From an uncultured Clostridia bacterium (lineage in GTDB: Bacteria; Bacillota; Clostridia; TANB77; CAG-508), in NCBI GenBank assembly GCA_934168365.1, contig CAKPNJ010000003.1, forward strand, positions 31,055 through 95,054: a stretch of DNA of 64,000 bases, read 5' to 3'. This document shows, one piece after another, positions 1 to 64,000 of this stretch. The position numbers and the translations under genes are program-made. The notes under the pieces were generated by a model. The model had not been told where the DNA came from. It saw only the letters and a program-made list of their open reading frames with translations, and searched no databases. Each line of letters opens with the position of its first letter. Positions within the stretch are counted from its first letter, which is position 1.

Positions 1-47
1 TGAGCTGGTATATTGGATTCGAATATAACACAACAGACCAGACACTA

Positions 48-1028
48 ATGGCTTACTATATTACAATAATTATAGGAGCATTAATGATTTACACTATATT
101 TATATATATATTAGCAAAAAATATATCAAATAATATTGTTAATGTATCAAACTCATTAGAAGAAATACTAAAAGGTAAGAACAAAAATAAAGAAAAAATT
201 GCCATAGTTTCTAATGATGAAATTGGAGATTTATCATACTACTATAACAAAATAGCTGAACTTACAGAAGAACATGAAAAAGAATTAAAAGATAATGAAT
301 ATATTATGCAAAGACAAGCACAATTTGCTATTATAGGAGAATTTGCAGGTGGAATTGCACATGATTTAAACTCACCATTATCAGCAATACAGTCAAATGT
401 AACAACTTTAAAGAAATATTTTAATTATAACAGAGTACAAGCTGACCAAGAAGATAAGGCTGAAATTATAAATATCTTAAATAATATGGATAGTAGTATT
501 GAGAGGATGGGTAATACAATAGCAGGTGTACGAAATCAAATTAGAGCAACTGGCGACAAGGATAAAGAGGAATTTTCTCTAAAGGAACTAATAGATGGTA
601 TTGAAATATTATTTGGAAGCATTTTGAGAAAAAATAACTGTCAAATTTTAAATAAAGTTAATGAAAATTATAAAATTTTAGGCGAGAAAAATAAACTTGA
701 CAGAGTTGTAGGAAATGTTATAAAAAATAGTATAGACGCATATCAAGAAATTGGAAAAAATGGAGTAATTGAAGTTAATGCAATAAAAGAAAGTGATAAA
801 TACATCATAACAATAAAAGACGAAGCTGGAGGAGTATCTGATGAAGTAAAAGATACATTATTAAAGGAAATGAAAACGACAAAAAAAGAAAATGGAACTG
901 GTTTCGGACTTTATTATTCTAATACAATTATTGAAAGTAGTTTTAAAGGAAAAATGTATTTTGAAACTACAGAGGGTGTTGGAACGATATTTTATATAGA
1001 ACTACCAATTGATAAGGAGGAAAATTAA
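48..1028 (+). CDS. Sensor histidine kinase. One N-terminal transmembrane helix followed directly by the DHp and catalytic HATPase domains, with no obvious extracytoplasmic sensor domain.
   Basis: H-box HDLNSPL, G1-like DxxGG and G2 GTGFGL motifs. Hydrophobic N-terminus YYITIIIGALMIYTIFIYIL. The reading frame is open to the window edge, so the true start could lie upstream of base 48. Confidence 0.75.
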   Translation: MAYYITIIIGALMIYTIFIYILAKNISNNIVNVSNSLEEILKGKNKNKEKIAIVSNDEIGDLSYYYNKIAELTEEHEKELKDNEYIMQRQAQFAIIGEFAGGIAHDLNSPLSAIQSNVTTLKKYFNYNRVQADQEDKAEIINILNNMDSSIERMGNTIAGVRNQIRATGDKDKEEFSLKELIDGIEILFGSILRKNNCQILNKVNENYKILGEKNKLDRVVGNVIKNSIDAYQEIGKNGVIEVNAIKESDKYIITIKDEAGGVSDEVKDTLLKEMKTTKKENGTGFGLYYSNTIIESSFKGKMYFETTEGVGTIFYIELPIDKEEN

Positions 1029-1029
1029 A

Positions 1030-1998
1030 ATGGAAGAAAATATGTATAAAGAGGCTAGAGTTCTAGTTGTTGATGATATTGAAGAAGTGCTAAGTGCAAC
1101 AAAGAGTACTTTAAAATTTGAAGGAATGAATGTTATAACATATTCAAATCCTAAAGAAGCTTTAGAATTCCTTAAAAATAATAAGATAGATGTATTATTA
1201 CTTGACTTTTTTATGCCCGAAATGAACGGAGATAAATTTATCGAAGAATTAAGAAAATTTAATAATGAAACAGTTATAATATTAAGAACAGGATATTCTG
1301 ATAAAGTTCCACCAATGGAAATGTTGGATTCATTAAATATACAAGGATATATCGATAAATTAAAAGGTGATGATGAACTAGTATTGATGACTAAATCAGC
1401 TATAAAAACATCGTACTTATATAAAAAAATGCTTGAGCAAAAAAATGAGATCAATAAGTTACAATATAGTAATGAATTTTTAGGGAGATTTTTCGGAAAA
1501 ATTTTAGGACAAATAAGAGAAGAATCAATGGTAATTGGTCCATTATCAAATATTTTGGCAAGTACTGAAGGTGTTACTGAAGAAGAAAGAAAAAGATTTG
1601 CTGAAGATATAAATTTAGCAATAGAAAAATTAGTAGAAATGACTAAAACTATGGAGTTTGATAACTTAGGAGAAGTTTCAATAAGTAAATTAGATGAAAC
1701 GTTAAATAATCTTTTAGACATAGAATTAAAAATGAAATATGCTAAAATCAATTTAGAATATAATGAAGATATAATTTTAAAATGTGACTCAAAGATATTG
1801 ATTTATATGCTTGTAGAAATAATAGAAGTTATACTTGAAAACGAAAAAGTAATAAATATCAATATAGATAATTCTACAATAACAATTGAAAATGAAATTA
1901 ACAATGAAGAGTTAATAAATAAATTAAGAAGAATAGCAGAATTTGACAGTAATTTTACAATAAAAACTATAGATAGCAAAATTAGTATAGAAATTTAA
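1030..1998 (+). CDS. Response regulator. N-terminal CheY-like receiver plus a ~200-aa C-terminal domain with no recognisable DNA-binding fold. The C-terminal domain may be a degenerate kinase-like domain.
   Basis: Receiver motifs VLVVDD and LLLDFFMPEMNG. GGAGG at 1013-1019 and ATG at 1030, one base after the kinase stop, so the two genes are translationally coupled. The ORF track begins at an earlier in-frame ATG (1009), which I judge less likely. Confidence 0.7.
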   Translation: MEENMYKEARVLVVDDIEEVLSATKSTLKFEGMNVITYSNPKEALEFLKNNKIDVLLLDFFMPEMNGDKFIEELRKFNNETVIILRTGYSDKVPPMEMLDSLNIQGYIDKLKGDDELVLMTKSAIKTSYLYKKMLEQKNEINKLQYSNEFLGRFFGKILGQIREESMVIGPLSNILASTEGVTEEERKRFAEDINLAIEKLVEMTKTMEFDNLGEVSISKLDETLNNLLDIELKMKYAKINLEYNEDIILKCDSKILIYMLVEIIEVILENEKVININIDNSTITIENEINNEELINKLRRIAEFDSNFTIKTIDSKISIEI

Positions 1999-2010
1999 AA
2001 ATGAATAAGA

Positions 2011-2102
2011 AAAAGGTGACTTTTGGGATGGGGTCAAAAGTCACCTTTTTTGTTTTTATAAAATTTGGGTGCTTTTTGACCCCGTCCCAAAAGTCACCTT
2101 TA
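2011..2102. repeat. ~90-bp palindromic intergenic repeat (copy 1). Perfect hairpin ggtgacttttgggatggggtcaaaagtcacc plus T-run, followed by the inverted partner gaccccgtcccaaaagtcacc. Acts as a bidirectional terminator between convergent genes.
   Basis: Read directly from the sequence. A second copy lies at 50546-50634. Confidence 0.7.
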
Positions 2103-2540
2103 TAAATATTTTTTTAGTGTTTCTACACTGTCTTCTTGCATAACTACAAAGTCATTTAATATGTTTTTTACATCTGCAGCAGCATTTTCATTTTGATTAA
2201 GTAAACGTCTTCCTTCAATAATTCCCATATTAGTACCTTGCATTAAGAGTTCAGAAAGCTTTGATGTGCTATCATCATTCATAGTTTTCATTTGAATTCC
2301 ATACCATGTCATCATTTTTGTCATTGCATTAGTTTCATGAGGTTCTTTGCTACTGTAATTTGCATATAAGTCATTAACTCTGTTAGAGATGTCCTTGTAT
2401 TTGTTATATTCTGTATCTAAAACATTTTTAAATTTACTATCTGTAACTTTTTCAGAAACATACGAAATAGCGTTCATACCCATAGTTGCACCTTTATTAA
2501 CTTCATCTAAAATATTTAAATTTTGATTTCCCATTTTCAA
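2100..2540 (-). CDS. Hypothetical 146-aa protein, predicted to be helical. Function unknown.
   Basis: ORF with upstream RBS-like AGGAGG (reverse complement of ~2548-2553). No motif that I recognise. Confidence 0.5.
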   Translation of the reverse strand: MKMGNQNLNILDEVNKGATMGMNAISYVSEKVTDSKFKNVLDTEYNKYKDISNRVNDLYANYSSKEPHETNAMTKMMTWYGIQMKTMNDDSTSKLSELLMQGTNMGIIEGRRLLNQNENAAADVKNILNDFVVMQEDSVETLKKYL

Positions 2541-2652
2541 ATTCCTCCTAAATATATAATTGACTAAATATATAAAAAATATTCAAAAATATTGAGAAAT
2601 GAGTGTAAATATGTTAAAATATATTTGTTGAAATAATGGAGGGACAAATTAT

Positions 2653-3171
2653 ATGGCAAAAGTTGAAAAAGAAAAAATAAATAAAAAAATGAAAGATGAG
2701 ATGAAAAAAGCTCAAAAAGATGCAAAAAAAGAAATGAGTGAGTTTAAAAAATTTATTTCAAAAGGTAATGTTGTTGATATGGCTGTCGGCGTTATTATTG
2801 GTGGAGCTTTTGGAAAAATAGTTACAAGTTTAGTAAATGATATAATTACACCTGCAATAGGAATAATAATTGGAGGTTTAGATTTTAGCAACTTAAGCAT
2901 ACAAATAGGTGAAGCTAAAATTATGTATGGAAATTTTATACAGACAGTTATAGACTTCTTGATTATAGCTATTTGCATATTCTCAGTAATAAGAATATTT
3001 GAGAGAGTAAAAAATAGAAACAAAAAAGAAGAACCAGCTCCAGAAGCTCCTAAAAAGAGTGATGAAGTGTTGCTATTAGAAGAAATTAGAGATTTGATGA
3101 AAAAGAATGTAAATGAAACTGATGAAATAGAAGGACAAGAAAAAATAGAAGAACCAATAACAAAAGGATAA
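2653..3171 (+). CDS. mscL: Large-conductance mechanosensitive channel MscL, with an unusual ~28-aa Lys/Glu-rich N-terminal extension if the first ATG is used.
   Basis: Core [30 protein letters not shown] is the MscL signature. Strong GGAGGG RBS at 2640-2645 supports ATG 2653. A canonical-length MscL would instead start at Met29 (about 2737), which has no good RBS. Confidence 0.8.
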
Positions 3172-3175
3172 TGTA

Positions 3176-3204
3176 TTGACATTTGTTAAAACTAAGACTA
3201 TAAT
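3176..3204 (+). promoter_or_regulatory. Consensus sigma-A promoter: TTGACA, 17-bp spacer, TATAAT.
   Basis: ttgaca (3176-3181), 17-bp spacer, tataat (3199-3204). Immediately upstream of the small ORF at 3233. Confidence 0.6.
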
Positions 3205-3232
3205 AGTAATATAGTGATAAAAGGAGAAAGTT

Positions 3233-3394
3233 ATGTTAGCTAAAACATGGAAAAAAATATTATTATTTGTTTTAATAATAGCATGTCTATTTAATATAGT
3301 AAATAAACTTGTTCATAAAGCGTCTATGAAGCAAGAAATAGAAGCTTCAGCAGAATATGTTGAACAACAGCAAAAGGCAAATGAACAAAAATAA
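3233..3394 (+). CDS. Small 53-aa membrane protein (MLAKTWKKILLFVLIIACLFNIVNK...). Below the ORF-track length cutoff.
   Basis: AAGGAGAAAG RBS 7 nt upstream of the ATG. Perfect promoter just upstream. One hydrophobic helix followed by a polar tail. Confidence 0.5.
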   Translation: MLAKTWKKILLFVLIIACLFNIVNKLVHKASMKQEIEASAEYVEQQQKANEQK

Positions 3395-3478
3395 TAATAA
3401 AAACTTGAAAAAAAATTTAAACTGTGTTACAATAAATAACAGTTTGTTAATAGATATTAAGGGAGAGGTGAATACAAA

Positions 3479-3679
3479 ATGAAAGAAGGAATACATCCAA
3501 ATTATACAGAAGCAACAATTACATGTGCTTGTGGAAATGTAATGAAAACAAATTCAACAAAAGCAGATATGAAAGTTGATGTTTGTTCAAAATGTCATCC
3601 ATTCTGGACAGGTAACTTAAAAAGAGAGACAACTGGTGGTAGAGCAGATAAGTTCAAGAAAAAATATGGAATTCAATAG
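3479..3679 (+). CDS. rpmE: 50S ribosomal protein L31, zinc-ribbon type.
   Basis: MKEGIHPNY start, CxCG...CxxCHPF zinc ribbon. RBS GGGAGAGGTG. Confidence 0.95.
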
Positions 3680-3686
3680 AAACATA

Positions 3687-3726
3687 AAAAGTGTTGTAAA
3701 TGTAAATTTACAGCACTTTTATTTTG
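3687..3726 (+). terminator. Rho-independent terminator after rpmE.
   Basis: Hairpin aaaagtgttgtaaa / tttacagcactttt followed by a T-run. Confidence 0.6.
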
Positions 3727-3800
3727 CGTAGCACTTGAAAAAAATGCTCGATTATTGTAGAATATATTAGATTTATAAAGAAAATATCGGAGGAAAGATT

Positions 3801-5213
3801 GTGGCAAAAATAGAAGTAAATAAACAATTAGAAGATATAAAAAAAGTAGCTTCATTAAATGAAGGAAAAAACTTAAAATATTGCATTTTGACAATGGGAT
3901 GTCAGTTAAATGAGAATGATTCAGAAAAGCTTTGTGGAATGATGGAAAGCATGAATTATACTAAAACCGACAAATTATCTGACGCTGATTTGATTGTGTT
4001 TAATACTTGCTGTGTTCGTGAAAATGCAGAGGATAAGCTATTTGGTAAATTAGGCGAAGTAAAAAAATATAAAGAAGCCAAAGGCACTATAATAGCAATT
4101 GGTGGATGTATGATGCAAGAAAAACATATTGTAGATAAATTAAAACAAAGCTATCCATTTTTTGATATTCTATTTGGTACACACACACTTCAAGAATTTC
4201 CAACAGATTTATACAATGTGTTATGCAACAAAAAAAGAATAGAAGATGTATTAGATATAGATGGAGATGTAATTGAAGGCTTACCAATATCAAGAGAAGA
4301 TAAAATAAAAGCATCGGTAACAATTATGAACGGATGTAACAACTTCTGTAGCTATTGCATAGTACCTTACGTTAGAGGAAGAGAAAGAAGTAGAGAACCA
4401 AGAGATATTATAAACGAAGTAAAAAAATTAGCAGAACAAGGTTACAAAGAAATTACTCTTTTAGGTCAAAATGTTAATTCATATTTAAGAAATGAAAAAG
4501 AAAAAGGTATTGAATTTGAACAATATGAAGGAGTTAACTCATTTGCAACTTTACTAAGAGCTATAAACAAAATAGATGGAATAGAAAGAATTCGTTTTGT
4601 GTCTCCACATCCAAAGGATTTTACAGATGACGTTATAGAAGCAATTAGAGATTGTGAAAAAGTATGTAAATTAGTTCATTTACCACTTCAATCAGGAAGT
4701 AGTGGAATTTTAAAAGTAATGAATAGAAAATACACTAAAGACCAATACTTAAGTTTAGTAGAGAAAATGAAAAATCAAATTCCAAATCTTACTCTTTCTA
4801 CAGATATTATAGTAGGATTTCCAGGTGAGACAGAAGAAGACTTTGAAGCTACTTTAGATGTTGTTTCAAAAGTAAACTTTGAGCAGGTATATATGTTTAT
4901 TTATTCTAGAAGAGTTGGAACTCCGGGCGATAAGATGGAAAATCAAATTCCAGAAGACATTAAACATAAAAGATTTGACAGATTAAAACAATTAGTAGAA
5001 AGTCAAATTTCAGAAAGAAATAAGGAGTATGTGGGAACTGTTCAAAAAATTCTCGTAGAAGGAAGAAGCAAAACAAATGACAATATGCTTACAGGAAGAT
5101 CTGACTCAAATAAAGTAGTAATACTAGAAGGTTGTGATGAGCTGGTAGGCAAAATGGTTGAAATAAAGATAGTTTCAGAACATATGTGGTATTTGAAAGG
5201 GGAAATAGTATAA
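3801..5213 (+). CDS. miaB: tRNA-i6A37 methylthiotransferase, MiaB family. Radical-SAM enzyme with N-terminal MTTase domain and C-terminal TRAM domain.
   Basis: CQLNENDSE, NTCCVRE, radical-SAM CNNFCSYC and a TRAM-like C-terminus. GTG start at 3801 with GGAGGAAAG RBS. Lies upstream of mutS as in other Firmicutes. I cannot exclude the RimO or MtaB subfamilies from sequence alone. Confidence 0.8.
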   Translation: MAKIEVNKQLEDIKKVASLNEGKNLKYCILTMGCQLNENDSEKLCGMMESMNYTKTDKLSDADLIVFNTCCVRENAEDKLFGKLGEVKKYKEAKGTIIAIGGCMMQEKHIVDKLKQSYPFFDILFGTHTLQEFPTDLYNVLCNKKRIEDVLDIDGDVIEGLPISREDKIKASVTIMNGCNNFCSYCIVPYVRGRERSREPRDIINEVKKLAEQGYKEITLLGQNVNSYLRNEKEKGIEFEQYEGVNSFATLLRAINKIDGIERIRFVSPHPKDFTDDVIEAIRDCEKVCKLVHLPLQSGSSGILKVMNRKYTKDQYLSLVEKMKNQIPNLTLSTDIIVGFPGETEEDFEATLDVVSKVNFEQVYMFIYSRRVGTPGDKMENQIPEDIKHKRFDRLKQLVESQISERNKEYVGTVQKILVEGRSKTNDNMLTGRSDSNKVVILEGCDELVGKMVEIKIVSEHMWYLKGEIV

Positions 5214-5214
5214 A

Positions 5215-5949
5215 ATGAAAGAGATAAAAGATAGTGAATTCGAACAATTGATGTTAGAAGTTATAGAAGGTAAAAAGTCTAGAGTTAAGCTTGCAGAAGA
5301 ATTACAAACAGACTGGAGAAATTTAAATAAAAAAATTCAATTATTATCAATGACTAACCCAGAATTATACAAGAAATTTGTTGAAAAATATCCATATAAG
5401 CCAAAAGAAATAACAGCAATACCATTAAAGACAATGCTAGTAGAATTTTTAAAAACAGGAATAAGAATGCAAGATTTGGCTGATAAATATGGAATAGGTG
5501 AAAGGACTTTACGAAGAAAAATAGATGCATTAAAAAAATCAGATGATCCTAAAGACAGAGAGTTACATGATATTTGTAAACAAACAGCTTATAACCGAGC
5601 TCATGGAAAAAAGATGCATTTTGAGCTTCAAAGAAAGATTGATGAATTAGAAATACAAGAAGAAGAAATAAAACAAGATGACAAAGAAAAAAGAAGACAA
5701 CAATTACTTCAAATAGAGAAAAATTATAACGAATTGTGTAGAATAATGTCAAAGGAAAAAGCAGCAGAGGCGATGGGATATACATACAATAGAGTATATA
5801 AATTGCTAGACGAACTCTATTGCATGGAAATTCAAAATAATGCAATTAAAGGTTTTAAGGAAGGTATAAAAGTAAATCCAAAAGAGACAAATCAAGTTTT
5901 AGATGAACAAATAACAAAGCCAACAACTGAAACAGAAAAGGAGAAATAA
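5215..5949 (+). CDS. Hypothetical 244-aa charged, coiled-coil-rich protein with a possible helix-turn-helix (GIGERTLRRKIDALKK). Sits between miaB and mutS.
   Basis: ORF coupled to the miaB stop (start 2 nt after it). No family that I recognise. Confidence 0.5.
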   Translation: MKEIKDSEFEQLMLEVIEGKKSRVKLAEELQTDWRNLNKKIQLLSMTNPELYKKFVEKYPYKPKEITAIPLKTMLVEFLKTGIRMQDLADKYGIGERTLRRKIDALKKSDDPKDRELHDICKQTAYNRAHGKKMHFELQRKIDELEIQEEEIKQDDKEKRRQQLLQIEKNYNELCRIMSKEKAAEAMGYTYNRVYKLLDELYCMEIQNNAIKGFKEGIKVNPKETNQVLDEQITKPTTETEKEK

Positions 5950-5951
5950 AC

Positions 5952-8564
5952 ATGGCAGAATATTCACCTATGATGCAACATTATTTACAAACAAAAGAAG
6001 AATATAAAGATTGCATTTTATTTTATCGTTTGGGCGATTTTTATGAAATGTTTTTTGATGATGCAATTACAGCTTCAAGAGAATTAGAGCTAACACTGAC
6101 TGGCAAAGACTGTGGACAAGCTGAGAGAGCTCCAATGTGTGGAATACCATATCATGCTGCAGAAACATATATTGCAAGATTAATTGAAAAAGGATACAAA
6201 GTTGCAATCTGTGAGCAACTTGAAGATCCAAAACAAGCTAAAGGAATTGTAAAAAGAGATGTTATAAGAGTCGTAACACCTGGTACTGTAATGGAAAGTA
6301 ATCTTCTGGAAGAAAAGAAAAATAACTATATAATGTCAATATATAAAAATGGAATTTATTATGGAGTAGCAGTTTGTGATTTGACAACAGCAGATTTTAA
6401 AACCACACAAATTAAAGACCAAAATAATTTTATCACCTTAATGGATGAAATTTCAAGATTTTCACCAGCTGAAATTGTTGTGAATACTATGATGTATGAA
6501 TCAGCTCAAGAAATTAGTAAAATACGTGAAAGATTTAATATATACATATCAAAACTAGATGATGAAAAATTTAATACAGATTATAATGAATTTAAAATTA
6601 AATATGATATATTAAATGAAAATGAGCAAGAGGTTGAAGATATATCTGATAGTGTATTGTGTGTTGCAGCAAGTAATGGATTATTAAATTATTTGAAAGA
6701 TACTCAAAAAAGCAACTTAGACTATATTCATAAAATTGTGTTATATTATACAACACATTATATGAATTTAGATATAAATGCAAGAAGAAACTTAGAAATA
6801 ACAGAAAAGTTAAGAGATAAAAGCAAAAAGGGAACTTTACTTTGGGTTCTTGATAAAACTTCAACATCAATGGGAGGAAGATTATTAAGAAGATGGCTTA
6901 ATGATCCTTTAATAGATGTATGCAAGATAAATGAAAGACTAGAAGCTGTTAAAGAATTGAAAGAAGATATAATTTTAAGAGGAGATGTTATTGACAGCTT
7001 AAAAAAAGTGTATGATATTGAAAGATTAGCAGGAAAAATATCTTATGGTAGTGCAAATGCAAGAGATTTACTTTCATTAAAAAACTCTGCTAAACAATTA
7101 CCTGATGTAAAGAAAACACTTTCACAAACAAAATCTCCATTATTAACTCAATTATATGATAATTTAGATACCTTAGAAGACGTTTACCAAATGATTGAAG
7201 ATTCAATTATTGACGATCCACCTATAAGCGTAAAAGAAGGTGGAATAATAAAATTAGGATATGATGAAGAGATAGATCACCTAAAAAAAGCAACAACAGA
7301 AGGTAAAAGTTGGGTTCTAGAAATAGAAGCAAAAGAAAGAGAAACAACAGGAATAAAAGGATTGAAGGTTGGATTTAATAAAGTATTTGGATATTTTATT
7401 GAAGTAACAAAATCTAATTTATCAATGGTTCCAGATAGATTTATTCGTAAACAAACTTTAGCAAACTGTGAAAGATATATAACCGAAGAATTAAAAAAAG
7501 TTGAAAATGAAATTTTAGGTGCAGAAGAAAAAGTTGTAAATTTAGAATACAATGCCTTTTGTGAAATAAGAGAAAAAATAGAAAAGCAAATATTAAGAGT
7601 TCAAAAATCAGCAAGTATCATAGCTACATTAGATGTTCTAACATCTTTAGCAACAGTGGCAGATGACATGAACTATGTAATGCCAATAGTTGATAATAGT
7701 GGAATGATAGATATTAAAGATGGACGTCACCCTGTTATTGAAAAGATATTGCCAGGTGGAAGCTTTGTTGAGAACGATACATATTTAGACAAAAATGATA
7801 ATCGCCTAGCAATTATTACAGGTCCTAACATGGCAGGTAAATCTACATATATGAGACAAGTTGCATTGATAACACTTATGGCACAAGTTGGAAGTTTTGT
7901 ACCAGCATCTTATGCAAAAATTGGCGTAGTTGATAAAATATTTACCAGAGTTGGAGCATCGGACGATTTAAGTATGGGACAAAGTACTTTCATGGTTGAG
8001 ATGATGGAAGTTGCAGCTATATTAAAAGAAGCTACATCAAATAGTTTAGTTATTTTAGATGAAATAGGCAGAGGAACATCTACTTATGATGGACTTTCAA
8101 TTGCATGGGCAGTAGCTGAATATATTTCAGATAAAGAAAAATGTGGAGCTAAAACTCTATTTGCAACACATTATCATGAGCTAACATCACTAGAAGAAAA
8201 ACTAGAAGGAGTTAAAAATTATTCTGTTGCTGTAAAAGAAAAGGGAGAAGATGTCATTTTCTTAAGAAAAATTGTATCAGGTGGAACTGATGAAAGTTAT
8301 GGCGTACATGTTGCAAAGCTTGCAGGAGTGCCACAAATTGTAACAAAACGTGCCAATGAAATTTTAAAAACTTTAGAAAGAAAAAGTGTACTCGGAGAAA
8401 AGGCACAAGAAAAAGAAAATAAAAAAGTCGCAACAGGGCAATTAGATTTATATAATTATAAATTGGCTGAGATAGCACACGAATTGGATAAAGTGGATTT
8501 AAATGAATTAACACCAATAGAAGCATTGAATACTTTGGTTAATATGAAGGAAAAAATGAAATAG
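5952..8564 (+). CDS. mutS: DNA mismatch repair protein MutS.
   Basis: Walker A GPNMAGKSTYMRQVALI and DEIGRGTSTYDG. 870 aa. Confidence 0.95.
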   Translation: MAEYSPMMQHYLQTKEEYKDCILFYRLGDFYEMFFDDAITASRELELTLTGKDCGQAERAPMCGIPYHAAETYIARLIEKGYKVAICEQLEDPKQAKGIVKRDVIRVVTPGTVMESNLLEEKKNNYIMSIYKNGIYYGVAVCDLTTADFKTTQIKDQNNFITLMDEISRFSPAEIVVNTMMYESAQEISKIRERFNIYISKLDDEKFNTDYNEFKIKYDILNENEQEVEDISDSVLCVAASNGLLNYLKDTQKSNLDYIHKIVLYYTTHYMNLDINARRNLEITEKLRDKSKKGTLLWVLDKTSTSMGGRLLRRWLNDPLIDVCKINERLEAVKELKEDIILRGDVIDSLKKVYDIERLAGKISYGSANARDLLSLKNSAKQLPDVKKTLSQTKSPLLTQLYDNLDTLEDVYQMIEDSIIDDPPISVKEGGIIKLGYDEEIDHLKKATTEGKSWVLEIEAKERETTGIKGLKVGFNKVFGYFIEVTKSNLSMVPDRFIRKQTLANCERYITEELKKVENEILGAEEKVVNLEYNAFCEIREKIEKQILRVQKSASIIATLDVLTSLATVADDMNYVMPIVDNSGMIDIKDGRHPVIEKILPGGSFVENDTYLDKNDNRLAIITGPNMAGKSTYMRQVALITLMAQVGSFVPASYAKIGVVDKIFTRVGASDDLSMGQSTFMVEMMEVAAILKEATSNSLVILDEIGRGTSTYDGLSIAWAVAEYISDKEKCGAKTLFATHYHELTSLEEKLEGVKNYSVAVKEKGEDVIFLRKIVSGGTDESYGVHVAKLAGVPQIVTKRANEILKTLERKSVLGEKAQEKENKKVATGQLDLYNYKLAEIAHELDKVDLNELTPIEALNTLVNMKEKMK

Positions 8565-8574
8565 GGAGTAACAA

Positions 8575-9690
8575 ATGAAAGAAAAATCAAATAAGCAATT
8601 TATGATTTTATCTGCAATAGGCATAATACAAGTGGTTATGTGCCATTTAGCACCAGACGTAAAATTAACTGGATACATATTTCCATATACTTCGTTTTTT
8701 ATGCCTATGTTTGTGTTTATATCAGGATATTTTTATTCGGTAAAAAAGGAAGAACATATATTTAAAACTATATGGGAAAAATTTAAGAAAATAATGTTAC
8801 CATTTTTGATTATAAATTTATGTTATGGAATAATAAATACAATATTAAGAAATGCAGGAATTATAAATTATGGAAGAGATATTAGCTTATACACATTATT
8901 TATACAACCATTTATAAATAATAGTCAATTTATTTTTAATTTCCCATCATGGTTTATACCAGCATTTTTCACAACATATATCGTTTACTTGCTAATACAT
9001 AAACTAACATCGAAAATAAAGCTAAATGAATATATCTTGTTGCTAATACTATTAGTTGGAAATATGATAGCAGTGTATAATCAGGAAATTGCTAGATTAG
9101 AAGATATAAGGTCTTTATTATTAAGAATACTATTCTTCTTGCCATTTTTTCAAATGGGTTATTTGTATAAAACAACTTGGCAAAAATATGAAGAAAGAGT
9201 GAAAACTTGGATTTGCATACCTATAGTGATAATAATAAATATTATTTTAATATCAATTTTTAAAGATATTGAATATGATTTACATGAATTTTCAGGATTT
9301 ATACAAAATGCATATTATTTGCCAATATTAACATTTGTAACAGGAACTTTGTTCTGGCTTAGAATTTCTAAAATTCTTGAAAAATGGATAGGAAATAATA
9401 AATTAGTAAATTACATTAGTAATAATACATTTTCAATAATGTCACATCATTTATTTTATATATTTATACTTAACTTTGTACTATATTTAATAAATGTTCC
9501 ATATTTTGATTTACCGAATTTTCAAAATGGATGGATATATAGATACCAAATACTAGGTTGGGAGATTCCATTACAAATTGGATATTTACTACTCGGAGTA
9601 CTCGGACCAATTGGAATGAAATATTTATATGATAAGATTAACATAAAACTTTACAAAAATAAAGAAAAGGTGTATAATGATAAGAACTAG
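8575..9690 (+). CDS. Integral membrane acyltransferase, acyltransferase-3 / OatA-like family.
   Basis: About 10 predicted transmembrane segments. N-terminal ILSAIGIIQVVMCHL...FFMPMFVFISGYF is typical of acyltransferase family 3. Confidence 0.55.
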   Translation: MKEKSNKQFMILSAIGIIQVVMCHLAPDVKLTGYIFPYTSFFMPMFVFISGYFYSVKKEEHIFKTIWEKFKKIMLPFLIINLCYGIINTILRNAGIINYGRDISLYTLFIQPFINNSQFIFNFPSWFIPAFFTTYIVYLLIHKLTSKIKLNEYILLLILLVGNMIAVYNQEIARLEDIRSLLLRILFFLPFFQMGYLYKTTWQKYEERVKTWICIPIVIIINIILISIFKDIEYDLHEFSGFIQNAYYLPILTFVTGTLFWLRISKILEKWIGNNKLVNYISNNTFSIMSHHLFYIFILNFVLYLINVPYFDLPNFQNGWIYRYQILGWEIPLQIGYLLLGVLGPIGMKYLYDKINIKLYKNKEKVYNDKN

Positions 9691-9739
9691 TTGGCTAAAT
9701 GCTGACAAATATATTATAAGGAGAATTTGCATGGTAAAT

Positions 9740-9931
9740 AACGCACGGACAGTAAGAAAAGGAAACTCCAATGTTTGCCTGAAAATTGAGCATTGTATGC
9801 TCAGCTGGAAAGGCGGAAAAAAGTGTTCCAAGAATAAATGCAGAAGTTATACAGACCCAAGGAACTCGAAAAATAAAAAGAAGTGAAATTTTCCGACGAG
9901 CAGATCAGAAGTATGGTCTGTTCGTTTTTTA
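9740..9931 (+). ncRNA. Candidate structured RNA: either an unassigned cis-leader or a small RNA. GC-richer than its surroundings and ends in an intrinsic terminator.
   Basis: Possible -35/-10 near 9710-9738. Local hairpins (gagcat-tgt-atgctc; gcct...aggc). Terminator cgagcagatc / ggtctgttcg plus T6 at 9897-9931. The ORF track calls a 69-aa basic ORF here, but it has no RBS and atypical codon usage. Confidence 0.25.
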
Positions 9932-9945
9932 TTCATAATAACCAG

Positions 9946-9974
9946 TTGACTAAAATAGATATAAGATATAAAAT
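9946..9974 (+). promoter_or_regulatory. Sigma-A-type promoter for the downstream kinase-like gene.
   Basis: ttgact, 17-bp spacer, taaaat. Confidence 0.5.
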
Positions 9975-10018
9975 ACTATTGTTAAATTTAAAGAATTTTA
10001 GAGAGGAATGTTGCTAAT

Positions 10019-11656
10019 ATGAATATAAAACTAAATACCGAAATATTAGAAGTAGAAGAGAATAAGTCGATTATAGAATTGTTTGATAAAGAAATTGGAG
10101 AAAACAAAAAGATTATTGCTTGTGATATAAATAACGAAATTAAATCTTTAAATTTTATTCCAAAGGAAAATGACAATGTTAATTTTGTAGATGTTACTAG
10201 TAGGGACGGAAGAAGAACATATATTAGAGGGCTTTTATTCATAATGAGTATGGCTTTTGATAAATGCTATCCAGAAGCTTTTCTATCAGTAAATTATCAA
10301 TTAACAAATGCTATGTATTGCGAAGTAGATAATTTAGAAGTTACAAAAGAAATGATAGAAAATGTTAATAACAAAATGAAAGAATTAGTAGCTAAAAGTT
10401 TACCAATAAAAAAAGTTGAAATGACAAAAGAAGAGGCTATAAAATTCTATGAAAAGGAAAATAGTTTAAGGGGAATATTACAATTAGATAATGAGCAAAA
10501 AAAAGGAGTTTCTTTATATTTTTGTGAAGATTATTATAATTATTTCTATGGAGTAATGCCTATAGATACAAGTTATATAAATGTATTTGATATTATTCCA
10601 TATAATGATGGATTCTTATTACGTTATCCAGATAAAGAAAATCCAGAGGTATTAGAGCCTGGGCTAGTAAGTAAAAAAATGATTTCAACTTTAGATGAAT
10701 ACAAAGATATTCATAGAGTATTAGATGTAAACACAATATATAAGTTGAATAAACAAATCAGAGAAGGAAAGTCTGCTGAACTTGTACTATTGGCAGAAGC
10801 TTTACACGAAAAAAAGATTTCCGATATAGCAGATAATGTTGTAAAAAGAAAAAATGTAAAAGTAATTCTAATTGCAGGTCCATCATCATCTGGAAAAACT
10901 ACATTTGCTAAAAGACTTGGAATTCAATTAAGATTAAATGGTCTAAAACCAGTGACTATATCTGTTGACGATTATTTTGTTGAAAGAGAACAAACACCTC
11001 TAGATGAAAATGGAAAATATAATTTCGAATGTATAGAAGCAATTGATTTAAAACTATTTAATGAACATTTAACGACTTTATTAAATGGTGGAGAAATACT
11101 TTGCCCAACCTTTGATTTTAAAGAAGGAAGCAAAAAGTATACAGGCAAGAAAATGAGATTAGCAGAAGATGAAGTTCTTGTAATTGAAGGAATTCACTGC
11201 CTAAATGATAAACTAACAGAATCAATTCCAAAAGAATTAAAATACAAAATTTACATTAGTGCGTTAACTGTTCTTAATGTTGACTACTATAATAGAATAT
11301 CTACAACAGATAGCAGATTAATTAGAAGAATGGTAAGAGACCATAATTTTAGAGGCTATACTGCTATGCATACCTTACAAATGTGGAATTCTGTAAATAA
11401 AGGCGAAAATCAATATATTTTCCCATTCCAAGATGAAGCAGATAGTATGTTTAATACTTCTTTAATATATGAACTATGTGTATTAAAAAAATATGCCTTA
11501 CCAATGTTACAAGAAATTGATAATTCTTATGTAGAATATGCAGAAGCTAAGAGACTATGTGAATTTTTAAAGTATTTTGAAGATATTGAAGATAAGTATG
11601 TTCCTCAAAATTCATTGCTTCGCGAATTTATTGGAGGCAGTATTTTCGAATACTAA
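10019..11656 (+). CDS. Uridine kinase / phosphoribulokinase-family P-loop NTPase with an N-terminal TGS-like domain. A nucleoside-kinase-like protein.
   Basis: Walker A LIAGPSSSGKTTFAKRLG. Overall architecture matches the ~550-aa clostridial uridine-kinase-like proteins. Confidence 0.6.
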   Translation: MNIKLNTEILEVEENKSIIELFDKEIGENKKIIACDINNEIKSLNFIPKENDNVNFVDVTSRDGRRTYIRGLLFIMSMAFDKCYPEAFLSVNYQLTNAMYCEVDNLEVTKEMIENVNNKMKELVAKSLPIKKVEMTKEEAIKFYEKENSLRGILQLDNEQKKGVSLYFCEDYYNYFYGVMPIDTSYINVFDIIPYNDGFLLRYPDKENPEVLEPGLVSKKMISTLDEYKDIHRVLDVNTIYKLNKQIREGKSAELVLLAEALHEKKISDIADNVVKRKNVKVILIAGPSSSGKTTFAKRLGIQLRLNGLKPVTISVDDYFVEREQTPLDENGKYNFECIEAIDLKLFNEHLTTLLNGGEILCPTFDFKEGSKKYTGKKMRLAEDEVLVIEGIHCLNDKLTESIPKELKYKIYISALTVLNVDYYNRISTTDSRLIRRMVRDHNFRGYTAMHTLQMWNSVNKGENQYIFPFQDEADSMFNTSLIYELCVLKKYALPMLQEIDNSYVEYAEAKRLCEFLKYFEDIEDKYVPQNSLLREFIGGSIFEY

Positions 11657-11668
11657 GAGGTAGAATAT

Positions 11669-11977
11669 ATGGGAAGAAAATTTACAAAAATAGATGAAGC
11701 ATTTGTATGTGAAAATTGCGGAAAGCAAATAAACCCACTTGGATATACTTGCAGAGATCATTGCAATTATTGTTTACATTCAAAACATGTAGATATAAAT
11801 CCGGGTGATAGAGAAGAAGAATGCCATGGCGACTTAGAACCTATTAGGGTTGAACTTGATAGTAAAAAGGGTTATGTCATAATCTATAAATGCAAGAAAT
11901 GCGGAGTGATACGCAAAAACAAAGCAGCAGAGGATGACAATATAGATTTAATAATTGAGTTGACTACAAAACAATAG
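11669..11977 (+). CDS. RNHCP-domain-like zinc-ribbon protein.
   Basis: FVCENCG ... CRDHCNYCLHSKHVD ... GDREEEC ... CKKCG follows the RNHCP-family pattern. Confidence 0.5.
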   Translation: MGRKFTKIDEAFVCENCGKQINPLGYTCRDHCNYCLHSKHVDINPGDREEECHGDLEPIRVELDSKKGYVIIYKCKKCGVIRKNKAAEDDNIDLIIELTTKQ

Positions 11978-12047
11978 AGAGGTTTTAATAAAATATAACC
12001 TTTCCATTGTTTCGTGGTTACATATCTAATACGTAATAAACGAATCA

Positions 12048-12800
12048 TTAAATATACCCAAAAGTGCGAAGTTTGTTTATTGAATTGATTAATTCATCTT
12101 TTCTTTTTACTTCAATAAGTACATCTAAATCATGCTTATTACAGAAATCTAATTCTTCCTTAATATCAAGGATACCTGTAAATAGTTCTTGATGATCTTT
12201 GAAACCATTATAATCGTGTAAATGAACATGTTTAATTTTATCTTTATATTTTAGAAATTCTTCTTTAGCGATATTACCATATCTAATATTATGTCCTAAA
12301 TCTAATGTGAAAAATAAATTATCATAATTTGCAATAATTTCAATTGCTTTTAAAGTATAAGATTCTATTTTTACATTCTCAAATAAGATAGTAGCATTAT
12401 ATTTACTTGCTATTTTAGAAAGTGCATTACATGAATTTTTATATGCATCCAAATATTCACTCAAGTATTCCTCGTAAATAAATATTTTTTTATCTGGTAA
12501 CGAAAAATGAATACCGGGGTCAAGATGAATATTATATTTGAGAATATGGTGCTTTGTACCAAAAGATATAATTCTTTCTATTTCATTTAAATAAAACTTG
12601 CGTAAAGAATCATTTAATTCACCAACATCAATTTTTTCTGATAGATGAATAGTAAAAGCATTGCTATCTAATAGAGTGGTATCTAAGCTTTCTAAGAAGC
12701 AGTATGGTATATCTAGATTTAATTCAATAAAATCCAAATTAAGCTCTTGAGCTAGTTTCACATTTTCTTCTAAAGAATGAAGTTCGACTAATATAGGCAT
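12048..12800 (-). CDS. Sugar phosphate isomerase/epimerase (xylose-isomerase-like TIM barrel, AP endonuclease 2 fold).
   Basis: TLDLGH and HVHLHD metal-ligand motifs. GGAGG RBS upstream of the start. Confidence 0.55.
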   Translation of the reverse strand: MPILVELHSLEENVKLAQELNLDFIELNLDIPYCFLESLDTTLLDSNAFTIHLSEKIDVGELNDSLRKFYLNEIERIISFGTKHHILKYNIHLDPGIHFSLPDKKIFIYEEYLSEYLDAYKNSCNALSKIASKYNATILFENVKIESYTLKAIEIIANYDNLFFTLDLGHNIRYGNIAKEEFLKYKDKIKHVHLHDYNGFKDHQELFTGILDIKEELDFCNKHDLDVLIEVKRKDELINSINKLRTFGYI

Positions 12801-12950
12801 TCCGAAATCTCATATAATTGTTACCTCCATTATAAAAATTTATTAGTATTGTATCACAAGAGTGTTATTTAAGCAATAAATTACCCCCGTTATTTTATAG
12901 AAAAACAGACAGAAGTATACAAAAATTTAAAATTAAGTTTAGAAAATATA

Positions 12951-12979
12951 TTGACAAAAATAAAAATAGTACATACAAT
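12951..12979 (+). promoter_or_regulatory. Near-consensus sigma-A promoter (TTGACA, 17 bp, TACAAT) driving the cysS leader.
   Basis: ttgaca 12951-12956, tacaat 12974-12979. Confidence 0.6.
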
Positions 12980-13005
12980 AATATAAATTGAAAGGAAAGA
13001 TTCTA

Positions 13006-13047
13006 ATGTTATTAAAAAATATAATTTCTAATTGTTGTTGTAGGTGA
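13006..13047 (+). CDS. 13-codon leader peptide MLLKNIISNCCCR. Three consecutive UGU Cys codons immediately before the UGA stop. Candidate Cys-sensing attenuator peptide for cysS.
   Basis: AAAGGAAAG RBS 7 nt upstream. Lies between the promoter and an intrinsic terminator, 240 nt upstream of cysS. Confidence 0.55.
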   Translation: MLLKNIISNCCCR

Positions 13048-13085
13048 TATACTCTGTCTGTTGTAGACATGAGTGTTAATAAGTA

Positions 13086-13163
13086 TGCCTACAGTAGAAA
13101 TTATATTAATAATATAGTAAAAGACTATGTAGGCAAAGCAAATGGACACATAGTCTTTTTTTG
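13086..13163 (+). promoter_or_regulatory. Attenuator RNA: antiterminator segment tgcctacagtag (13086-13097) and intrinsic terminator agactatgt / acatagtct plus T7 (13122-13163).
   Basis: Segment 13086-13097 can pair with either the Cys-codon/stop region (13035-13046) or the terminator 5' arm (13125-13135). Confidence 0.5.
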
Positions 13164-13285
13164 ATAAAAAATAAGAGAAGAATGGAATTACTAAATTATG
13201 AATATTGCTAAAAAGTAATTAATTATAATAAATTTAAGATTAAATTAATAAAATAGTCTAGTACTAATTAAGGAGGTTATTTACA

Positions 13286-14758
13286 ATGAAGATTACAAAT
13301 TCTATGAGTGGCAAAAAAGAAGAATTCGTACCTTTGAAAAAGGGAGAAGTCAAAATGTACGCATGCGGTATTACTGTATATGATTTGAGTCATATTGGTC
13401 ATGCAAGGCAAGCTATTGACTATGCTATGATTACAGATTATCTTAGATACAGAGGTTACCACGTAACGTATGTACGCAACTATACTGACGTTGATGACAA
13501 AATTATTAAACGTGCAAATGAGTTAGGAAGAGATGCTTTGGAATTTTCTGCTGAACAAATTAGAGAAACTGAAAAAGATATGGCAGCTTTGCATGTTACA
13601 GATGCGGATATTAACACAAAGGCATCAGAGTATATTCCACAGATTATAAAAGTTGTGGAAGGTCTGATAAAAAAAGGGCACGCATATGTAACAGAAAAAA
13701 GAGATGTGTATTTTTCAGTAAAAACTGATAAGAATTACGGAAAATTGTCTCACAGAAAAGTAGAAGAATTACGAAATGGAGTACGTATTGAGGTTGATGA
13801 AGAAAAAGAAGATCCAGTTGACTTTGCTTTGTGGAAATCAGCAAAACCGGGAGAAATTTATTGGGAATCCCCTTGGGGAAAAGGAAGACCTGGTTGGCAT
13901 ATCGAATGCTCAGCTATGGCATTAGATACTCTTGGCGAAACCATTGACATTCATGGTGGAGGAAGAGATTTGATTTTTCCACATCACGAAAATGAAATTG
14001 CACAAAGTGAATCTTTAACTGGAAAAACTTTTGCAAACTATTGGAGCCATTGCGGTCTTATAAAGATTAATGGACAGAAGATGGGAAAATCTTTAGGAAA
14101 TTCCCTAACTATAAGAGATGCTTTAGCAAAATATAATTATGAAGTTATTAGATATACAATACTTTCTAAGCATTACACATCTGACATTGATCTTCACGAT
14201 AGTGATTTTCAACTCGCAGAAGGACACACATACTATTTTTATAGTACAATTAAAGAAATGCAAAAATTCATTTTAGACAATCATGGAGATGAAACATCTG
14301 AAGTCTTAAATGACGAAATTCCTAACACTATTATTTCAAAATTTATTGAAGTGATGGATGATGATTTTAATTCTGCTGTTGCGATTGCAAATTTGCATAC
14401 AATTTTTAAATATGTAAATAACATCATGAAAACAGCAAAGAAAGATAACAGACAAATAGTAGCACATACTTTGGCTAAGATTTTGAAAGACATGAAAGAA
14501 GTCTATGGAATTTTAGGCCTTTTTAAGCAAGAGCCAGAAAAATTTCTTTCAGAGATGAAAGTGAAACATCTTAAACAGTTGAATATTGATGTGGAAGACA
14601 TTGAAAAACAGATTTTAGAAAGAACCGAAGCAAAGAAAAGCAAAGATTTTGAAAAAGCCGATTCAATTAGAGATAACCTTGATAAAAGAGGCATCCTTTT
14701 AAAGGATACAAGAGAAGGTACTATTTGGGATCTGAAACTACTTTATAGTTTTAATTAA
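13286..14758 (+). CDS. cysS: Cysteinyl-tRNA synthetase.
   Basis: HIGH motif (SHIGHAR), KMSKS-type motif (KMGKS), zinc-binding Cys residues. AAGGAGG RBS. Confidence 0.95.
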
Positions 14759-14948
14759 GACATATATATTTTAACTAATCTTAAAATTTTAAATTAAGTT
14801 GAGTAATTCAATTCTTGACAACAAAAATGAAATAGACTTTTATATAAATTTTATATTAAATAAAAGACACATGATTTAATTGGCCGAGAAATGAGAGAAA
14901 GTGATTTAAATGCACCCATTAAATTTTATATTTTGGGTGCATTTGAAT

Positions 14949-17399
14949 TTAAACCTCTCTATATAAATTTCCATTAGTATATTGTAATCCTTCTAATTTT
15001 TCTCTGTTATAAGCTTTGTCTACAGCTTCATTTATTTCATTAATACTCTCATCAAGTATATCAAGTCTAACAAAATTTACAGGTAAGTCTTTAGTTGAAA
15101 CTGAAAGTGTTTTACTATTACAAATCAATGTTACAGTTTCAATACTATTTGGCACAACTCTAAAATTAAAGCCTAGTCTGTCTTTCAAATAATATTTATT
15201 ATTTTTTTTGCAATTAGTTCCACAATTTGGATAACATTTATTAGTCTCACCTAAAAAGCAATAACTACTTGCCATAAGAGGTAGATTGCCATATACTATC
15301 ATTTCAGTGTTGATGTTAGCATTAGCTAGCATTTCTTTTATAAGCTCTTGATTAAGTTCTCTAGACAAAGTAATTCGTGAAAGACCTAATTTTCTGTATT
15401 CTTCCATTGTATTATTATTAAATACATTAAGAGTATAATTTCCAATAAATTCATAATCTTTGCTATATTTTTTTAATAGTTCAAAGTCTCCGATATTCGA
15501 CACTATAAAGCCTTTTATATTGTAAATCATAACTGCTTGTTCTATGGTACTTAAAGCTATATTTTTATAATTCGTTTTTATTATACTTGGAACATATATG
15601 TATAAGTTATAATTATCACTAAAATATGAAATTACTTTAGAATATTTTTTACTAATAAATAACTCTAAAGATACATAAATATTAGTAATTTTTTCTTTGT
15701 CTAGTTTAGTATAATCAAAATCTAAGTCTAGTTGCCTAAACAAAACAGAGATTTCAGGATTTTTCACATTAGGAGTATATGTTATACTTTCTTTTGATTT
15801 TCTTGACAAATCTAGCAAAGTTCTTTTTGCTCTAGATAAAATTTCTTGTTCTACTTTTTCTAAGGCAGTTCTTCTTAATTCATTTAATGTACTAATACTT
15901 GGAACATAAAGTCCATCATCCAAAAGAACAGTGATGTTCTCAAAAGAAAATGGAGTATTAGTAGTTTTAGAAATTTGTTTTACAACTCGCTCAACACTAA
16001 TTGGTGTTTTTAAAGCATCAATAGGTATCATATTTGAAATTTCTTTAACATAAATACTTGAATAAAGCTCATTATAGCAAGTATTTTTATTTGTAGAAAT
16101 TTCCATACTAATAGGCGTATTCTTTTTGATTGTAACAGTACAATTTAGAGGTATTTTTTTATTTTCACAATTATCATAAGAGGCTTTAGCAAAATCGCTT
16201 AAAGCTTTACTAGAAATTCTGTAAACCTTATCTCCAACTTTGATATTGCCTTTCATACGTCCAATTGTAACCTCAGTATTAGCTGAAACTTTCTTTTGAT
16301 TTACATTCTTAATCATAAGCTCTGATACTAAGTATTTAGATGCTTCATTAGAAACAGAGATAGAGTCTCCAAGTTCTAAGTCTTCTTCTAGTTGCAGGGT
16401 GATATGACCTTTGTTGGAATTATATTTTTTTATAGTTCCTAAATAAATTCCCATATTACTTGGTTTTTCAGGAAATATTAAGTTTCTATTATGCTTAGAA
16501 TCTAAATGTCCATCTGAAAATCCGCCCCTATTAAATACTTGCATTAAGTCATTTATATCTTTTTCATCAATAATAAAGTCATCATTATTTAATACCATAT
16601 CAATATATTTTCTGTAAATCCTAGTAACAGTAGCAACATATTCAGGGCTTTTCATACGACCTTCAATTTTAAAACATTTAACACCAGCTTGTATTAAACG
16701 TGGGAGGTAGGCAATACCACATAAATCTTTAGTACTTAATAAATAGCCTTTATCTAGTGATTTACGTTCATGAGTTTCGGCATTTTCACTAATTAGTTCA
16801 TAAGGTAATCTACAAGGACCAGCACATTTACCACGATTTCCTGAACGACCACCAACAACACTTGAAAACAAGCATTGGCCTGAATAGCAAATACATAATG
16901 CACCATGAATGAAAGTTTCAATTTCAACTTTACAGTTTTTACAAATGTACTCAATTTCATCACAAGAAAGTTCTCTTGAAAGAACTACTCTGTCAAAACC
17001 AAGTTTTTCAAGTTTCAATACTCCTTGCAAATTGTGTACTGTCATTTGAGTACTAGCATGTATAGGTAATCCGGGAATGTTATCAATTAAATATTTTGCC
17101 AAGCCCAAATCTTGAACAATTATTGCGTCAACTCCTGATTTATAAGCTTCTTTAGCTAAATCAACTGCATTATCAAATTCACAATTCTCAAGAAGCGTAT
17201 TTAAAGTCAAGTTTGTTTTTACATTCCTTAATTTACAATAATCTATAACTCGTTTCATATCTTCAACATTAAAATTAGCAGCATACATTCTAGCATTAAA
17301 CTGCTCTACGCCAAAATATACTGCGTCTGCACCATTTTGCACAGCTGCCTTTAAACAATTCCAGTCTCCAACAGGAGCCAAGAGTTCTACTTTTGTCAT
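14949..17399 (-). CDS. Peptidase U32 family (collagenase-like), long ~815-aa form.
   Basis: N-terminal MTKVELLAPVGDW...AVQNGADAVYFG is the U32 signature. The ORF track starts at an upstream TTG (17417); the ATG at 17399 with a GGAGG upstream is more plausible. Confidence 0.7.
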   Translation of the reverse strand: MTKVELLAPVGDWNCLKAAVQNGADAVYFGVEQFNARMYAANFNVEDMKRVIDYCKLRNVKTNLTLNTLLENCEFDNAVDLAKEAYKSGVDAIIVQDLGLAKYLIDNIPGLPIHASTQMTVHNLQGVLKLEKLGFDRVVLSRELSCDEIEYICKNCKVEIETFIHGALCICYSGQCLFSSVVGGRSGNRGKCAGPCRLPYELISENAETHERKSLDKGYLLSTKDLCGIAYLPRLIQAGVKCFKIEGRMKSPEYVATVTRIYRKYIDMVLNNDDFIIDEKDINDLMQVFNRGGFSDGHLDSKHNRNLIFPEKPSNMGIYLGTIKKYNSNKGHITLQLEEDLELGDSISVSNEASKYLVSELMIKNVNQKKVSANTEVTIGRMKGNIKVGDKVYRISSKALSDFAKASYDNCENKKIPLNCTVTIKKNTPISMEISTNKNTCYNELYSSIYVKEISNMIPIDALKTPISVERVVKQISKTTNTPFSFENITVLLDDGLYVPSISTLNELRRTALEKVEQEILSRAKRTLLDLSRKSKESITYTPNVKNPEISVLFRQLDLDFDYTKLDKEKITNIYVSLELFISKKYSKVISYFSDNYNLYIYVPSIIKTNYKNIALSTIEQAVMIYNIKGFIVSNIGDFELLKKYSKDYEFIGNYTLNVFNNNTMEEYRKLGLSRITLSRELNQELIKEMLANANINTEMIVYGNLPLMASSYCFLGETNKCYPNCGTNCKKNNKYYLKDRLGFNFRVVPNSIETVTLICNSKTLSVSTKDLPVNFVRLDILDESINEINEAVDKAYNREKLEGLQYTNGNLYREV

Positions 17400-17502
17400 A
17401 TAAATATTAACCTCCAAATAATTTAAACCTCCTTAATTGTAACACAATTTTTGTCTTTTGCATACTAATATTATATAGAAAAGTAAAAAGGAGGAGAAAA
17501 GT

Positions 17503-17658
17503 ATGCCAGAAGAATCTAGAGATTGTGGATGCGGCCGTAATAATGGTTGTGGTTGCTTAGGTAACTTATTTGGAGGTTGCGGATGTGGTGATAGTAGTAT
17601 TTTATTCTTTATAATAATATTTTTATTACTATTTTGTAATTGCGGAGGCAACAGATAA
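17503..17658 (+). CDS. YjcZ-family small sporulation protein, 51 aa: MPEESRDCGCGRNNGCGCLGNLFGGCGCGDSSILFFIIIFLLLFCNCGGNR. Below the ORF-track length cutoff.
   Basis: AAAAGGAGGAG RBS 8 nt upstream. Gly/Cys-rich head plus hydrophobic tail, as in YjcZ. The 81-aa ORF on the opposite strand (17433..17678) is its shadow. Confidence 0.6.
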   Translation: MPEESRDCGCGRNNGCGCLGNLFGGCGCGDSSILFFIIIFLLLFCNCGGNR

Positions 17659-17709
17659 AAACATATTAAAGGCAGCATTTGACAAATGTTGCCTTTTTTC
17701 TATTTTGTC

Positions 17710-17738
17710 TTGACGTAAAATAGCAAGAATGGTATACT
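17710..17738 (+). promoter_or_regulatory. Sigma-A-type promoter for the cell-wall hydrolase gene.
   Basis: ttgacg, 17-bp spacer, tatact. Confidence 0.5.
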
Positions 17739-17775
17739 AATCTTGTAGAAATTTATCACTTTTTAGGAGGAAAAA

Positions 17776-19953
17776 ATGTTATTAAAAAACATTTTCAATA
17801 TACGAAGAATAGTAAGTATCATTCTAATAATTTTAATATTATCTAGTTTAATTACACTATTTATAAATAACGAGGTAAAAGCTACATATAGTAGCAAATT
17901 TTCAAATTATCCTGGCTATGAAAAATTACTAAAAGAATTACAAGAGGCTCATCCAAATTGGGAGTTTGAAATATTAGAAACTGGTTTGGATTGGTCAGAA
18001 GTAATTTTAGCTGAAACTACTGGAACCAAAGCCAACCCATCACACGGAACGAATGTTGTACCAGCAAGTAGAGGAGACGCATGGAAATGTGCTTGTAACA
18101 AAACAGTAGAGGGCGTTTGGAAATGTGCTTCAACAGCTGCTGTATCATATTATATGGATCCAAGGAATTCATTAAATGAAAATTATATATTTCAATTTGA
18201 ACAATTAACATATGATGAAAAAAATCAAACAAAAGAGGGAGTAGAACTTATACTTAAGCCTTGCAATTATGCCCAAGGTAAAGTTACATATTATGATTCA
18301 AAAGGAAACAAAAAGACCTTAGACAAAACTTATGTAGATGTAATAATGGAGGCAGCAAAAGAATATAATATAAGCCCATATCATTTAGCTTCTAGAATAA
18401 GACAGGAGCAAGGAACCGGAAATGCAGGTCCAATGATTTCTGGAACTTGGACAGGTGGTGGTGGAGAATATAAAGGACTATACAATTTCTTTAATATCTG
18501 TGCGTATGGAAAAGAGCTTGTACTAAATGGATTAAAACATGCTAAATCACAAGGTTGGACAGATCCTGAAAAATCCATAAAAGGTGGGGCAAAAATATTA
18601 GCAGCAGGATATATTTCAATAGGACAAGATACATTATACTTAGAAAAATTTGATGTTGTAAATGGTGGAGATGGATACTATGCACATCAATATATGACTA
18701 ATGTATCAGCTTCTAGAACTGAGGGATATACAATTCGCAATACATACACAAGTATGGGATTATTATCATCAGGGTCTAAAATAAAATTTAAAATTCCAGT
18801 ATATAAAAACATGCCTGAGCAAATATGTCCAGAACCAGGAACAGAAAAACCTGTTACTCAAGATGTAGAAATAAATGAAAATGGAGTGAGAGTAAGAAAC
18901 GGAAAAGGAACTAACTATGATGTAGTTACAAACTTAAACAAAGGAACTAAGGTCTTGAGAATTGAGTTAGACAATTCTAAGACAAATGGATATTACTGGG
19001 ACAAAATTGTATTAGCAAATGGAACCAAAGGATACGTTGCAAGAAACTACTTAAAACAAATAGATCTACAAAGTAATTGTAATGAACAATGTATTACTAC
19101 TAGATATACAGATTTTAGAAATGGACCAGGTACTTCAAAAACTTCTGTTTTCAAGGTGATACCTGCAGGACAAATAGTAACAATTGTAGAAAAAGGAAAA
19201 TATAACTCATTAGATGGAAATGACTGGTGCAGAATTAAATTAAGTGATGGAACTTATGGATATGTTACATCAAATAGTTTTGAAGCATATGATCCTACTA
19301 AAGTTGACCAATTAAGAATAATCTGTACTGATGGACTAACTGTCAGAAAATCGCCAAGTACAAGTGCATCAGCACTAGCATCACTATACAAAGGAGCTAT
19401 AGTAACAAGAACAGAAAGAAATGTAGAAAGCACAAACAAAAACTATATATGGGATAAAATAATTACATCTAGTGGAATTACAGGATATATAGCAACAAGA
19501 GATATAAAAAATAATGAAGATTGGGCTGAGGTTATAGGGAATGGAAGTGGAGAAACTACTTCAGAGATAAAAGGAAATGGATTTAAAACTAGTGGAACAA
19601 ACATTGTCTGTCAGCCTAAAATTACAGTAGCTAATATAAAAGCACTAGCAAAAGATGCAATTATCAAAAAAGGTGATACTATAATTGAAGATACAGCAAA
19701 TGTAGGTACAGGATATACATTAACATCAGACGGAAAAACATACACAATTGTAGTTTTAGGAGATGTTAATGGAGATAATGAAATTAATTCAGCAGATCTA
19801 TTAACTATTGTAAAGCATTTAAAAGGAACACTTAAGATTACTCAAGAATGCAAAATGAAATCAGCTGATGTAAACAAAGATGGAGAAATCAATTCAGCAG
19901 ATTTATTAAGTATAGTTAAATATTTAAAAGGCTCTATAAAAATAGAGGTCTAA
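17776..19953 (+). CDS. Secreted multidomain peptidoglycan hydrolase: signal peptide, GH73 N-acetylglucosaminidase domain, several SH3b repeats, and a C-terminal type-I dockerin.
   Basis: GH73 motif YNISPYHLASRIRQEQG. Repeated SH3b-like modules. Two calcium-binding dockerin repeats: DVNGDNEINSADLLTIVKHLKG and DVNKDGEINSADLLSIVKYLKG. Confidence 0.7.
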   Translation: MLLKNIFNIRRIVSIILIILILSSLITLFINNEVKATYSSKFSNYPGYEKLLKELQEAHPNWEFEILETGLDWSEVILAETTGTKANPSHGTNVVPASRGDAWKCACNKTVEGVWKCASTAAVSYYMDPRNSLNENYIFQFEQLTYDEKNQTKEGVELILKPCNYAQGKVTYYDSKGNKKTLDKTYVDVIMEAAKEYNISPYHLASRIRQEQGTGNAGPMISGTWTGGGGEYKGLYNFFNICAYGKELVLNGLKHAKSQGWTDPEKSIKGGAKILAAGYISIGQDTLYLEKFDVVNGGDGYYAHQYMTNVSASRTEGYTIRNTYTSMGLLSSGSKIKFKIPVYKNMPEQICPEPGTEKPVTQDVEINENGVRVRNGKGTNYDVVTNLNKGTKVLRIELDNSKTNGYYWDKIVLANGTKGYVARNYLKQIDLQSNCNEQCITTRYTDFRNGPGTSKTSVFKVIPAGQIVTIVEKGKYNSLDGNDWCRIKLSDGTYGYVTSNSFEAYDPTKVDQLRIICTDGLTVRKSPSTSASALASLYKGAIVTRTERNVESTNKNYIWDKIITSSGITGYIATRDIKNNEDWAEVIGNGSGETTSEIKGNGFKTSGTNIVCQPKITVANIKALAKDAIIKKGDTIIEDTANVGTGYTLTSDGKTYTIVVLGDVNGDNEINSADLLTIVKHLKGTLKITQECKMKSADVNKDGEINSADLLSIVKYLKGSIKIEV

Positions 19954-19968
19954 ACGGAGGAAAAAAGA

Positions 19969-21255
19969 ATGAAAAAGATAATAAAAAGTATATTTTTAAT
20001 TATATTTGCAACTGTTACAATATCGTTATTTTCAAAAGTTGAGGCAGCATCAGCAACAATAAGTGCAAATAAAACAACAGCAACAGTTGGAGATAGCGTA
20101 AAAGTCACAGTAACTGTAAATGCGGCAGCATGGAATATAAATGTATCTGGAAGTGCTTCTGGCAGTATAGTTGGATTCAATAGTGATGCGGAAAATCAAA
20201 CAACAACAAAGACATATTCTATAAATACAAGCAAAGCCGGAAAATATAGTGTATCTATTTCAGGAGATATAACAGATGCTTCTGCAACAACTCCTGACAA
20301 AATAAACAAATCTGTTACAGTAACAGTAAAAGCTAAGTCAACATCAAGTTCTACTAACAATAACTCTAATTCAAACTCAACTTCAAATAGTGGAAGTACT
20401 AAAAAAGAACCTAAATTTACAAGTGTTAATCAAACAATGTATACAACAGGAGAAGTAAATATAAGAAAAAGCTATTCAACATCTAGTGCAATAATAAAAA
20501 CAGTAGAAAAAGGAACTAAAATTACTAGAGTAGGAATAGGAGATAATGGTTGGAGTAAAATTACATATAATGGTCAAACAGCCTACATTAGTAGTTCACT
20601 ATTAACTAAAACTAAACCAGCTGAAGATAAACCAAAAACAGAAGAACCAAAAAGCAATACTGCAAATCAAACTACAAATACTGATGTAACAAACAATGAA
20701 GATGTTAATAACACAACAGAACTTGTTAATAATGAAGTTGATAATTCTAACACAGACAATACAAATGCAGTATTAGGACTATCTAAATTAGAAATTGCAG
20801 GAGTAAACTTTTCAGAAGGATTTGACCCTTCAATACATTCATACACTTTAAAATTAAATTTCTTTGTAAAAGACTTAAATATCACAGCAGAAGCTAATAA
20901 AACAGATGCTAAAGTTGAAATAATAGGAAATGAAAATTTTGAAGCAGGGGAGAATAATGTTACAATATTAGTTAGTTCAGCTGATAACAAAGAAACAGCA
21001 ACATATCAAATAAAAGTAACAATACCATCAGAAGTAGCAAGTTCACCACAAAATAATATTCAATTTTATCTAATGTGTGGAACTATCATATTAGCAGCAA
21101 TTGTAGTAATTGGAATAATCGTTTCAATATATAAAAAGAAAAATAAAAGTGGAGTAGATTATAAAGATTCTAAAACAGATGATGATATGATAGACTCCTA
21201 TACAGATATAAAACCTAAAAAAGAAAAAGTAAAAAGTGGTAAACACTCAAATTAA
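19969..21255 (+). CDS. Cell-surface protein: signal peptide, Ser/Thr/Asn-rich spacer, SH3b domain, cadherin-like beta-sandwich domain, C-terminal transmembrane anchor.
   Basis: LGLSKLEIAGVNFSEGFDPSIHSYTLKL matches the cadherin-like domain pattern. C-terminal hydrophobic helix followed by a KKKNK stop-transfer. Confidence 0.6.
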   Translation: MKKIIKSIFLIIFATVTISLFSKVEAASATISANKTTATVGDSVKVTVTVNAAAWNINVSGSASGSIVGFNSDAENQTTTKTYSINTSKAGKYSVSISGDITDASATTPDKINKSVTVTVKAKSTSSSTNNNSNSNSTSNSGSTKKEPKFTSVNQTMYTTGEVNIRKSYSTSSAIIKTVEKGTKITRVGIGDNGWSKITYNGQTAYISSSLLTKTKPAEDKPKTEEPKSNTANQTTNTDVTNNEDVNNTTELVNNEVDNSNTDNTNAVLGLSKLEIAGVNFSEGFDPSIHSYTLKLNFFVKDLNITAEANKTDAKVEIIGNENFEAGENNVTILVSSADNKETATYQIKVTIPSEVASSPQNNIQFYLMCGTIILAAIVVIGIIVSIYKKKNKSGVDYKDSKTDDDMIDSYTDIKPKKEKVKSGKHSN

Positions 21256-21297
21256 AATATAATGTGGAAAAGAAATTTTTCTTTTCCACAAAAATAT

Positions 21298-21373
21298 GCT
21301 GGTATAGCTCAGTTGGTAGAGCAACAGATTCGTAACCTGTAGGTCGGCGGTTCGATTCCGCCTACCAGCTCCA
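21298..21373 (+). tRNA. tRNA, probably tRNA-Thr (anticodon CGU), with encoded CCA.
   Basis: Cloverleaf: GCTGGTA acceptor stem, D-arm GCTC/GAGC, anticodon loop TTCGTAA, T-arm GGCGG-TTCGATT-CCGCC, TACCAGC-T-CCA. One A-C mismatch at positions 31/39. Confidence 0.8.
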
Positions 21374-21424
21374 AATCAAAAGAGAATGGATAGAAAATTA
21401 TGTCTATCCATTCTCTTTTGATTT
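21374..21424 (+). terminator. Perfect 21-bp stem hairpin after the tRNA (aaatcaaaagagaatggatag / ctatccattctcttttgattt).
   Basis: Read directly. Homologous to the hairpin at 21755-21799. Confidence 0.6.
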
Positions 21425-21576
21425 GATAAATTAACATATTATGGAACATCAACGAAAATTGCAAAATTATGTAAATAGTGATATAATAATTTTATTATTG
21501 TTCGTGGCTATGCGAACTATAATAAAATAGCCGAGTGTGGCAAATTCTCAAAAACAATTGTTAGGAGGATGAAAAA

Positions 21577-21744
21577 ATGCAGTACAAAGTTGTTCTTGAC
21601 AAGGCTTTAATACTACCTGCCGCAGTAGAAAGAGTGGAAATGAATGTGCAAAAAATGTGTGATGAAGGTTGGCAACCTCAGGGAAGTATCTATATATTCA
21701 ACGATGGAAAATATATTTGTGTCTGTCAGGCAATGGTGAAATAA
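21577..21744 (+). CDS. Small 55-aa protein MQYKVVLDKALILPAAVERVEMNVQKMCDEGWQPQGSIYIFNDGKYICVCQAMVK. Function unknown.
   Basis: TTAGGAGGATG RBS with 8-nt spacing. Flanked by the two related hairpins. Confidence 0.45.
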   Translation: MQYKVVLDKALILPAAVERVEMNVQKMCDEGWQPQGSIYIFNDGKYICVCQAMVK

Positions 21745-21754
21745 CTGCAAAATG

Positions 21755-21799
21755 AAAAAAGAGAAGGTATAGAAAATTATTTCTATATCTTCTCTTTTT
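21755..21799 (+). terminator. Hairpin terminator homologous to the one at 21374-21424, with compensatory base changes.
   Basis: aaaaagagaaggtatagaa / ttctatatcttctcttttt. Confidence 0.55.
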
Positions 21800-21907
21800 A
21801 TAGAGGAACTAACATATTATGAAGCCGTGAAAAGTAATAAAAGGTTGCCATTTTTTGCATATTATGGTAAAATATATAAGGATTTAAACAAAAGAGAGGT
21901 TGATTTT

Positions 21908-22813
21908 ATGGGATTTTTTGATAAATTAAAAAATGGTTTAAGTAAAACCAAAAGTTCATTTGATGAAAAGATAAATAATGTATTTAGTAATTTTAGAAAA
22001 GTAGATGAAGAACTTTTAGAAGAATTGGAAGAGGCTCTAATAATGTCAGATGTAGGAGCACAAACATCTACAAAAATTATTTCTAATTTAAGAGATAGAA
22101 TAAAAAAAGAGAAAATTGAAAATGAAGAAGATGTAAGAAATGCACTAAGAGAAGAAATAAAAGCTATTTTAGATGAAGTTGATAATGGTTTAAAATTAGT
22201 AACTCATCCTTCTGTTATTTTAGTAGTAGGGGTAAATGGAGTGGGCAAAACTACTTCTATAGGTAAAATAGCTAATCGTTTAAAACAAGATGGTAAAAAG
22301 GTAGTAATTGCCGCAGCAGATACATTTAGAGCAGCAGCAGTAGAACAATTAGAAATATGGGCTAACAGAGCTGGTTGCGATATAGTAAAAAAAGAAGAAG
22401 GTACAGACCCTGCGTCAGTTGTTTTTGATGCAATTCAAATAACTAAACAAAAAAATGCAGATGTTTTGATATGTGATACAGCCGGAAGATTACACAACAA
22501 AAAATATTTGATGGACGAGCTTGTAAAAATAAAAAAAGTAATAGATAAAGAACTACCAGAAAGTTCAAAAGAAGTTTTGATGGTTCTTGATGCAACAACA
22601 GGGCAAAATGCTATTTCACAAGTAAAAGCATTTAAAGAAACAGTTGATATAAATGGCTTAATATTAACAAAACTAGATGGAACAGCTAAAGGTGGAGTAG
22701 TAGTTGGTATAGTTGCAGAAAATCAAATGCCAGTTAAATTTGTTGGTGTAGGCGAACAAATTGACGATATGGAAATTTTTAATAGTACAGACTTTGTAAA
22801 TGCTTTAATTTAA
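21908..22813 (+). CDS. ftsY: Signal recognition particle receptor FtsY.
   Basis: SRP-GTPase motifs: GVNGVGKTTSIGK, DTAGR, TKLDG. The ORF track starts at GTG 21827; the ATG at 21908 (MGFFDKLK, RBS AGAGAGG) is the conventional start. Confidence 0.9.
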   Translation: MGFFDKLKNGLSKTKSSFDEKINNVFSNFRKVDEELLEELEEALIMSDVGAQTSTKIISNLRDRIKKEKIENEEDVRNALREEIKAILDEVDNGLKLVTHPSVILVVGVNGVGKTTSIGKIANRLKQDGKKVVIAAADTFRAAAVEQLEIWANRAGCDIVKKEEGTDPASVVFDAIQITKQKNADVLICDTAGRLHNKKYLMDELVKIKKVIDKELPESSKEVLMVLDATTGQNAISQVKAFKETVDINGLILTKLDGTAKGGVVVGIVAENQMPVKFVGVGEQIDDMEIFNSTDFVNALI

Positions 22814-22824
22814 TGGAGGTTTAA

Positions 22825-25644
22825 ATGGAAGAACAAGTAAAAACAAATGCAACAGAAGATAAAAACATTCATAAAAAAATTAGCAAAACTAAAAAATGGG
22901 TGGTCTTAATATTTCTTGCTTTAGTGCTAATAGTTACATATGTGAATTATAGAGGAGAGTATTTAGAAATATTAGAATTAGGAGAGAACTACTTAAGCAT
23001 ATTTTGGCAAAATTCAACTAATTACTTAATTACGTTTGTAGTTAATTTTATAGTAATTTATTTACTTATTCGAATTACAAACAAAAGAATAAAAAAAGGT
23101 TTAATACCATTTTTTGAAAAAGAAAAGAAAACAATGCCTAAAATGCCTAATAAATCAATTGCATTTATTGGTGCTATAATTGTTAGTTTTGTAATAAGTG
23201 GAACGGTACTTGAAAAATTTATGTTATGCATCAATGCTACTAACTTTGGAGTTACAGATGTTGTACTAGGATATGACATAGGATATTTTATCTTTGTACA
23301 ACCATTAATACAATATGTGTTATATTACATTGTATATGCTATAGTTGGTTTAACAGCATATGCTGTGTTATATTATATTGCAGTATTCAATTTATGCTTT
23401 GAAGGAGTAGACAGAGAAGTATTAAGCAAAGGAACATTGTTAAAACAATTATGCACAAATATAATGTTTGCTGCTATATTTATAGCTATGATTATATTTG
23501 TAGAAACACAAAATGTTGGACTTCAAAAGATTTTAACTCTTCAAAATGGTGAGGAGCCATATGTACTTTGGGGAGCTGGAATTTCTGAAGTTACTATTAA
23601 ATTATGGGGATATAGAATATTATCAGTATTAGTAATTATTTCTATTGCAATGGGAATACACTATTTAAAGAAAAAATCAACCAAAAAAACTATAATTTCT
23701 TTAGCAATAGTTCCAACATATTTAATAGCAATGCTTATAGTTTTAGTTGGATTTAACACAATTTTTGTTAATCCAAATGAATTAGATAAACAACAAAATT
23801 ATATCAAAGCTAATATAGACGCTACTAAACAAGCATATGGAATTGATATAGAAGAAGTTAATTTGTCTGGAAATGAAACAATAACATCAGAAATTATACA
23901 ACAAAATAGAAATGTAATAGACAACATAGCATTAATAAATAAAGATATTGTTTTGAAAAATTTAAATATAGTTCAAACTAGCAAGGGATATTATACATAT
24001 AATTCAGTACATCCAGCTACATATAACGTAAATGGTGAACAAACATTGGTATATGTTGCTCCAAGAGAAATTTCAAATACATCAAGTACATATAACCATA
24101 AAACATATGAATATACTCATGGCTATGGAACAATTATTATTTCTGCAACATCAACAGATAAAACTGGAAACATAGAATATTTACAAAAAGATTTTAATTC
24201 AAATGAAGTAGTAACCATATCTCAACCACGAATATACTTTGGATTAGAAACAAATTATACAGCTGTAACTAATAGCAACAAAGTTGAATTTGATTATCCT
24301 ATTACAAGTTCAACAAAAGCTGAAAATGCAGAAAATGCATATGATGGACAAGCAGGACTTTCTTTAAATTTCTTTGACAGATTAATTTTAGCAATAAAAG
24401 AAAATGACTTACAATTAGCATTTTCAAATAAAGTAAATTCAGAAAGCATAATATTGGTAAATCGTAACATTATAAAAAGAGCAAAAACATTAATGCCATA
24501 TGTTTCATATGACGAAAATCCATATTTAGTAACTACAAACGAAGGAAAATTAGTATGGGTAATAGATGGTTATACCATATCTGAATGTTATCCATATTCT
24601 CAAAAATTAACCTTAGAAGATGGAATTATAAATAAAAAGCAAATAAACTACATTAGAAATTCTGTTAAAGTTTTAGTAGATGCATATGATGGCACTGTTA
24701 AATTCTATATTACAGATAGAAATGATCCAATAATTATGGCATATCAAAAAATGTATAAAGATTTATTTGTAGATAAGGACGAAACAATACCAGAGGACAT
24801 TAGCAAACAATTTATATATCCTGAATATTTATATAAAATACAAGCAAAAATAATGAAGAGATACCATAATATTCAAACTGATGTATTATATCGTGGAGAC
24901 GATATTTGGGAAATAGCAACACGTAATACAACAAAGCTATTAAACAAATCAGGAATTGAAATAGATCCTTATTATACAATAGTAAAAACTGTAGACAATG
25001 AAAATACCACACTAGGACTAGTTTTACCATACACACCATATAATAAGCAAAATTTAACATCATATCTAGTTGGAAGCTATGAGAAAGGTCAAGCAAAACT
25101 CTCTTTATATAGATATCCTTCTGATAGTAACGTTTTAGGCACAATTCAACTAGATACACAAATAGAGCAAGATGAAACTATATCTAAAGAGTTAGAAACT
25201 TTAAATATAACAGGAACTAAAATTATTAGAGATATGGTAGTTGTTCCTATAAATAACACTTTGCTATATGTAGAACCAATTTATCAACAATATATGAACG
25301 AAGAAAATTCTACTCCAATATTAAAGAAAGTTATAGTTGCATCAGGAAATAAAGTAGCTATTGGAAATGATATTACAGAGGCATTAAAAAATCTTGTTTC
25401 TCAATCTGCTGTTGATATTGAAGTTGAAGATACTGAAACTATTGAAGGCTTAATACAAGCTATAGTAAAAGCAAATAACAATTTAAAGCAGTCTAATAGT
25501 AACAATAATTGGGAAATGGCGGGAAAAGATATGACAAGACTACAAGCACTTATTACTAAATTAGAAAAACTACAAAAACAAAACCAAAAGGTGCAAAGTA
25601 GTAATCCTGTAGAAAATTTTACAAATCAAGAAAATAATGAATAA
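22825..25644 (+). CDS. Large membrane protein, UPF0182-like (about 7 N-terminal transmembrane helices plus a large extracytoplasmic domain).
   Basis: Topology and size (939 aa). GGAGG RBS. The family assignment is from memory and not certain. Confidence 0.45.
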   Translation: MEEQVKTNATEDKNIHKKISKTKKWVVLIFLALVLIVTYVNYRGEYLEILELGENYLSIFWQNSTNYLITFVVNFIVIYLLIRITNKRIKKGLIPFFEKEKKTMPKMPNKSIAFIGAIIVSFVISGTVLEKFMLCINATNFGVTDVVLGYDIGYFIFVQPLIQYVLYYIVYAIVGLTAYAVLYYIAVFNLCFEGVDREVLSKGTLLKQLCTNIMFAAIFIAMIIFVETQNVGLQKILTLQNGEEPYVLWGAGISEVTIKLWGYRILSVLVIISIAMGIHYLKKKSTKKTIISLAIVPTYLIAMLIVLVGFNTIFVNPNELDKQQNYIKANIDATKQAYGIDIEEVNLSGNETITSEIIQQNRNVIDNIALINKDIVLKNLNIVQTSKGYYTYNSVHPATYNVNGEQTLVYVAPREISNTSSTYNHKTYEYTHGYGTIIISATSTDKTGNIEYLQKDFNSNEVVTISQPRIYFGLETNYTAVTNSNKVEFDYPITSSTKAENAENAYDGQAGLSLNFFDRLILAIKENDLQLAFSNKVNSESIILVNRNIIKRAKTLMPYVSYDENPYLVTTNEGKLVWVIDGYTISECYPYSQKLTLEDGIINKKQINYIRNSVKVLVDAYDGTVKFYITDRNDPIIMAYQKMYKDLFVDKDETIPEDISKQFIYPEYLYKIQAKIMKRYHNIQTDVLYRGDDIWEIATRNTTKLLNKSGIEIDPYYTIVKTVDNENTTLGLVLPYTPYNKQNLTSYLVGSYEKGQAKLSLYRYPSDSNVLGTIQLDTQIEQDETISKELETLNITGTKIIRDMVVVPINNTLLYVEPIYQQYMNEENSTPILKKVIVASGNKVAIGNDITEALKNLVSQSAVDIEVEDTETIEGLIQAIVKANNNLKQSNSNNNWEMAGKDMTRLQALITKLEKLQKQNQKVQSSNPVENFTNQENNE

Positions 25645-25675
25645 AAAATGATAAAATCTTCCATCATTAATATAG

Positions 25676-25975
25676 ATGGAGGATTTTATTTTGGATAAAG
25701 ATAAATTAGAAGAAAAATTAAATAATAACCTAGAAAAATTAAATTATTCTTTGGAAAAAAGCAACATATTTGATTTAATGGAACTGTTGGGAAGTAAAAG
25801 AAAATTGTTTGTTAGGAACTTTATTTCTGGAATTTCAAAGGGAATAGGGATAGGTATAGGCTTTACAGTATTAACTGCAATTTTGATAATAATTCTTCAA
25901 AAAATTGTGACCCTTAATATTCCAGTTATTGGAGATTATATAGCAGATATTGTGGACATTGTGCAGTCAAAATAA
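25676..25975 (+). CDS. Small membrane protein of unknown function, 99 aa or less.
   Basis: Hydrophobic core GIGIGIGFTVLTAILIIIL. A GGAGG at 25678-25682 suggests an in-frame TTG at 25691 may be the true start. Confidence 0.45.
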   Translation: MEDFILDKDKLEEKLNNNLEKLNYSLEKSNIFDLMELLGSKRKLFVRNFISGISKGIGIGIGFTVLTAILIIILQKIVTLNIPVIGDYIADIVDIVQSK

Positions 25976-26119
25976 ATTATATTTTCCCTCAAAACTACTT
26001 GACAGTTTACAATAATCAATATAAAATAGTAGTGTAGGAAAATATATTTTAATAAAATTTTTATAATTAGTTATATATATTTAGTACATTGAAAATTTAA
26101 TAGAAAGAGGTGTAAGATT

Positions 26120-27664
26120 ATGGATAATATCCTAATTGGAATCGCCGTTTTTCTAGTCTCAGCAGTAATTTTCACATTTGTAGGTATGTACATAAGAAAG
26201 AAAGTTGCTGAATCTAAAATGGAAAGTGCAGAAGCTCAAGCAAAAAAAATAATCGAAATGGCAAACGTAGACGCTGAAAATAAGAAAAAAGAGGAAATCT
26301 TTAAGGCTAAAGAAGAAATTATGAATGCTAGAAAAGATTTAGACCAAGAGATTAGAGAAAGAAGAGGCGAAGTTCAAAATCAAGAAAGAAGATTAATTCA
26401 AAAAGAAGAAAACTTAGAAAGAAAACAAGACATTGTTGAGAAGAAGGAAAAGGATTTAGACAAAAAATACCAAGAACTAGACAACAAAAAAGCTGAAGTT
26501 CAAGAATTGTTTAATAAGCAAATGAGTGAATTACAAAGAATTACAGGTATGTCTAAAGAAGAAGCAAAAAAAGTTTTATTAGCAGAATTTGACAAACAAT
26601 TAACAGTTGAAAAAGCTAACTTATTAAGAGATATGGAAGCTAAAGTTAAAGAATCAGCTGATAAAAATGCAAAAGAAGTAATAGGATATGCTATTCAAAA
26701 ATGTGCAGCTGACCATACTTCTGAAACAACAGTATCTATAGTAACTCTTCCAAATGATGATATGAAAGGTAGAATTATTGGTAGAGAAGGTAGAAATATA
26801 AAAACCTTAGAAACATTAACAGGAATTGATTTAATTATTGATGATACTCCTGAAGCAGTTGTTATTTCAGGCTTTGACCCATTAAGAAGAGAGGTAGCAA
26901 GAATTGCTATTGAAAAACTAATTGAAGATGGAAGAATACATCCTGCAAAAATTGAGGAAATGGTTGAAAAAGCTAAAGAAGAAGTAGCAAATGTTATAAA
27001 AGAAGAAGGAGAACGTGCAGTAATGGAAACTGGTGTAATTGGATTACACCCAGATTTAGTTAAACTAATTGGAAAGCTAAAATATAGAACAAGTTATGGA
27101 CAAAATGTTTTAAATCATTCTATTGAAGTTTCTAACTTAGCTAGAATAATGGCTGAAGAATTAGGGTTAGACGCTAAACTTGCTAGAAGAGCAGGATTAT
27201 TACACGATATTGGTAAAGCATTAGATCATGATATGGAAGGAACACACGTAGAATTAGGTGTTGAAGTATTGAAAAAATACAAAGAAAATGAAAACGTTAT
27301 CAATGCTGTACAAGCTCATCATGGTGATGTAGAGCCAAAAACTATTGAAGCAGTTTTAGTACAAGCTGCTGATGCAATTTCTGCATCAAGACCAGGTGCA
27401 AGAAGAGAAACTCTAGAAGCATATATTAAGAGATTAGAGCAATTAGAAGGAATTGCAGATTCTTTTGAAGGTGTTGAAAAATCTTTTGCAATTCAAGCTG
27501 GTAGAGAAATTAGAATTATAGTAAAACCTGATAAAATTGACGACAATCAAATGAAATTGATGGCAAGAGATATAGCAAAAAGAGTTGAAGACGAGATGGA
27601 ATATCCCGGCCAAATAAAAGTTAATGTTGTAAGAGAAACAAGAGTAATTGATTACGCAAAATAA
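26120..27664 (+). CDS. rny: Ribonuclease Y.
   Basis: N-terminal transmembrane helix, coiled coil, KH domain ([11 protein letters not shown]), HD domain (LHDIGK). Confidence 0.95.
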
Positions 27665-27672
27665 TTTTTTTT

Positions 27673-27706
27673 AAAAACGTTCAAGTAAATTGAACGTTTT
27701 TTCTTT
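27673..27706 (+). terminator. Rho-independent terminator after rny.
   Basis: aaaaacgttcaa...ttgaacgtttttt. Confidence 0.6.
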
Positions 27707-27770
27707 TGCTACTTGAAACTTCTAGGTTTTATTTATATAATATATGGTATTGAGTAAGGAGGAAAAGAAA

Positions 27771-28772
27771 TTGACTTTTATTGAAAATATTAAAGAGAAA
27801 GCAAAAAAAGATATTAAAACAATAATACTTCCAGAAGCAGAAGATATTAGAGTTTTAATAGCAACTGAGCAAATAATAAAAGAAGGATTTGCAAAAGTTA
27901 TTTTAATTGGCGATACGACAAAAATTAAGGAGGATGCAAGCAAAAACAATTTAAATATATCAGATGCAGAAATTATAAATCCTAAAACTTCCGATAATTT
28001 TGAAGAATATGCAAATAGTTTATATGAATTAAGAAAAGCCAAAGGAATGACCTTAGAACAAGCCAAAGAATTACTATTAGAACCAATTTATTTTGGAATA
28101 ATGATGGTAAAAAACAATGATGCTGACGGATTAGTGTCAGGTGCTTGTCATTCAACAGCTAACACTCTAAGACCAGCACTTCAAATATTAAAAACAGCAC
28201 CAAGTACAAAACTTGTTTCTGCATTTTTTGTAATGGTAGTTCCAAACTGTGAATATGGAGAAAATGGCGTATTTGTTTTTGGAGATAGTGGCTTAGTAGA
28301 AAATCCATCTGCTGAAGAATTAGCAGAAATAGCAAAATCATCAAGTAAAAGTTTTGAAACTTTAGTTGGAAAACCATCAAAAGTAGCAATGCTTTCATAT
28401 TCTACTTATGGAAGTGCACATTCTGAACTAACAGAAAAGGTAGTAAATGCAACTAAACTGTTAAAAGAACAAATGCCTAATTTAGTTTGTGATGGAGAAT
28501 TACAATTAGATGCTGCCATAATCCCTGAGGTTGCGTCTTCAAAAGCACCTAATAGTCCAGTAGCAGGTAAAGCAAATACTTTAATATTCCCTGACTTAAA
28601 TGCTGGAAATATAGGATATAAATTAGTTCAAAGACTAGCAAAAGCTGAAGCTTATGGACCACTTTGCCAAGGTGTTGCAAAACCTGTAAATGACTTATCA
28701 AGAGGTTGTAGTAGTAAAGATATTGTTGGAGTTGTAGCAATTACTTGCGTTCAAGCTCAAAATGGTATATAA
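27771..28772 (+). CDS. pta: Phosphate acetyltransferase (phosphotransacetylase).
   Basis: LTFIENIKEKAKKDIKTIILPEAED matches Pta N-termini. The TTG at 27771 has an AAGGAGG RBS 8 nt upstream. The ORF track's ATG at 27744 lacks an RBS. Confidence 0.8.
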   Translation: MTFIENIKEKAKKDIKTIILPEAEDIRVLIATEQIIKEGFAKVILIGDTTKIKEDASKNNLNISDAEIINPKTSDNFEEYANSLYELRKAKGMTLEQAKELLLEPIYFGIMMVKNNDADGLVSGACHSTANTLRPALQILKTAPSTKLVSAFFVMVVPNCEYGENGVFVFGDSGLVENPSAEELAEIAKSSSKSFETLVGKPSKVAMLSYSTYGSAHSELTEKVVNATKLLKEQMPNLVCDGELQLDAAIIPEVASSKAPNSPVAGKANTLIFPDLNAGNIGYKLVQRLAKAEAYGPLCQGVAKPVNDLSRGCSSKDIVGVVAITCVQAQNGI

Positions 28773-28835
28773 TATGGAAAGATTGAATTACAGAGTTAAT
28801 CTGTTCAATATATAATAATTTTAGGAGGATTTAAA

Positions 28836-30029
28836 ATGAAAGTTTTAGTAGTAAACTGTGGAAGTTCGTCAATTAAATATCAATTGATAAACATGGAAAA
28901 TGAAAGCGTTATGGCAAAAGGATATTTGGAGAAAATTGGATTACCAGATTCATTTTTAACACATACTGTAAATGGTGAAAAACGTAAAATTGAAGAGCCT
29001 ATAAACAATCATGAAGAAGGAATAAAATTAGTGTTAGCTCAATTAACACACCCAGAATATGGTGTAATTAGTAGTTTAGATGAAATTGGAGCTGTTGGAC
29101 ACAGAGTTGTTCACGGTGGAGAAAAATTCAGTTCTTCTGTTTTAATAGATGATGCTGTTATGGAAGCAATGAAAGAATGTATTCCACTAGCACCTTTACA
29201 TAATCCAGCTGGAATTACAGGAATTGAAGCTTGTAAAAAAGTACTACCAAATGTTCCAATGGTTGGAGTATTTGATACAGCCTTCCATCAAACATTACCA
29301 GAAAAAGCATATATCTATGCTATTCCTTATGAATATTATGAGAAATATGGAATAAGAAAATATGGATTCCACGGAACATCTCATAGATTTGTATCAAAAA
29401 GAGTAGCTGAAGTTATGAATAAACCAATTGAAGATTTAAAAATTATAACATGTCACTTGGGCCAAGGTGCAAGTTTATGCGCTGTTGACGGTGGAAAATC
29501 AGTTGATACTTCAATGGGATTAACACCTTTAGCAGGAATTCCTATGGGAACTAGATCAGGAGATATTGATCCATCAATAGTAACATTTTTAATGAACAAA
29601 GAAAATTTAACACCAGACCAAATGGATAATATACTAAACAAAAAATCAGGTAAATTAGGAGTTTCAGGAGTTAGCTTTGATGATAGAGATATCGAAAAAG
29701 CTATAGCAGAAGGAAACGAAAGAGCAAAACTTGCAATAGATACATTTGTATATCAAGTAATTGGATATATTGGTAGATTTGCTGCTCAAATGAATGGTGT
29801 AGACGCTATTACATTTGCTGGTGGTGTTGGAGAAAACGGAATTGATGTAAGAAAACAAATATGTGAATCACTTTCTTTCTTAGGCGTGAAAATCGACGAA
29901 GAGAAAAACAATTGCAGAGGTAAAGAAGTTGAAATTTCAACACCAGACTCTAATGTAAAAGTATTTGTTATTCCAACAGACGAAGAATTAACAATAGCAA
30001 GAGATACTATGGAAATAGTAAATAAATAA
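28836..30029 (+). CDS. ackA: Acetate kinase (copy 1).
   Basis: [17 protein letters not shown] and the full acetate/propionate kinase signature. Confidence 0.9.
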
Positions 30030-30040
30030 TTAAAAGAGGA

Positions 30041-31240
30041 TTGAAAATGAAAGTATTAGTATTAAATTGTGGAAGCTCATCAATTAAATATCAATTGATT
30101 GATATGGAAAATGAAAATTTGATGGCAAAAGGATATTTAGAGAAAATTGGATTGCCAGATTCTTTCTTAACACATACTGTAAATGGTGAAAAGCATAAAA
30201 TTGAACAAGTTATAGAAAACCATGAAGAAGGAATTAAATTAGTATTATCTCAATTAACACATCCAGAATATGGCGTAATTAAAAGCTTTGATGAAATCGG
30301 AGCTATTGGCCATAGATTAGCTCACGGAGGAGATAAAATTAGTGAGCCAACTTTAATAGACGAAAATGTTATAAATGTATTAAAGGAATTTACACCTTTA
30401 GCACCTTTACATAACCCTGCTGAAATAGTAGGAGTAGAAGCTTGTAAAAAAGTATTACCAGATGTTCCAATGGTTGGAGTATTTGATACAGCTTTTAATC
30501 AAACTATTCCTGAAAAAGCATATATGTATGCAATCCCATATGAATATTATGAAAAATATGGAATAAGAAAATATGGTTTCCACGGAACATCATATAAATT
30601 TGTTTCAAAAAGAGTAGCTGAAATTATGGATAAACCTTTAGAAGATTTAAAAATTGTTTCATGTCACCTTGGTCAAGGAGCAAGTGTATGTGCAATAAAT
30701 GGAGGAAAAGCAGTAGATAACTCATTAGGATTTACTTCTTTAGCAGGTCTTCCTATGGGAACAAGATGTGGAGATATTGATCCATCAATAGTAACTTTCT
30801 TAATGAAAAAAGAAAATTTAACTACAGAACAAATGGATAAAATATTAAATAAACAATCTGGTAAATTAGGAATTTCAGGGGTTAGCTTTGATGACAGAGA
30901 TATTGAAGTTGCTGCAGAAGAAGGAAATGCAAGAGCAAAACTTGCAATAGATGTTTTTGTATATCAAGTAGTTGGATATATTGGTAGATTTGCAGCTCAA
31001 ATGAATGGTGTAGATGTTATTACATTTGCTGGTGGAATTGGAGAAAATGCAATAGATGTAAGAAAACAAATATGTGAATCACTTTCTTTCTTAGGAGTAA
31101 AAGTTGATGAAGATAGAAATAATTGCAGAGGAAAAGAAATTGAAATTTCAACATCTGATTCTAAAGTAAAAGTATTTGTAGTACCAACAAATGAGGAGCT
31201 AATGATAGCAAGAGACACTATGGAAGTAGTTAGTAAATAA
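30041..31240 (+). CDS. Acetate/propionate kinase paralog (copy 2), by eye roughly 75-80% identical to copy 1.
   Basis: [17 protein letters not shown]. Tandem duplicate of the upstream gene. Confidence 0.85.
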   Translation: MKMKVLVLNCGSSSIKYQLIDMENENLMAKGYLEKIGLPDSFLTHTVNGEKHKIEQVIENHEEGIKLVLSQLTHPEYGVIKSFDEIGAIGHRLAHGGDKISEPTLIDENVINVLKEFTPLAPLHNPAEIVGVEACKKVLPDVPMVGVFDTAFNQTIPEKAYMYAIPYEYYEKYGIRKYGFHGTSYKFVSKRVAEIMDKPLEDLKIVSCHLGQGASVCAINGGKAVDNSLGFTSLAGLPMGTRCGDIDPSIVTFLMKKENLTTEQMDKILNKQSGKLGISGVSFDDRDIEVAAEEGNARAKLAIDVFVYQVVGYIGRFAAQMNGVDVITFAGGIGENAIDVRKQICESLSFLGVKVDEDRNNCRGKEIEISTSDSKVKVFVVPTNEELMIARDTMEVVSK

Positions 31241-31246
31241 AATTTT

Positions 31247-31277
31247 GAAGGGTTTCGAAAAGAAACCCTTTTTTCTA
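31247..31277 (+). terminator. Rho-independent terminator after the ack genes.
   Basis: gaagggtttc gaaaa gaaacccttttttc. Confidence 0.65.
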
Positions 31278-31330
31278 CTTGTATAACTTAAAATTTAATG
31301 ATATTATATATGCGAAGGGAGATTTAGCAA

Positions 31331-32305
31331 ATGATAGACTTAAAAGAAAATCCAACATTTTTAAATTCATTTTTGGAATATCTAACAGGTATTTTAAATA
31401 AATCTGTTAACACAGTAAAAGAATATAACTATGATTTAGCTCATTTTCTAAAGTTCATATCTCATCATTTTGGCTTATCTTCTGAAGAAAACATAAAAGA
31501 GATAGATATTCATGATATGAGTATAGAAACGGTTAAGCAGATTAAATTAGAAGATATACATGCATTTTTATATTATTTAACAGAAACATACCACAGTAAA
31601 GCTGCCACACGTGCAAGAAAAGCCGCAAGTATTAGAATGTTTTTTAGTTATTTAACTCAAAAGGCTCACTTATTAGAAGTGAATCCTGCGCAAGGACTTG
31701 AAACACCTAAGCTAGACAAAAGGCTTCCTAAATATCTAACTTTAGAACAAAGTAAGGAACTACTAGAAGTTACAAAGGCAGAATCCGGAGATTTTAAAGA
31801 AAGAGATTATGCGATAATTACTTTATTCTTAAATTGTGGAATGCGTTTATCAGAGTTAGTGAATATAAATATAAAAGATATAAATTTTTATGATAATAAA
31901 TTAAATGTAGTGGGCAAGGGAAATAAAGAAAGAACTATTTACTTAAACAAAGCTTGTATTGACGCCATAAACTCATACTTGGCTGTAAGACCACATGATG
32001 GCGTAAAATTTGATTCTAGAGATGCTCTATTTTTAAGCAAAAGAAAAGAACGAATCAGTAACAGAATGGTCCAAGAAATAGTAAAAAGAGAATTGGCAAA
32101 GGCAGGACTAGATATAAATAAATACTCTGTTCACAAATTAAGACACACTGCCGCAACCTTAATGTATCAGTATGGTGATGTAGATATTAGAGCTTTGCAA
32201 GTGTTATTAGGACATGAAAGTATATCTACTACTGAAATATATACACATGTAGAGAATAAACAAGTAAAAAATGCTGTTGAAAGCAACCCTTTAGCAAATG
32301 AATGA
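31331..32305 (+). CDS. Tyrosine site-specific recombinase, XerC/XerD-like.
   Basis: C-terminal catalytic motif HKLRHTAATLMYQYGDVDIRALQVLLGHESISTTEIYTHV with the R...H-R-Y residues. Confidence 0.8.
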   Translation: MIDLKENPTFLNSFLEYLTGILNKSVNTVKEYNYDLAHFLKFISHHFGLSSEENIKEIDIHDMSIETVKQIKLEDIHAFLYYLTETYHSKAATRARKAASIRMFFSYLTQKAHLLEVNPAQGLETPKLDKRLPKYLTLEQSKELLEVTKAESGDFKERDYAIITLFLNCGMRLSELVNINIKDINFYDNKLNVVGKGNKERTIYLNKACIDAINSYLAVRPHDGVKFDSRDALFLSKRKERISNRMVQEIVKRELAKAGLDINKYSVHKLRHTAATLMYQYGDVDIRALQVLLGHESISTTEIYTHVENKQVKNAVESNPLANE

Positions 32306-33176
32306 AATGGAGAAATATAATATGGAAAAAGAAGTAGAAGTTAAAGAGAAAAAACACATAAAAATAGCAGGAATTACACTTTGGAGAATTGTTGCATACT
32401 TTATAATTTATAGTGTAGTAGGATTTATTATAGAAACAATATTTGGAGTATTAACTAAAGGTGTACTCGAAAGTAGAAAGAGCTTTTTGTACGGCCCTTT
32501 TTGCAGTATATATGGACTTGGTGCAGTTCTAATGATATTGCCTTTACAAAGATTTAAGAAGAATAACTATACTTTATTCGCAGCAGGTTTTGTAATAGGT
32601 TCTATTATTGAATATCTTGTAAGTCTAATAGGAGAGCTAATATTTCACATTAAATGGTGGGATTATTCAGATCAGATACTAAATTTAAATGGAAGAATTT
32701 GTGTACTATTTTCACTATTCTGGGGATTACTTGCAATATATTTAATGTCAGATATTAACAAAAGAGTAGACAAACTAATAGACTTCCTAAAGAAAAAAAT
32801 ATCAATGGGAATTTTAAAAACTATAGTTGTGCTTGTTAGTATATTCCTTGCATTTGACCTAGGAATTACAGCTTATGCTTTACAAATGTTTACTATAAGA
32901 ATAGTACATGACAACAACTTAAATGTTGCAAATAAACAATATATTGATGAGCAATATGAAAAAATATATGTTAAAGATACTAAACAAAAAGAATTTATTT
33001 TGAAGTATTTTAACGATGAAAAAATGATAAAAACATTTCCAAATATAAAAATAGAAGATGTGGATGGAAATATATTATTTTATAGAAAATATGTTAAGGA
33101 CATAAAGCCATACTATTATAATTTTAGGTCAAACTCACATTTAAAACTAAGATACCTTGAAGAAGTAGATTACTAG
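32298..33176 (+). CDS. Membrane protein of the putative ABC-transporter type IV / DUF1113 family.
   Basis: Multiple transmembrane segments and a WWDYS motif. The start overlaps the recombinase stop; Met9 (32322) may be the true start. Confidence 0.45.
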   Translation: MNEMEKYNMEKEVEVKEKKHIKIAGITLWRIVAYFIIYSVVGFIIETIFGVLTKGVLESRKSFLYGPFCSIYGLGAVLMILPLQRFKKNNYTLFAAGFVIGSIIEYLVSLIGELIFHIKWWDYSDQILNLNGRICVLFSLFWGLLAIYLMSDINKRVDKLIDFLKKKISMGILKTIVVLVSIFLAFDLGITAYALQMFTIRIVHDNNLNVANKQYIDEQYEKIYVKDTKQKEFILKYFNDEKMIKTFPNIKIEDVDGNILFYRKYVKDIKPYYYNFRSNSHLKLRYLEEVDY

Positions 33177-33256
33177 AATTTCTTTACTATTAAGCTTTTT
33201 CGTGATATAATAAGTCTACATTCTAAATAGAATGAATAATTTAAGGAGGCTGCTTT

Positions 33257-33652
33257 ATGAAACGGGTAAATCTTGTAGGAGAGTACAGCTCAGAGATGAC
33301 ATTACCTTGCGAGATGGAGGATGTTGACATTTGTTCAAAAATGGCTTACATCGACAAACCATATGCTGATCTTTGGTATTCGACATTAAAAGTGCGAAAG
33401 GTAAGAGTAGGTTGGCCATCAATTGTGACTTATCGGACCATCGAAAGATGGCAATTAGTACAAAATCAGAAGGGAGAAATGGTGTTATTTTACAGAGAAC
33501 ATCGAACCCCTATGCTCTTACCTCAAATCTATGTGGTACGGTATGATGAGGATAAAGGATATTTTCTGAAGAATATATCCACCAAATATCGTAAGTTGGA
33601 AAGACTTAAAAAATTCTATGAGGCAACTACACGTTTTGACCTTAATTCCTAA
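33257..33652 (+). CDS. Hypothetical 131-aa protein. Noticeably higher GC than its neighbours, suggesting acquisition from elsewhere.
   Basis: ORF with AAGGAGG RBS. Followed by the terminator at 33666-33701. Confidence 0.45.
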   Translation: MKRVNLVGEYSSEMTLPCEMEDVDICSKMAYIDKPYADLWYSTLKVRKVRVGWPSIVTYRTIERWQLVQNQKGEMVLFYREHRTPMLLPQIYVVRYDEDKGYFLKNISTKYRKLERLKKFYEATTRFDLNS

Positions 33653-33665
33653 AGCACAAACTCAA

Positions 33666-33701
33666 CAAGGCACCAAATATTGGTGTCTTGTTATTTTTTA
33701 T
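33666..33701 (+). terminator. Rho-independent terminator.
   Basis: caaggcaccaa atat tggtgtcttg plus T-run. Confidence 0.55.
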
Positions 33702-34615
33702 CTTCTATAGAAATATTTCCAGTTTTGTTACTGGGAAAAAATGGGAGGGTAGGAGAGAGGAACAGTCAAAATCATAAATATTGAAATATAAAATTTGTAT
33801 AAACTTTTGGTTAAATTAAAATTTTAAAATTTTGTGCAAAGTTTTAAATTTATAAAAATTTTAAATTTACGAGCAAAAATTCTAAACATTTATAATTGAT
33901 AAATTTTAATAATAAAATTTTTGTTTATAATTTATAAATAACTAAAATTTATTATACTAACTATATAAAATATTTTAATTATTTGACCTGTTAAAATTTT
34001 TTAATATTAAAGATAATAAATTTCGTCTGATAATCATATAGAATTTTATATGATTGATGCAAAATATCGATTTTTATTGATTTTTATAAAGTCACCAAAA
34101 AGTGGTAAAAAAACGACTCTCTAAAATCGATTTTAAGGCGTTTTTATTTTTTAGACATATAACTTGTTATCTAAAAAATAGCTTAGTATTGAAAATATAA
34201 ACAGCAATCAAATGCTTATAAAAAAATTATATAATTTAGATAAAAATATATAATAATAAAATATTTGAAATAAAATTTATATGAATAAAAATTTAAAAAG
34301 GCTTAGAATTGATTTTAGAAGGTCAAAAATAAGTGAGTAATAGGATAAGATTATAAATATAATAATTAGATTGAATATAAAGTAATAAACTATAGGCATA
34401 TATACTATATAAGCCAGATAATAGCTAAAAGTAGTAGGAGAGGAGCTATATAAGGTATATAGGCAAATTTACCTCCACCCAATTGCGCAAAACTTTGATT
34501 TTGCGCAATTGGTGTAATATAATTTAAAGTAGTATTTCTTAACACTACCCTCTTTTCAATCATTATTCAATTTATTAAATCCTTATTTGTATTTTTGTTT
34601 AGGTTTTTCTAATAA

Positions 34616-34642
34616 AGAGTAGCTTTAAAACTACTCTTTAAT
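34616..34642 (-). terminator. Hairpin immediately downstream of the PP2C-like gene.
   Basis: aaagagtag ctttaaaa ctactcttt. Confidence 0.4.
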
Positions 34643-34658
34643 TGTATGTTATATTAAA

Positions 34659-35519
34659 TTATAAAACCTTAATTGCTGTAATATCGTCACAATCTTTAAA
34701 TCTATTTTGATATTTTTCCCAATTTTTATCTTCTAACAATTTTCTTTTTATTTCTTTTGCATAATATTCAATATTATTATCTGAAATATTATGCATAAAT
34801 TTTTCTTTTGTCATACCAAGTACATCTATATCAAATCCATCTGTACATACAAAAACTTTTTCAAGTTCATTTAATTTGTATTTTCTTTGATATGCATATG
34901 AAACTACTGAAGAATCATTACTCGCTATATAATATCCACCAACTTTGTTTTTTAATTGTCTATTCTCTCTTAACAGTTCTATTACTTCTGGTTTATTTCT
35001 TGCTTCTTTTATTGTGATATCTTCAACAATTGATATATCTTTCATCAATTTCCATACATTGTTATCTAATTTATGTAAATTACAATCTCTTATTTCTTCA
35101 ACAGTATCATTACTTTTACGTTTGATTAAGATAATTGAATCACCTAAAGAGAAAAGTTCTAAAAACTCTCCCCTTTTCCTTGAAATAACCAAGCTTGAAG
35201 ATGGTACTTCATAAGGTTTCAACCTTATTCCTAGTTCTTCTTCTTTTGCTTCAATTCTTTCTTTCATATACTCTATAGCAGATTTAACCGTCTCTTCTAA
35301 TTCTATATTTTCTTGATTTACCAATTTAGACTTTAAATATTGAAGTAATTCAGCTACATACCATTCAGCAGAAGTTTTATATACATCTAATTCATTATCT
35401 CCTAAACCTGTCGCTCCATCCATAAGTATGGTGATATTTTCATCCGTATAAAATATATCTTCATTTACTAAATGTCCATTTCTTTTATCTTTCTTTTCTC
35501 CTGAAAGTGAAATTACCAT
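34659..35519 (-). CDS. PP2C-family Ser/Thr protein phosphatase-like protein, possibly degenerate. Likely co-transcribed with rho.
   Basis: NEDIFYT...ILMDGATGLG and FVCTDGFDIDVL resemble PP2C motifs 1-2 and the C-terminal DG motif. The canonical GG pair of motif 2 is not conserved. Confidence 0.5.
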   Translation of the reverse strand: MVISLSGEKKDKRNGHLVNEDIFYTDENITILMDGATGLGDNELDVYKTSAEWYVAELLQYLKSKLVNQENIELEETVKSAIEYMKERIEAKEEELGIRLKPYEVPSSSLVISRKRGEFLELFSLGDSIILIKRKSNDTVEEIRDCNLHKLDNNVWKLMKDISIVEDITIKEARNKPEVIELLRENRQLKNKVGGYYIASNDSSVVSYAYQRKYKLNELEKVFVCTDGFDIDVLGMTKEKFMHNISDNNIEYYAKEIKRKLLEDKNWEKYQNRFKDCDDITAIKVL

Positions 35520-35560
35520 ATTTTATTCTTCCTTTATTATTTCCTTTATTATTTCGTTTA

Positions 35561-36913
35561 TTATTTTGCATTTTTCAAGAAGTATGACATTTTATCTAAA
35601 AATTCATTGTTATTCTTTGTTGAAACCATTTGTGTAATTAATTCTTCAGTAACATCTGCAACAGACATTGTTGACATTGCTTTTCTTAATGCAAATACTG
35701 TTTCTAATTCTTTTGGAGTTAATAATAGTTCTTCTCTTCTTGTTCCAGATTTGTTTATATCAATTGCTGGGAAGATTCTCTTTTCTGATAATTTTCTATC
35801 TAAGTGAACTTCCATATTACCAGTACCTTTAAATTCCTCAAATATAACATCATCCATTCTACTGCCTGTTTCTATTAAAGCTGTAGCTAAAATTGTTAAA
35901 CTTCCCCCATTTTCTATATTTCTAGCTGCACCAAAGAATTTTTTGGGTTTATGTAATGCACTTGGATCTAAACCACCAGATAATGTTCTTCCTGAAGATG
36001 GTATAGATAAGTTATATGCTCTTGCTAAACGAGTAATACTATCTAATAATATAACTACATCTTTCTTTTGCTCTGTTAATCTTTTAGCTCTTTCTAGTAC
36101 CATTTCTGCTACCTTAACATGATGTTCAGGTAACTCATCAAAAGTAGAATATATAACATCTCCTTTAATGCTACGTCTCATGTCTGTAACCTCTTCTGGA
36201 CGCTCATCTATTAAAAGCACTATCAATTCTATTTCTGGATTATTTGTTGTAATGCTGTTTGCAATTTTCTTTAATAATGTAGTTTTTCCAACTTTAGGTG
36301 GAGCAACTATCATTCCTCTTTGACCTTTTCCAATTGGTGACATTAAGTCAATAATTCTCATTGCATATTCATTTGGAACTGTTTCTAATCTGATTCTTTC
36401 GTCTGGATAAATAGGGGTCAAATCATCAAATTTTTGCCTTCTATATGCTTTTTCTGGAGATTCTCCATTAACTTCACCAACATAAATTAGTGCTGGAAAT
36501 TTTTCCCCTTCTTTTGGTAATCTTGCAATACCCTTTACTTTGTCACCTTTATCTAGTTTAAATCTTCTAATTTGTATAGGTGATATATATACATCTTTTG
36601 GAGTTGATAAATAATTTTCTCCTCTCAAAAATCCATATCCATCAGGTAATACTTCTAATATTCCTTCAACAATTTGGTCATCTGCATTTGTTAATTTATA
36701 TGTTCCATTTGAAGGTTCAGCAAGAGGGCTTGTAGTTACATCTGTCGCAACATAACTTCCATCATATTCAATTTCATCTTTTTCAACTGCTTTGTTGTCT
36801 AGTTTTAATAATTCCTCAATAATTTCTTCTTTTTTTAATTTTGAAGTGTTTTTTATTCCCTTTTCTTTTGCAAGTTGACGCAATTCAACTAGTGTATAAT
36901 TTTCTAAATCCAT
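35561..36913 (-). CDS. rho: Transcription termination factor Rho.
   Basis: N-terminal Rho_N ([13 protein letters not shown]), RNA-binding domain, Walker [19 protein letters not shown]. Confidence 0.95.
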
Positions 36914-37059
36914 ATAATTTCCCCCATTATTAAATTTATATAAACAGACAAATAAAGCTTGTCCGTGTTTTTTTATTTTATTTGACTAATTCTTTGGATT
37001 TTTCTAACTAGAATTAAAATTTAGATTAAAATAATTGAATAAATATAAATTGTATATAA

Positions 37060-37090
37060 TAATGAGAAAGAAAGGACTTTCTCATTATAT
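37060..37090 (-). terminator. Terminator of the yabP-yabQ-divIC transcript.
   Basis: Hairpin atgagaaag / ctttctcat just downstream of divIC. Confidence 0.4.
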
Positions 37091-37113
37091 AAGTGCATTT
37101 ATTGGCATATAAA

Positions 37114-37401
37114 TTATTTACTGATATCTATATATACTTTTTCATTTGGCAAATACATATCTAGCTTTTCTCTAGCAACTTCTTCAACATATTCTTTTGA
37201 ATTTATATTTGCTTTTGTTTCAAGTAATTGCTCCTTTTTTTCTTCTTCAGTAACAATTTGCTCTGTATATCTTTTGCTATCTGCTTTATACGCATTTAAT
37301 TCTTTTTGTTGAACAAAAAAAGTATAAACTACATAAATTAGTATAGCAATAATTATAATTCTTTTAAAATTTATTTTTTTATTTTTCATCTGTATTTTCA
37401 T
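37114..37401 (-). CDS. divIC: Septum formation initiator, FtsB/DivIC family.
   Basis: N-terminal transmembrane helix plus coiled coil, and the C-terminal EEVAREKLDMYLPNEKVY motif. Confidence 0.75.
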   Translation of the reverse strand: MKIQMKNKKINFKRIIIIAILIYVVYTFFVQQKELNAYKADSKRYTEQIVTEEEKKEQLLETKANINSKEYVEEVAREKLDMYLPNEKVYIDISK

Positions 37402-37458
37402 CCTTAATCAATTTTCATGTAATATTATAACACATTCTAATTTATTTTTCTACAAATT

Positions 37459-37944
37459 TCATAAAATTCCTTCTTTTTCTTGCAATTTAATTTTATTTTT
37501 TTGTTTTTTTTTCATAATTTTTGTTGTATTTTTAAATATTTTTTTGAAAAATGTAGATAATTTCTGTGCTAAAAATTTTATAGGTTTAATAAGTAAAAAA
37601 TTAAATATTTTTAAAATTAAGTTTACCGGATAGGATATTATCTTTTTAATAAATTTTATTATAATAACTGAATATTTTACTATATATTTACTAAGTGTAA
37701 GTATGTAAATCAATACCCCCAGTGCAATTCCAATAAATATGTAACTTCTAATTTCTCCATTATTAAATTTGAATATAGAAAATAGTGTAACGAAACCTGC
37801 CAGTATCCAAAACAAAATATCTTGCAATGTTGTTAGCCAATCAGCTGTTTTAAAACTTCTACGTAAGATTCTAAAAATATCAAATAAAACACATATAACT
37901 ATTCCTGTGACTGTAAAAGCAATTAAGCAAAGTAGTTGCTCCAT
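37459..37944 (-). CDS. yabQ: Spore cortex biosynthesis protein YabQ.
   Basis: Membrane protein carrying the DIFRILRR...DILFWILAG pattern typical of YabQ. Gene order yabP-yabQ-divIC. Confidence 0.7.
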   Translation of the reverse strand: MEQLLCLIAFTVTGIVICVLFDIFRILRRSFKTADWLTTLQDILFWILAGFVTLFSIFKFNNGEIRSYIFIGIALGVLIYILTLSKYIVKYSVIIIKFIKKIISYPVNLILKIFNFLLIKPIKFLAQKLSTFFKKIFKNTTKIMKKKQKNKIKLQEKEGIL

Positions 37945-38007
37945 TTTAAACTCATTCCTTTCAATTTGAGCTTGACGCAGTGAAAATTCTAATTATTTTA
38001 CAGTATC

Positions 38008-38319
38008 TTATTTAAATATTTTGCCTAAAAACCCTCCGCCCTTCTCCATACTATCTTTTTCACTATATGCAAGTTGATATATTGTGCCATCTATTGTCAC
38101 TTCTGATGTGTCCAAGCTTAATTTATTTATTCTTAAATTTTCTCCTTTTACTGTAAGCAAACCTAACTCAGTTTCTAAAATAACTATCTGATCATCAAAA
38201 CTAAGTACATCTAATACTCCTGTAATATTTAATTTCTCTCTATTTTCTAAAACAATATTTTGAATAACATTTGTCATACTTGACATTGATTTTCTTTCTT
38301 CTAATGGCATATCCATCAC
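38008..38319 (-). CDS. yabP: Sporulation protein YabP.
   Basis: LNITGVLDVLSFDDQIVILETELGLLTVKGENLRI matches the YabP family. Confidence 0.8.
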   Translation of the reverse strand: MMDMPLEERKSMSSMTNVIQNIVLENREKLNITGVLDVLSFDDQIVILETELGLLTVKGENLRINKLSLDTSEVTIDGTIYQLAYSEKDSMEKGGGFLGKIFK

Positions 38320-38392
38320 TCCTTAAAAACAAGTCTATTTATATATATTCAGGTCTTGTCTCATTTAGAACAAAATTAAAGGAAAGTATTTA

Positions 38393-39124
38393 TTACTTTC
38401 CTACAATTGTTCCTATTTCATCATTAAATGTATTTTTAACTATTATTTTTACACCATATTTTTTAGCTAATACTACACACCTATCATGTAAGACTTTAGC
38501 TCCATTTTTAGCCATTTCTTCCATATCATCATAAGAAATATAATCTAACTTTTTAGCATTTTTATACTTATATGGATCTTTATCATAAACACCATTTGTA
38601 TCTGTAAAAATATAGCATTCTTCCTGCTCTAAAGCAGCTGCAATTGCTATAGCTGTCGTGTCTGAACCATTTCTTCCTAATGTTGTTATATTGTTATTTT
38701 CATTTATCCCTTGAAAGCCTGTTATAACCACAACATCATTAGTTTCCAGTTCTCTCCAAACCATTTTAGGGTATATGTCTTGAATTTTAGCTTCTGTATA
38801 ATTTGAGTCAGTTACTATTCCAGTTTGCCATCCTGTTAATGAAACAGCTTTATAGCCTAAGCTATGTAATAATATTGCAAACTTGCTACACGCCATTTGT
38901 TCTCCAACAGACATTAGAACATCTAATTCTCTTTTATTTGGTTCATCTGTCAATTCTTTTGCTTCTTTTATTAAATTATCTGTTGTTTTACCTTGAGCAG
39001 ATAAAATAGCAACTACCTTTTCCCCACTTTCTAAAAATGAAATTGTCTTTTGTGCAGCTAGTTTTAACTTATTAGTATCAGCAATTGAGCTTCCTCCAAA
39101 TTTAATTACTTTCATAAGAACCAC
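38393..39124 (-). CDS. Amino-acid kinase family protein: aspartokinase-like catalytic domain only (243 aa), with no ACT regulatory domains.
   Basis: Begins with the aspartokinase signature KFGGSS. The ORF ends before where ACT domains would sit. Confidence 0.55.
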   Translation of the reverse strand: MVLMKVIKFGGSSIADTNKLKLAAQKTISFLESGEKVVAILSAQGKTTDNLIKEAKELTDEPNKRELDVLMSVGEQMACSKFAILLHSLGYKAVSLTGWQTGIVTDSNYTEAKIQDIYPKMVWRELETNDVVVITGFQGINENNNITTLGRNGSDTTAIAIAAALEQEECYIFTDTNGVYDKDPYKYKNAKKLDYISYDDMEEMAKNGAKVLHDRCVVLAKKYGVKIIVKNTFNDEIGTIVGK

Positions 39125-39201
39125 TAATCCTTATATAAAAAATACAAGCCAATTTAATTTTAAATTCGACTTGTATATAATATGTTTATTAAATTTTTTT
39201 G

Positions 39202-40309
39202 TTACTTTTCCAAATTAAATTTTAAATAACTATCAATAAATCCATTTAAGTCTCCATCCATTACTGCTTGAACATTTCCAACCTCATAATTAGTTCTATG
39301 GTCTTTTACTAAAGTGTATGGGCAAAATACATAAGAACGAATTTGGCTTCCCCATGCAATATCCATTTGTATACCTTTTAATTCGTCAATTGTATCTTTT
39401 TGTTCCTTTTCTTTTAGATTTAATAATTTAGATTTTAGCATTTTCATTGCAGTATCTCTGTTTTGAAATTGTGAACGTTCAGTTTGACATGCTACAATAA
39501 TTCCTGTTGGAATATGTGTTAGTCTTACTGCAGATGATGTCTTATTTATATGTTGACCACCTGCACCAGACGCTCTATAAACATCCATTTTTATATCATC
39601 AGGGTTGATATCTAATTCAATATCATCTGTTATTTCTGGTAAAACCTCAACAGAAGCAAAAGATGTATGTCTTCTTCCTCCTGCATCAAATGGCGAAATT
39701 CTAACTAATCTATGAACTCCCATTTCGCCTTTTAAGTACCCATAGGCATAATCACCATTTACAGAAAATGTAACACTTTTCAGTCCTGCTTCATCACCTT
39801 CAATATAATCAAGTTCTTTTACTTCATAACCATTAGCATTTGCCCATCTTGTATACATTCTATATAGCATTTCAGCCCAGTCTTGAGCCTCTGTTCCTCC
39901 TGCACCTGGATGAATGGTTAGTATTGCATTATTGTTATCATACTTTCCAGATAATAAAGTAGTTATTTCCAATTTTTCTATGTTTTTTTCTAATGTATAT
40001 GTAGACTTCAATAACTCTTTAACTAATTCTTCATCTTCTTCAGCTTGTAGAAGCTCACTCATTTCAAGTAAATTATTAAGTTCATTATTTAATTTTTTAA
40101 AGCCTTCTACTTTTGATTTTAAGCTGTTAATTTGTTTTAAAACTTTTGAGCTATTATCTGTATCATTCCAAAAGTCGTTTTCAGTTGTTTTACTTTCTAA
40201 CTCTCTTAACTCTTTTTCTTTATTTTCTACATCAAAGTGAATCACCTATCTGTTCTAAACGTTTTTTTAATTCTTGTAATTTTTTAGAGTTTTCTTCTAA
40301 ATCTAACAT
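39202..40309 (-). CDS. prfB: Peptide chain release factor 2, containing the conserved +1 programmed ribosomal frameshift.
   Basis: Frame 0 runs from ATG ~40309 through 25 codons (MLDLEENSKKLQELKKRLEQIGDSL) to the shift site CTT TGA T at ~40237-40232, preceded by the internal Shine-Dalgarno-like AGGTGA. The +1 frame continues with DVENKEKELRE...GGQHINKTSSAVR. The ORF track shows only the downstream frame (39202..40245). Confidence 0.9.
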
Positions 40310-40324
40310 TTTCTCACATCCTTT

Positions 40325-41350
40325 TTAAAAATCAAAATCCAGCCAAATATATGCTGACATATCATAATTTAATACTTTATCTATAAGCTCTTTTGCTTCT
40401 TCTTCAAGCAATGTTATTCTTTTTTCATTAACTAAAGGGTTAATATATCTTCTTTTGGCTCCATGGTGAACAAAATATACATTTTCAGGTTGTTGATTTG
40501 ATATGTTAATCTTTGTAGCATTTTTCCAAATATCATATACTTTTGAGTATCTAGAGCTTTCAATAATTTTAATTACGTCACTTTCTTTTTTGCTATATAA
40601 GTCTTCTATTGTTATTAAATTTTCTTCATTTAGTTTTTTAATAATATCTGCTAAAAATTGCATTGAATATCTTCTTTTTTCCTCAAAATAAATTATAGAC
40701 AACTTAGACATCGTTCTAACAAATTCCATTGCAATGTCTAAAGTTTTAAATCCTAATTCTGGCACATTATTTTCATTTAACTGAATCATTATATCATTAT
40801 ATATTTCTTCAATTTTTTTCAAATTTAATTTATTATACAAAAATAGTGCATTTGATAAAGTGTATTCAAGTCTATCTGCTGAAAGCATTGGTGTATCATT
40901 GTCTGCTATTGGATATTTGCGGTAATCATTTACTTCTTCTAATTTAATATTATCTCTTTTCAATAAGCCCATTATTTCAGCGGAATTTGATATTATTTCT
41001 GTAGTTAAGTCTTCTGTTGACTCTTGAGTCATATAATCACCATTTAAAAAATCTATGCAATGTTTAAATACTGGTGTTGCAATATCATGAAAAAGTCCAG
41101 CTAAAGTTTGTTTTTTATCATGTGTAAAATGCCAAACTATTAAAGCTACACCAATCGAATGATCTAAACTTGAATAAAAATAACTACTTTCAAATAAATC
41201 ACTATAAATTGTTCCGCAAGTGACACTTATATAGTTTTGTTTAAATAAAGCTTCTGTATTTATATATTCCCATAGCCATTCTGGAAAATCTGGCTCTAAT
41301 ACTTTAAAATATTCTAAAGTTCTTTTATTTACTGTATCTAAATAGTTCAT
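40325..41350 (-). CDS. HD-domain phosphohydrolase-like protein.
   Basis: H...GVALIVWHF...GLFHDIATP HD motif. Confidence 0.5.
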   Translation of the reverse strand: MNYLDTVNKRTLEYFKVLEPDFPEWLWEYINTEALFKQNYISVTCGTIYSDLFESSYFYSSLDHSIGVALIVWHFTHDKKQTLAGLFHDIATPVFKHCIDFLNGDYMTQESTEDLTTEIISNSAEIMGLLKRDNIKLEEVNDYRKYPIADNDTPMLSADRLEYTLSNALFLYNKLNLKKIEEIYNDIMIQLNENNVPELGFKTLDIAMEFVRTMSKLSIIYFEEKRRYSMQFLADIIKKLNEENLITIEDLYSKKESDVIKIIESSRYSKVYDIWKNATKINISNQQPENVYFVHHGAKRRYINPLVNEKRITLLEEEAKELIDKVLNYDMSAYIWLDFDF

Positions 41351-41356
41351 AATTTA

Positions 41357-43558
41357 CTACTTCCTCCTTAATCTTAATGCATTTAATACTACTGTTAAGC
41401 TACTAATTGTCATACTAAATGCTGCTATCATTGGATTTAGTGTAATTCCTAATGGTTGTAAAATTCCTGCAGCAATTGGAATCATACATACATTGTAGAA
41501 AAAAGCCCAAAATAGATTTTGCTTTATATTTCTTACGGTTTTACTACTAATGTCTAATAAATCATTTATTCTCTCTAAGTTGTCATTCATAATAACTACT
41601 TGAGCCGAATCTCTTGCAATATCTGTACCACTTGATACAGAAACTCCAATATTAGCAGTTACTAAACTAACACTATCATTTATTCCATCTCCACACATCA
41701 TTACTAATCCTTTTTCCTTTAGTTTGTTTATAGTTTCTGCCTTTTCTTTTGGAGTAACATTTGCAACAACATTTGTTATTCCTATTTGATTAGCAATTAC
41801 GTTTGCTGTTTTTTCATTGTCACCTGTTAGCATTACAACATCAATGTTTTTGCTCTTTAGTTCTGTTATTACTTGTGGAACATTTTCTTTTATAACATCA
41901 CTTACACCTAGCAAGGCTACTAACTTTTTATTTAGGCTTACAAATAAAATACTATTTCCGTCACTTATTAGTTTTTGCTCATCTTCGCTATTTGTTAGTT
42001 CAACATTATTTTCTAACATTAGTTTTTTATTGCCAATTAAATAATGCTTTTCATCAGATGTTTTTCCCTCTATTCCAAATCCAGGAATAGCCTTAAAATC
42101 TTTTACATCTATTAAACTAATATTATCTTCTTGTGCTTTATTTACAATTGCTCTTGCTATTGGATGTTCTGATTTATTTTCTAGACTTGCTATGTCTTTT
42201 AATAATTCTTTTTCATCTTTATTACTATAGTTATACATCCTAGAAACTGTTAATGTTCCTTTTGTTAATGTTCCTGTTTTATCAAAGCAAATAGTCTTTA
42301 CTTTATGTGCATTTTCTAATGTCTCACTTGATTTTACTAATATTCCTTTTCTACTTGCATTTCCAGATGCAATAACAATTGCAAGTGGAGTTGCTAAGCC
42401 AAGGCTACAAGGGCATGCCACAACTAATATGCTTACAAATATATTTATTGCAACAGAAAAATCTTTAGAAATTATTAACCATATACCAAATATAATTATA
42501 GCAATTACTAAAACAGTTGGTACAAAATATCCACTTATTTTATCTGCTATTTTAGCTATTGGAGCTTTTGTACTTGTTGCTTGAGCTACTAGTTTTACTA
42601 TTTCTGACACAGTTGATTCTTTTCCTATTTTATCTGCTCTATATTGAATTGTTCCTTCATAATTTATACTTCCTGCAATTACTTTAGAGCCTACTTCTCT
42701 TTTTACAGGTACACTCTCCCCTGTTATAAATGATTCGTTTATATGTGTAGTTCCTTGAACAACCTCTCCATCAACTGCTATTTTTTCACCTGGTTTGCAA
42801 ATAACAATATCACCTTTTTTAATTTCATCTAATGTAACTTTTACCTCTTGTCCATCTTTCAAAATCGTTGCATTATTAGGAGTTATTGTCATAAGCTGTT
42901 TTAGCGCCTCTTTGGTTTTATCTTTATTTTTGTTTTCGATATATCTGCCTATTTCAATAAAAAATATAACAATTGCAGCTGATTCATAATATAAATTTTC
43001 TACATACTGAGTATTTCCTTTTAATATTTGAACTGTGCCGTATATGCTATATATGAAACTTGCCAATACTCCAATCATTACTAAGGTATCCATATTAGGT
43101 GTTTTGTGTATTAAATTTTTATATCCATTTTTCAAAATATCTTTTCCTAAAGTTATAACAACTACAGTTAATATTAATAACGTAATTGCATAATTTACAG
43201 GATGATGCATCATATTCAAAAATGGAATAGATGGTAACCCTACCATGTGCGCCATTGATATATATAATATAACTAATGATATTATTGTTATTGCAATTAG
43301 TTTATATTTCTCAGTACCTTTTTTCTTACTCTCTTTTTCAAATGTATCAATTCCTAAACTTGTAAACCCTGCTTTTTCTATAAATTTTTCAACTTGCTCT
43401 AGTGTTAGTTTTTGCTCATCATATTCAATATTTGCATTATTCATAACTAAATTTACATTTGCTTGTTTTATTCCATCTTGTTTGTTTAAATACTTTTCTA
43501 AACCTGATGAACATGCACTACAAGTCATTCCATCTATTTTTAATAATACTTTTTTCAT
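41357..43558 (-). CDS. copA: Copper-translocating P1B-type ATPase.
   Basis: N-terminal HMA domain GMTCSACSS, CPC motif (ACPCSLG), DKTGTLT, GDGINDS. Confidence 0.9.
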   Translation of the reverse strand: MKKVLLKIDGMTCSACSSGLEKYLNKQDGIKQANVNLVMNNANIEYDEQKLTLEQVEKFIEKAGFTSLGIDTFEKESKKKGTEKYKLIAITIISLVILYISMAHMVGLPSIPFLNMMHHPVNYAITLLILTVVVITLGKDILKNGYKNLIHKTPNMDTLVMIGVLASFIYSIYGTVQILKGNTQYVENLYYESAAIVIFFIEIGRYIENKNKDKTKEALKQLMTITPNNATILKDGQEVKVTLDEIKKGDIVICKPGEKIAVDGEVVQGTTHINESFITGESVPVKREVGSKVIAGSINYEGTIQYRADKIGKESTVSEIVKLVAQATSTKAPIAKIADKISGYFVPTVLVIAIIIFGIWLIISKDFSVAINIFVSILVVACPCSLGLATPLAIVIASGNASRKGILVKSSETLENAHKVKTICFDKTGTLTKGTLTVSRMYNYSNKDEKELLKDIASLENKSEHPIARAIVNKAQEDNISLIDVKDFKAIPGFGIEGKTSDEKHYLIGNKKLMLENNVELTNSEDEQKLISDGNSILFVSLNKKLVALLGVSDVIKENVPQVITELKSKNIDVVMLTGDNEKTANVIANQIGITNVVANVTPKEKAETINKLKEKGLVMMCGDGINDSVSLVTANIGVSVSSGTDIARDSAQVVIMNDNLERINDLLDISSKTVRNIKQNLFWAFFYNVCMIPIAAGILQPLGITLNPMIAAFSMTISSLTVVLNALRLRRK

Positions 43559-43561
43559 GTA

Positions 43562-43768
43562 TTATTCTCCTTTAAAACCTGCATCTTCTATTTCTTGAAG
43601 AATTGTATTTAATTCTACCTCTTCATCATTATATTTTATATCAGCTGATTTTTCTTCTAAGCTTACTTTAGCACTTTCTACTCCATCTACATTATTTAAT
43701 ATTTTTTCTAATCTATTAGAACATCCTGCACAATGCATTCCTTCTATTTTTAATTTAATTTCTTTCAT
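43562..43768 (-). CDS. copZ: Copper chaperone CopZ.
   Basis: GMHCAGCSNRLEK HMA motif. 68 aa. Directly upstream of copA. Confidence 0.9.
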   Translation of the reverse strand: MKEIKLKIEGMHCAGCSNRLEKILNNVDGVESAKVSLEEKSADIKYNDEEVELNTILQEIEDAGFKGE

Positions 43769-43810
43769 TTTATATTCCTCCTAAATTTATTATGCTTTAT
43801 TTAATAAAGA

Positions 43811-44494
43811 TTATACTTTTAAAGATTTAGCAAAATTATATATATACACTGTAATTACGATTACAAGTAAACCAATACTTACAATTTGATTTGGTGTAAT
43901 TAAAATTCTAAGATGATCATACCTTAACATGTCCAAGAATAACTTAGTTAATATAGTTACTATTAGAGTTATATATGTAATTCCTTTGATTTTTTTCAAA
44001 CTACTGCATATAATAAATATAACTAAAAATGATATTGTTTCAACAATTTGAATTGGAAATAGTGAAATATTTAATCCATCCACATAAGTTACTGAAAAAA
44101 TTCCGTTATATGGAATTCCATAACAACATCCTGCTAGAAAACAAGCAACTTTTGTACCACTATATACTAACGGTAATGATAAAGCTGTGTATTTAATAAT
44201 TTTATTGTCTGTTGAATGAATTTTTTCAAAAACAATTGATGCAATAAGAACTCCAATTAGTCCACCGTAAGATGATAATCCTGATTTTAAAAAGCTATTG
44301 TTTCCTGATATAATAAAAGTATATAGCTTTCCAAAAATAAATGCAAAAATAACATACATAATAAAGAAAAGATATATTTTTTTATATTCGTATTTATCTT
44401 TTTTTAATGACAAATATATATATACCATTCCAATAATTACTGAAGTCACTATAATTAAATTATATACCCAAATCGGTGATTTATGTAATATCAT
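43811..44494 (-). CDS. Prolipoprotein diacylglyceryl transferase (Lgt)-like membrane protein, shorter than canonical Lgt.
   Basis: YGGLIGVLIA and ACFLAGCCYGIPY resemble the Lgt GGLIG and GCCYG signatures. Confidence 0.45.
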   Translation of the reverse strand: MILHKSPIWVYNLIIVTSVIIGMVYIYLSLKKDKYEYKKIYLFFIMYVIFAFIFGKLYTFIISGNNSFLKSGLSSYGGLIGVLIASIVFEKIHSTDNKIIKYTALSLPLVYSGTKVACFLAGCCYGIPYNGIFSVTYVDGLNISLFPIQIVETISFLVIFIICSSLKKIKGITYITLIVTILTKLFLDMLRYDHLRILITPNQIVSIGLLVIVITVYIYNFAKSLKV

Positions 44495-44504
44495 AATTTA
44501 TACC

Positions 44505-45170
44505 TCATTTTTTTAATTTGTCCTTAGCAATTTCTCCTAAATTATGAGTTTTTGAGTCTTTCTTTCTAATAAATAATTTTTCTGCCTTCATTACATCTAT
44601 TGGCTTTATAGTATCTTTTGGATCATCTCTCATTATTTTCACAAAATTTTCAGTAGCCTTTAACAAACGTTTTGAAGTATCAAATTGTTTTGTTGTTCTA
44701 AGTACATCAACCATTTGTAGAATTTCTTTGCAATATCTAGGTAAAGTATAATTTAAAAATAGGTAATTAGCATTTGACTTAAACAAATTTATTTCTTCCT
44801 CTTTATCTGTTAGCCAAGATGCTGTAATATACAGATTGTATGCTTTAGCATACTGTCCATTATTGCAATATTGAGTTGCAACAAGCAAAACTTTTCTTAG
44901 TTCATCACTATAATTGTTAATTATTGCTTGTATTTCGTTATCTTTATTCCAAAGTTCAACATTGTTTGCATATCTCATTTCAATTGAATTTTCTATATCA
45001 TAATTAGCGTAATGGCAAGAAGGGCATTCCAAAATACCACTATTTATTCCAGAGATACTACCAACTGGTTTTAAATCAAAGTCCGAATACCCCATACTGA
45101 AATTAGATAACCCGTACTCTATATGTATTTTCTTGTCCACATACAGCACATTTATATGTTTTTTCCACAA
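44505..45170 (-). CDS. Hypothetical protein with an N-terminal CPSC zinc-ribbon-like motif.
   Basis: ORF only. Confidence 0.4.
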   Translation of the reverse strand: MWKKHINVLYVDKKIHIEYGLSNFSMGYSDFDLKPVGSISGINSGILECPSCHYANYDIENSIEMRYANNVELWNKDNEIQAIINNYSDELRKVLLVATQYCNNGQYAKAYNLYITASWLTDKEEEINLFKSNANYLFLNYTLPRYCKEILQMVDVLRTTKQFDTSKRLLKATENFVKIMRDDPKDTIKPIDVMKAEKLFIRKKDSKTHNLGEIAKDKLKK

Positions 45171-45264
45171 TTTTCATTCAAATATCCCCCTTATAATATT
45201 TTTTATTTATAAAACAAAATAGGAACCTCACATAATTTTATTAGCGAAGGCTCCTTAGTTTTTC

Positions 45265-47997
45265 TTATTTTCCACAACAGTTTTTATACTTCTTACCACT
45301 TCCACATGAACAAGGGTCATTTCTGCCAACTTTTGGTTCGTTATTTACAACTGGAGTGTTTGATGCTGATGTTCTTGGTGTATTATTATCTGGTTGGTTT
45401 GCCAAGCCTTCACCTGTAATTTTTACTGAAGATGTTCTTTGAACATTACCTTCTCTTTTTCTTGCATTCATCAAGAATTTTACAACATCAGTTTGAATAT
45501 CTAGGTTCATTTGTTCAAACATATCAAATCCTTCAATTCTGTATTGAACAACTGGGTCTTTTTGACCATAAGCTTGAAGACCAATTCCATCTTTTAGTTC
45601 ATCCATTGCATCTATGTGATCCATCCATCTGTCATCAACTATTTTAAGCATAACAACTCTTTCAAGTTCTCTCATCTCTGGTTCGCCAATTTCTTTTTCT
45701 TTTTCATTATACAAGCTATGAATTTTATCTTTTAGTTCTTCTGCTACATCATGTGCTTTAATTCTATCTTTATGAAGCGCATTTAAGTCATCCACTCCAT
45801 ATATTTCTTTAATCTCTTGTTCAAATCCTTCGATATTTAAATTGTCTGTATCTGCTAAATACTCGTTAGATGTAGCGTCTGCCAAAGAATCCATCATTTT
45901 TGTAATATGTTCTTTTAAGTTCTCTCCATCAAGTACTTTTCTTCTTTCATCATATATAATAGTTCTTTGTACATTCATAACATCATCATAAGAAAGTACA
46001 TTTTTACGAATACTAAAGTTTTTGCCTTCTACTTTCTTTTGAGCATTTTCTACTGCATTAGAAATGATTTTTGACTCAATTGGCATATCTTCGTCAGCTC
46101 CTAAAGTATCATAAACTCTAGTAATCATATCTCCACCAAATATTTTCATTAGGTCATCATCCAAGCTGATATAAAATCTTGATTCTCCTGGATCACCTTG
46201 ACGTCCACTACGTCCACGAAGCTGATTATCAATTCTTCTTGATTCATGGCGTTCTGTACCTATTATTTTTAATCCACCTGCTGATATTACTTTTTCTTTT
46301 TCGTCTTTAATTTCATTATCATATTTAGCTTTAAGTTCTTTAAATTTATTTCTAGAAGCTAAGACTTCTTGATCATCAGTCTCGTTAAATGCTGTTGCTT
46401 GTTCAATTTGATCTTCTGAATATCCAAATTTTCTCATTTCCTGTTTTGCTAAATATTCACTATTACCTCCAAGCATAATATCAGTACCACGACCAGCCAT
46501 GTTTGTAGCAATTGTAACTGTTCCAAACTTACCAGCTTGTGCAATAATTTCAGCTTCTTTTTCATGGAATTTAGCATTTAATACTTGATGTTTGATTCCT
46601 TCTTTTTTTAGCATACTGCTTAATTTTTCAGATTTTTCAATAGAAACTGTACCAACTAGCACTGGTTGACCTTTTGCAAAGCTTTCTTTAATATCAGAAA
46701 TAACTGCTCTGTATTTTGCATTTTCATTTTTGTAGATAATGTCATGATGGTCATCACGTACCATTGGTTTATTTGTAGGTATTTCAATAACATCTAATTT
46801 GTATATCTCTTGGAATTCTGCTTCTTCTGTCATTGCTGTACCAGTCATACCTGAAAGTTTATCATACATTCTAAAATAGTTTTGGAATGTAATTGTTGCT
46901 AAAGTTTTTGATTCGTCAGCTATTTTAACATGCTCTTTTGCTTCAATAGCTTGGTGAAGACCATTATTGTATCTTCTTCCATACATAATTCTTCCTGTAA
47001 ATTCATCTACAATAAGAACTTCGCCGTCTTTTACAATGTAGTCAATATCTTTTTTCATAATTCCATGTGCACGAAGTGCTTGGTTAATATTATGCACTAA
47101 TTCTGAGTTTTCAATATCATTAAAATTCTCTAAATTAAATTCTCTTTCAGCTTTTTGAATACCTTTTTGTGTTAATGAAGCTGATTTTGCTTTTAAGTCA
47201 ACTATGTAATCATAGTTTTCATTATCTTCAGCTTGTTCTTCATCTTTTATGTCTTCTTCAACTATAACTTTTGGAGTTAATCTAGCTACAAAGCTATCAG
47301 CCTTTTTATATAAATCTGAAGACTGTGCTCCACGTCCTGATATAATTAAAGGTGTACGAGCTTCATCAATTAAAATACTATCAATCTCGTCGACAATTGC
47401 ATAGTTTAATTCTCTTTGTACTAATTGGTCTTTGTATATAACCATGTTGTCTCTTAAGTAATCAAATCCAAATTCATTATTAGTTCCATATGTTACGTCA
47501 GCAGCATATGCAGCCTTCTTAGCACTTGGATCCATTCCACTAATAACTAATCCAACTGTTAATCCTAAAAATTTATATACTTTGCCCATCCATTCACTAT
47601 CTCTTTTGGCTAAGTAATCGTTAACAGTAACAACATGAACTCCTTTTCCAGTTAAAGCATTTAAATATACTGGTAGTGTTGCAACAAGTGTCTTTCCTTC
47701 ACCAGTCTTCATCTCTGCAATTCTTCCTTGGTGTAATATAATACCACCAATAAGTTGCACATCAAAATGGCGCATTCCTAAAACTCTTTTTGAAGCTTCT
47801 CTTACAACTGCAAATGCTTCTGGAAGAATATCGTCAAGTGTTTCTCCTTGTGTTAGTCTATCTTTAAATTCTGCTGTTTTATTTCTTAGTTCTTCATCTG
47901 ATAATTTTTGAATTTCAGACTCTAAACTATTTATTTTCTCTACTATTGGTCTTACTCTTTTTACTTCCTTCTCACTGTATGTTTTAAATAATCCCAT
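45265..47997 (-). CDS. secA: Preprotein translocase ATPase SecA.
   Basis: DEAD-like motor motifs and the C-terminal zinc-binding tail [14 protein letters not shown]. Confidence 0.97.
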
Positions 47998-48252
47998 TGT
48001 CTTTCTTCCTTTCTTTTTTGTAAAATCTTACATCTATGATATAATATCACTTTTATAGAAAAATCGCAAGAAAAAAAGGAAAAGTTATTAATTCTATTAG
48101 AACTAACAACTTTCCTTTTAAGAGAATGCTTTTTTACAAAAGATTTTTTAATAATCTAATCAGCATTAACGTCAGCAATATGCTATTTCAAAGGCTACTA
48201 AGAGATAATATTACCGCCATAAAAAAGTAGAAATCTATTTCAACTTGATTTT

Positions 48253-48696
48253 TCAATATTTTTTAAAAGTCTGTTTAAACCATTTTTTGATTTTTGAAAA
48301 AATTGACTCTTTGTATTCTATCATAGAAACAGAATTTTCTACTGTTTCTACTTTTCTCTCTTTATTTTTAAATATATTGTCTACGTTATATTGTTTTTGC
48401 TTATTCTTTTCAATCTGTATTCTATCATAGTTTTGTTTTGCTAGTATTTTTTCTCTTTGTTCAGGTGTAGCCCAATAGTCTCTAAACAAAATAGCAATAA
48501 TAGCTTTAGCTCTTTTAGAAACATTTTGCTCATCTAACGTGAGATTGGTATCATACTGAAAGTTATAATTTTTATTAGCATTTTTTTCAAATAAATCAAT
48601 TTTTTCACTTGGTACTTTTTCATAATCTTCTTTCGAAATATTCTTCAATATTTCAAGAACTTCACTATATGCATTTGCATATTCTATATTTTCCAT
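48253..48696 (-). CDS. Hypothetical cytoplasmic protein, 147 aa. Second gene of a two-gene operon.
   Basis: ORF. Start is 13 nt after the upstream gene's stop. Confidence 0.45.
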   Translation of the reverse strand: MENIEYANAYSEVLEILKNISKEDYEKVPSEKIDLFEKNANKNYNFQYDTNLTLDEQNVSKRAKAIIAILFRDYWATPEQREKILAKQNYDRIQIEKNKQKQYNVDNIFKNKERKVETVENSVSMIEYKESIFSKIKKWFKQTFKKY

Positions 48697-48708
48697 TTTT
48701 CTCCTTTG

Positions 48709-49662
48709 TTACAATTCTTGTGTATTTTTATCCTTATCTTCAATTGTTTTTTGCTCTCTTTCAAGGTCTTCCTGTGTTTTATCTATATAAGATGTTTCTT
48801 CCTGAATATCTATAGTCTCTCTTCCTAAATCTTGTACACTTTTTCCATTGTTGGCTTTTTCACTAAACAATTGCTGTGCAAATTGTTCATTTGTTCCAAT
48901 TCCTTTATCTTTAATTCCACTAACTACTTGTTGTTTCACAAACTCGGTATCTTGTAATGCTTGTGTAATATCGTCTTGTCCTTCTAAAGCAGGATAAAAC
49001 TCTGCTCCTCTTGAAATCTGCTCACTTAGTTTATCAATGTCTGTAATACCCTTCTCCTCTAAAAAAGCTTGAACCCTTTGATTATATGCTTTTTCTAAGT
49101 CTTCTTCTGAAATATAAGCTGACAAATCCATTGCTTCTAAAATAGGTTTTAAAAATAGCAAGTCGCTTTTTGCTTCTTTCCAACCAATTAACTCTATTGG
49201 CATATGTTGATATTTTTTATCTCTTGCAAAGAACTTTTTTTGATTGTCATGAACCCATCCATCATGTATAGTAGATAGTACTGATATTACCATGTCTCTT
49301 GTGTCTTCTGCAATCTGTTTTTCATCAGTATTTTCTCTTCCTAACCCCATTTGTTTTTTTACTGTTTCAAAGAAATCATTAGTAGACCCATTTCTGTAAT
49401 CGCCTGTCATGATTATTTCTTTAAATGTTTCCATATCTTGTTCACTTATTGGTTGCTCATAACCATTTTTGTTTTTTAGATATTCTTGAGAATATTTTTG
49501 AAACCCTTTTATTGCAGCATCTATTGAGCCCTGTGCATATACTTGTGATTCTAGTTCTTCATTTGAACTTTCTTGAACTACTTTTGTTGCTTCTTCTTCT
49601 GATAAACCATTCCAACTCATTAACGCATCTTTTGCTATTTGTTTATATACAGTTAAAGCCAT
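48709..49662 (-). CDS. Hypothetical acidic cytoplasmic protein, about 317 aa. First gene of a two-gene operon.
   Basis: The ATG at 49662 (MALTVYKQ) has a GGAGG RBS. The ORF track's longer start (49734) has none. Confidence 0.45.
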   Translation of the reverse strand: MALTVYKQIAKDALMSWNGLSEEEATKVVQESSNEELESQVYAQGSIDAAIKGFQKYSQEYLKNKNGYEQPISEQDMETFKEIIMTGDYRNGSTNDFFETVKKQMGLGRENTDEKQIAEDTRDMVISVLSTIHDGWVHDNQKKFFARDKKYQHMPIELIGWKEAKSDLLFLKPILEAMDLSAYISEEDLEKAYNQRVQAFLEEKGITDIDKLSEQISRGAEFYPALEGQDDITQALQDTEFVKQQVVSGIKDKGIGTNEQFAQQLFSEKANNGKSVQDLGRETIDIQEETSYIDKTQEDLEREQKTIEDKDKNTQEL

Positions 49663-50002
49663 ATTACAACCTCCAAAAAATATATTTATAGGAATTATTT
49701 CATAAAATCTATCTTTTTTCAATAAATATATCAAATGTTACAAAAACGTAATATAAACTTAATATTTCTGTAATATTTTTAATTTATTATAATATTTTCT
49801 TCAAATAATTAACATTGATTTTTAAGTGTTAAATTAAAATAATAATATAGTTATAGACATAATAAACATCGGCGTGTTCATATATCACAGAAAAGAGATA
49901 GTAATCCCATCTTACTATCTCTTTTATTTTCCATATAAATCGCAATATTTCTAACATAATTTTCCAATGAATTTAATATATTGTATCAAAGGTGTGATGT
50001 GT

Positions 50003-50545
50003 ATGTTTATTTATAACTTAAAAATTGACGGAAATAAATTAGGTAAAATATTTTTAGGAATTCTACTAGGAATTATTATTATAATAACTGCTATTGTTGT
50101 TTACCGTATTTTAGGAAATAATTTTTTCAAAACGAATGATGATACAAATTCTGTGAAAGTTCAAGAACTCACAGTTAGCAATTATACCAATGTACTAAAA
50201 ACTGTGCATGATAATATAGACGATTATGTTGGTATGAGAGTAAGCTTTTCCGGATACATACATAGAATGGTAGATTTTAAAGAAAATCAATTTGTTTTGG
50301 CTAGAGATATGGTTATATCTTCTGATTTACAAACAGTTATTGTAGGTTTTTTATGTGAATGTGACGATATAAAGCAATATGCTGATAAAACTTGGATTCA
50401 AATTGAAGGAGAAATTATAAAAGGCGATTATCACGGATATATGCCAATATTAAAAATTACAAAGATACAAAAAATTGACAAACCTTCTGACGAATACGTT
50501 TATCCACCTGATGCTGCATTTATTCCAACATCTGCAATATTTTAA
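50003..50545 (+). CDS. Hypothetical membrane-anchored protein: one N-terminal transmembrane helix and a ~140-aa extracytoplasmic domain.
   Basis: ORF. An AAAGGTG RBS favours Met13 (50003) over the track's start at 49967. Confidence 0.45.
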   Translation: MFIYNLKIDGNKLGKIFLGILLGIIIIITAIVVYRILGNNFFKTNDDTNSVKVQELTVSNYTNVLKTVHDNIDDYVGMRVSFSGYIHRMVDFKENQFVLARDMVISSDLQTVIVGFLCECDDIKQYADKTWIQIEGEIIKGDYHGYMPILKITKIQKIDKPSDEYVYPPDAAFIPTSAIF

Positions 50546-50634
50546 GGTGACTTTTGGGACGGGGTCAAAAGTCACCTTTTCTCTTTTTCAAATTGGGACA
50601 AGGTGCTTTTTGACCCCGTCCCAAAAATCATCTT
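50546..50634. repeat. ~90-bp palindromic intergenic repeat (copy 2), homologous to 2011-2102. Bidirectional terminator between convergent genes.
   Basis: ggtgacttttgggacggggtcaaaagtcacc ... tgctttttgaccccgtcccaaaaatca. Confidence 0.7.
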
Positions 50635-51722
50635 TCAAATATAGATTTAAATACTCCTTTATCAATAAATGTTGCGAATATATTTTTTAATATTATTAGT
50701 ATTATTGGTCCTATAAACATACCAATAACTCCTATGAATTTAAATCCTGTATACATTGCAATTAAAGTAAATATTGGATGTATACCTATTTTTCCACTTA
50801 CCATTCTAGGTTCTATAAATTGTCTTACTACAGACATTATAATCCATAAAACTATAATCCATATTGCTAATGTAAAATCTCCTGAACATGCTGATATTAC
50901 AGCCCATGGTATCATAAATGTTCCTGAACCAAATATAGGTAATAGATCCACAAATCCTATAATCAAGGCCATTAACAATGGGTATTGAACATTCAAACCT
51001 GCAAAATGAAATATATATAGTCCTATTAAGCAAATAACAAATGATATAAATACTAAAGTAACTTCCGCTTTTAAATAGCCACCCAATGACTTCGTAAGTT
51101 CTTTTATATGAATTCCTATTTTTTTAACCCAAGTTTCTGGCATATGATGTTCTAATTGATCTATCATGTATACTTTATCTACACAAATGAAATATAATGC
51201 TAATAATGTAACAACTGTATATACTCCTATTGTTGGTATAGATGTCAAAAAGTTAATTGCGTTTGTCAATGCTGATTTAGCCCAGTTTGTTAAATTTCCT
51301 AAAAAATCAAGTGAAGACTGTTGAATGGTTGACATTATGTTGTCTGGTATTTTTAAACTTTCAAAATCAACTGAAGCTATTAGATTTTGTACTAATTGAT
51401 AGCCTTTTTCAAAATATTCGTTTAAATTTGTAAGTAAGTTAGACGCTTCTGTTATCAATGTTATTGATACCCACACTAAAAGTCCCGCTATTATAATTAT
51501 TGCAATTATGAATATTATAATAGAACTCGTTTTTCGTCTCAGTTTGGTTTTTCTCATTATAAATCTAATGCATGGTTCTAATAATAGTGAAATAATGAAT
51601 GCTACTAAAAATGGCATATAAAAAATTACAAGTTTAAATCCTAGATAAAAGCCAAGAACAGATAGTGCCAATATTAGTAGGTTTTTTAGTACTTTTCCCC
51701 AATAATTCATATCTATAATCAT
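50628..51722 (-). CDS. AI-2E family transporter (PerM/UPF0118 permease).
   Basis: 8-transmembrane topology and the family-typical C-terminal region. Confidence 0.65.
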   Translation of the reverse strand: MIIDMNYWGKVLKNLLILALSVLGFYLGFKLVIFYMPFLVAFIISLLLEPCIRFIMRKTKLRRKTSSIIIFIIAIIIIAGLLVWVSITLITEASNLLTNLNEYFEKGYQLVQNLIASVDFESLKIPDNIMSTIQQSSLDFLGNLTNWAKSALTNAINFLTSIPTIGVYTVVTLLALYFICVDKVYMIDQLEHHMPETWVKKIGIHIKELTKSLGGYLKAEVTLVFISFVICLIGLYIFHFAGLNVQYPLLMALIIGFVDLLPIFGSGTFMIPWAVISACSGDFTLAIWIIVLWIIMSVVRQFIEPRMVSGKIGIHPIFTLIAMYTGFKFIGVIGMFIGPIILIILKNIFATFIDKGVFKSIFER

Positions 51723-51787
51723 ATGTAATTGTTCCCTTTCTTTTTAATATGACCGAATTATATCATATATAATAACTTATTTAAATA

Positions 51788-52225
51788 CTATTGTGCATTT
51801 TTCTTGTCGCATCCACAAATGCAACCTAAAGTATTTCCTAAATTTGTTTCGTTAATTTTACTGTTTGCAGCTAAATCTCCCAATGTCAACATGCCAATAA
51901 GTTTGTTGTCCTCTATTATAGGTATTCTTTTCACTTGATTTTTAGACATTAAATTTTCTGCTTCCTTTACATCTGCATTAGCATCACAGCAACATACTTC
52001 ACAAGTCATAATTTCACTAATTGGTGTAGTATTTGGATCTTTATTACAAGCAATACATCTTAAAATAATATCACGATCAGTTACAAGTCCAACAACATTT
52101 TGTGAATTATTACATACTGGAATACAACCAACATGTTTGTTGCTCATTATTGTAGCACAGTCGTGAACTGTGTTAGATGGTGTAGCATATTCTACTTCAT
52201 TACACATACAATCTTTAACTTTCAT
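51788..52225 (-). CDS. CBS-domain pair protein with a Cys-rich C-terminal tail (CCCD...GCICGCD).
   Basis: Two CBS motifs (VGLVTDRDI, IGMLTLGDL). Met7 (MKVKDCM) has an internal GGAGAG RBS. The track's start at 52243 has none. Confidence 0.6.
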   Translation of the reverse strand: MKVKDCMCNEVEYATPSNTVHDCATIMSNKHVGCIPVCNNSQNVVGLVTDRDIILRCIACNKDPNTTPISEIMTCEVCCCDANADVKEAENLMSKNQVKRIPIIEDNKLIGMLTLGDLAANSKINETNLGNTLGCICGCDKKNAQ

Positions 52226-52351
52226 AACATACTCTCCATTCAAATTTATTTGATAATTTCAAATTATCAATATTATTTTTGACCAAAATAAAAAAGATAT
52301 GCAATATTTTGCACATCTTTAAAATTTCAAAAATTGTCAAAATTTTGAAAT

Positions 52352-52972
52352 TTATAAATATTCAGAATAATCTATATCCATTCTATTCATTCCCGGTCCA
52401 TAAGGTGGTCTTCCTCCAGGAAATGGTGGCCTACCTGGTCCCACTGGTGGAAATGGCGGACGTGGAGGCATCGGTCTTGGCGGTGTAATTGCACCTCCTC
52501 CAAACAATCTTTGCAAAATTAGAATTCTAATTAAGTCTCTTAACAATGGATTATTTGGTTGTCTTGTTGCTCTAGTTTCAGTTTTTATTGGCGTTCTTTT
52601 AGGTGTAAGTTCTCTTTTCATTTCTTGTCTTGCACTTACATGACTGTTTTCTCTATTTTGAGCTTCTATTTTTATATTTACAACTGTTTCATTTCTTTCA
52701 ACAAGTTTGTATACATCATCTGTCATTTTATCTACTACTGATTTTGAAATAGGTTCATTATTTGCTTCACATGCTTTGCACACCAATGGATATATTATAT
52801 TATAGCTGTCTGGATATAAAGCTTTTATTTCGGCTTCTGTTAAATTATTCTGTACTTGATTTGATGAATATGTATTTTCATTTCTATAATCATATGTCTC
52901 ATAAATATTAGGATCATTTATTGGGTATCCTAATACTTGTCGCATATAATCCTCATAATTTTGGTAATACAT
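52352..52972 (-). CDS. Hypothetical protein with a Pro/Gly-rich C-terminal third (PPRPMPPRPPFPPVGPGRPPFPGGRPPYGPG). Possibly a spore-coat or structural protein.
   Basis: ORF and composition only. Confidence 0.4.
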   Translation of the reverse strand: MYYQNYEDYMRQVLGYPINDPNIYETYDYRNENTYSSNQVQNNLTEAEIKALYPDSYNIIYPLVCKACEANNEPISKSVVDKMTDDVYKLVERNETVVNIKIEAQNRENSHVSARQEMKRELTPKRTPIKTETRATRQPNNPLLRDLIRILILQRLFGGGAITPPRPMPPRPPFPPVGPGRPPFPGGRPPYGPGMNRMDIDYSEYL

Positions 52973-53032
52973 ACAATACCTCCCATTTTAAATTTAATGT
53001 ATTATATGTATCCTATATTGAATTTGTTACAA

Positions 53033-53932
53033 TTATTTAATAATTCCATCTTTTTTCATTTTGTTTATTATTTTTGCATAAACTCTATCTCTTACCCATG
53101 GTTCTGATGTTGTTTCTAAAACCTCATTAATAGGAACCCATTTTACTCCACTATTTTCATCTTCTTTTATGTGTATAGCTTCGTTTTCATCAGCTTCTAA
53201 TAAATATGTTACATTAAGATGAACATGTGAAGCTACATACTTTCCTCTTTTCTCATGACCGTTTACATTGATTATTTCTAATGAATAAATATCTTTAGAA
53301 ATAGGAGTAACATTCTTTATTCCTGTTTCTTCTTTTGCTTCTTTCATAGCTACATATAGAAGGTCACTATCTCCATCACTATGTCCTCCTGTCCATGCCC
53401 ACGAATTATATATTTTATGATATATCATCAAGATTTTTGTTCTTTCTTTGTTAAGAATAAATGATGAGCTTGTAAAATGTCCATATTCATTTTGTCTAGT
53501 TAATACATCATCAAAATCATCAATATATTTTAACATTACCCTTTTTTCAACTCTTTCTTGTTCATTGTATTGTTTAAATTTTTCTATATTGTCTTTTAAA
53601 CTATCTACATTTATTTTTATTTTAATTCCTAAAACTCCATATTGTTTTTCTTTATCTGGTGAATAAATTTCATACATGCCATTAGCTTTTTCAGTTGCTT
53701 CACTTTCATCATTATATAGTTTTAGAAACAACTTCTTAAATGTATCTTCTCTATATAACTCAATAACATCAACTAATAATTTTTCCTGTAAATCTGGCAA
53801 TTTTGAAAATTCTATTTTATCTCCAATTTTTATTTGCTGTCTTTTCTCATCATATAATCTAAATTCCACTGTTTTTGTTCCATTTTTTATTCTTTCAAAA
53901 GGATTTTCATTTAATTTCATTTTGTGTATCAT
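53033..53932 (-). CDS. ASCH domain fused to a NUDIX hydrolase.
   Basis: Nudix box GGHSDGDSDLLYVAMKEAKEETGI. N-terminal ASCH-like beta-barrel region. Confidence 0.6.
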   Translation of the reverse strand: MIHKMKLNENPFERIKNGTKTVEFRLYDEKRQQIKIGDKIEFSKLPDLQEKLLVDVIELYREDTFKKLFLKLYNDESEATEKANGMYEIYSPDKEKQYGVLGIKIKINVDSLKDNIEKFKQYNEQERVEKRVMLKYIDDFDDVLTRQNEYGHFTSSSFILNKERTKILMIYHKIYNSWAWTGGHSDGDSDLLYVAMKEAKEETGIKNVTPISKDIYSLEIINVNGHEKRGKYVASHVHLNVTYLLEADENEAIHIKEDENSGVKWVPINEVLETTSEPWVRDRVYAKIINKMKKDGIIK

Positions 53933-53952
53933 AAATCTTTCTCCTCTACTTG

Positions 53953-54456
53953 TTATCTTTCTAATTCTTCTTGTTTTACTTTATCATCCTTTATTCTTCC
54001 TAATCTTTCGATAATTTTCTCTACATTTTCAGGAAGTAGTTCTTCTCCAATATCTGTTTCTTTTTCTTTTGACATTTTTACTAACTTTTCCGTAAGAGCA
54101 CTATCATAAGAATCAAAAACCTCGTCATCTAGTATAACAAAGTTTTCTACATTGTTATTGTTTTCTAGCCATTTTATTATTTCCAATCCTCTTTTATTTT
54201 CTACAACAGGTGTTAAATCTGTAATACGAATTCCATAATCTGCCAACAATTTCTTTAATGCCAGTGCATTTTTTGTATATCTCCATGAAGAGGATAGTAC
54301 AACTTTTGCCCCTGTTGCATCAACTGCTTTTTTCAACAATTTTACTTTATTGATATCTATCTCACTTTCTATTCCTTCTATATCTAAGTTCTGTATTCTA
54401 TCAAAATATTCGTCTGAATTTAATACACCATCAACATCTAAAAATATAACTTTCAT
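53953..54456 (-). CDS. HAD-superfamily phosphatase.
   Basis: Motif I FLDVDGVLN. DD motif ILDDE. Confidence 0.6.
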   Translation of the reverse strand: MKVIFLDVDGVLNSDEYFDRIQNLDIEGIESEIDINKVKLLKKAVDATGAKVVLSSSWRYTKNALALKKLLADYGIRITDLTPVVENKRGLEIIKWLENNNNVENFVILDDEVFDSYDSALTEKLVKMSKEKETDIGEELLPENVEKIIERLGRIKDDKVKQEELER

Positions 54457-54468
54457 TATCGTTTTCCT

Positions 54469-55869
54469 TTACAAATTATTTACTAACTCTTTAAATAAAT
54501 TACCTCTTTCTTCAAAGTTTTTAAATAAATCAAAACTTGCACTTGCTGGTGAGAATAGTACAATTTCGTCTGGTGTTGCTATTTCTTTTGCTTTGTTAAC
54601 CACTTCATTTAATGAACTACAATGATATATTGGCATATCTTTTCCTTGTGTTTCTAGTTCATCTCTAACAACTTTTTCTATCTTTTCAGCAGTCGCTCCC
54701 ATTAAAATTAGTTTGCTTACATTTTCAACTATTGGTCTTGCAATTGGTGTATAGTCTAGATGTTTATCATATCCTCCTGCAATCAGAACAATTTTTTCGT
54801 CAAAAGAGTTTAGTCCTGCTATAGTTCTTGTTGGTGATGTTCCAATAGAATCATTGTACCATTTAACACCATCTATTTCTCTTACAAACTCTAATCTATG
54901 TGCAACTCCTTTAAAGTTTTGAATAGCTTTAGCCTGTACTTCTGGCTCTACCAAGCTTTCTGTTGCAGCTATTGCAGCACAAACATTCTCGTAATTGTGA
55001 ACTCCTCTTAAATGAATATCTTTTACATTTAAAATATGTCTTCTAACCTTATCTTTACATTCTTTAATTTTTTCATCATCATAGATTATTCCATCATCTA
55101 ATTTGCTTTTTCTACTAAAATATATAACCTTTCCATTGGCTTCATTTTTAAATTCTTTTGTTATTTCGTTATCATAGTTAATAACTAAAATATCATTCTC
55201 ATTTTGGCTTTTAAATATGTTTTTCTTAGCTTCTATGTATTCTTCATAAGATTTGTGAATATCTAAATGATTTGGCGAAATATTCGTAATAATCGCAATA
55301 TGTGGGCTAATTTGCATATCCATCAATTGAAAACTACTTAGTTCTAATACTACTACGTCTTCTGGTGTCATTTTTCTAACTTTAGTAAATAGTGGAAATC
55401 CTATATTTCCACCTAAGTAACATTTCTTTCCGCTTTGTTTTATAATTTCATAGATTAAACTTGTAGTAGTAGTTTTCCCATCACTTCCTGTAATTCCAAT
55501 TATAGTAGCTGGGCATGTTTGCATTAACATCTCTATTTCAGATGTTAAAACAGCTCCTTTTCTTACCTCATCTACAATTTCTGGTGTATCAGGTCTACAA
55601 CTTGGAGAACGGAATATTATTGAAAATCCTTTTAGATTTTCTAAATTATTTTCTCCTAGGTATAGATCAAAATTATAATTATGTATTTTCTGAACTGCTT
55701 CTTTGTCTAGTTTTTCAACTGGTCTTTTATCAAAAAATGCAACACTTGCTCCTAAGTTGTAGAAATAATCTATTAAAGGAATATTGCTAACTCCTAAACC
55801 AATAATAGCAACTCTTTTTCCTCTTATATAGTTTTCAAATTCATCTAATTTTTTATTCACAAAGTCCAT
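54469..55869 (-). CDS. murD: UDP-N-acetylmuramoylalanine--D-glutamate ligase.
   Basis: N-terminal Rossmann region VAIIGLGVSN. P-loop GITGSDGKTTTTSLI. Mur ligase C-terminal domain. Confidence 0.85.
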   Translation of the reverse strand: MDFVNKKLDEFENYIRGKRVAIIGLGVSNIPLIDYFYNLGASVAFFDKRPVEKLDKEAVQKIHNYNFDLYLGENNLENLKGFSIIFRSPSCRPDTPEIVDEVRKGAVLTSEIEMLMQTCPATIIGITGSDGKTTTTSLIYEIIKQSGKKCYLGGNIGFPLFTKVRKMTPEDVVVLELSSFQLMDMQISPHIAIITNISPNHLDIHKSYEEYIEAKKNIFKSQNENDILVINYDNEITKEFKNEANGKVIYFSRKSKLDDGIIYDDEKIKECKDKVRRHILNVKDIHLRGVHNYENVCAAIAATESLVEPEVQAKAIQNFKGVAHRLEFVREIDGVKWYNDSIGTSPTRTIAGLNSFDEKIVLIAGGYDKHLDYTPIARPIVENVSKLILMGATAEKIEKVVRDELETQGKDMPIYHCSSLNEVVNKAKEIATPDEIVLFSPASASFDLFKNFEERGNLFKELVNNL

Positions 55870-55872
55870 TAT

Positions 55873-56559
55873 TTATATCTCCTTTTTTATAAAACTTAAA
55901 ACTTTTTTAGCTGAAGCTTGAACATCTTCGCACTCACTAACATCAACTACAATAGTTTTGTCATATATCTTGTAATAACCAGCTTTTTCTTGTAATTCAT
56001 CTCTTCTTTGAATATTTTGTTTTAGTTCTTCTAAATCAATTTTGTTGTTATATTGTATGCTTTTTCTTCTTATACGTTCATCTAGTGAAGCTGTAATCAT
56101 AAAGTGATAATCTAAATCTGGATAAATTTCCATTAAAGCTCTTCCAGAAACTATAACATTATATTTTTCTTTAAATTGATCAATTATTTTTCTTCCAAAC
56201 TCATATAATTTATCATTATTGGCAATTGTACCTATTTCTGAAACAGCTAATGATGATTGAGCTGATTGTAATTTTTCTTCATCAATTTTTTGTCCATCAA
56301 TATAAATTGCAGTTTGCCTATTTTCAATTGCAATTGTAATTTTTAGTTTTTCCATAATTGACTTAATATCAACATGAGACATATTTTGTTTCAAATTGCT
56401 TAAATCTATTCCTGATTTAAGCAAACTATATACAATTGCTCTATATAAATTTCCACCTTCTAAAATTATACTATTAGGAATGTGATTTAGTAGTTCTCTG
56501 CATATCGCGCTTTTCCCTGCACCAACATATCCTTCAATTCCAATTACTATATTATTCAT
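55873..56559 (-). CDS. cmk: Cytidylate kinase-family protein.
   Basis: P-loop IEGYVGAGKSAI and LID region ITASLDERIRRK. Confidence 0.65.
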   Translation of the reverse strand: MNNIVIGIEGYVGAGKSAICRELLNHIPNSIILEGGNLYRAIVYSLLKSGIDLSNLKQNMSHVDIKSIMEKLKITIAIENRQTAIYIDGQKIDEEKLQSAQSSLAVSEIGTIANNDKLYEFGRKIIDQFKEKYNVIVSGRALMEIYPDLDYHFMITASLDERIRRKSIQYNNKIDLEELKQNIQRRDELQEKAGYYKIYDKTIVVDVSECEDVQASAKKVLSFIKKEI

Positions 56560-56731
56560 TATTAAAAATGCACCTCTCTTTTTCTTAAAAAATTATACTA
56601 CAAAGCAATTAAATTATCAATAAAATTCCACTTCTTATTGCTATGCCTTTTTTATTTTTTGAAATTTTTTGAATAAATTTTAATTTTTTTCTAATAATAC
56701 TATTAAGAAAAAGAAATGGAGGTGCTTAATT

Positions 56732-56830
56732 ATGTCAGAAAAACAAAATAAAAATAATAAAAACAATAACAAGAATAGTAACAATAACCAAAACAAAAAT
56801 AATAACGAAAGAAATAATAATTGTAAATAA
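56732..56830 (+). CDS. 32-aa Asn/Lys-rich peptide MSEKQNKNNKNNNKNSNNNQNKNNNERNNNCK. Below the ORF-track length cutoff.
   Basis: GGAGGTG RBS with 8-nt spacing. 17 of 32 codons are Asn. Confidence 0.35.
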   Translation: MSEKQNKNNKNNNKNSNNNQNKNNNERNNNCK

Positions 56831-56849
56831 TTTTATCTTCCAAATAATA

Positions 56850-56999
56850 AGAGATGTAAAGATAAGTGGGTATTCATTTTATAAATTATTTATATATAAT
56901 TAGTTTTAATTTTACTTTGTTCCCTTTCTTTTTGCTTTGTTTTTTACTTTTGTATTTTTTCTATGTTCATATGAATACCCATTTAGCTTTACATCTCTT
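56850..56999. repeat. Long inverted repeat: ~30-bp arms (taagagatgtaaagataagtgggtattcat / atgaatacccatttagctttacatctctta) separated by ~90 bp of AT-rich sequence.
   Basis: Read directly. One mismatch between the arms. Confidence 0.6.
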
Positions 57000-57006
57000 A
57001 CATAAT

Positions 57007-57045
57007 AAAACATGCCAAAATTCTCCGTCCCTATTGGCATGTTTT
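57007..57045 (-). terminator. Terminator of uvrA. The hairpin is usable in both directions.
   Basis: aaaacatgccaa ... ttggcatgtttt. Confidence 0.6.
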
Positions 57046-57049
57046 TATA

Positions 57050-59875
57050 TTATTCTAAATATTTCTTTAAAAATTTTCCAGTATAACTTTGCTCATTTCT
57101 TGTAATTTGTTCTGGTGTTCCTACTGCAATTATTTGTCCACCTTTTTCTCCACCTTCTGGTCCTAAGTCTATAATGTAATCAGCTGTTTTTATGAGGTCT
57201 AAATTGTGTTCAATTACAATTATACTATTTCCTGTGTCAACTAATCTTTGTAAAATATCAACCAATTTATGAACATCTGCTATATGAAGTCCTGTTGTAG
57301 GCTCATCTAAAATATATAATGTTTTCCCTGTTGCTTTTTTAGATAGTTCTGTTGCTAATTTAACACGTTGTGCTTCTCCACCTGATAAAGTAGTTGAAGG
57401 TTGCCCTAACTTAATATATCCAAGTCCAACATCATATAAGGTTTGAATTTTTGATTTGATTTTAGGTATGTTTTCGAAAAACTTCAAAGCTTCTTCTACA
57501 GTCATATCAAGAACATCACTAATAGTTTTGCCTTTATATTTAACTTCAAGTGTTTCTCTATTATATCTTTTTCCTTTACATACTTCACATGGTACATATA
57601 TATCTGGTAAAAAGTGCATTTCTATTTTTAAAACACCATCTCCAGAACATGCCTCACATCTACCACCTGCAACATTAAAGCTAAACCTGCCTTTGTCATA
57701 GCCTCTCATTTTAGCCTCTTGTGTTGCAGCAAAAATGTCTCTAATAACATCAAATACTCCTGTATATGTTGCTGGGTTTGAACGTGGAGTTCTTCCTATT
57801 GGTGATTGATCGATATTTATAATTTTATCAACATTTTCTAGTCCTTTTATTTCTTTGCATTTTCCTGGTTTTTCATTTGAACCATATATTTCTTTTGCTA
57901 CTGTTTTATATAATATTTCATTAACTAGTGTACTCTTGCCTGAACCTGAAACACCTGTAACGCAAATAAATTGTCCTAATGGAAATTTTACATTTATGTT
58001 TTTCAAGTTGTGTTCTGTTGCACCTTTGACTTCAATTGCCTTTCCATTAGATTTTCTTCTTTTTTTAGGTACTAAAATTTGTTTTTTGCCACTTAAATAT
58101 TGTCCTGTAATAGATTCTGGAACTAATTTGATTTCTTCAGCAGTACCTTGTGCAATTACCTTTCCACCATGCACACCTGCGCCTGGTCCAATATCTATAA
58201 TTTGGTCTGCTGCATACATAGTATCTTCATCATGCTCAACAACTAAAACAGTATTTCCTAAATCTCTTAATTTTCTAAGTGTTGCTAATAGCTTTTCATT
58301 ATCTCTTTGGTGTAACCCAATACTTGGTTCGTCTAATATATATAACACTCCTGTTAGTCCTGAACCAATTTGAGTTGCTAAACGAATACGTTGTGCTTCA
58401 CCACCTGATAAACTTCCTGCACTTCTAGATAATGTTAAATACTCTAACCCAACATCAAGTAAAAATTGTAAACGTTTATTTAATTCTTTTAGTATTTGAT
58501 CTGCAATCATTTTATCTTTGTTGTTTAATTGTAATGAATTTAAGAAATCTTTTATTTTATCAATAGACATATCTGTTAATTCGTTTATGTTTTTATCTCC
58601 AACTTTTACAGATAAGCTCTCTTTTTTTAATCTTGCCCCATGACAAGTTTGACATGCACTTTCACTCATGTACATTTCATAAAAGTCTCTCATACCTTGA
58701 GATTTTGTTTCATTATACCTTCTATCTAATGTTGGTAAAACACCTTCAAATGGACTTGTAAATTTTCTTGTTCCAGCATAAGATGTATATTCAAAATCAA
58801 TTGCTTCATCGCCTGTACCATATAAAATTTTTTCTAAAAACCATCTTGGCAATTTTTTAATAGGTACATCTTTTATTTCTACTCCGTAATGTTTGGCAAT
58901 ACTTTCAAAATACATTTTTGCCATTGTATCGCCTTTTTTCATTGTACTAGCTCCAAAAGCTTTAATTCCATCATATAGAGTTTTATTTTTGTCAGGAACA
59001 ATTAAGTCTTCGTCCATTTTCATTAAGTAACCAATACCTGTACAAGTTGGACAAGCACCAAATGGATTATTAAAAGAAAACATTCTTGGTGTTAGTTCTT
59101 CTATGCTTATATTACAGTCTGGACAAGCATAGTTTTGACTATATAATATTTCCTTATCACCTGGAGTATCTATTACAACTAAATTATTTGCATATTTTAA
59201 AGCAGTTTCAACTGACTCAGTTAGTCTTGTTCTAATTTCTTCTTTTACAACTAATCTATCAACTACTAGCTCTATATTATGTTTTTTCTTTCTATCAATT
59301 TCTATGTCATCTGTTAATTCATAAACCTCTCCATCAACACGTACACGAACAAAGCCTTCTTTTTGAAAGTCTTGTAATAGTTTTGTATATTCACCCTTTT
59401 TTCCACGAACAACAGGCGCTAAAACTTGAATTCTAGTACCTTCTTCTAAACTCATAACACTATCTATAATTTGGTCAATAGTTTGTTTTTCAATTTTCTT
59501 ACCACAGTTTGGACAATATGGTACACCTATACGTGCATATAATAAACGAATATAATCATATATTTCTGTAACTGTTCCAACTGTTGAACGTGGATTTCTA
59601 GATGTAGTTTTTTGGTCTATTGAAATCGCTGGTGATAAGCCTTCAATTGATTCAACATCTGGTTTTTCCATTAGTCCTAAGAATTGTCTAGCATAAGATG
59701 ATAAACTTTCTACATATCTTCTTTGACCTTCTGCATACAAAGTATCAAATGCTAACGAAGATTTACCAGAACCAGAAAGCCCTGTAATTACTACTAATTT
59801 ATCTCTTGGAATTTCTATATTTATATCTTTTAAATTATGTTCTTTTGCTCCCTTAATAATAATGCTATCTTGCAT
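57050..59875 (-). CDS. uvrA: Excinuclease ABC subunit A.
   Basis: Two ABC ATPase modules ([22 protein letters not shown]) and zinc fingers. Confidence 0.97.
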
Positions 59876-60045
59876 TTAAAATCTCATTCCCTTCTATATT
59901 TACAAATTAGATTGGAAAATTCTAATTATTTTTCAATCTAAAGCCCCTATATATGTTGTGCTAAGCACAAATAATTATTCATCAATAACATATCTAATTA
60001 TAAAACATAAGTTCGAATATGTCAAGTGAAATCACATAAAATAAG

Positions 60046-60072
60046 GTGCCTTAATTTTTAAGGCACCTTATT
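60046..60072. terminator. Bidirectional terminator hairpin.
   Basis: aaggtgcctta attttt aaggcacctt. Confidence 0.6.
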
Positions 60073-60074
60073 TG

Positions 60075-61136
60075 CTAGGATTCATAAACTAGAATAGGAA
60101 TAGATGTAGAAATATTTTCGTAGAGAATTTTTGCGGCTTCATGTGGCATATTCACACAACCATGTGAGCCATCTGTTTTATAAATTTCTCCACCGAAAAT
60201 TCCATTTCGCCAAGAGGCATCGTGAAAACCTATACCTCCATTAAACGGCATCCAATAGTCCACAGGAGAAGCATATTTGCTTCCATCACTGTTGCTACCT
60301 CTTAGAACAGCATTCCGTTCTTTGTAGTAAAGATAGTAGACACCAGTTGGAGTACTGCAACCATCTGCAACATTTCCAGTTACACATGGAGTATCAAGAA
60401 TACATTCACCATCAACATACATTAAGACTCTTTGTTCAGTTATATCCAACTCAATTCTGGTATTTAGATTTGGAACCTGAACTCCTTTGATAATATCATT
60501 CAATGCCTCTAACCGAGGCTCAAGCATTTTGGTTACTATCTCCGGCTCTACAATTGTTGGTTTTGATAATTTAATGCCATATTCTCCTTGTTCAAGTTTT
60601 TCCATGAAAAGTTTATAGTTTTCTTCAAAGTCAATTACTTTTCCATATTGTTCTTGAGCAATTTGAAATTTTTGAGTTTCATCATTCCATTCAATGAATG
60701 CATTCTGAGATCCACTACTTCCCTGCATCTCTTGCAAATTCCTAAGATATCGTTCTATTGCTTTTTCATCAAAAGATACTATTCCAGAATAATTATTAAT
60801 TTTGGTCATATCTCCTAATTTTTGATTTTTAAGGATTTCATGCAATAAATTTTCGTTTACATTTACTCCAAGTTTGTCTAATGTCACTTCATATGTGTGG
60901 TTACTATCAAACCATATTACTGAAGTTCTTTTTCCAAGTGTCTCCTCAATGTTGTTTTTTGCCTTTTCTACCGTTAGGCACGAACAGTTTACACCTTGAA
61001 TATATGTCCCAATTGTAAAATGCGAATGATAGAACATACTTGCAAAAACAATGAAAGCAACTACTATCCCAAGTAATACTAGTCCAAAATGTTTTTGCTT
61101 TTTATTCCGTTTTTTTTGCATACTCTTCCCCTCCAT
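60075..61136 (-). CDS. L,D-transpeptidase (YkuD/ErfK family) with an N-terminal membrane anchor.
   Basis: Catalytic motif HGCVNMP. GGAGG RBS. Confidence 0.75.
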   Translation of the reverse strand: MEGKSMQKKRNKKQKHFGLVLLGIVVAFIVFASMFYHSHFTIGTYIQGVNCSCLTVEKAKNNIEETLGKRTSVIWFDSNHTYEVTLDKLGVNVNENLLHEILKNQKLGDMTKINNYSGIVSFDEKAIERYLRNLQEMQGSSGSQNAFIEWNDETQKFQIAQEQYGKVIDFEENYKLFMEKLEQGEYGIKLSKPTIVEPEIVTKMLEPRLEALNDIIKGVQVPNLNTRIELDITEQRVLMYVDGECILDTPCVTGNVADGCSTPTGVYYLYYKERNAVLRGSNSDGSKYASPVDYWMPFNGGIGFHDASWRNGIFGGEIYKTDGSHGCVNMPHEAAKILYENISTSIPILVYES

Positions 61137-61344
61137 AATAGAATCCTCCTTGTGTGTTACTTAAATTTTTTTGTAACATCAAAAAATTTGGAATATTCTA
61201 ATTATACCACTTTCATGTTGATATGTCAAAATTTCCCAAAATCTTTTTTACTTTATTATTCAATTTGTTACAAATATATTACACAAATATTACAAAAAGG
61301 CAATGTGTATTACATAATTATTACATTAGGTTTACAAAAAATCT

Positions 61345-61416
61345 TATCCACAGCATTGTGAATAATGTGGATAACTTTGTGAATAACTATAAATAGGCAC
61401 ATATTTCTGTGGATAA
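61345..61416. promoter_or_regulatory. Cluster of DnaA boxes: three perfect TTATCCACA/TGTGGATAA sites plus two TGTGAATAA variants within ~75 bp.
   Basis: ttatccaca 61345-61353, tgtggataa 61366-61374 and 61408-61416, ttgtgaataa at about 61356 and 61377. Confidence 0.6.
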
Positions 61417-61529
61417 CTTTTATGTTTTATTGTTTACTATTTTATGGTAACAAGTTATTTATTATATATTGTCAAATAGTTTTTAAAACTTTTACATTAA
61501 ATTCCATTTGTATATTTTCTCATTATTTA

Positions 61530-61575
61530 ACATCAAAAAACTGCAGTTTCTAGATTAAAGAAAATGCAGTTTTTA
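61530..61575 (-). terminator. Terminator downstream of the DUF1294 gene.
   Basis: aaaactgcag ... tgcagttttt. Confidence 0.5.
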
Positions 61576-61583
61576 TCACTATT

Positions 61584-61868
61584 TTACGTACATAATAGTA
61601 TTATCAAAAGAATTTCACATATTAGAATTACAGGAAATCCTATTACAAATTTTGCTTTCTGAGTTTTATGTCTAAAAGTATACATTCCGACAATACCACC
61701 TATACCTCCTCCTAGTAAAACTAGTACCAGCAAAGTATTTTCAGGTATCCTCCACTTGCCTCTTTTAGCTTTCCATTTATCAAGCCACATTGCAAAAAAT
61801 GTAATCAAATTTATAGCAAGCAAATAAATAACTATATACTTAACATCAATTAACTCCTCTAATTTCAT
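61584..61868 (-). CDS. DUF1294-family small membrane protein.
   Basis: WLDKWKAKRGKWRIPENTLL...GGGIGGIVGMYTFRHKT fits the DUF1294 pattern. Confidence 0.6.
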   Translation of the reverse strand: MKLEELIDVKYIVIYLLAINLITFFAMWLDKWKAKRGKWRIPENTLLVLVLLGGGIGGIVGMYTFRHKTQKAKFVIGFPVILICEILLIILLCT

Positions 61869-61920
61869 TTTTTCTCCTCCTAGTAATTCAACTTAGTTAT
61901 TGGGCTTTGATATGCTCACA

Positions 61921-62088
61921 AAGTAAATATTATTATTTTAAAAGCGTGCGAATGCGAGCGGATGCGATGCCGAGCCTGACAAGTTAGAGATTCTTAAAAT
62001 ATTTTATAACGATAAAAAAGCGTTTAAAATATTTTTAGAATCTCTTATGCCAGTCAGATAGCTGGCAAAAATAATAATATTTACTTTG
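61921..62088. repeat. ~170-bp imperfect palindrome with a GC-rich core (gcgtgcgaatgcgagcggatgcgatgccgagcc), nested arms, and 20-bp terminal arms aaagtaaatattattatttt / aaaataataatatttacttt.
   Basis: Read directly. Lies between the polC stop and the DUF1294 gene. Confidence 0.5.
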
Positions 62089-62093
62089 AGTAA

Positions 62094-64000
62094 TTAGCCG
62101 AAAAGACTAAGTTGATTGCTCTGACTCATCCCCTTCAAGCATCCAACTTTTTGTAACATTTCAATAACAGATGTACCAATTTTTGAACGAATCTTCATAT
62201 CATCTATAGACATAAATTTTCCATCTTTCTTCGCAGTATCTATTCCTTCTGCAGCTACAGTTCCTAATCCAGGAATGCTGTTTAATGGAGGTCTTATCTC
62301 TGTATCTGATTCCATTATAAATTTTGTTGCATGACTCTTATACAAATCAATTGGCAAGAATGTAATTCCTCTTTCATACATTTCTAATACTAACTCTAAA
62401 ATTGCATACATATTCTTATCTTTAGTTGAAGCACTATTTCCTTGTAAGTCAATTTCTTTCATTTTATTTTTTACTTTTTCTACACCATAACACATAATAT
62501 CACTATCAAATTCGTCTGCACGAATTGTATAAAATGCAGTGTAATATGCTGCTGGTTTATGTACTTTAAACCATGCAATACGGAAGGCATTTGTAACATA
62601 AGCTGCAGCATGTGCTTTAGGGAACATGTACTTAATTTTTTGGCAAGAACCAATATACCATTCAGGTATGTTGTATTCTCTCATCATTGCTTCATGTTCT
62701 TTCCATTTTTCTGGGTCTTTTGAAGCTTTTCCTTTACGTACAAACTCCATTATTTTGAATGCTGGCTTTGGTGGCAATCCTTTTTTTATTAAATAAAGCA
62801 TAATATCATCTCTACAACCTATTGCCTCACTTAATGTAACAATTCCTTGATTAACAAGTTCTTGTCCATTGTTTAACCATACATCAGTACCATGTGAAAG
62901 TCCTGATATACTTATCAATTCATTAAATGTTGTTGGTTTTGTATCAACTAGCATTCCTCTTACGAACTTTGTTCCAAACTCTGGTATTCCAAATGTTCCC
63001 ACTTCTGAATGTATTTGTTCAGGAGTCACTCCTAATACTTTTGTTGAACTAAATATCGACATAGTTTCTTTATCGTCCAAAGGTACTTTAGTTGGGTCAA
63101 TTCCAGTTAAATCAAATAACATACGAATCATTGTAGGATCATCATGACCTAGTATATCTAGTTTTAATAAGTTTTGGTCAATTGAGTGATAATCAAAGTG
63201 TGTTGTTATAATGTCTGAATTAGGATCATCTGCCGGATGTTGTACTGGCGTGAATTCATATATTTCTCTGCCTTTTGGTACAACTATAATTCCACCTGGA
63301 TGTTGGCCAGTTGTTCTCTTGATTCCTGTACATCCTTGTGAAAGTCTTACTACTTCTGCATTACTAATAGGTATGCCTTTTTCTTCATAATATTTTTTTA
63401 CATATCCATAAGCAGTTTTGTCAGCTACTGTACCAACTGTACCAGCTTTAAATGTTGTTCCTTTTCCAAATATTACTTCTGTATATCTATGGGCTTTTGC
63501 TTGATATTCTCCTGAGAAGTTTAAGTCAATATCAGGCTCTTTATCTCCATCAAATCCTAAGAAAGTTTCAAATGGAATATCCATTCCATCCTTTGCTAAT
63601 TTTTCTCCACAGTTTGGACAAGTCTTATCAGGTAAGTCAAATCCATTTTTTACTCCATAATCTGTAAAATCTGAATATTTACACTTAGGGCATCTATAAT
63701 GTGGTGGAAGTGAATTTACTTCTGTAATACCTGTCATGTTTGCTACAAATGATGAACCAACAGAACCTCTTGAACCTACTATATATCCATCTTCATTAGA
63801 TTTCCATACTAATTTTTGTGCAATAATGTACATAACTGAGAATCCATTTGTAATAATAGAATGTAATTCTTTATCTAATCTTGCTTGTACTATTTCTGGT
63901 AATGGATCTCCATATAGTTCATGGGCTTTACTATATGCAATATTTTTTATTGTTTCTTCACATCCATCAATGTGTGGTGGACACTTTTCAGGTGAAATTG
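62094..64000 (-). CDS. polC: DNA polymerase III PolC-type alpha subunit, C-terminal portion. The N-terminus is beyond the window.
   Basis: [37 protein letters not shown] (zinc finger plus HhH region) and the conserved C-terminal tail. The reading frame is open to the window end. Confidence 0.85.

Follow-up and report, generated by a model that had tools for sequence, protein, structure and literature searches.

The window analysed here is the whole 64,000-nucleotide stretch of DNA from an uncultured Clostridia bacterium. In it, a 31-nt hairpin unit occurs four times, in two inverted pairs (positions 2015–2098 and 50546–50632), and both of these doublets are located between the stop codons of convergent genes. 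The stops flanking copy 1 correspond to positions 1996–1998 (upstream) and 2100–2102 (downstream). Copy 2 spans the gap from stop to stop, with the upstream stop at 50543–50545 and the downstream stop (50628–50630) falling within its second unit. The two doublets are composed of the following features.

2015–2045, + strand: REP-like unit A of copy 1; no mismatch to the pattern; hairpin fold of −21 kcal/mol, z −5
2046–2067, no strand: spacer of copy 1, 22 nt, starting with the T tract TTTTTTGTTTTT (2046–2057)
2068–2098, − strand: REP-like unit B of copy 1, inverted; two mismatches to the pattern; pairs with unit A
50546–50576, + strand: REP-like unit A of copy 2; exact match; the TAA stop at 50543–50545 lies immediately 5'
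50577–50601, no strand: spacer of copy 2, 25 nt, starting with the T tract TTTTCTCTTTTT (50577–50588)
50602–50632, − strand: REP-like unit B of copy 2, inverted; core match at 50608–50626

Each unit consists of a 10-bp stem (GGTGACTTTT/AAAAGTCACC) that encloses an 11-nt loop, GGGAYGGGGTC, which reads GGGATGGGGTC in copy 1. The 31-nt unit pattern GGTGACTTTTGGGAYGGGGTCAAAAGTCACC was found at 2015–2045 (+), 2068–2098 (−, with two mismatches) and 50546–50576 (+), and gave no match across 100 shuffles. The 19-nt core TTTTGGGAYGGGGTCAAAA matched four times in the window (2021+, 2074−, 50552+ and 50608−), with 0.03 matches expected by chance, and the fourth unit (50602–50632, −) reads GGTGCTTTTTGACCCCGTCCCAAAAATCATC on the + strand. 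With one mismatch allowed, we identified no further occurrence of the loop in the window beyond the four units. Because the stem is palindromic, the two orientations of a unit can be distinguished by the loop alone. The inner arm of the − unit is represented by the variant GGTGCTTTTT at both window loci, unit B of copy 1 included, and the outer arm of unit B in copy 2 (AAAAATCATC) overlaps the stop (50628–50630) and the last codon of the minus-strand gene at 50628–51722.

Taken as a whole, either doublet forms a single long hairpin (copy 1: −60.4 kcal/mol, z = −12.8; copy 2: −58.6 kcal/mol, z = −10.9), and the left units also fold singly as hairpins (z −4 to −5). These folds bear out the first-pass annotation, which had described a hairpin followed by a T-run within an element able to fold as a whole. 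Its placement of two near-identical elements at unrelated loci between convergent stops also agrees with the unit matches, with the ORF ends and with the flanks, which show no similarity between the copies beyond the ~100 bp of the element. The near-identity, however, holds for the units and not for the spacers, which have diverged, and identity between the copies amounts to 84% over 102 nt; the spacers measure 22 and 25 nt rather than the ~25–30 bp that had been claimed. The G+C-rich core is, as had been remarked, atypical for its surroundings, given that the G+C content of the window is 28.7%. The source is a low-GC, Clostridium-like gut species that is frequent in human metagenomes. No direct repeats corresponding to a target-site duplication were identified at the borders of either copy.

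Contigs encoding proteins identical to those of the window are 97–99% identical to it in the flanks, and comparisons within the species (contigs and loci are referred to by our L numbers) revealed that the doublets are polymorphic for presence and absence. At locus 2, an ordinary bidirectional terminator takes the place of the doublet in 14 of the 15 other same-species contigs, and four of these 14 encode an AI-2E-family protein identical to that of the window. In ten strains (L128–L137), a canonical bidirectional terminator of 59 nt, AAAAAGCTAGACCTCGAAGGTCTAGCTTTTT, is located between the same two genes, and homology to the window ends precisely at both stop codons. The doublet is found in one independent assembly (Logan ERR7738607, L147), the contig of which ends inside it. 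Relative to the terminator allele, 59 nt are replaced from stop to stop, the stops change from TAG to TAA and from TAA to TGA, and one linked SNP adjoins the element. The target-site duplication that the first-pass annotation had proposed to look for is thus not seen here either: the comparison of filled and unfilled sites shows a replacement, not a duplication.

At locus 1, the doublet is present in the window and in L150 (same run, ERR7738607), and the L151 contig stops within the element. In L010 and L139, this position is occupied by a single unit with a ‘−’ loop plus a 10-nt ‘tail’, and a decayed unit is found in the L001-type strains, in which the upstream genes are different. What separates the doublet from the monomer is a stretch of 53 nt with the direct repeats GGTGACTTTT and GGTGCTTTTT at its borders, a difference such as slippage would produce.

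We also observed that the gene set upstream of locus 1 varies between strains, being represented by a histidine kinase with a response regulator, by YkuD or by an acyltransferase. When window positions 1–2090 are compared with L001–L009 (about 4465–4621), homology to the window sets in again precisely where the element ends on the right, and the repeat forms the border of this strain-variable region. In one strain of a sister species (~90% identity), a DDE_Tnp_1 gene is inserted between rpmE and miaB (L006 6433–7782); it is unrelated to the repeat.

A third doublet was identified 5.4 kb upstream of the window start, between tandem genes (L139 1674/1724, equivalent to L138 5700/5751), and the copies seen in the window species thus correspond to three loci in ~75 kb. 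The three doublets have in common the inner arm GGTGCTTTTT, a T-rich start of the spacer and their orientation, and these shared features indicate that the doublet, not the single unit, was copied. In the JGI metagenomes, the exact unit was found in two contigs only, both from the window's own neighbourhood.

Species-representative genomes (one per species) were scanned with the pattern TTTTGRGAYGGGGTCAAAA, which yielded at least 117 stretches and at least 164 exact cores, mostly from MAGs of low-GC Clostridia. Hairpins, defined by at least four of six Watson–Crick pairs at the six stem positions left free in the pattern, accommodate 147 of the 164 cores listed. The remaining 17 belong almost entirely to unrelated taxa (Psychrobacter, Nitrospira, a SAR11 genome and others), and these stemless cores provide a built-in negative control. 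Among the matches listed, at least 156 units with no more than two mismatches are found in 23 low-GC ‘Clostridium/Clostridia’ (and two ‘Bacilli’) MAGs, with a maximum of 20 units per MAG in the 82 kb fetched.

The predominant stem is genome-specific (GATGTT, GGTGTT or GCTGTT, and GGTGAC in the window). In the units listed, the loop is constant and the stems vary between species by compensatory changes, although the loop was preset by the search pattern and its invariance is therefore partly built in. Compensatory double changes were found at all six free stem pairs (79 cells), a count that none of 500 shuffles reached. Stem cells are paired in 97.5% of cases as compared with at most 59% with slid partners; this test kept units with at least four of six pairs, which inflates the percentage paired and not the double-change count. 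The unit consensus begins with G-N-T-G, which is base-paired, and the tetranucleotide GTAG at the foot of the hairpin is absent from the units. Neither a conserved target sequence nor a duplication was identified at the borders of the units examined. Stem mismatches, which served as a test for a function at the RNA or single-strand level, showed no strand bias (G.T 21 vs A.C 22).

The arrangement of the units is also regular. All 36 close pairs listed (less than 150 nt apart) are oriented ‘+ then −’, with a core-to-core spacing of 21–116 nt (median 76). The median distance from a unit to a gene 3' end is 12 nt, with many units located at the stop codon, and the units facing a gene start are often found 13–25 nt upstream of it, just before the ribosome-binding site. 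Their intergenic contexts are tandem in 46 cases, convergent in 12 and divergent in two, and the units occur in both orientations relative to genes. Different species share units at orthologous sites; examples are found upstream of dnaK and around the RAYT gene described below.

Searches of Rfam at gathering thresholds returned no match at the loci, and permissive searches gave generic hairpin or miRNA-precursor matches only (at most 33 bits vs thresholds of at least 42). No similar DNA was found in the PLSDB plasmids. Viral contigs contained two core matches, both without the hairpin stem, which argues that the family is not phage-borne; it is chromosomal. A search of the literature for the loop sequence retrieved unrelated human primers and no bacterial context.

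Several further observations were made on individual units. Three fall within long ORFs, whose reading frame continues through them (L033 269–299, L061 7084–7114 and L052 3254–3284): the TrmFO-like ORF of L033 and the ORF of L061 each gain the peptide DVFWDGVKKH, and the very long ORF of L052 gains LFFGTGSKN. The 19-nt core is also present in high-GC Coriobacteriia, namely Collinsella sp. An7 (L034 7136, L055 2898 and L117 1657) and Enorma massiliensis (L021 2204). There it forms hairpins with very different, compensating stems, such as TGACTCATTTT...AAAATGAGTCA, and no Y1 gene was found near these cores in the 8 kb fetched. The occurrence of the same core in Clostridia and Coriobacteriia indicates that the loop is conserved across phyla.

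The loop was observed to flip between orthologous units while the palindromic stem remains unmoved, as in L123 6681 (‘−’) and the syntenic L079 1618 (‘+’), for which the loci were aligned, and at locus 1 between the window (2015–2098) and the monomer L010 4587, which has a ‘−’ loop. After many of the units, part of one stem arm is repeated in direct orientation as a ‘tail’, for example AAAAGTCACC-CAAAGTTACC and AAAAAACACC-AAAAAACATC. Such tails are located at L010 4606–4621, L139 9093–9108 and 1755–1765, L126 5260–5270 and L140 3772–3817, and also in L096, L105 and L125; the L140 tail belongs to a 46-nt inverted repeat flanking the RAYT gene. The tail may be a recognition or cleavage-guide element.

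Several of the stretches feature two units ~860 bp apart with one ORF between them. We identified seven related loci at which a Y1/HUH transposase of ~230–260 aa is flanked by inverted units (L054, L073, L079, L123, L140, L153 and L155), and this is the sole gene that was found between such unit ends. The proteins flanked by units in L054, L073, L079 and L123 are ~258 aa in length. The ‘+’ unit lies to the left and the ‘−’ unit to the right in L054, L073 and L079, as in the short doublets, and the upstream loop is flipped in L123. The flanking inverted repeats of the other three loci measure 46 nt (L140, 96% complementary), 36 nt (L155, 89%) and 53 nt (L153, 91%). These three homologues were retrieved by protein and not selected by the DNA motif, and they too have inverted hairpin units on both sides, with the related loop GGGGACGGAGS.

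The ~258-aa proteins of the relatives score 52 bits with Pfam Y1_Tnp (cut-off 23) and 78.4 bits with the NCBIfam model for REP-associated tyrosine transposases (REP_Tyr_transpos), just under its cut-off of 80, as compared with 21.6 bits for the IS200 model. The sole match of the transposase profile among PDB sequences was 4ER8 (TnpA_REP). This structure was also the best match to the predicted fold (pLDDT 88; E 8.5e-7, target TM 0.73), followed by the ISDra2 and IS608 transposases. The HUH histidines H63 and H65 and the tyrosine Y124 are invariant in 47 homologues. A C-terminal extension of ~110 aa is predicted to be all-helical, mostly at a pLDDT of more than 80; a Pfam search gave no match to it and did not confirm a helix-turn-helix nature. 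Together, the profile scores and the predicted fold class the transposase of the relatives as RAYT type rather than IS200 type.

The order ABC-F gene then transposase gene is kept in at least five species, with ABC-F proteins that are 87–94% identical, which points to a vertically inherited single-locus gene; synteny was also seen between the RAYT loci of L054 and L073. For many RAYT homologues, the only known contigs are ~1 kb long.

In the window species itself, tblastn identified no Y1 transposase in the 64-kb window or in the same-species loci L001–L010, L138 and L139. Protein and profile searches, and the route through the syntenic ABC-F gene, led to RAYT loci in other species only, where the units have other stems or loops. 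In addition, two homologue searches of the protein collection revealed no RAYT cluster as abundant as the other proteins of the window species. The cognate enzyme of this species may be absent, rare or divergent.

Another hairpin was observed in the window at 57005–57050, at the 3' end of a 941-aa gene (57050–59875, −). It is composed of an 11-bp stem (AACATGCCAAA/TTTGGCATGTT) and a 15-nt loop containing CCGTCCC, followed by a T tract (fold z −4 to −6). On the minus strand it reads GGGACGGAG, which is the loop type adjoining the RAYTs of L140, L153 and L155. This hairpin may be a diverged relative of the repeat family.

Because a T tract follows unit A, the + strand agrees with the terminator consensus at both loci, where terminator-like sites with tails were identified at 2009–2051 and 50544–50578. 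The − strand fails the same consensus scan at both loci; the scan admits loops of up to 8 nt, so that the 11-nt loop falls outside it. At locus 1, TTTTTCTT comes after the reverse complement of unit A on this strand, and the tail at locus 2 is poor. Based on these sequence features and on the position at locus 2, where other strains have a terminator, the element is likely to be a terminator for the upstream + strand gene, and it may act in both directions. Most units of the relatives are located between tandem genes, often directly upstream of the ribosome-binding site, and termination is therefore not a defining property of the family. Classical REPs shield the mRNA upstream of them against 3' exonucleases, and RNase III acts on long perfect RNA hairpins.

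The unit family, combined with the inverted flanking of a RAYT-type gene in the relatives, points to a REP/REPIN-RAYT system of TIRYT-like character. We put at roughly 80% the probability that each doublet is a REPIN, that is, a non-autonomous member of a family that is dispersed in low-GC Clostridia and tied to a RAYT/TIRYT-class Y1 transposase. The first-pass annotation had argued for a dispersed element over independently evolved terminators, and this view is strengthened both by the more than 150 units in 23 related MAGs and by the transposase that such units flank in the relatives. Of its label ‘REP/MITE-like’, the REP side is retained in the form of REPIN doublets, and the MITE side, in the DDE-type sense, falls with the missing target-site duplication.

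Based on the mechanism of the IS200/IS605 and TnpA_REP enzymes (PMC6006769), we hypothesise that a RAYT/TIRYT-class Y1 (HUH) transposase, encoded elsewhere, would recognise the folded hairpin on single-stranded DNA, with the invariant loop GGGACGGGGTC, including its GGGGTCA motif, as the likely specificity determinant. The enzyme would cut and rejoin the DNA and so mobilise the doublet in trans into intergenic sites, most of them just past the end of a gene. In the lineage of the window species, where a T tract directly follows unit A, each copy would deliver a ready-made hairpin-plus-T-tract, and an inserted copy would probably end and stabilise the transcript of the upstream + strand gene. 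Since Y1-type insertion adds DNA without deletion, the stop-to-stop replacement at locus 2 is not explained by insertion alone; possible routes are an insertion with a subsequent deletion, recombination of a short tract from a lineage outside the sample or hairpin template switching.

An alternative that we regard as rather unlikely, though worth weighing, is that the repeats are orphans. No transposase would then be active in the species now, and the observed differences would stem from strain recombination, arm slippage or hairpin template switching. Such a history would be in accordance with the searched sequence of the species, in which RAYT was not found, and with the exact stop-to-stop replacement and adjacent linked SNP at locus 2. 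At locus 1, it would also fit the direct repeats GGTGACTTTT and GGTGCTTTTT that bound the doublet/monomer deletion, the decayed unit of the L001-type strains and the start of the strain-variable upstream region exactly at the element. However, three doublets at unrelated loci with unrelated flanks must at some time have been copied to new sites, the transposase genes of the relatives are intact with invariant catalytic residues, and the absence of RAYT from the species rests on incomplete genome sampling.

It is improbable, in our judgement, that the hairpin is primarily a host-selected structured RNA or DNA site bound by a cellular factor, for instance for mRNA 3' protection or nucleoid organisation, with a secondary link to the transposase. 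An invariant loop on drifting stems would be expected of such a site, but this invariance is partly built into the search, and the independently found transposase relatives have a different loop. The core with other stems in Coriobacteriia, where the 8 kb fetched contained no Y1 gene, the units conserved between species at orthologous sites (dnaK upstream, RAYT) and the replacement of a terminator at locus 2 could also be accounted for by a host function. Against this, the units occur in either orientation relative to genes and in frame inside coding regions, their mismatches have no strand bias and no Rfam family matches at threshold.

The hairpin and T tract at convergent gene ends are what ordinary intrinsic terminators, alike by chance or convergent selection, would show, yet we give this reading almost no credence: an identical 11-nt loop and 10-bp stem recur at unlinked loci (0/100 shuffles), the inverted second unit lacks a T tract of its own, and the more than 150 relatives among the matches listed, many in 5' leader positions, refute it. 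Equally far-fetched is a DDE-type MITE with terminal inverted repeats and target-site duplication, which the overall shape of two inverted ends around a short spacer recalls, since the borders carry no direct repeats, each ‘end’ is itself a hairpin and the sole gene between such ends is a Y1/HUH transposase. A segmental duplication is excluded by the confinement of similarity to ~100 bp and by the unrelated flanks of the two loci; in line with the first-pass view, the element is also not limited to two copies, the third lying just outside the window.

Returning to the REPIN-RAYT reading, a bolder version of it can be proposed, but we do so tentatively and consider it doubtful as a whole. It holds that these repeats constitute an undescribed, abundant REPIN population driven by a C-terminally extended RAYT class (TIRYT, subclass 2.1), with a specificity that would lie in the 11-nt loop, from Clostridia to Coriobacteriia, and not in a GTAG-tagged stem, and that they also act as a portable terminator cassette overwriting the resident terminator from stop to stop. 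If this reading holds, the REPIN-RAYT model, which has been studied almost only in Proteobacteria, would extend to Gram-positive gut anaerobes by way of a well-defined family that is tied to the long RAYT class in low-GC Clostridia, the invariant loop and free stems would offer a simple test case for hairpin reading by Y1 transposases, and such repeats could replace ordinary terminators. The element is of a known kind, and its populations are scarcely documented in Firmicutes; the literature contains a long RAYT class without REP partners, and it is to such a class that the present family appears to be tied. Also, the REPIN breaks short-read assemblies at its sites, as in the L147 and L151 contigs that end inside it, and these breaks, together with in-frame insertion into genes, bear on MAG quality and annotation.

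Among known systems, the Correia repeats of Neisseria and the BOX and RUP repeats of Streptococcus are small dispersed intergenic hairpin repeats that are co-transcribed with their neighbours and can end or process transcripts. Correia and RUP have terminal inverted repeats and target duplications, and BOX is modular. None of these is known to have a Y1 transposase partner, and their sequences are unrelated to the window repeat. The IS200/IS605 elements (IS608 and ISDra2) share with the present system a Y1/HUH transposase and the lack of target-site duplication, and their enzymes recognise subterminal hairpins on single-stranded DNA. Unlike in these elements, the relatives' protein scores 21.6 bits with the IS200 model vs 78.4 with the REP-associated model, its gene is located at one syntenic locus and not in many copies, and the short repeats far outnumber the gene.

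The combination of units, doublets and a flanked, syntenic RAYT-type gene is characteristic of REP/REPIN-RAYT systems (PMC6006769, PMC3116915, PMC3337134 and the RAREFAN preprint). According to PMC3116915 and 10.1101/2022.05.22.493013, the doublets known as REPINs are mobilised by RAYTs that are present in single copy and inherited vertically. As in the Proteobacterial REP/BIME and REPIN-RAYT systems (Escherichia coli TnpA_REP, Pseudomonas fluorescens SBW25), the repeat is a short palindrome of extragenic DNA, present either alone or in inverted doublets that form a long hairpin, and like classical REPs the units lie mostly behind gene ends. The transposase of the relatives is likewise flanked by inverted repeats at a locus that is syntenic between species, and its predicted fold is closest to 4ER8. 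The system differs from Proteobacterial REPs in having no GTAG tag, the foot of the stem being a paired GNTG, and in that the invariant part is the 11-nt loop and not the stem. In contrast to Proteobacterial RAYTs, the transposase is ~230–260 aa long with a predicted helical C-terminal extension of ~110 aa, the hosts are low-GC Firmicutes, and the enzyme was not found in the searched sequence of the window species.

The inverted repeats on either side of TIRYT genes share the motif GGGGWSAS (De Nocera 2013, PMC3733652), and the units described here contain GGGGTCAA, which agrees with this motif at 7/8 positions. The TIRYT/TIRtron class has been equated with Y1 subclass 2.1, beside whose genes no REP-like sequences were found (Quentin 2018, PMC6006769). 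Group 1 RAYTs, to which TIRYT/subclass 2.1 probably corresponds, have been reported in Clostridia with a weak repeat association (Bertels 2017, PMC5581495). The RAYT of the relatives recalls the TIRYT/TIRtron class in its long protein and in its GGGGTCAA-containing inverted repeats: it is a longer RAYT-like protein with a C-terminal extension, and the flanking inverted repeats, as in TIRtrons, can be self-complementary and can form dimers. Unlike in the reports on subclass 2.1 and Group 1, the flanking units here belong to an abundant dispersed family.

Follow-up and report, generated by a model that had tools for sequence, protein, structure and literature searches.

Transcription attenuators read by a translating ribosome are known from Proteobacteria, i.e. 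trpL, hisL, pheL, thrL, leuL and ilvL (Rfam RF00513, RF00514, RF01859, RF00506, RF00512), and the cysS and cysE genes of Firmicutes are typically controlled by T-boxes. In Rhodobacterales, the uORFC-8-2 motif is a predicted ribosome-mediated attenuator of cysS, in which two tandem Cys codons, mostly UGC, at positions 14-15 of an upstream ORF lie inside the first of two prominent stems and are followed by a terminator stem with a U-run; this alphaproteobacterial motif stands before cysS only (Brewer et al. 2021, PMC8632094). An attenuator was also proposed for the leaderless cysS mRNA of Deinococcus deserti, whose 5' end encodes a 10-aa leader peptide with two Cys and for which no conserved alternative helices were reported (PMC4007540). 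Mycobacterial leaderless polycysteine short ORFs form the 'Cys ribulon', where stalling at a run of Cys codons senses how much cysteine is available and several cysteine-related operons are regulated together (Canestrari et al., bioRxiv 10.1101/834739; also PMC1262725). Finally, a His leader peptide was predicted in Bacilli before hisS paralogues and hisZ, replacing the T-box (Naville & Gautheret 2010, PMC2965389).

In this work, we analysed a 64-kb stretch of DNA from an uncultured Clostridia bacterium (hereafter the window), in which the element upstream of cysS is, with a probability that we put at about 0.85, a ribosome-mediated (trp/his-type) transcription attenuator sensing charged tRNA-Cys. 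Its likeness to the proteobacterial attenuators lies in a translated short ORF in which several codons for the sensed amino acid stand in a row, a segment 1 situated within this ORF, mutually exclusive helices 1:2, 2:3 and 3:4, and an intrinsic terminator ahead of the structural genes. However, it has no sequence or covariance-model similarity to them, belongs to another phylum (uncultured low-GC Clostridia), senses Cys, has its stop only 1-2 codons after the sensor codons, carries an extra conserved hairpin (P) between ORF and segment 2, and controls an aminoacyl-tRNA synthetase gene plus biosynthesis genes. Compared with uORFC-8-2, it has 3-4 Cys codons, five interacting segments in addition to P, and a place before cysK and cysE as well; its Cys codons, at ORF positions 9-13, are largely unpaired or at a helix end, which sets the two apart by description. 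With D. deserti it shares a cysS mRNA whose 5' end encodes a short Cys peptide, in a different phylum and in a transcript that is not leaderless. [quoted passage not shown] The Bacilli His leader is likewise a predicted Firmicute attenuator beside a synthetase-family gene where a T-box would be expected, but it senses His, occurs in Bacillus and not in Clostridia, and is apparently unrelated in sequence. Position, terminator/antiterminator output and the tRNA-Cys charging signal are those of a T-box (RF00230), which in contrast binds uncharged tRNA directly and has no ORF, and whose defining motifs are absent from the element.

A previous annotation made from the letters of the window (hereafter the sequence-only reading) had judged such a mechanism unusual for Firmicutes. 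This holds insofar as the literature searched contained no report of a Cys leader peptide in Clostridia, or for Cys in Firmicutes; it is tempered by the leaders predicted in Rhodobacterales, D. deserti and, for His, Bacilli. The element was not found in Rfam 15, nor described in the literature searched. It is probably a new family within a class of switch that is already well known, Cys leaders before cysS having been predicted elsewhere.

Layout and folding of the cysS leader

Every leader feature named by the sequence-only reading was found in its place when the sequence was checked, including the promoter, the ribosome-binding site, the 13-codon ORF with UGU UGU UGU before its stop, and the terminator with its seven U residues (Table 1). 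Segment 1 is separated from the first Cys codon by 2 nt, hairpin P begins 1 nt past the leader stop codon, and 123 nt separate the terminator from cysS. The latter is probably transcribed alone, since the next ORF lies on the opposite strand. Neither cysK nor cysE was found in the window, where a nhmmer profile of the scaffold detected no copy beyond the single leader. A simple terminator scan of 12700-13400, which accepts loops of 3-8 nt only, returned no terminator because the loop here is 17 nt long. A second Cys mini-ORF past the terminator (MELLNYEYC, 13182-13211) is not conserved even in near-identical relatives and was taken as a chance occurrence; a second Cys mini-ORF after the terminator was also seen at two related loci (L090 and L117).

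Table 1 Coordinates of the leader elements and of cysS in the window
Feature	Position	Strand	Details
Sigma-A type promoter, TTGACA-17-TACAAT	12951..12979	+	11/12 consensus positions matched; TTGACA 12951-12956, spacer 17 nt, TACAAT 12974-12979
Shine-Dalgarno-like ribosome-binding site of leader ORF, GAAAGGAAAG	12990..12999	+	
Leader ORF, MLLKNIISNCCCR then stop	13006..13047	+	13 codons
Segment 1, inside leader ORF	13018..13030	+	Partner: segment 2b (minimum-energy fold)
Three Cys sensor codons, UGU UGU UGU	13033..13041	+	
Hairpin P	13049..13076	+	Outer stem 13049-13054/13071-13076; inner stem 13055-13060/13064-13069
Segment 2a (C), UGCCUACAGUAG	13086..13097	+	Partners: ORF end 13038-13045, P 3' arm 13058-13071, or segment 3
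Segment 2b	13095..13116	+	Complementary to segment 1 and ORF start
Intrinsic terminator	13119..13162	+	12-bp stem 13119-13130/13148-13159; 17-nt loop; U7 13156-13162
Segment 3 (D), CUAUGUAGGC	13125..13134	+	Antiterminator 3' half; overlaps terminator 5' arm
cysS ribosome-binding site, AAGGAGG	13270..13276	+	
cysS, cysteine--tRNA ligase (regulated gene)	13286..14758	+	TIGR00435, 522.8 bits (cut-off 340), E = 9e-157

The whole leader folds at -45.5 kcal/mol (z = -4.8 against shuffled versions) and the terminator at -12.9 kcal/mol (z = -3.9). Between the ORF end (13035-13046) and 13086-13097, the helix of about 12 bp with G-U pairs that had been suggested is available (12 possible pairs, 5 of them G-U), and 8 of its pairs are present in the minimum-energy fold (ViennaRNA). 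Helix 1:2 is far longer than had been seen: in the same fold, 13018-13030 (ORF codons 5-9) is joined to 13095-13107, and a further 9 bp connect the start region (13006-13014) to 13108-13116. The antiterminator helix is likewise real, with its single bulge, and comprises 10 pairs (13087-13097 with 13125-13134).

The sequence-only reading had also put weight on the rarity of Cys. Its estimate of about 1 % of codons is borne out (1.1 % of the 17,841 codons in the long ORFs of the window), and CCC does not occur in any of these ORFs. However, 16 copies of TGYTGYTGY are present when every frame of the window is counted, most of them in antisense orientation to repetitive coding sequence, and a chance estimate from this string was rejected. 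As the string alone proves nothing, we relied on comparative evidence, which supports the claim in another way: the Cys run is kept in 38 of 39 related elements.

Related leaders and covariation of their helices

The element was found upstream of cysS, cysK-cysS, cysE-cysK(-cysS) or cysK in 22 of 45 related genomes of uncultured Clostridia, i.e. those with a CysS at least 57 % identical. About half of the close relatives have no such leader before cysS, which counts against the model. Metagenomes were searched with a pattern built only from the hairpin P/antiterminator region, leaving out the ORF and the U-run. Among its 44 matches, 5 were unrelated (L093, L099, L106, L110 and L123, GC-rich repeats with neither ORF nor U-run) and were discarded, and 39 were related elements. 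A complete ORF with CCC or CCCC was present in 37 of the latter; another was cut at the contig end (ending CCMK before the stop), and the last had RRRR in place of the Cys run. In the contigs of L086, L087, L091, L094, L095, L115 and L116, the leader is the same as that of the window or almost so. The genes 3' of the element were cysS, a cysK-like gene, cysE-cysK-cysS or cysE-cysK. A nhmmer profile run over 124 loci recovered all Cys leaders, plus L097 (Arg) and, weakly, L004 (His/Arg). Such sister elements, with RRRR or HHHRR on the same scaffold, lie upstream of non-cysteine genes, namely a GNAT acetyltransferase, or a GNAT gene and an ArgE-like deacylase gene. All organisms concerned are uncultured and represented by metagenome-assembled genomes.

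Alignment of these leaders revealed the conserved mini-ORF with consecutive Cys codons and the compensatory changes in the helices for which the sequence-only reading had called. In 35/39 leaders, a promoter that deviates from consensus at no more than 2 positions precedes the leader ORF by 21-33 nt, and 37/39 have an SD-like 4-mer. The 38 distinct Cys leaders have ORFs of 12-16 codons that start with ATG (36) or TTG (2); the most constant feature of these ORFs is the Cys run, located 1-2 codons ahead of the stop at the same position in 38 of the 39 elements and made of 3-4 codons in all 38 Cys leaders, with TGT/TGC variation only.

Covariation was scored on a MAFFT alignment made without reference to any structure; it already yielded clear pair counts and was kept because a fitted alignment would bias them. 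In the free state, 84 % of cells were paired, against 28-54 % when the partners were slid, and 16 pairs showed double changes. All helices retain their pairing through compensatory changes, including the ORF/segment-2 helix, so that the 1:2 / 2:3 / 3:4 arrangement that had been postulated is present and covaries in each of its parts. The segment 1/2b helix has 8 pairs changed on both sides; double changes affect 3 pairs of hairpin P (87 % of cells paired; stem variants include GUCUA/UAGAC, UACCUA/UAGGUA, AUCUA/UAGAU and GUGCC/GGCAC), 4 of the antiterminator (94.4 %; e.g. GCCUACA/UGUAGGC, GUCUACA/UGUAGAC and GCCUGCA/UGCAGG) and 5 of the terminator (89.6 %). Hairpin P and the antiterminator helix were also the unguided choice of RNAalifold. 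For every helix, duplex energies were better with a leader's own arms than with arms from different leaders; for segment 1/2b the means were -12.7 kcal/mol and -6.9 (sd 3.0), respectively.

Switching model and competing explanations

The element combines what characterizes the attenuator class: an SD-led short ORF near a promoter, sensor codons matching the regulated genes, an intrinsic terminator between ORF and gene, an antiterminator sharing a strand with the terminator, and an anti-antiterminator whose 5' strand can be reached by a ribosome halted on the sensor codons. The attenuator reading is supported by these parts, by their conservation and covariation, by the cysteine genes that accompany them, and by thermodynamic folding with a simulated ribosome footprint; ribosome stalling, termination at the hairpin in vivo and the timing are what we infer from them.

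According to this model, transcription would start just 3' of 12979 and the 13-codon leader ORF would be loaded with a ribosome. With ample Cys-tRNA(Cys), this ribosome would clear the three UGU codons, terminate at 13045-13047 and depart, so that the ORF (segment 1 and its end) could pair with segment 2 (13086-13116); segment 3, left free, would combine with segment 4 into the terminator, halting RNA polymerase at the U-run (13156-13162), ahead of cysS. Under a shortage of Cys-tRNA(Cys), the ribosome would stall with a UGU codon in the A site, covering segment 1 and the ORF end; segment 2a (GCCUACA) would then form the antiterminator with segment 3 (UGUAGGC), the terminator would be blocked and cysS would be transcribed.

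Footprints were simulated on 39 leaders, including transcripts ending before the 3' arm of the terminator. In these shortened transcripts, the antiterminator formed in 9/39 free leaders, in 39/39 when the first Cys codon occupied the A site and in 29-38/39 when the last one did; the minimum-energy fold of the full-length free RNA contained the terminator in 39/39. This is the response that the sequence-only reading had anticipated for a masked leader. With a stalled ribosome on the full-length RNA, about half of the leaders retained the terminator as their minimum-energy state, which implies that the switch must be kinetic. With the ribosome at the stop codon, the antiterminator still formed in the minimum-energy folds of 20-25/39 leaders; termination under Cys sufficiency would thus depend either on ribosome release and refolding or on an unproven relay through hairpin P.

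This relay bears on a caveat that the sequence-only reading had attached to its own model, i.e. that the stop codon immediately follows the Cys codons. Hairpin P, lying directly after the stop and with a 3' arm able to pair with segment 2a, may answer it. It starts 1-4 nt past the stop, and a ribosome at the first Cys codon would remain short of it; a terminating ribosome would melt its base, freeing the P 3' arm, which could keep segment 2a from segment 3. P may also act as a pause hairpin. The P 3' arm is complementary to segment 2a in all leaders, but own arms (-14.4) are poorly discriminated from those of different leaders (-12.7) and an A.C mismatch occurs in 18/39 leaders; we put this pairing forward as a tentative hypothesis and not as a finding.

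Three other explanations were weighed. The conserved structure might be an RNA that binds a ligand, a tRNA or a protein (a new riboswitch or T-box-like element), with an incidental mini-ORF, as could be suspected from the sequences of P and segment 2a (ACUCU...GUAG..AUGAGU; GCCUACA), which are conserved beyond base-pairing needs, and from the usual T-box control of Firmicute cysS/cysE. Rfam speaks against it. At gathering score, the only match in the whole window was one tRNA, with no T-box, and 10 related loci gave no match; 12800-13400 gave none even at E<=10, whether to a T-box, a riboswitch or a leader family, in agreement with the earlier statement that cysS has no T-box upstream. The T-box model (RF00230), which scores stem I/specifier loop, T-box sequence and antiterminator bulge, did not match the leader, nor did the covariance models of the leader families (Trp, His, Leu, Thr, Phe and others), and 30 related loci likewise gave no T-box, riboswitch or leader-family match in Rfam; the riboswitch or T-box match that would have overturned the sequence-only reading is thus missing from both the leader and these loci. 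Moreover, promoter distance, SD, start, length and stop position of the ORF are conserved, its Cys run changes only synonymously, and changes in segment 1, which is part of the ORF, are matched in segment 2b; and the use of the same scaffold with Arg or His codons before other genes would be unexpected of a ligand-specific aptamer. We regard a binding RNA as extremely unlikely.

Control of translation or mRNA stability, with a stalled ribosome unmasking the downstream ribosome-binding site, would follow the mycobacterial precedent, in which Cys-run short ORFs act in this way (bioRxiv 10.1101/834739), and the start of cysS or cysK does lie about 20 nt or less from the hairpin in a few of the leaders. 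However, the hairpin and U-run are present in 39/39 leaders though the U-run was absent from the search pattern, and the next start codon follows the terminator after anything between a few nt and more than 300 nt, which argues for transcription control and not for masking of the ribosome-binding site; at the 123 nt of the window, no pairing to the cysS SD appeared in the folds. Such control is therefore very unlikely here. Little credence can be given, too, to a functional Cys-rich micropeptide, or to an arrest peptide sensing free cysteine or a metal and not tRNA charging. TnaC-type arrest peptides do sense a free amino acid, and the C-terminal N-C-C-C motif is strongly conserved, but the residues outside the Cys run vary freely while tracking the RNA partner strand, and the 1 or 2 codons after the run are not conserved in identity. 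The apparent peptide conservation (N-I-I/L...) is due to the ORF/segment-2 RNA pairing, these residues changing with the partner strand. In addition, the Arg and His variants retain the RNA scaffold and not the peptide, and a micropeptide gene needs no intrinsic terminator with an overlapping antiterminator.

A probable cysteine regulon in uncultured gut Clostridia

Beyond the attenuator itself, we consider possible, albeit doubtful, a broader reading in which one modular scaffold serves many amino acids by swapping sensor codons, has largely replaced T-boxes, and uses P as a new device. Its parts may be the ORF body with segment 2b, sensor codons 1-2 before the stop, the relay hairpin P, the GCCUACA/UGUAGGC antiterminator and the terminator; the sensor codons seen so far specify Cys, Arg and His, in a lineage of uncultured low-GC gut Clostridia. 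P might then distinguish a ribosome stalled at the sensor codons from one 3-6 nt further, at the stop codon.

The attenuator adds a well-supported family of leader peptides that sense amino acids, one not catalogued before, to a phylum whose synthetase genes are thought to rely on T-boxes. As gene callers miss the short ORF and Rfam has no model of the element, a covariance model built from the 39 sequences would improve annotation. Joining cysS, cysK and cysE, this single element type would amount to a ribosome-read cysteine regulon in uncultured human and animal gut Clostridia, which are abundant though uncultured. To judge from the Arg and His sister elements, a change of sensor codons alone may suffice to re-target the scaffold, which would be useful both for annotating regulons in metagenome-assembled genomes and for designing compact synthetic amino-acid sensors.

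Parts of the cysS leader in the window

From sequence alone, a promoter, a Shine-Dalgarno (SD)-like site, a mini-ORF with three UGU codons and a hairpin with a U-run had been read upstream of cysS, and inspection of the sequence located all of them where that reading had placed them. The terminator ends 123 nt before the cysS start. As the next ORF 3' of cysS lies on the opposite strand, cysS is probably the only gene under the control of this element. Rfam returned a single tRNA at gathering score over the whole 64 kb, and zero matches on 12800-13400 even at E<=10; the region thus contains no T-box, known riboswitch or catalogued leader. This bears out the proposed absence of a T-box, and the covariance-model match that could have refuted the proposal did not appear in the leader.

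Features of the cysS leader region (window positions)
Feature	Position	Strand	Remark
Promoter, TTGACA	12951-12956	+	17-nt spacer; 11/12 consensus positions with TACAAT
Promoter, TACAAT	12974-12979	+	
SD-like site, GAAAGGAAAG	12990-12999	+	precedes leader ORF
Leader ORF, ATG...TGA	13006-13047	+	product MLLKNIISNCCCR
UGU UGU UGU	13033-13041	+	Cys codons of leader ORF
Segment 1	13018-13030		inside ORF
Hairpin P	13049-13076		just after leader stop codon
Segment 2a	13086-13097		
Segment 2b	13095-13116		
Segment 3	13125-13134		
ORF helix, part	13006-13014 with 13108-13116		minimum-energy fold
ORF helix, part	13018-13030 with 13095-13107		minimum-energy fold
ORF helix, part	13038-13045 with 13087-13094		minimum-energy fold
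Antiterminator	13087-13097 with 13125-13134		refolding, ORF strand removed
Terminator stem	13119-13130 with 13148-13159		-12.9 kcal/mol, z = -3.9
Hairpin then seven U	U-run end 13162	+	
AAGGAGG	between terminator and cysS	+	ribosome-binding site of cysS
cysS	13286-14758	+	490-aa ORF; TIGR00435, 522.8 bits vs cut-off 340

The 187-nt leader folds at -45.5 kcal/mol, compared with -28.2 +/- 3.6 for shuffled sequences (z = -4.8). Folding recovered the alternative helices of the 1:2 / 2:3 / 3:4 arrangement sketched in the sequence-only reading, but the minimum-energy fold is more elaborate: helix 1:2 is longer than sketched, nearly the entire ORF being paired with 13086-13116, and it encloses a separate, extra hairpin (P). 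When the ORF strand was removed, the antiterminator formed instead, and its 3' strand overlaps the 5' arm of the terminator.

A small ORF ending in a Cys codon (MELLNYEYC, 13182-13211, + strand) lies between terminator and cysS; it was rejected as a second sensor and is probably a chance ORF, since its stop codon is missing in the near-identical relatives L087 and L091. Elsewhere in the window, in a 545-aa ORF (10019-11656, + strand), residues 76-191 resemble the N-terminus of ThrRS and residues 277-477 form a C-terminal uridine kinase domain. TGYTGYTGY is in excess on the minus strand (12 seen vs about 1 expected), mostly at about 20080-22600, antisense to a repetitive Gln-rich (CAA/CAG-repeat) plus-strand coding sequence.

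Distribution of the element and constraint on the Cys run

A CysS protein scan, using one genome per species, retrieved 80 loci, 45 of which encode a CysS at least 57 % identical to that of the window. Of these, 43 bear a Clostridia or Bacillota label; metagenome-assembled genomes of uncultured organisms make up nearly the whole set, which includes two entries named Clostridium sp. CAG:452 and CAG:343. The Cys-run mini-ORF, whose conservation in related Clostridia had been put forward as a check, is present upstream of cysS in 22/45, ending in N/I/G-C-C-C(-C) plus one or two residues (e.g. MILINIISNCCCCMK, MIRNILLICCCTR, MRKYILINCCCR, MKKENILFNCCCIS and MEKILFTNCCCNI). In four loci (L001, L002, L011 and L022) the leader is 1.3-1.4 kb upstream of cysS because a cysteine-synthase-like gene intervenes, and in L029 the gene order is leader-cysE-cysK-cysS. 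The close relatives L003-L010, L012, L014, L015, L020 and L026 have neither the Cys leader nor a T-box before cysS.

Some of these loci showed further features. In L007, L009 and L010, which have no Cys leader, cysS is located 3' of a valS-like gene, and a long palindrome (caattgtgcaa...ttgcacaattg) occurs once or twice in the spacer, roughly 150 nt before cysS (locus positions ~2290-2480). L003 (1900-2111) and L004 (250-462), whose CysS are 81-82 % identical, have another conserved 5' leader before cysS, some 150 nt long, which includes a promoter and one small hairpin (GCGAUGAACUAAAUACAUCGU) and lacks a Cys ORF, a terminator and any Rfam match. The leader of L002 (CALXXG010000142.1, 'uncultured Rickettsiales bacterium') and its spacing to cysS are identical to those of L011 (uncultured Clostridia), and this label probably arose from mistaken binning or labelling.

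Metagenomes were further searched with a pattern made solely of the 3' arm of P, segment 2a and segment 3, i.e. excluding the ORF and the U-run. Out of 44 matches, 39 were related elements; the others (L093, L099, L106, L110 and L123) were discarded as chance matches on GC-rich contigs, without mini-ORF or U-run, and have a repeat in common. All 39 carry a U-run 3' of the hairpin. In 37, an intact ORF containing CCC or CCCC lies immediately upstream, starting with TTG in three; in L117 the ORF is cut at the contig end, with ...CCMK* visible, and the last of the 39, L097, has MKYINTIVRRRRI on this scaffold. The genes found downstream are cysS, cysK-like or cysE-cysK. The association of the Cys run with this element is far beyond chance. 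Among 38 distinct Cys leaders (ORFs of 12-16 codons), the run is TGTTGTTGT in 18, TGCTGTTGT in 11, TGTTGTTGC in four, TGTTGCTGT in one and a four-codon version in four, i.e. only synonymous changes, and is separated from the stop by one codon (18 leaders) or two (20). A promoter with at most two mismatches to TTGACA-16..18-TATAAT precedes 35/39 distinct leaders, and an SD-like site 37/39. At two loci only, a second CCC mini-ORF lies between the terminator and the cysK/cysE start (L090:2480-2580, + strand, MEQCCCVFYSKKLLFKGE; L117, ~900-1016 in record coordinates, reverse strand, MKKNICCCIKYNKQI), which could represent a second, translational layer of Cys sensing.

Conserved helices and simulated ribosomes

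Compensatory changes, also proposed as a check, were sought after aligning the 39 distinct leaders with MAFFT, without fitting to any structure. In the free-RNA state (segment 1:2b, P and terminator), 84.2 % of cells are paired, versus 28-54 % with partners slid by 1-3 columns; 16 pairs have both sides changed, and none of 500 shuffles reached the observed covariation score. For the antiterminator (GCCUACA/UGUAGGC, GUCUACA/UGUAGAC or GCCUGCA/UGCAGG), 94.4 % of cells are paired, with four doubly changed pairs, and the unaided RNAalifold consensus consists of P and this helix. The pairing of ORF body with segment 2b is replaced wholesale between subfamilies (AUAAUUUCUA/UAGAAAUUAU, AUACUUUUA/GAAAGUAU, AUAUUAAUUAA/UUAAUUAAUGU, AUUAUUCACUAA/UUAGUGAAUAU, AUAUUUGCUAAU/AUUAGCAAAUAU); the peptide (N-I-I/L) thus seems conserved because the RNA pairing is, not the protein. 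Mean duplex energies were lower for a leader's own arms than for arms from different leaders: -12.7 vs -6.9 kcal/mol (sd 3.0) for segment 1:2b, -13.2 vs -9.5 for P, -12.7 vs -10.1 for the antiterminator and -14.1 vs -10.7 for the terminator.

Each of the 39 leaders was then refolded with a masked ribosome footprint that reached, counted from the first base of the A-site codon, 15 nt in the 5' direction and 9-14 nt in the 3' direction; decision-point transcripts were cut just before the 3' arm of the terminator. At this point the antiterminator formed in 39/39 leaders when the A site contained the first sensor codon, in 29-38/39 with the last, in 20-25/39 with the stop codon and in 9/39 free leaders; the terminator formed in 39/39 full-length free RNAs. 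In its two main states, the classical model is thus consistent with the thermodynamics: a ribosome stalled at the Cys codons would lead to read-through into the downstream gene, and the free leader to termination. The stop-codon state is ambiguous and would need ribosome release and refolding, or another device. With comparative and thermodynamic evidence together, the ribosome-mediated Cys attenuation predicted in the sequence-only reading is well supported.

Hairpin P might be such a device. Its stem begins 1-4 nt past the stop codon in all leaders, and in many it is lengthened by pairing of the last Cys codon, trailing codons and stop with the 5' flank of segment 2a (GUAUGAA/UUCAUGC, GUACGA/UCGUGC). 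With the first Cys codon as A-site codon, the footprint ends several nt before P; a ribosome that has reached the stop codon would have to open the base of P, and the freed 3' arm (UUGUAGAcAUGAGU) could keep segment 2a (aUGCCUACA) off segment 3, favouring the terminator. This arm is complementary to segment 2a (88.8 % of cells paired), with an A.C mismatch in 18/39 leaders and energies of -14.4 for own arms vs -12.7 for different leaders, which weakly suggests a relay. The similarity of P to the antiterminator could also by itself give rise to this complementarity. Helix 1:2 of the trp leader synchronises RNA polymerase and ribosome by pausing, and P could equally be a pause hairpin of this kind.

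Sister elements, alternative readings and known systems

Two elements share part order and recognisably similar sequence with the Cys leaders. In L097 (1659-1853, + strand), the leader MKYINTIVRRRRI has four Arg codons (AGA CGU AGA CGU) replacing the Cys run, with hairpin P, a GUCUACA/UGUAGAC antiterminator and a terminator, directly upstream of a GNAT-family acetyltransferase gene (211-218 aa). In L004 (1990-2240, + strand), just 3' of cysS, a weak nhmmer match (E = 3e-5) with its own TTGACA/TATAAT promoter encodes MKLRVFLNKQLHHHRRSL, with three His then two Arg codons, and precedes genes for a GNAT protein and, next to it, an ArgE/DapE-type deacylase (TIGR01892, 208 bits, below cut-off). The two GNAT proteins showed no clear relationship, and the link to arginine biosynthesis is only suggestive. 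One scaffold seems to serve with different sensor codons, which fits the view that these codons set specificity.

These variants, the codon-level constraint on the Cys run and the location of segment 1 inside the ORF do not fit a ligand- or tRNA-binding RNA in which the ORF would be incidental. Nor does a functional or ligand-sensing peptide account for non-Cys residues that all vary freely, tracking the RNA partner strand. Cys-run leader ORFs are known in Actinobacteria (PMC1262725), and those of mycobacteria were demonstrated to act on translation (bioRxiv 10.1101/834739); such control does not fit a universal hairpin and U-run, nor a distance to the downstream start codon ranging from a few nt to more than 300 nt. 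Each defining feature of classical leader-peptide transcription attenuators that is testable by sequence analysis is also found here, and the element is very probably one of them in function.

Two-Cys leaders have been described before cysS in Rhodobacterales (uORFC-8-2, an upstream ORF with terminator; PMC8632094) and in the cysS mRNA of Deinococcus deserti (PMC4007540), and a His leader peptide was predicted as T-box replacement in Bacilli (PMC2965389). No report of a Cys leader in Clostridia or Firmicutes was found in the full-text literature, a coverage that excludes most subscription journals. The element matches none of the leader families catalogued in Rfam and represents a new family within a known type of attenuator, Cys-specific versions of which were already reported in other phyla. 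Absent from Rfam, it links cysS, cysK and cysE in a predicted cysteine regulon of uncultured gut Clostridia and places a Firmicute synthetase gene under predicted leader-peptide control instead of T-box control.

Follow-up and report, generated by a model that had tools for sequence, protein, structure and literature searches.

A non-coding module of ~200 bp (61260–61460) in the genome of an uncultured gut Clostridia bacterium is, on the best-supported reading of its sequence, a new and well-conserved secondary DnaA-box cluster with a composite architecture. We regard it as probable that this cluster, which lies outside the origin, is coupled to the adjacent promoter and is a docking site for several DnaA molecules, as predicted from its boxes. 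Coordinates refer to the window, i.e., the whole 64-kb stretch of DNA that was analyzed, which has a GC content of 28%. All genes around the cluster run on the − strand, and the module is described in that direction.

Five DnaA Boxes Are Packed into 73 bp

Three perfect and two one-mismatch DnaA boxes are packed into 73 bp (61344–61416), in agreement with the sequence-only reading, which had placed three perfect boxes at 61345, 61366, and 61408 (accurate to within 1 base) and two one-mismatch variants, all within ~75 bp. An upstream perfect box (TTATCCACA, 61408–61416, −) lies 21 bp ahead of a head-to-tail three-box core (61357–61386, −) of the form TTATTCACA-AAG-TTATCCACA-TTATTCACA. Within the core, a one-mismatch box (TTATTCACA, 61378–61386, −), a perfect box (TTATCCACA, 61366–61374, −), and a further one-mismatch box (TTATTCACA, 61357–61365, −) follow one another at distances of 3 bp and 0 bp, and an inverted perfect box (TTATCCACA, 61344–61352, +) is found 4 bp past the core. 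The core agrees with the idealized pattern at 34 of the 36 specified positions.

The perfect box TTATCCACA occurs three times in the whole 64-kb window, against 0.75 expected. The window was simulated 300 times with a first-order Markov model; the densest 80 bp then contained three boxes at most, a number reached in 7 of the 300 runs, compared with the five observed; three perfect boxes per 80 bp, as observed here, were found in 0/300 simulations. Because this box density is unmatched in the simulations, the cluster is real and far beyond chance. Elsewhere in the window, three one-mismatch boxes (TTGTCCACA, TTTTCCACA, and TTTTCCACA, all +) lie within 145 bp (45133–45276), largely in coding sequence at the 3′ end of secA and the start of the following gene; this group may be due to chance.

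The cluster was previously described as adjoining the 3′ end of polC, a description partly corrected here: the DUF1294 gene and a 170-bp inverted-repeat element intervene. The 3′ part of polC (62094–63833, −; Pfam DNA_pol3_alpha, finger, and HHH_6) ends with a stop codon at 62094; the listed open reading frame begins at an internal ATG, and the gene apparently extends past the window end. The 170-bp element (61919–62088), located between polC and the DUF1294 gene, is bounded by perfect 21-nt terminal inverted repeats and contains another inverted repeat of 21 nt. The window has one copy of it; L001, a relative with 99% identity, has none, and its polC and DUF1294 genes are 16 bp apart. The element looks like a MITE-like insertion. 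The DUF1294 gene itself (61584–61868, −; Pfam PF06961, E-value 2.5e-27) is the conserved upstream neighbor of the module and is followed by a Rho-independent terminator hairpin (61541–61574, −; −14.8 kcal/mol, z-score −4.2) and a U-run. The terminator stem is kept in L001, with changes on both sides.

Between this terminator and the boxes lies an AT-rich spacer (61417–61540; GC 16.1%), which holds the conserved motif GTTACCATAAAATAGTAAACAATAA; at 61440–61459, the mean identity of relatives to the window is 0.85. The ~120 bp of very AT-rich DNA noted earlier is thus present, and its GC content is among the lowest 1.7% of 124-bp windows. However, intergenic DNA here generally has a GC content of 16%–37% (mostly 18%–27%), so the stretch is only mildly unusual. 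An Rfam scan of the whole window, of the locus at a permissive threshold, and of 17 related loci revealed no RNA family that fits the module; at the locus, there were only chance-level matches to microRNA models, mostly on the inverted-repeat element (61952–62060).

The Three-Box Core Is Conserved beside polC-DUF1294 in Related Genomes

Using the PolC C terminus as a query, we collected 80 related loci from species-representative genomes. The closest PolC relatives are uncultured gut Clostridia MAGs (L001, 99% identity; a Candidatus Merdicola genome, 88%). The three-box core is found in 24 of the 80 polC-anchored loci, all in genomes with 78%–99% PolC identity; it has the polC orientation in 22 of these 24 and usually lies 80–300 bp past the DUF1294 stop codon. 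The related loci are phylogenetically non-independent, and such counts overstate the number of independent observations. The start-to-start box spacing, (+)12(+)9(+)13(−), recurs exactly among relatives. Checking for conservation in relatives, as had been proposed, thus revealed 24 related genomes with a fixed architecture, which, together with the non-origin setting, supports the suggested likeness to the secondary clusters of Bacillus.

Conservation is concentrated in the module. In five close relatives, the ~200-bp block (61260–61460) is 0.6–0.9 identical to the window, compared with 0.2–0.5 for the intergenic flanks, and the invariant columns of the block in the closest genomes are the boxes and the TGTAA cores of the repeats described below. 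The upstream box (61408–61416) is invariant across the six-genome alignment A1, and more distant relatives have a box 30–37 bp upstream of the core, in either orientation. The inverted box is present in the window and in L006, L062, L042, L008, L012, L025, and L037, and is lost in L001, L005, L007, and L019. Near polC, the module is missing from about half of the close relatives, one of them the closed genome from which L009 comes; this counts against our main reading and indicates that the module is dispensable or mobile. In L001, a same-species relative without ldt, the module (12234–12330) no longer has the inverted box, its third box has become GTTTCCACA, and its second TGTAAH set carries mutations. 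Such partial decay is in keeping with selection having been relaxed once the downstream gene was lost.

The Cluster Lies in a Co-oriented Block Distant from Origin Markers

A dense group of consensus boxes containing a three-box core, with AT-rich DNA on one side and a location conserved within the clade, could in principle act as the origin of the chromosome, as half of a bipartite origin, or as a second origin that is latent. Indeed, the origin unwinding module combines tandem boxes with at least three DnaA-trios within ~16 bp and a stretch of AT-rich DNA beyond them; in the published algorithm for finding origins, tandem boxes may be at most 3 bp apart (PMC8287927, PMC6669920). The core has tandem boxes with gaps within this limit, and its three boxes in a row resemble those of Clostridioides difficile oriC2, where they stand ahead of the trios and are followed by CTACTACTATTACTACTA (PMC7561715). 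The firmicute oriC2/incC basal unwinding system likewise has same-orientation tandem boxes with gaps of 0–3 bp and an extra distal box able to face either way (PMC8287927, PMC6669920).

The resemblance ends past the third box. The DnaA-trio is 3′-GAT-5′ with the middle A, and we searched for trio runs beginning within 8 nt past the third box. In the window, the core is followed by a run of 2; 129 of 139 loci have a run of ≤2, which does not exceed the level of shuffled sequence, whereas the C. difficile control reaches 6. A TTT TTT GTA stretch at offset 15 is technically a 3-triplet run, without GAT character. Thus, unlike oriC2/incC, the module has neither a trio run nor a GC-rich spacer, and an inverted box follows instead.

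The chromosomal setting also differs from that of oriC2/incC, in that the module is neither beside dnaA/dnaN nor at a skew switch. The sequence-only reading saw no dnaA, dnaN, or rpmH nearby, and Pfam scans of the open reading frames revealed no dnaA, dnaN, or other origin marker in the window. A tblastn search with Bacillus subtilis DnaA and DnaN, both recognized by Pfam as full-length proteins, likewise yielded no match, whether in the window or in the sequence flanking any of 244 loci (2.7 Mb altogether). Genes and GC skew follow the + strand from 1 to ~34 kb and the − strand from ~34 to 64 kb. Since gene strand and skew flip there, replication forks converge near 34 kb, a terminus-type switch, and the cluster lies 27 kb from it within a uniformly co-oriented block. 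In 20 relatives, too, genes are co-oriented over 10 kb to either side of the locus, and GC skew, taken in the polC orientation, is positive on both sides; neither the window nor these relatives have at the cluster the skew and strand switch expected of oriC.

The switch falls within a 1-kb AT-rich non-coding gap (33653–34658; GC 21%), with a XerC/D-type recombinase gene (31331–32305) ~1.3 kb upstream of the gap. Searches at the switch with the B. subtilis and Escherichia coli dif sequences and a XerD-arm pattern revealed no convincing dif site, only a weak palindrome near 34150; with no recognizable dif, the term terminus is used here on the basis of strand and skew alone. Together with the absence of the module from about half of the close relatives, these features make any origin function highly improbable and bring it close to refuted. 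They bear out the earlier view that the cluster is probably not oriC proper and speak against the accompanying suggestion of a bipartite half-origin, for which a skew switch and a trio array are missing and which would sit 27 kb from a terminus-like convergence.

A TGTAAH Repeat Array Adjoins the Boxes

Adjoining the boxes are six TGTAAH hexamers in a 3+3 layout with 11-bp phasing (61267–61336), a feature absent from the sequence-only reading. The first triple repeat, TGTAAA-N5-TGTAAT-N5-TGTAAT (61309–61336, −), and the second, TGTAAT-N5-TGTAAT-N5-TGTAAC (61267–61294, −), are both candidate sites for an OmpR-family regulator of the WalR/PhoP type. The pattern TGTWAH-N5-TGTWAH has six exact matches in the window, against 1.7 expected per 64 kb, and four of the six overlap one another within 61267–61336. 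In low-GC loci, the density of such dimers is 2.03 per kb over the 370 bp that follow the core (+30 to +400) and 0.043 per kb elsewhere, a 47-fold enrichment; of 52 low-GC loci, 17 have them in this zone. Alignment A1 shows no change at the TGTAA positions, but the spacers differ between genomes.

Read on the opposite strand, as (T/A/G)TTACA, the repeats also suit an 11-bp phased PhoP box. Because the hexamers suit both WalR and PhoP boxes, an OmpR-family regulator of the WalR/PhoP type is the safe claim, and such a response regulator probably binds the array. The PhoP site is TT[ATC]ACA with 11-bp phasing. TGTWAH-N5-TGTWAH is the B. subtilis WalR consensus, with only 29 intergenic matches across the whole C. 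difficile genome (PMC9210968). The array resembles WalR sites in its exact consensus, overlapping dimers, and 11-bp hexamer phasing (PMC10746227, PMC9210968), but unlike the single WalR dimer, it has six hexamers arranged 3+3 and also precedes non-envelope genes in relatives. Furthermore, WalR binds the dnaA promoter of Staphylococcus aureus, tying wall homeostasis to initiation (PMC10746227); similarly, the array here is located beside DnaA boxes, with a cell-wall gene downstream in this genome.

No OmpR-type regulator was seen within the window, a point against our main reading; the single response regulator there (1009–1998) matches the receiver domain only. We also considered the TGTAA repeats as −35/−10 elements, as DnaA-trios, or as dif arms and rejected these assignments, given the direct repeats, the 11-bp phasing, the wrong consensus, and the lack of a palindrome.

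The Core-Promoter Distance Is Conserved and the Downstream Gene Varies

Past the array lies a predicted σA promoter (61201–61229, −) with TTGACA, a 17-nt spacer, TATAAT, and a TG extension, matching the consensus at 12/12 positions. In the window, it would drive a YkuD-family L,D-transpeptidase gene, ldt (60075–61136, −; Pfam PF03734, E-value 8e-22; ATG at 61136). The −35 element is 157 bp past the core start. A strong promoter with its −35 element in the 100–159 bp bins past the core start is found in 17 of 52 low-GC loci, regardless of the following gene, and TTGAC occurs at +130–139 from the core in 45 of 104 metagenome loci. Because this core-promoter distance is conserved, transcription control is likely to be part of the function.

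The genes downstream of the module differ among loci and include Ldt, UvrA, GlyRS, rhodanese followed by LepA, TetR followed by an AMP-dependent ligase, and a RelA/SpoT-type synthetase. In other clades, we found no conserved small open reading frame or peptide past the module promoter except in near-identical sequences. Since the downstream gene varies between loci, the module is not ldt's own: the element is bound to the 3′ flank of polC-DUF1294 and to its own promoter. The earlier assignment of the cluster to the ldt promoter region is thus correct in so far as the boxes lie upstream of the ldt σA promoter, but it is the polC-DUF1294 flank to which the cluster is tied.

This variation weighs on the idea that the module is an ldt-specific operator at which DnaA and a WalR-like regulator control ldt. 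The cluster and the TGTAAH array do lie upstream of the ldt promoter, WalR regulons consist of cell-wall genes (PMC10746227, PMC9210968), and decay of the inverted box and of the second repeat set is seen in L001, which has no ldt and carries UvrA at that position. Yet ldt follows the module at just three loci (the window, L006, and L062), the module including its TGTAAH array precedes GlyRS in L003 and L004, and UvrA, rhodanese-LepA, and TetR genes follow it at others. Moreover, the position of the module is fixed relative to polC-DUF1294, and elsewhere the boxes largely stay with this flank rather than with orthologous ldt genes. We therefore consider an ldt-specific operator improbable.

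The opposite possibility is a pure DnaA-control site of the datA/DARS type, for which the promoter and the downstream gene would be incidental. The module stays put while the downstream gene changes, and in the window the boxes are situated 115–187 bp upstream of the perfect-consensus −35 element, far for simple repression or activation, with just one weak, two-mismatch box overlapping the promoter; the distance is likewise an argument against our main reading. In addition, three tandem boxes and one inverted box loosely recall the DARS core, in the layout that Fujimitsu in 2009 and Sugiyama in 2019 are said to have described. A DARS-like site has a three-box core with one box opposed as well as IHF and Fis sites, and it promotes ADP release.

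Several observations argue against such a pure control site. The core-promoter distance is conserved over many loci and clades, for which a pure sink has no need, and some relatives have an additional box right beside the −35 element (2–7 bp away; L004, L008). A terminus-proximal sink would be duplicated last, opposite to the effective origin-proximal datA and Bacillus clusters. B. subtilis DnaA exchanges nucleotide quickly, and given this fast exchange a DARS-like function is not obviously needed. On the other side, a B. subtilis cluster was partly functional when placed at the terminus (PMC3245932, PMC4447404). We hold a pure control site to be possible but distinctly less probable than a cluster that is coupled to its promoter. 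Within the latter, favored reading, DnaA docking or titration would matter too, because the downstream gene varies and the boxes are far from the promoter in the window.

The Core Occurs in Metagenomes and Viral Contigs

When metagenome contigs were scanned for exact matches to the core pattern, at least 120 loci emerged. Among the matches listed, ~25 low-GC loci show the polC-DUF1294 context, while the remaining loci have a GC content of 36%–63% and the core elsewhere; none of the metagenome core loci among the matches listed is beside dnaA or dnaN. The other contexts (L081–L200, e.g., L086, L081, and L115) include a position after a CwlO-like NlpC/P60 gene, convergent with a V-ATPase operon, and the core is also found upstream of hpf-secA, after fmt, and in further settings. 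In other clades, the gene strand and skew that surround the module are convergent at some loci, divergent at others, and in-line at still others, and thus do not point to a shared replication landmark.

The positional consensus drawn from 101 non-redundant copies reads AG-TTATnCACA-aAG-TTATCCACA-tTATCCACA. In an ungapped profile of these 101 copies, conservation across all clades is restricted to the core and the preceding AG, and flanking motifs are clade specific. Such clade motifs stand at fixed offsets from the core, with ACATAA or TTTACATAA at +50 and ATGTTTTG at +70; in higher-GC Clostridia, Spo0A-box-like TGTCGAA/TTCGACA is found at −90, −110, and +100 from the core. An ATTATC-N-GAYAAT palindrome is also seen further downstream of the core in higher-GC Clostridia.

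The bare three-box pattern is present in 44 IMG/VR viral contigs (L201–L244) as well, and a MITE-like insertion lies 500 bp from the cluster, as might be expected if the module were the remnant of a plasmid or phage replication region using host DnaA. However, the sequence on either side of the viral copies bears no relation to the chromosomal module, and a blastn search with 61140–61600 gave no match in 72,556 plasmids or 50,697 phages. The neighbors of the module are core housekeeping genes with conserved synteny, and there is no integrase or rep gene adjacent. We thus find a mobile remnant very hard to credit. The bare core looks like a general DnaA docking geometry, and judging from the shared pattern, phages may use the same geometry. 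About 24 of the 44 viral contigs are near-identical to one another (35%–41% GC); in others, the pattern is directly upstream of a gene start.

Discussion

Most work on secondary DnaA-box clusters has been done in Bacillus, E. coli, and Streptomyces. Those of B. subtilis reportedly recruit DnaD and DnaB without helicase loading, a finding that is attributed to Smits and colleagues in 2011. B. subtilis has six clusters outside oriC (sda, ywlC, ywcI-vpr, yydA, trmE-jag, and gcp-ydiF), which regulate adjacent promoters and jointly restrain initiation; one of them remained partly functional when moved to the terminus, and in different Bacillus species the clusters adjoin different genes (PMC3245932, PMC4447404). 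The module described here shares with them several boxes with at most one mismatch, an intergenic location outside oriC, an adjacent promoter, and neighboring genes that differ between species. The B. subtilis clusters are non-essential, and the module, too, is dispensable or mobile. It differs in having a fixed three-box core conserved over many genomes and a response-regulator repeat array beside it, and its DnaA binding is a prediction. It is also terminus-proximal, whereas the known Bacillus clusters are mostly origin-proximal, a position that is typical of the type, if not strictly defining, and the difference counts against our main reading.

The E. coli sites datA and DARS1/2 are comparable as non-origin groups of three to five DnaA boxes, and those act on the DnaA pool. 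The mixture of direct and inverted boxes loosely resembles that of the DARS core, and here the inverted box is lost in several relatives. Unlike the module, datA and DARS depend on IHF, Fis, and the ATP/ADP-DnaA cycle, and there is no sequence homology. We know of no ATP/ADP-DnaA cycle of the datA/DARS type shown in Firmicutes.

For a cluster coupled to its promoter, we propose the following mechanism. Several DnaA molecules would dock on the module and assemble there without opening the DNA. Assembly without unwinding is expected because the three-box core is origin-like but trio-less; at firmicute origins, a row of three boxes directly precedes the unwinding site, whereas here an inverted box takes the place of the DnaA-trios and the unwinding element. 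Bound DnaA would keep part of the cellular pool away from oriC. At the same time, through the σA promoter at a roughly fixed distance, downstream transcription, here that of ldt, would become dependent on DnaA status. In this sub-clade, a response regulator at the 3+3 repeats would feed an envelope or phosphate signal into the same promoter. The direction of any regulatory or titration effect, like the binding of DnaA and of the response regulator, belongs to what we infer from the arrangement of sites; for DnaA, the fact that the boxes are kept in 24 genomes lends the predicted binding indirect support.

A more far-reaching version, which we regard as rather unlikely, would see in the module a widespread clostridial DnaA-control locus, an unwinding-free decoy of the three-box platform of the origin, with the TGTAAH repeats as an envelope or phosphate input, Spo0A acting elsewhere via TGTCGAA, and the geometry borrowed by phages. 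If true, replication initiation would be coupled to cell-wall growth or sporulation.

For the favored reading, that of a secondary cluster coupled to its promoter, the pattern AG-TTATnCACA-nAG-TTATCCACA-nTnTCCACA provides a searchable definition of such clusters at non-origin loci of many uncultured gut Clostridia. In this lineage, WalR/PhoP-type candidate sites directly adjoin the DnaA-box core. The module could therefore serve as a test bed for DnaA assembly on an origin-like platform without DnaA-trios, for titration of DnaA versus promoters responsive to replication status, and for envelope signaling and replication control meeting on one DNA. It is also a caution for origin-prediction tools, in that dense consensus boxes with AT-rich flanks need not mean an origin.

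As a separate observation, the window contains two tandem acetate kinase genes (28836–31240) after a phosphotransacetylase gene (27744–28772).
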